The notes under the pieces are model-generated. The model was given only the letters and a program-made list of their open reading frames with translations. It was not told where the DNA came from and searched no databases. This document shows, in pieces, positions 1-12,689 of a DNA stretch of 12,689 bases. The translations under genes and the position numbers were made by a program. This stretch comes from Promethearchaeota archaeon (GTDB lineage: Archaea; Asgardarchaeota; Lokiarchaeia; Sigyniarchaeales; SOKP01): assembly GCA_004524535.1 (NCBI GenBank), contig SDNY01000105.1:1-12689 (forward strand), given 5' to 3'. How positions within the stretch are numbered: the first letter of the stretch is position 1; every line of letters starts with the position of its first letter.

Positions 1-149
1 GATCTTTAAGATCTAATCCTAAATCCTTTTTTTTTTATTTTAATCCAAATAATACGTACAAAATATGATCAGGAAAATCATCAGGAACCTGACAAAAATT
101 GACAAAAATAAAGTGCAAATTTACTGACAAAACTAGAGTGTAACTAACA

Positions 150-181
150 GAAGAAAAAAGAATGAAGAAATGAAAAAAAAA
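150..181 (-). terminator. Oligo-U tract, likely terminator of the pyrG/Zn-finger transcript
   Basis: A-runs on + (U-runs on -) just downstream of the ORF stop at 198; oligo-U termination is typical of archaea. Confidence 0.35.
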
Positions 182-197
182 TTCTATTTTTTAATGG

Positions 198-377
198 TTA
201 ATCATCAACATAATCATCATCATAGTCCTCATCATCTTCGTCATCTATGACATCAGCATCTGCGTAAATTTCAGCTTCATCAACACAATCTTCACAATAA
301 GGCTTTCCTTGTACGTAAGTTATTTCTTTCTTAGGTACTTCCTCTCCACAACGATGACATTCAATATATTTTGGCAT
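198..377 (-). CDS. Small 59-aa Zn-finger protein (CxxC-x17-CxxC) with a highly acidic C-terminal tail; absent from the ORF track
   Basis: Manual translation: MPKYIECHRCGEEVPKKEITYVQGKPYCEDCVDEAEIYADADVIDDEDDEDYDDDYVDD*. ATG at 377-375, TAA at 200-198. SD-like AGGTGG 7 nt upstream; starts 29 nt after the pyrG stop on the same strand. Confidence 0.85.
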   Translation of the reverse strand: MPKYIECHRCGEEVPKKEITYVQGKPYCEDCVDEAEIYADADVIDDEDDEDYDDDYVDD

Positions 378-384
378 ATAAAAA

Positions 385-390
385 CCACCT
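385..390 (-). promoter_or_regulatory. Shine-Dalgarno-like site for the small Zn-finger ORF
   Basis: Minus strand reads AGGTGG-TTTTTAT-ATG, resembling the archaeal GGAGGTGA consensus. Confidence 0.65.
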
Positions 391-406
391 TTTTCTAATC
401 TTTCTT

Positions 407-2133
407 TTATTCAAATCCTCTTTTTATTTTAAACTTTATGCACTCTTTTATAAATGCTGTGTAAATTTTGGAAGGAGAGTATGGTCTACTTTTAAATTCT
501 GGGTGGAATTGAAGACCCAAACAAAAATGATCCTCTCGATTTAATTCTATGCTGTTTATAATTTTTCTTGTTTCATCTGTACTGGATACAATAAGACCAT
601 TTCTTTTAGCCTCTTCAGTGATATATTTTTCTTGTATATGATACCTATGTCGAAATCTTTCAATGATTTCTTCCTTATGATAAGCTTTATCTAACCGGGT
701 TCCCTCTTCCACAATTATTTTGAGACCTCCTAATCTCATTGTCCCTCCCTTTTCAGAGACTGCTTTTTGAGATTCTAACAAGTCTACTACTGGATGCGGT
801 GTGTCAGGATCAATTTCAGTGGAATTTGCACCTTCTAATCCAAGATATTTTCTACAAAACGCAATGAAAAACAATTGGGCTCCGAAGCATATACCTAAGA
901 AAGGAATTTTATTTTCCATAGCATATTCTGCTGATTTTATCATCCCCTCTACGGCTCGCTCTCCAAATCCAGGTGTTAATAAAATCCCATCACAATCCTT
1001 TAATTGATTTTCGATGTTAGTATCTTCAGTAATATTAATCATCTTGAGCTCAGCTTTATAGCCAAGATGTGCAGCAGCATGTTCTATAGCATCATTAATA
1101 GAAATATAAGAATCTGATATATTAAAATACTTACCAGGCATCCCTATTCTAACAGTTTCTTTAGCACCTTTGAATAATTCAACCAATTTCACCCATTCAG
1201 AATAATTTGTTATTTCATTATCTCCAGTAACTAATTTTGCTTTTAAATCTAATAAATCACACAAGGAATCGCCTAATTGTTGATCCTCAAATAAAAGTGG
1301 TATTTCATAAACCGTTTCGGCATCTGGATTAGAAATCACTGCTTCTGGAGGAACGTTGGAAAATAAAGAAATTTTTCTTCTGATATCTTCATCTAAAGCT
1401 TTTTCACTTCGACATATAACTATATCAGGCTGTAATCCTGCACTCTGAAGCATTTTTATTGAATGTTGTGTGGGTTTTGATTTTTGCTGACCGACTGCCC
1501 TCGAATAAGGGACTAAAGTAACATGTACGAATGCTGTATGCCTTTTTGGTAACTCTAATTTTAACTGTCGGAATGATTCTAAAAAGATACTGGATTCTAA
1601 ATCACCAACAGTACCCCCGCATTCAATAATCAATACATCTAAATTTTCGTTTTTCGCTATATCCATTAATCTTTCCTTAATCATATTAGTTACATGAGGT
1701 ATTATTTGTACTGTTCTTCCTAAAAATTTCCCTTTTCTCTCACTAAGAATTGTAGAAAGATAAATCTGACCAGATGTTATATTATGAGAAGGATCAATCT
1801 CAATTCCAAGAAATCTTTCGTATGTTCCGAAGTCCTGGTCGATTTCACTAATTTTATAACATCGTTCCTCTGATTCATCAACAGGCCTGAAATCCCAGAC
1901 GTTTTCAGTTATAAAACATTCCCCGTGCTCTATAGGATTGAGTGTTCCAGGATCTACATTTAAATAAGGATCAATCTTCACAGCAGAAATCTTGAAACCT
2001 CTAAATTGAAGAATCTTACCTAAACTGGCACTGACGACGCCTTTGCCTTTGCCTATTGTAGCGAAACGCTAAACAACAATATGCCGCTCATGACTCCGCC
2101 AGTTACAATTACAAATTTGCACTCATTCGTCAT
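407..2133 (-). CDS. pyrG: CTP synthase interrupted by a 32-nt insertion (2048-2079); segment 1 = 2133-2080, segment 2 = 2047-407; reconstructed length 564 aa
   Basis: Segment 1 reads MTNECKFVIVTGGVMSGI; segment 2 reads GKGVVSASLGKILQFRGFKISAVKIDPYLNVDPG... Downstream motifs: HGE..YERF, TVQIIPHVT, ECGGTVGDLES, KSKPTQHS, and the GATase triad GICFG (Cys) and FHPE (His, Glu). The track's GTG start at 1981 lacks the P-loop. Confidence 0.93.
2048..2079 (-). other. 32-nt frame-disrupting hairpin insertion in the pyrG P-loop
   Basis: Minus strand TTGTTGTTTAGCGTTTCGCTACAATAGGCAAA. Perfect core hairpin TAGCG-TTT-CGCTA. TAG stops occur in both the upstream frame (2055-2053) and the downstream frame (2071-2069). 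Confidence 0.85.
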
Positions 2134-2234
2134 ATGGATTACTTCAGATTCGGGAAAAATAATTAATTCTCATTTATTTATTAAAATAAAATTATAAATA
2201 TAAAACACAAAATAAAAAGTTTTAGTTTAACTCC

Positions 2235-3062
2235 TTAACGACCTTTAAAAATAGGGTCTTTTTTTGTTATTAATGATTTTGTGGCTGCCCTAAAATCAGA
2301 AGTTTTAAAAAGGGCTCTAAGACCTTCATTTTCCAAATCTAAAGTTCTTGAAAGGATTTCTCGGAAATAATTATGCATTGTCTTTTTCATTAATTTTAAT
2401 GATACGCTGGGTCCCTTTGGTGGTATTAATCTTAACGCTTTTTCTTTTACGTATGGCATTAATTCATCGGGCGGTAAGACTTTGTTAACTAAACCAAGTT
2501 CTTCAGCCTTTTGAGCAGTAATTTTATCGCCAAAATAACAAATCTCTTTCGCTTTTTGAAAGCCGATCAAAAAAGGTAGCATAAACGACGAGCTAAATTC
2601 AGACATGACAGCTCGACGCACAAAATAGAATCCCAACCAACTATCGTCATCATCGGACATATAAATCAGATCGGCAGCAACTAAAGGCATAGTGATACCT
2701 ATACCGACAGCTAACCCATTAATAGCAGCTATTACCGGCTTGGAAAAATCCCAAAACTTCATACATAAACGTTTTAGAGCAATATCCATCAAATCGAGTT
2801 CTTTCATAATCTCAGGAGGAATTGTTTTTATAAAATTCATGTTAAAATATCCCCCACTCGAAAATGCTCTACCTTCTGGATGTCCTGTCATGATTAAAAC
2901 TCTCGCATTTTTATCGGCTTCCATATCTGCTAAAATAGTCTCAATTTCCAAGAAAGTAACATGTGACATGGCGTTTCTTCTTTTAGGCCGATTAATTGTC
3001 ATGGTACAAATACCATTTTCCTCTTTTTCATAAATAATATCCTGAATATCTTCAATTTTCAT
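2235..3062 (-). CDS. Enoyl-CoA hydratase/isomerase (crotonase) family protein, paralog B
   Basis: Motifs TINRPKRRNA, AFSSGG, KPVIAAINGLAVGIG, ITAQKAEELGLVNKV. Confidence 0.93.
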   Translation of the reverse strand: MKIEDIQDIIYEKEENGICTMTINRPKRRNAMSHVTFLEIETILADMEADKNARVLIMTGHPEGRAFSSGGYFNMNFIKTIPPEIMKELDLMDIALKRLCMKFWDFSKPVIAAINGLAVGIGITMPLVAADLIYMSDDDDSWLGFYFVRRAVMSEFSSSFMLPFLIGFQKAKEICYFGDKITAQKAEELGLVNKVLPPDELMPYVKEKALRLIPPKGPSVSLKLMKKTMHNYFREILSRTLDLENEGLRALFKTSDFRAATKSLITKKDPIFKGR

Positions 3063-3097
3063 TTTAATCCTTGCCTATTTTAAATATTTATTTTTAG

Positions 3098-3919
3098 TTA
3101 TTTCCCTTTAAAAATGGGATCTTTCTTTGTTATTAATGATTTTGTCGCTGCTCTAAAATCAGAAGTTTTGATTGAGGCTTTATATCCTTCGTTTTCTAAA
3201 TCTAAAGTTCTTGAAATGATTTCTCGGAAATAATTATGCATTGTTTTTTTCATTAATTTTAATGATACGCTTGGACCTTTAGGAGGGACTAATCTTAAAG
3301 CTTGTTCTCTAGCGTATGGCATTAATTCATCGGCCGGTAAGACTTTATTAACTAAACCAAGTTGTTCAGCCTCCTGAGCCGTAATTTTATCGCCAAAATA
3401 GCAAATCTCTTTCGCTTTTTGAAATCCAAGATAAAATGGTAGAATAAAAGACATACTAAATTCGGGAATTACTGCTCGCTTGACAAAATAAAAGCCTAAC
3501 CAAGCTTCTTCAGCCATATAGATTAGATCCGCACCAGCTAAAGGCATAGTAATGCCACCACCAATGGCTAATCCATTTATTGCAACGATGATTGGTTTTG
3601 AAAAATCCCATAATTTCAAGCATAACTTTTTTTGCGCCATATCCATAAAATCGAGTTCTTTCTTTATTTCTGGAGGTATTGAGGTCATGAATTTAGCGTT
3701 ATAGTATCCCCCTGAGGAGAATGCATTGGCTTCTTTACAGCCCGTTATGATAAGTACCCTAGCGTTCTTATCTGCCTCCATATCATCAAGAACAACTTGA
3801 ATTTCTAAAAGAGATACGAAAGATAACGCATTTCTTCTTTCAGGCCGGTTAATTGTTAAGGTACAAATACCATTTTCTTCTTTTTCATAAATAAAATCTT
3901 GTATCTCATCAATATTCAT
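3098..3919 (-). CDS. Enoyl-CoA hydratase/isomerase (crotonase) family protein, paralog A
   Basis: Motifs TINRPERRNA, AFSSGG, KPIIVAINGLAIGGG, ITAQEAEQLGLVNKV; close tandem paralog of 2235-3062. Confidence 0.93.
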   Translation of the reverse strand: MNIDEIQDFIYEKEENGICTLTINRPERRNALSFVSLLEIQVVLDDMEADKNARVLIITGCKEANAFSSGGYYNAKFMTSIPPEIKKELDFMDMAQKKLCLKLWDFSKPIIVAINGLAIGGGITMPLAGADLIYMAEEAWLGFYFVKRAVIPEFSMSFILPFYLGFQKAKEICYFGDKITAQEAEQLGLVNKVLPADELMPYAREQALRLVPPKGPSVSLKLMKKTMHNYFREIISRTLDLENEGYKASIKTSDFRAATKSLITKKDPIFKGK

Positions 3920-4016
3920 TTTTAATTAAAATAACCCTATTTATTCTAAAAATTTAATTCAGTGATAGATGATTATTTTTTATTTTAATTAAATTTTAAA
4001 AAAAAAAAGATATTTT

Positions 4017-5744
4017 TTACAATTCTTTGTGTGCTTCTTCTCGAAGTTGTCGTTTTAAAACCTTCCCTATTGCGGTGAGTGGCAATGCATCACTATATTC
4101 CCAGATTTTAGGCATTTCATATTTCGATAGATTGGTACTCGCATACTCTTCTATGTTTGTTTTTACGCTTTCACTCAGTTTGACTCCTTCTTTAAGCTGA
4201 ATAATTGCTTTTACAATCTCACTACCAGGGCGATCTGGATCTGGTATTCCGATTATTGCCATTAATTCAATATTTGGATGTTTAGTCATTATCTCTTCAA
4301 CATGGACGCTATATACTTTGTATCCACTTACGATTAACATATCCTTAGTTCTATCGACAATTCTAAGATATCCATCCTCATCTAATATTCCCACATCCCC
4401 CGTATGGAACCATCCATCAATTATTGTCTTTGAAGTCGCATCTGGTTTATTATAGTAACCTCTCGTAACTTGAGGCCCTTTACAAATTATTTCTCCTGGT
4501 TTACCAATTTCCACATCCTCACCAGTTTCAACATCAACAAGGCGAATTTCTGTATCAGATACAGGTAACCCAACGGTACCAATTTTTTTCTTACCTAAAA
4601 ATGGATTCATCGTAAGTATAGGTGATGTTTCTGTCATACCATAAACCTCCATAACTTTATTCTGTGCAGACAGGGTAGCTTCAAAATCATGAATTGCTTT
4701 TTCTGGGAAGGGTGCTGCTCCTGAGGCAAAAACTCTAATCCCTTCTAATACTTCTTTTGGAATTTTTTTTATTAATGGATGATTTTTCATCGATAAGTAT
4801 AAGGTAGGTACATTAACAAGAAGATTAGGTTTCTTGTCAATTATTTCCTTTATTAAATGCTTTATATCACGAGGATTTACTATTAATATTTGAGTATCAG
4901 AATATGATACAGATAATTGACAAAACGCCAAACCTGCTAAATGAAATGTTGGAAATGCAGATAAACTTATATCTTTTCCAGGTTCAACATTAAGCCATCT
5001 CTGAATCTGCACTAAATTAGAAATAATATTGAAATGGGTTAATTCTGTGCCTTTCGGTAATCCCGTTGTTCCACCAGTATATTGAAGTAATGCCAAGTCA
5101 TTTTTTACATTGATTGAGACCTCCTTTAAATCGATTTCTGTTTCCAAAACTTCATTAAAGAGAACCACTTTTTTACCTGGCCATGGAGTAACTTTACCTT
5201 TGGGAATTTTCTTGAGTACTTTACCGAGAAATATGATTAGTTTTGGTAGCCCCATATAATCAGAGATATTTGTGGTAATTATACATTCGAGATTAGGCAC
5301 TTTATCAAGGATCTTGGTTAGAATTTTTTCATAAATCACATCCAAGGTTACTATAAATTTTGCCTTACTATCATTGATTTGGTATTCATATTCATTAAGA
5401 CTTAATAGCGGAGAACAGCCAGAAGACACACCTCCTGCGAGCAAGGTTCCGAAATGAGCCGCCATATACTGAGGACAATTCGGTAGATTGATAGTAACTA
5501 CATCGCCTTTTTTTAAGCCATTTTTCTGTAAAAAAGTTGCGAAACAGTGTGTCCATTCTCTGAGCTCTTTAAACGTCATCATCATCTTCATAAAATATAA
5601 TGCAGGCTTTTCCGGAAATTTTTGCATTGCTTTGTCAAAAAATTCACCAAGACTATCCGTAGGATATTCTAAATTGGGCTTTACATGATTATCATATGAT
5701 TTTAACCAAATTTTAGAACTATAGGTGCTTTTTTGAGAAGTTAT
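4017..5744 (-). CDS. Long-chain-fatty-acid--CoA ligase (FadD-like, ANL superfamily); true start upstream of the track's ATG 5627, probably near 5744-5751
   Basis: Motifs YTGGTTGLPKG, YGMTE, FHTGD, RTKDMLIVSG, GKVLKRQLR. The frame stays open upstream to 5747 and encodes ...KIWLKSYDNHVKPNLEYPTDSLGEFFDKA, a typical FadD N-terminus. Exact start uncertain. Confidence 0.88.
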   Translation of the reverse strand: MTSQKSTYSSKIWLKSYDNHVKPNLEYPTDSLGEFFDKAMQKFPEKPALYFMKMMMTFKELREWTHCFATFLQKNGLKKGDVVTINLPNCPQYMAAHFGTLLAGGVSSGCSPLLSLNEYEYQINDSKAKFIVTLDVIYEKILTKILDKVPNLECIITTNISDYMGLPKLIIFLGKVLKKIPKGKVTPWPGKKVVLFNEVLETEIDLKEVSINVKNDLALLQYTGGTTGLPKGTELTHFNIISNLVQIQRWLNVEPGKDISLSAFPTFHLAGLAFCQLSVSYSDTQILIVNPRDIKHLIKEIIDKKPNLLVNVPTLYLSMKNHPLIKKIPKEVLEGIRVFASGAAPFPEKAIHDFEATLSAQNKVMEVYGMTETSPILTMNPFLGKKKIGTVGLPVSDTEIRLVDVETGEDVEIGKPGEIICKGPQVTRGYYNKPDATSKTIIDGWFHTGDVGILDEDGYLRIVDRTKDMLIVSGYKVYSVHVEEIMTKHPNIELMAIIGIPDPDRPGSEIVKAIIQLKEGVKLSESVKTNIEEYASTNLSKYEMPKIWEYSDALPLTAIGKVLKRQLREEAHKEL

Positions 5745-5894
5745 TTTTCATCACTTCAAGATCGGATTTAGTTCAAAAAATTAAAATTGGGTACAATTAT
5801 TATTTTAGATCGTCCAAATTTATAAAGTTTTATTATTGATTCTAAATAAGTGAAAACTTTTTATTTTGAAAAATAGGAAAAGAGAGATTAAAAA

Positions 5895-7220
5895 CTAAAT
5901 TTGCTTTACTATCTCTGATTTTTTAAGATGTTTTTTTTGAACGTCTTTATTAAAATCCGAACGCCCACGATGAATGGTTATCTCTGGGGGAGACATTGTA
6001 AGTAATGCTTGAGCAATTTTTGGATATTGGGCAATGAAGACAAATTCCTCTTGGACTAAGGGTTTCTGTTTATGTACATTTGCGTATCTGACGAGCTCAA
6101 GAGTTTGACGTGCTTCCTCCTCATCCTTGAATTTTAAATTAAAGTTTTTATAAATATGTTTAAAAGAAGATATCCCACTATATTCTCCTGTGGTAATCTT
6201 ACGCCCAGTCTCAACTAATATTGTCTCTCCTCGTCCTAATTCTTTGAAATCGTACAACTCATATGTACGATGATTTTTAAGTGCCCCATCGGCATGGATG
6301 CCCGACTCATGAGCAAAAGCATTAGCGCCGACTCCAACTTGATTTACGGGGATAGGCACACCAAAAGCGTGTGAGGCATAATTGGCAACTTTCCATGCAT
6401 GGCTTAAATCAATACGAGGATCTAATAATCCCAATTCATCAAAATCTGCGGCATATTTTAAAGCAAGAACAGTACTGACCAAATCACAGTTTCCGGCTCT
6501 TTCTCCCATAGAATTTACTGTCGTATTGATATAAGCATCTTGACCCTCTTCAATAACTCCCTTTGCACCTTCTAGAGCTGTTGCAACTGCCATCCCAAGG
6601 TCGTTATGAGTGTGTAATTCAATAGGGAGGTCAACGGCTTTTGTAAGATCCTTGCACCTAAAATGAATTCGAAAACTTCTTTCATAACCTAAAGTATCAC
6701 AATAGCGAATGCGGTCAGCTCCCGCTTTTTTAGCAGCTAAAGCAAATTTAATAAGGTAATCCATGTTTGTTCTCGAAGCATCTTCAGCGTTAACACCAAC
6801 TTTCTTTATCCCTAAATCCTTTGCTCTTTTAACCGCTTCTACCATTGTTTTAATTACATCTTCTTGGTCTAACTTTCCTTGAAACTTGCCATTTATCATT
6901 TCATTGGAGGTGGAAATTGATAGATTTATATGTTCCAACTTAGGACAGTTTTCCACTGCCAATTCAACGTCCGTAGCCATGGCTCTCATCCAACCTGATA
7001 GAATCATTGGGTGTATGACTCCAAATTGAGCCAAGCTTAGATTAGCGTTAATGTAATTTGTTTCATGATGGGTTGTTGGAAAACCCATTTCTGATTGGTA
7101 TACTCCCATGCGGTTAAGTAAAATATTTAAAACTGTCTTCTCTAGCTTTGCTAAGCCTAATCTACTTGTTTGAACGCCATCCCGATTTGTAACATCCAAT
7201 ATATGTATTCGATTATCCAT
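5895..7220 (-). CDS. Homocitrate synthase / DRE-TIM metallolyase (NifV/LeuA/CimA-like) family
   Basis: Motifs DVTNRDGVQT, NAEDASR, YCDTLG, ELHTHNDLGMA, GERAGN, VGANAFAHESGIHADG. No LeuA regulatory domain evident; substrate not determinable from sequence. Confidence 0.85.
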   Translation of the reverse strand: MDNRIHILDVTNRDGVQTSRLGLAKLEKTVLNILLNRMGVYQSEMGFPTTHHETNYINANLSLAQFGVIHPMILSGWMRAMATDVELAVENCPKLEHINLSISTSNEMINGKFQGKLDQEDVIKTMVEAVKRAKDLGIKKVGVNAEDASRTNMDYLIKFALAAKKAGADRIRYCDTLGYERSFRIHFRCKDLTKAVDLPIELHTHNDLGMAVATALEGAKGVIEEGQDAYINTTVNSMGERAGNCDLVSTVLALKYAADFDELGLLDPRIDLSHAWKVANYASHAFGVPIPVNQVGVGANAFAHESGIHADGALKNHRTYELYDFKELGRGETILVETGRKITTGEYSGISSFKHIYKNFNLKFKDEEEARQTLELVRYANVHKQKPLVQEEFVFIAQYPKIAQALLTMSPPEITIHRGRSDFNKDVQKKHLKKSEIVKQI

Positions 7221-7325
7221 TTTATTTTCCTATATTATTATTACTAGAATAGTTATATTGTATAACTTTAATGTTTTTCGATTTTTAAGAGAATTATTCT
7301 TATTTTTTTTTAATTTCTTTTAAAA

Positions 7326-7351
7326 AAATGAAATTCTTTTAAATTTCATTT
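7326..7351. promoter_or_regulatory. Perfect 10-bp inverted repeat in a divergent promoter region (candidate operator)
   Basis: AAATGAAATT-ctttta-AATTTCATTT between the divergent genes starting at 7220 and 7499. Confidence 0.4.
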
Positions 7352-7498
7352 AGAATTTCTGAAAAATGTTTGATTTTCTTTTTTATTCATTTTTTTTAAA
7401 TAATCTTAAGAAATATAAAGTTAAATGTTTATCTTTTAAGCAATTCTATTTATATTTAAAAAACAATTAAGATAATTAAAATATATAGAGAGATTACC

Positions 7499-9061
7499 AT
7501 GAGAACTTATGAAGAGTACCGTGAAAAATTAGTTAAGATGAAGCCAAATATTTGGATTGGCAATGAAAAAGTTGGGAGGGATGATCCTCGAATACAAGGG
7601 GGGATGAATATTATACGCGTGTCATATGATTGTGCGTATGACCCGGAATTTGAAGATTTATGTACGGCAACATCGCATTTGACTGGAGAAAAAATAAACA
7701 GATTTACTCATATCCATCAGAACATTGATGATCTTTTAAAAAAACAGAGAATGACAAGAGTTCTATGCCATCGTGTTGGAGGGTGCATACAGAGATGCAT
7801 GGGAATCGATGCTTTAAACGCTGTTTCAGTAATTACTTATGAATTAGATCAAGCATTAGGTACAGATTATTATCAAAGATTTGAAGCTTATATGAGATAT
7901 TTTCAAGAAAACGACCTTACAGCATCTTGTGCATCAACTGATGCTAAGGGAGACAGATCGAAGCGTCCGCATGAACAAGAGAACCCAGATGCGTATTTGA
8001 GAGTGGTTGAAACTAGAGACGATGGTATCATCGTAAGAGGGGCAAAACAGTGTATAACCAATACTCCGTATGTTGACGAAATAATTGCTGTACCTTGCAG
8101 ATTTATGGGTCCAGAGGATAAAGATTATGCAGTTGCATTTGCTTTACCGGGCGATTGGGATGGTGTAAAATTATTAGCTAGACCGGGTTATTTTAAAGTA
8201 CCTAAAAATGTTCCTGAAGATATGAAAGTTAAAACATTGGAAATAGGAGATGTTGAAACTTTCATTATTTTTGACGACGTTTTTGTTCCAAACGAAAGAG
8301 TTTTTTTGAATGGTCAAGCTGATCCACGACAAACCCCTTATGCTGGCTTTTTAGCTTTAATGTTTGCTCATTATCATAGGCATTCGTATACAGGATGCAA
8401 ACCAGCAATATCAGAAATACTAGCAAGTGCCGCAGCGCTCGTTGCAGAATATAACGGTATTGAGAGTACTACTCACGTAAGGGATAAGCTCTCTCACCTT
8501 ATAGGGACTGCAGAGTTAGTTTTTGCAGCAGGAGAATCAAGTGCATACCATTCTGAAAAATCACCTTCAGGAACACAAGTTCCTGATGAAATTTTAACAA
8601 ACGCAGGACGCAGATTAGCGGGAGAAAATATATACGAAGAGTATAAAATCGTTGCAGATCTCGCTGGAGGATTGATAGCAACGCTACCTTTCATTGAGAC
8701 ATTCTTTGATGACGAAGTAGGGCCGCTCGCAATGAAGTATATGCAAAGAAATCCAAAGGTTAAACCAATAAATGTATTAAAATGCTTTAAAGGCTTAGAA
8801 TGTATGGCTTGCTCAGATTTAGGGGGTGTATTACAAGTTGCAGGCCTTCATGGCGGTGGTTCGCCTCAAATGGAAACAATCGCAATGATGGGACGATACG
8901 ATGTAAAAAAGCTTAAGAACATTTCAAAATATTTATTTGGAATAAAGAGCAAATTGCATCGATATGAAAGATCAGAGACTCCTGTAACTCCTAGAAAATT
9001 GCTTGAAAGGTTTAAAAAAGCTCTGATTGCGAAAGAAAAACGAGAAAAAAAAAAATCATAA
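7499..9061 (+). CDS. 4-hydroxybutyryl-CoA dehydratase-like flavo-[4Fe-4S] protein (AbfD/HpaB family)
   Basis: GGCIQRCMG and HRHSYTGCK supply the Cys/Cys/His/Cys cluster-ligand pattern of AbfD. Also TDAKGDRSKRP, FDDVFVPNERVFL and HGGGSPQME. Confidence 0.85.
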   Translation: MRTYEEYREKLVKMKPNIWIGNEKVGRDDPRIQGGMNIIRVSYDCAYDPEFEDLCTATSHLTGEKINRFTHIHQNIDDLLKKQRMTRVLCHRVGGCIQRCMGIDALNAVSVITYELDQALGTDYYQRFEAYMRYFQENDLTASCASTDAKGDRSKRPHEQENPDAYLRVVETRDDGIIVRGAKQCITNTPYVDEIIAVPCRFMGPEDKDYAVAFALPGDWDGVKLLARPGYFKVPKNVPEDMKVKTLEIGDVETFIIFDDVFVPNERVFLNGQADPRQTPYAGFLALMFAHYHRHSYTGCKPAISEILASAAALVAEYNGIESTTHVRDKLSHLIGTAELVFAAGESSAYHSEKSPSGTQVPDEILTNAGRRLAGENIYEEYKIVADLAGGLIATLPFIETFFDDEVGPLAMKYMQRNPKVKPINVLKCFKGLECMACSDLGGVLQVAGLHGGGSPQMETIAMMGRYDVKKLKNISKYLFGIKSKLHRYERSETPVTPRKLLERFKKALIAKEKREKKKS

Positions 9062-9078
9062 AAAGAAAAGTGCCAATT

Positions 9079-9092
9079 ATTTCTTTTTTTTT
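9079..9092 (+). terminator. Oligo-U terminator of the abfD-like gene
   Basis: T-rich tract (TTTTCTTTTTTTTT) about 20 nt after the stop, in a convergent intergenic region. Confidence 0.4.
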
Positions 9093-9166
9093 AAATTATT
9101 GATTTTTTACAAATTAATTAAATATTGAGTTATTGATAGTTATTAATAGAAATAAATCAAAATTTT

Positions 9167-10126
9167 TTATAATAGGCATAAAGCAAATGTTTGTTTTTCT
9201 GATAATGAACTAATAGAAACATCAGAAATCTGTTTTGAGATAAAATTATTTATTGGAACTCCTTTTTCAAATAGGTCGTTAAATTTTTCATTGAAAATTT
9301 GATAAATTTTTTCATTCCGAGTTATATACGAACCCATTAATTTGTTTGTAGGATCGAAACTTGGCTGAATTAATTCATCGTCCGTTAAGCTAAAATTGCT
9401 AAAATCTTCTTCCGTAATATGAACTTCAAGATTTTTAACTTCAAAATCAATAGGGTTAAAATTTTCAGTTAAAACTTTAAATTCCTTACTTTTTAATAAA
9501 GAAGTAATCAATTCATTATTAAAAACAACTTGTATCCTTAAATTCTTAAGGTTCTTTTTGATTTTATTCATACTTTCAATTAGATTTTCTTCGATTTCTT
9601 TAGACAAATTTGTTCTAATATAAGGAATTAATGGATTTTCATAGCGAATACCTGTAGCAATTTTGCATTTACTCTGCGTTAGAAAGGGATAATATATCTC
9701 ATCGATATTATTAATATCAAAGATAAGAAGTTCAACAGGCTCTTGAGTAGCCTCTATAGATTTTAATTTATATCTTTTAATGAACTCATCAAGAAAGGTT
9801 GTACATCGGTTTTTTTCATTTTCAAATTCGATCCTTAAGTCTTCAATTCTTTTATTGATAAGTTTTTGCCAAATTGGGATGATTGGGTTAGCTAAATTAA
9901 TTTTCATAGGTCTATCATAAATTTGGACTAAGTCTAAATCGCTCAATACTGAACAGATTTTATAGCCTCTTTTTAAAGTAAGATTATATTGAAGAGAAAC
10001 TTCTTTCAAATTTTCAATTTTTTTATTTTCCAATAAATGATGATAAATTTTTTCAATTCCTTTTTCAATTATACCTAATGAATTAAATAAATTTGATAAT
10101 TGAATAAATTCTTCCCGTATAGTCAT
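9167..10126 (-). CDS. Putative TrmB-like transcriptional regulator (N-terminal wHTH, C-terminal PLD-like/effector domain)
   Basis: N-terminal pattern LG...E.KIY..LL...LKEVS...LTLKRGYKI.S.L..LDLV....RP.....NP resembles TrmB wHTH domains, followed by a coiled-coil and an alpha/beta domain. Recognised by eye only. Confidence 0.6.
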   Translation of the reverse strand: MTIREEFIQLSNLFNSLGIIEKGIEKIYHHLLENKKIENLKEVSLQYNLTLKRGYKICSVLSDLDLVQIYDRPMKINLANPIIPIWQKLINKRIEDLRIEFENEKNRCTTFLDEFIKRYKLKSIEATQEPVELLIFDINNIDEIYYPFLTQSKCKIATGIRYENPLIPYIRTNLSKEIEENLIESMNKIKKNLKNLRIQVVFNNELITSLLKSKEFKVLTENFNPIDFEVKNLEVHITEEDFSNFSLTDDELIQPSFDPTNKLMGSYITRNEKIYQIFNEKFNDLFEKGVPINNFISKQISDVSISSLSEKQTFALCLL

Positions 10127-10127
10127 A

Positions 10128-10670
10128 TTATAAACTATTTAATTTTTCTTTCATATTTTGAATAATAAATTCGGCTAGAATACTAAAAGCTTTGTCAACA
10201 TTAACATTATTCATTGCTGAAATCTCAATAAAATCAGTAAATTTATTTTTCTCTGCTAATTGAACTCCATGTTCAGTAGGAATTTGCCGTTGAGTTTCAG
10301 CAAGATCTAGTTTTGAGCCAATTATAATGAGGGGAATTTCCCCTCCTTTTTGCCTGACAATAGAACTCCACTCTTGTATATTGTCTAAAGTAGAAGATCT
10401 CGTAATATCATATAACAAAAATGCTCCATTAGCACCAAGACAATATGTTGGTAAGAGAAATCTGAACCTTTCTTCCCCTCCCATGTCCCAAATCTGAAGC
10501 TTTATCTTTTTATTATTTATTTCGATTGTTTTTACGTGAAAATCGACTCCAATAGTCATTCTCTCGCTTGGATTGAATAAATTATAACAATAGCGTTTTG
10601 CGAATGAAGTTTTGCCCACATTCGCATCCCCAAGCAGGAGTATCTTGAAAGTATAGTCATAAGTTGGCAT
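10128..10670 (-). CDS. Rab-like small GTPase (Ras superfamily)
   Basis: G1 GDANVGKTS; G2/RabF1 TIGVDF; RabF2 KLQIW; G3 DMGG; G4 SKLD; G5 EISA; LYDIT. No C-terminal cysteine motif. Confidence 0.93.
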   Translation of the reverse strand: MPTYDYTFKILLLGDANVGKTSFAKRYCYNLFNPSERMTIGVDFHVKTIEINNKKIKLQIWDMGGEERFRFLLPTYCLGANGAFLLYDITRSSTLDNIQEWSSIVRQKGGEIPLIIIGSKLDLAETQRQIPTEHGVQLAEKNKFTDFIEISAMNNVNVDKAFSILAEFIIQNMKEKLNSL

Positions 10671-10694
10671 TTGTGATCTAATTATATGTATGCA

Positions 10695-10733
10695 TTAATT
10701 GATTATTATATTACAATACGAATTTTATAATAT
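10695..10733. repeat. Bipartite direct repeat, copy 1 (upstream of tbp)
   Basis: TTAATTGATTA (10695-10705) and CGAATTTTATAATAT (10719-10733); both blocks recur exactly at 11479-11512. Confidence 0.7.
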
Positions 10734-10786
10734 ATTTTTAAGTAATTAAATATTTTCTCGAAAATTTAATAATAATAAATAGTTAA

Positions 10787-10808
10787 AAAAGAAATATAAA
10801 AGAAATAT
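10787..10808 (+). promoter_or_regulatory. Putative BRE/TATA promoter of tbp within a tandem AAAAGAAATAT x2
   Basis: Purine-rich run followed by TATAAAA (10795-10801), about 27 nt before ATG 10828; fits a leaderless or short-leader archaeal promoter. Confidence 0.4.
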
Positions 10809-10827
10809 TCCTTTTTAAAGTAAGCCC

Positions 10828-11460
10828 ATGTCAGAAGAAAAAAATAATTTTGAAGAATCCGATTTTGAAGGAGAATTAGATTATAAAATCGAAAATGTCG
10901 TAGGAACGGTAATAATGGAGATCGAAGAAAAGATGGATCTTAATCAAATTGCCCGCAAATATGAATCAACAGAATATAATCCGGAAAGATTTCCTGGTCT
11001 TATTATGAGAGTTTCTAATCCGAGAGCAACATTTCTTATCTTTTCTACAGGAAAAATGGTCGTCACGGGACTTAGAAAAGGGGAAGAGGCAGCTCAAGTA
11101 GTAGAAAAAGTAATGAAAAAAATTAAAAAAGCAGGAATTAAAGCGTCTAATCCAAAAATTACTATTCAGAATATTGTCGCAAGCGGAGATTTACACACAC
11201 ATGTAGATTTAAATTTAGCAGCGATAGTAATGGAATATGCCATGTATGAGCCAGAAGTATTTCCAGGGCTAATTTATCGCATGCAAGACCCAAAGACAGT
11301 TTTTTTAATATTTTCTACTGGTAGAATTGTCTGCACTGGAACTAAGAGTAAGGAAGTGGTAAGAGAAGCGGTTTTAAAATTGAATCATGAAATACGAGAA
11401 TTAGGAGTTGCTAAAAAAGATATGGCAGATTCCGATTATGAAGATGTTACATTTATTTAA
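10828..11460 (+). CDS. tbp: TATA-box-binding protein
   Basis: Two TBP repeats: IENVVGT..YNPERFPGLI..FLIFSTGKMVVTG and IQNIVAS..YEPEVFPGLIYR..FLIFSTGRIVCTG. Acidic termini as in archaeal TBP. Confidence 0.98.
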   Translation: MSEEKNNFEESDFEGELDYKIENVVGTVIMEIEEKMDLNQIARKYESTEYNPERFPGLIMRVSNPRATFLIFSTGKMVVTGLRKGEEAAQVVEKVMKKIKKAGIKASNPKITIQNIVASGDLHTHVDLNLAAIVMEYAMYEPEVFPGLIYRMQDPKTVFLIFSTGRIVCTGTKSKEVVREAVLKLNHEIRELGVAKKDMADSDYEDVTFI

Positions 11461-11478
11461 ATTATTTAGATTCTGCCC

Positions 11479-11512
11479 TTAATTGATTAATATAATTCGA
11501 ATTTTATAATAT
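11479..11512. repeat. Bipartite direct repeat, copy 2 (downstream of tbp)
   Basis: TTAATTGATTA (11479-11489) and CGAATTTTATAATAT (11498-11512). Confidence 0.7.
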
Positions 11513-11524
11513 TTCCTTAATTAA

Positions 11525-12286
11525 TTAAATCATTTCAAATTTCATATTAAATTTCTTATATAGATTGTCCAAACATTCCTCTTCCGATAATTCTATTGAA
11601 TATACTTTACTATATCCTATTTTTTGAGTGAATTTTATAAAATCTTTAGATATATCTGTTATATCTTCTTCATCGTATTTTAGATCGCTTAATTTTATCA
11701 AGAAAATAAAATCCTTAATCTTTTTAAGTTGATTATAATCTGAATCACTAATATACCTCGTATTTATTATATATCCTAAATTTTCTTGAGATTCAAAAGG
11801 TTCTAAAACTTCCATCGCATCGTTTAATGTTGGTATTGAGCCTAAAAATTCAAAACCTATATTAATATCTTCATCATATGCTTTTTTAGAGAGATTTTCA
11901 AGTCTTTTTATTGTTCTATTTATAACTCTCCATTTTGGTATTATGTTATCTTCAGATGAGAGTTCAAGTTTGGATGGATTAACTATTATTAGATTTGAAT
12001 CCAATTTATAGCATAAATTAAACATTTGCATTAAATTGTTAAGAACTTTCGTTTTATACTCTTTTTCTGAACACAAGGAAAAATCTTTTAAATGAAATAT
12101 GCTAAAAACTCGAAGATTGTAAATTTCTAATGTTTCTAAAATGTCTTTTAATTTAAGATTTTTAGATAGACTTCTTTTAATTTTTTTAAAATTTAACTCT
12201 ATCCCTTTAAAATCTCTGGAGAATTTTATAAATTCTAGTAATGACAGATCTTTACAAGAATTTTGATTTAAAGCTAATTTAATCAT
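11525..12286 (-). CDS. Sugar-phosphate isomerase/epimerase (xylose-isomerase-like TIM barrel) family protein with a degenerate metal site
   Basis: Pattern KLALNQ..., FKGIELN, INIGFEFLG, NLGYII, GYSKVYSIEL matches the AP-endonuclease-2/IolI-like fold. Confidence 0.7.
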   Translation of the reverse strand: MIKLALNQNSCKDLSLLEFIKFSRDFKGIELNFKKIKRSLSKNLKLKDILETLEIYNLRVFSIFHLKDFSLCSEKEYKTKVLNNLMQMFNLCYKLDSNLIIVNPSKLELSSEDNIIPKWRVINRTIKRLENLSKKAYDEDINIGFEFLGSIPTLNDAMEVLEPFESQENLGYIINTRYISDSDYNQLKKIKDFIFLIKLSDLKYDEEDITDISKDFIKFTQKIGYSKVYSIELSEEECLDNLYKKFNMKFEMI

Positions 12287-12458
12287 TGTAAAAAAGTTAA
12301 ATATATTTTCTCAATATTCTCATAATTCTTTATTAATTTAAATTTTAATGGGAATTACAAAACCTTTAATAATCTAATAATAAATAGAATTTTTCGATTT
12401 TTCGCATGATCTTTTCAATAAACTAAAAAAACTAAATAAAAAAAGAATTTATAAAATT

Positions 12459-12689
12459 TTAGTCATTTTTTAATTCTTCTAGTCTCCCTTCGGCTTCACT
12501 TAGTTTTCGATCAATAGTTTTTCTTTTTTCGAGAAATTTTTCTCGTGAAATGGAACCAGTATAGAGTTTTTCTTCTAGTTGTTGTAGCTTTCCCTGCAGA
12601 TCTTCTATATTCTTCTCAACTTTAAAAATTTTCTCTTCTTTGCTAAGTTCTTTCATTGGAGGTTCCAAACGAGGTTTTTTTAATGGAGC
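12459..12689 (-). CDS. C-terminal coiled-coil part of a hypothetical protein truncated by the window edge
   Basis: Frame is open to base 12689 (APLKKPRLEPPMKELSKEEK...); heptad-rich charged C-terminus; no family recognised. Confidence 0.6.
   Translation of the reverse strand, partial: APLKKPRLEPPMKELSKEEKIFKVEKNIEDLQGKLQQLEEKLYTGSISREKFLEKRKTIDRKLSEAEGRLEELKND

Follow-up and report, generated by a model that had tools for sequence, protein, structure and literature searches.

A 32-nt insert in the CTP synthase gene of a Lokiarchaeial genome is a probable BHB mini-intron

How could CTP synthase be made from a gene whose reading frame breaks after 18 codons? The question is raised by pyrG in a stretch of DNA of 12,689 nucleotides, the whole of which is called the window here. 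The genome (G000) is a metagenome assembly of 198 contigs, 99.1% complete. pyrG lies on the minus strand (2133..407), and a 32-nt hairpin insert (2079..2048) interrupts it after codon 18. Its parts are as follows:

2080..2133, minus strand: pyrG exon 1, 18 codons (MTNECKFVIVTGGVMSGI), with the 3' end GGCAUA
2048..2079, minus strand: putative mini-intron, 32 nt, with a stop codon in both flanking frames
407..2047, minus strand: pyrG exon 2, 546 codons and a stop, encoding CTP_synth_N and GATase domains

Exon 1 encodes the same residues as the N-terminus of the uninterrupted orthologue in the closest relative, G008. Read through the insert, the frame from ATG 2133 gives MTNECKFVIVTGGVMSGI followed by LLFSVSLQ and a stop. 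The 546-codon frame opens at 2047 with GKGVVSASLG and matches positions 14-265 of the Pfam CTP_synth_N model as well as the GATase model. Since the exon 2 match begins at model position 14, deletion of the 32 nt leaves no gap, positions 13 and 14 being adjacent. Exact removal of the insert yields the canonical SGIGKG and a protein of 18 + 546 = 564 aa. These frames agree with the original prediction, which had described the product of ATG 2133, the 546-codon frame with its catalytic motifs, the 564-aa total and stop codons in both relevant frames of the insert; a TAG occurs in the exon-1 frame and another in the exon-2 frame (2079..2048). The neighbouring ORFs 2235-3062 and 3098-3919 might have been a second split gene, but each encodes a complete enoyl-CoA hydratase, and the two are paralogues.

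The insert was detected in runs X1, X2 and X3, and the shares of runs X4-X23 were small. In X2, a second sample, a 548-nt contig spans 1683-2230 with zero differences, and a 233-nt contig from another study's run (X3) spans 1926-2158 with seven substitutions and no gap (97% identity). X3 additionally contains an insert-free contig of a relative.

In the pyrG pre-mRNA, the insert is probably a bulge-helix-bulge (BHB) mini-intron of the tRNA type, whose splicing would be carried out by EndA and RtcB. In the proposed mechanism, GGCAUA at the end of exon 1 and GGCAAA at the end of the intron would align to form a short helix between two 3-nt bulges, atop the 10-bp intron hairpin. A two-subunit EndA of the alpha-beta type would then cut each bulge between its second and third nucleotides, and RtcB would join the exons to give ...SGI/GKG... 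and the 564-aa CTP synthase. The 32-nt intron would be released, and probably circularised. The elements of the predicted structure are:

2082..2085, minus strand: helix H, exon strand (GGCA), pairing with 2050-2053
2050..2053, minus strand: helix H, intron strand (GGCA), pairing with 2082-2085
2079..2081, minus strand: 5' bulge (UA/U), predicted cut between 2080 and 2079
2047..2049, minus strand: 3' bulge (AA/G), predicted cut between 2048 and 2047
2054..2078, minus strand: inner hairpin h', 5 bp, UU bulge, 5 bp and UUU loop
2086..2087, minus strand: outer helix h, exon-1 strand, 2 bp, pairing with 2045-2046; weak
2045..2046, minus strand: outer helix h, exon-2 strand, pairing with 2086-2087

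The junction falls 2 nt beyond a 4-position helix on both strands, where a BHB would be cut. According to an excerpt of PMC2738675, BHB cleavage falls between the second and third bulge nucleotides. The geometry rule was validated on the canonical 37/38 intron (28 nt) of tRNA-Pro in the same genome, which has an H of 4, an outer helix of 7 and an inner helix of 6. The two predicted cuts join GGC AUA to GGC AAA GGC in frame and restore SGIGKG, as in G008, with the predicted junction peptide FVIVTGGVMSGIGK. The central hairpin is closed and has 10 pairs (-5.8 kcal/mol, intron nt 2-26). Helix H has Watson-Crick pairs at its two middle positions only, with G.A on one side and A.G on the other. Because the outer helix has just 2 bp, the structure corresponds to a relaxed HBh'-like form, as named in an excerpt of PMC5829648. 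Both the hairpin fold and the pairing of the insert ends (UUGUU/GGCAA) are present as originally described. The same description had the flanking coding sequence pairing as well (ACUGGC, 2103-2098, with GCCAGU, 2029-2024); the complementarity exists, but relatives offer no compensating changes, ACGGGC and ACAGGC facing an unchanged GCCAGU.

Folding by minimum free energy (MFE) did not return the BHB from either 101 nt or 59-nt stretches. The MFE structure of the 101 nt is a different fold, and over the 59-nt stretch the BHB fold has -5.9 kcal/mol versus -13.3 for the MFE; relatives behave likewise. Known introns have hairpin energies anywhere from 0 to -13 kcal/mol, which makes energy useless as an intron filter. 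When 45 x 58 combinations of position and length were scanned locally, the pyrG BHB received a crude score of 12, tied at approximately 7th to 15th. A competing cut after 2069 scored higher. It would remove a 20-nt intron (H of 4, including two G.U pairs; outer helix 5, inner helix 3), likewise preserving the frame and placing LLFR within the motif (...SGILLFR).

Relatives of G000 carry similar inserts. Across 160 genomes of the class, 134 have pyrG and 16 of these contain an insert of 30-32 nt, eight at SGI/GKG (site 1) and eight at a second site. At site 1, seven relatives from genus g11 have a 30-nt insert containing a stop. Site 2 (DFGT/YERF) is occupied by a frame-breaking 31-nt insert in eight genomes from genera g1, g4 (4/4), g9 (2/2) and g10. 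Applied to all 16, one and the same splice rule gives back the canonical protein. The pyrG insert is absent from the orthologues in G005, G008 and G004, the gene being uninterrupted in G008, the closest relative.

The stems of these inserts covary. At site 2, 86% of cells are paired versus 33-40% with slid partners, and eight pairs have changed on both sides; the values at site 1 are 89% versus 24-46%, with six such pairs. These numbers of two-sided changes were reached by none of 500 shuffles. Five of the nine inner-helix pairs of the site-1 family have changed on both sides, and helix H in that family shows one compensatory change, from GGCA/UGCU to GGUA/UACU. Thirteen of the 14 covarying pairs lie within the hairpin, and the sole H pair fits a plain extended hairpin equally well. 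Among the seven same-site relatives, helix H has 4/4 standard pairs in four genomes and 3/4 in three, and both mismatch types seen in G000 occur there singly; the G.A mismatch is shared by all eight site-2 introns. The outer helix is weak throughout the same-site introns (69% of cells paired). The same-site inserts with covarying stems that the original prediction had suggested looking for are thus present, in seven other genomes.

Several other irregular pyrG matches in the survey have different explanations. Split PF06418 matches at model positions 62/64 (G012, G013, G038 and others), with one open frame of ~570 aa, were considered as introns; in the three examined (L024, L026 and L027) a single tblastn match runs through, which makes these three in-frame protein insertions. 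Truncated matches end at contig ends in G068 and G062, whose sequences were examined, and also in G090, G136, G152, G042 and G079, as judged from match coordinates.

Within G000 itself, alignment of 1.26 Mb to G008 revealed indels of 28-33 nt, 29 of them specific to G000 and five to G008. Over the first 787 kb, BHB geometry coincides with 11 of 20 G000 inserts of this size versus 0/20 and 3/20 at displaced positions, while for indels of other lengths it is found at 3/73 versus 14 and 11 at displaced positions. Fourteen further inserts lie inside Pfam domains of genes with intact G008 orthologues, and their removal fuses both reading frames. The affected genes encode ribosomal protein S10, CobA (in the P-loop), an Elp3-like protein, CdhD, a prismane-family protein, UQ_con, PmbA/TldD, NifU, UDP-glucose dehydrogenase, DeoC, AFOR, a B12-binding protein, BcrAD and an MBL-fold protein. 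The S10 and CobA introns are better formed than that of pyrG. Inserts of the same kind, 29-32 nt long, are also present in 23S rRNA and a tRNA. One junction geometry is common to the seven same-site inserts, the eight second-site inserts and at least 14 other G000 genes.

No sequence relationship links the introns, which are 29-32 nt long; they often appear to lie towards the 5' end, in loops rich in glycine that bind nucleotides or cofactors. The only full-length blastn-short match of the pyrG insert in the genome is itself, the next best being 13-16 nt, and the 18 BHB-like inserts of G000 share words of no more than 9 nt. A MITE or other repeated mobile element was rejected on the grounds that the genome holds no similar full-length copies. 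A de novo genome scan for BHB geometry with frame fusion was also abandoned: it returned 35,919 and 36,401 matches where approximately 32,500 and 32,700 were expected. Such a scan lacks discrimination in so AT-rich a genome, and the G008 alignment took its place.

Fifteen genes in the 1.26 Mb compared suggest roughly 40 or more genome-wide, with none in the protein genes of G008 over that stretch. The G000 lineage may well have recently acquired dozens of tRNA-type mini-introns in its protein genes, in which case mRNA splicing by EndA and RtcB would be routine there. If this is true, an active insertion mechanism with a site preference would be indicated. That the pyrG mini-intron would be one of many in the genome goes beyond what had been noticed at the locus originally.

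Because the insert resembles the many tiny tRNA-type introns of its genome, the pyrG mRNA is probably cut and rejoined by the tRNA-splicing enzymes. G000 encodes two EndA paralogues of 201 aa, each with N and C domains, and RtcB; the paralogues lie in the regions of C100:31106-31336 and C84:30615-30863, and RtcB lies on C101. An excerpt of PMC5829648 describes an (alpha-beta)2 EndA with an L1 loop in Asgard archaea, which cleaves relaxed motifs. We infer cleavage and ligation in pyrG, the enzyme responsible and the exact cut sites from the genome sequences. Contigs of X24 (share 0.07), the one RNA run in the set, cover 1670-1972 and 2183-2217 only, with none across 1973-2182. A point against splicing is timing: under coupled transcription and translation, an intron as early as codon 18 would have to leave the transcript very quickly. 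Where the original prediction spoke of "non-canonical splicing", the intron reading now has comparative support of a more specific kind, namely BHB geometry, 16 genomes and at least 14 genes.

The insert might instead be removed from the RNA by a route that does not involve EndA, either excision triggered by the hairpin or inverted repeat with ligation by RtcB, or ribozyme activity. Such removal has analogues in IRE1 acting on XBP1/HAC1 and in the 'SOS splicing' of transposons in animals. It would agree with the plain hairpin being the strongest conserved feature, with a BHB fold lying off the thermodynamic optimum and with the poor helix H of the G000 insert. The junctions nevertheless have exactly the position seen in the genome's own canonical tRNA intron, 2 nt past a 4-position helix on each strand, and the 29-32-nt inserts extend to tRNA and 23S rRNA, the classical EndA substrates. 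We know of no ribozyme intron as small as 30 nt, and this size argues against a ribozyme in particular. Removal without EndA is therefore considered unlikely.

Another reading makes pyrG a young pseudogene, inactivated by a recent insertion in a cell that obtains CTP in some other way. The gene is the only PF06418 match in the 99.1%-complete genome, and a DUF1846/PyrJ-type CTP synthase was not found in it either. Over 543 codons, exon 2 compared with G008 has a dN of 0.033 and a dS of 0.282 (dN/dS ~0.12), so that pyrG looks functional and under purifying selection. The second intact copy that the original prediction had considered is missing, and the dN/dS is low. A recent gain does follow from G008, which lacks the insert at a dS of 0.28. 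The BHB in G000 is degenerate. PF06418 matches are also missing from 26 of the 160 class genomes, including some with a completeness of 95% or more, so that part of the class may be able to do without pyrG; in G005 a DUF1846 gene adjoins pyrG. Loss of function in G000 sits poorly, however, with the lack of any second pyrG or DUF1846 gene, with an exon 2 intact over 546 codons and under constraint, and with retention of the insert in a strain 3% diverged (X3). Further, such inserts occur at just two sites in 16 genomes, with the downstream frame intact in each, and 14 other G000 genes, including that for ribosomal protein S10, are interrupted likewise; so many simultaneous pseudogenes are implausible. 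The sole pyrG, its purifying selection and the missing DUF1846 gene make a recent inactivating insertion, raised at the outset, quite improbable.

Translational bypass of the T4 gene 60 type, with a hop from one matched codon to the other, is very improbable. The hairpin and the matched codons on which this suggestion was founded, GGC (2085/2053) and AUA (2082/2056), do exist where they had been placed, but hopping between them does not fit. The GGC pair would give SGKGKG (Ile to Lys) and the AUA pair SGIGKGKG (two extra residues), while the conserved motif is SGIGKG. Neither take-off codon is followed by a stop (AUA comes after GGC and UUG after AUA), the first in-frame stop lying eight codons on. 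No matched-codon pair yields the canonical protein in the seven same-site or eight site-2 inserts, where one splice rule does, and a ribosome cannot bypass the same inserts in rRNA and tRNA.

An assembly or sequencing artefact, conceivable in a genome built from a metagenome in 198 contigs, is refuted at the contig level by the identical X2 contig and the gapless, 97% identical X3 contig that cross the insert, and is made negligible by similar inserts at site 1 or the second pyrG site in 15 other species-level genomes of the class.

On the preferred reading, a BHB mini-intron, an Asgard archaeon appears to depend on BHB splicing for core metabolism and for a ribosomal protein. Our literature search, with supplements (which may list cases) outside its scope, found no BHB introns described in Asgard protein-coding genes; the literature searched describes BHB splicing of coding sequence only for cbf5 of Crenarchaeota. 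Gene callers will mark pyrG, S10 and at least 13 other G000 genes as broken or split. Wherever such inserts occur in Lokiarchaeia, errors would then follow in metabolic reconstructions and in pseudogene counts. Since G008 lacks such inserts in the protein genes of the compared stretch, the genome pair allows the arrival of the introns to be asked about, a point that an excerpt of a 2026 preprint leaves open for tRNA introns. Introns removed by a protein endonuclease and RtcB in the archaea closest to eukaryotes would bear on the origin of intron-bearing genes and on non-spliceosomal mRNA splicing (XBP1/HAC1), although descent is not implied by these data.

Several known systems can be compared with the pyrG insert. 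In T4 gene 60, a stop codon lies immediately 3' of the take-off codon, inside the hairpin. Gene 60 and pyrG share a short gap with a hairpin and a stop in the coding sequence, and matched codons on both sides. Unlike gene 60, pyrG has no take-off stop, its bypass product would be non-canonical, its relatives lack a matched-codon solution and similar inserts occur in rRNA and tRNA. The XBP1 intron is 26 nt; its endonuclease, IRE1, recognises twin stem-loops, in a regulated event that affects one mRNA. As in XBP1/HAC1, the pyrG intron would be tiny, non-spliceosomal and frame-shifting, released from mRNA by a protein endonuclease cutting at two structured sites, with the exons sealed by RtcB. 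The abstract of PMC8718801 mentions RtcB and XBP-1. The nuclease there is IRE1, whereas no IRE1-type enzyme is implied for pyrG.

Closer parallels are found among tRNA introns and in cbf5. The pyrG insert belongs to the length class of the tRNA and 23S rRNA inserts of G000 (28-30 nt) and shares their geometry. Introns unlike one another in sequence have been gained repeatedly, as the excerpted 2026 preprint likewise reports for tRNA introns; the excerpt is concerned with tRNA genes only. The pyrG substrate differs in being an mRNA, so that correct cutting must also preserve the reading frame. Watanabe in 2002 and Yoshinari in 2006 reportedly described the cbf5 case, a BHB intron in the pre-mRNA of that gene in Desulfurococcales and Sulfolobales (Crenarchaeota). 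It is also treated by Yokobori 2009 (PMC2738675, in excerpt). Like that intron, the pyrG insert is small, lies within coding sequence and has a putative relaxed BHB with predicted cuts between the second and third bulge nucleotides, together with a hetero-oligomeric EndA of relaxed specificity and a pattern of presence and absence among related lineages. Splicing of cbf5 was shown by cDNA, whereas that of pyrG is predicted from DNA sequence. The pyrG insert differs further in its host gene, which encodes a core metabolic enzyme, in its host lineage, Lokiarchaeia (Asgard), and in not standing alone: the third of the genome that could be compared has at least 15 interrupted protein genes, pyrG included.

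The pyrG gene (CTP synthase) of the window is split into two reading frames:

2133 onward, minus strand: exon 1, in which the ATG at 2133 starts MTNECKFVIVTGGVMSGI and the frame then continues LLFSVSLQ-stop.
2079..2048, minus strand: 32-nt insert, with a stop codon in each of the two flanking frames.
2047 onward, minus strand: second pyrG frame of 546 codons, starting GKGVVSASLG and matching Pfam CTP_synth_N (model positions 14-265) and a glutamine amidotransferase domain.

Exact deletion of the 32 nt yields a 564-aa protein whose N-terminus matches, residue for residue, the uninterrupted orthologue in G008, the closest relative. All that the original prediction stated about the sequence, the frames, stops and deletion product included, holds. 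The insert is probably a bulge-helix-bulge (BHB) mini-intron; the 32 nt would be excised from the pyrG pre-mRNA by the splicing endonuclease EndA and the ligase RtcB.

A pyrG match is present in 134 of the 160 genomes of the class. At the window's site (site 1, SGI|GKG), seven genomes of genus g11 carry 30-nt inserts, which are in frame yet contain stop codons. At a second site (DFGT|YERF), a 31-nt frame-breaking insert occurs in eight genomes of four genera: g1 (the window's own), g4 (4/4), g9 (2/2) and g10. Removal of the insert restores the canonical residues in all 16 genomes concerned, the window's genome included. In most of the other genomes the PF06418 match is single and uninterrupted. 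Another genome bin, G105, holds two pyrG copies (on C37 and C214), only one of which has the site-1 intron; this suggests a strain mixture or contamination.

Geometry was defined by pairing exon-1 positions -6 to -3 with intron positions -6 to -3 (central helix H), with bulges of two nucleotides before and one after each cut, an outer exon/exon helix and an inner intron/intron helix. Tried on the tRNA-Pro(UGG) gene of G000, the window's genome, the rule finds H = 4, an outer helix of 7 and an inner helix of 6 at the canonical 28-nt intron (position 37/38). The site-2 family has H as GUAC/GUAA (three pairs plus G.A), an outer helix of 4-5 bp and a 9-bp inner helix that has one bulge and closes in a 5-nt loop; pairing holds in 86% of its cells, but in 33-40% once the partners are slid, and both-sided changes occur at eight of the nine inner-helix pairs. 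For the site-1 family the figures are 89% against 24-46%, with both-sided changes at six pairs. One of these falls in helix H (GGCA/UGCU to GGUA/UACU), where the exon change is synonymous.

Within the site-1 family, the window has the weakest motif. Its helix H, GGCA/GGCA, has two Watson-Crick pairs between G.A and A.G, mismatches that are each found singly in relatives; its outer helix has 2 bp and its inner hairpin 5 + 5 bp. By a crude BHB score it ties for about 7th to 15th place in a local scan. A competing 20-nt BHB-like intron (2049-2068, cut after 2069) relies on the UUGUU/GGCAA pairing noted in the original prediction; its product would stay in frame, with LLFR added within the SGIGKG motif. 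Thermodynamically, a fold other than the BHB is optimal, in the window and in relatives alike. Excision by another RNA-level system is unlikely.

The interrupted pyrG looks like a needed gene. G000 (3.66 Mb, 198 contigs, 99.1% complete; the window is its contig C47) has one PF06418 match only, and no DUF1846/PyrJ-type CTP synthase was found in it by protein query or by family. Exon 2 compared with G008 gives dN 0.033 and dS 0.282 (543 codons). That pyrG is a young pseudogene, broken by its insert, is quite unlikely. Elsewhere in the class, genome G005 has a DUF1846 gene directly upstream of pyrG (L003:2531-3712). A PF06418 match is absent from 26 of the 160 genomes, several of them at least 95% complete, and another CTP synthase may be in use in part of the class.

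Similar inserts occur across G000. From G008, 1.92 Mb was fetched (DNA identity about 90-93%) and 1.26 Mb aligned to G000, revealing 29 G000-specific and five G008-specific indels of 28-33 nt. In the first 787 kb, BHB geometry was found at 11 of 20 such G000 inserts, against 0/20 and 3/20 at displaced positions; other indel lengths showed no enrichment (3/73, against 14 and 11 displaced). Fourteen G000-specific, BHB-like inserts of 29-32 nt fall within Pfam domains of genes whose G008 orthologues are intact, and deleting each insert joins two reading frames into one. With pyrG, 15 protein genes are interrupted in the aligned 1.26 Mb.

Hosts of the 14 inserts and insert sites
Ribosomal protein S10
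CobA/BtuR adenosyltransferase: P-loop, aa 12
UDP-glucose dehydrogenase: aa 16
B12-binding protein: aa 19
NifU-like protein: aa 20
BcrAD/BadFG ATPase: aa 23
Aldehyde:ferredoxin oxidoreductase (AFOR): aa 51
Prismane/CODH-family protein: aa 69
UQ_con (E2): aa 83
Elp3-like radical SAM: aa 152
CdhD: aa 216
DeoC-family aldolase: aa 218
PmbA/TldD: aa 250
MBL-fold protein: aa 121 (G008 reading frame of 153 aa)
G000 positions of the 14: C135:24669, C56:20610, C81:7581, C113:6524, C113:12409, C65:33300, C144:21961, C100:12004, C123:17016, C98:11115, C8:3058, C16:3537, C115:18084, C180:283

Five more BHB-like inserts, without an assigned host, are at C37:6285, C98:2691, C44:8356, C90:713 and C179:1154. 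None of the G008-specific inserts of this length class in the aligned 1.26 Mb combined BHB geometry with frame fusion. At window position ~391, downstream of the pyrG stop, 26 nt of G008 are missing from G000; this indel falls between genes and lacks BHB features. Among the inserts with a site given (pyrG and all hosts listed except S10, 14 in total), eight fall within the first 70 codons. Several hit glycine-rich loops that bind nucleotides or cofactors: pyrG SGI|GKG, CobA GRGK|GKT, UDP-glucose dehydrogenase GxGxxG, BcrAD GID|VGS and B12-binding GLD|GHD. These positions could reflect site preference or chance. A repeat family was ruled out because the inserts are unrelated in sequence (18 inserts share no word longer than 9 nt) and no second full-length copy of the pyrG insert was found in G000.

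Inserts of 29-30 nt of the same kind are present in the G000 23S rRNA (C174) and in one tRNA (C186); G008 has a separate insert of its own beside this tRNA gene. The 23S rRNA insert (C174:55725) is a 30-nt BHB with H 4/4 and an inner helix of 9 bp, found in G000 and not in G008. Its homologous position is L060:156, in a sequence of which 1-1187 matches positions 2019-2987 of the Rfam archaeal LSU rRNA model. ARAGORN recognised only 12 tRNA genes, eight with introns, in this 99%-complete genome, so the majority must be interrupted to a degree that prevents their recognition. G000 encodes RtcB and two 201-aa EndA paralogues, both with N- and C-terminal domains; an (alpha-beta)2 EndA with an L1 loop is described for Asgard archaea in PMC5829648. 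Ribosome hopping across the insert, the other option of the original prediction, is very unlikely: it would give the wrong product, a stop codon after the take-off codon is missing, relatives' inserts do not fit, and such inserts also sit in rRNA and tRNA.

The 32-nt insert is real DNA. A 548-nt contig of a second sample (X2) crosses it with zero differences, and a 233-nt contig from a different study's run (X3) with seven substitutions and no gap, leaving an assembly artefact a negligible chance. X3 additionally contains a relative's contig without the insert. No contig of the one RNA run spans the site.

Elsewhere in the window, a Ras-family small GTPase gene (10128-10670) adjoins a 319-aa ORF (9167-10126), and beside this pair lies a TBP gene on the opposite strand (region 10828-11460). 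No Pfam match was found for the 319-aa ORF or for a 253-aa ORF (11525-12286). The GTPase and TBP genes, with UQ_con elsewhere in G000, agree with the Loki-type Asgard label.

A published case of BHB introns inside coding sequences of archaea is cbf5 of Crenarchaeota (PMC2738675), and abundant tRNA introns are reported for Asgard archaea in PMC11291895 and in a preprint (bioRxiv 10.64898/2026.10.13.758758). Our literature search, with supplements outside its scope, returned no description of BHB introns in Asgard protein genes. The more interesting addition to these known systems is the presence of many such putative mini-introns in protein genes of one Lokiarchaeal genome and not in the aligned part of its close relative.
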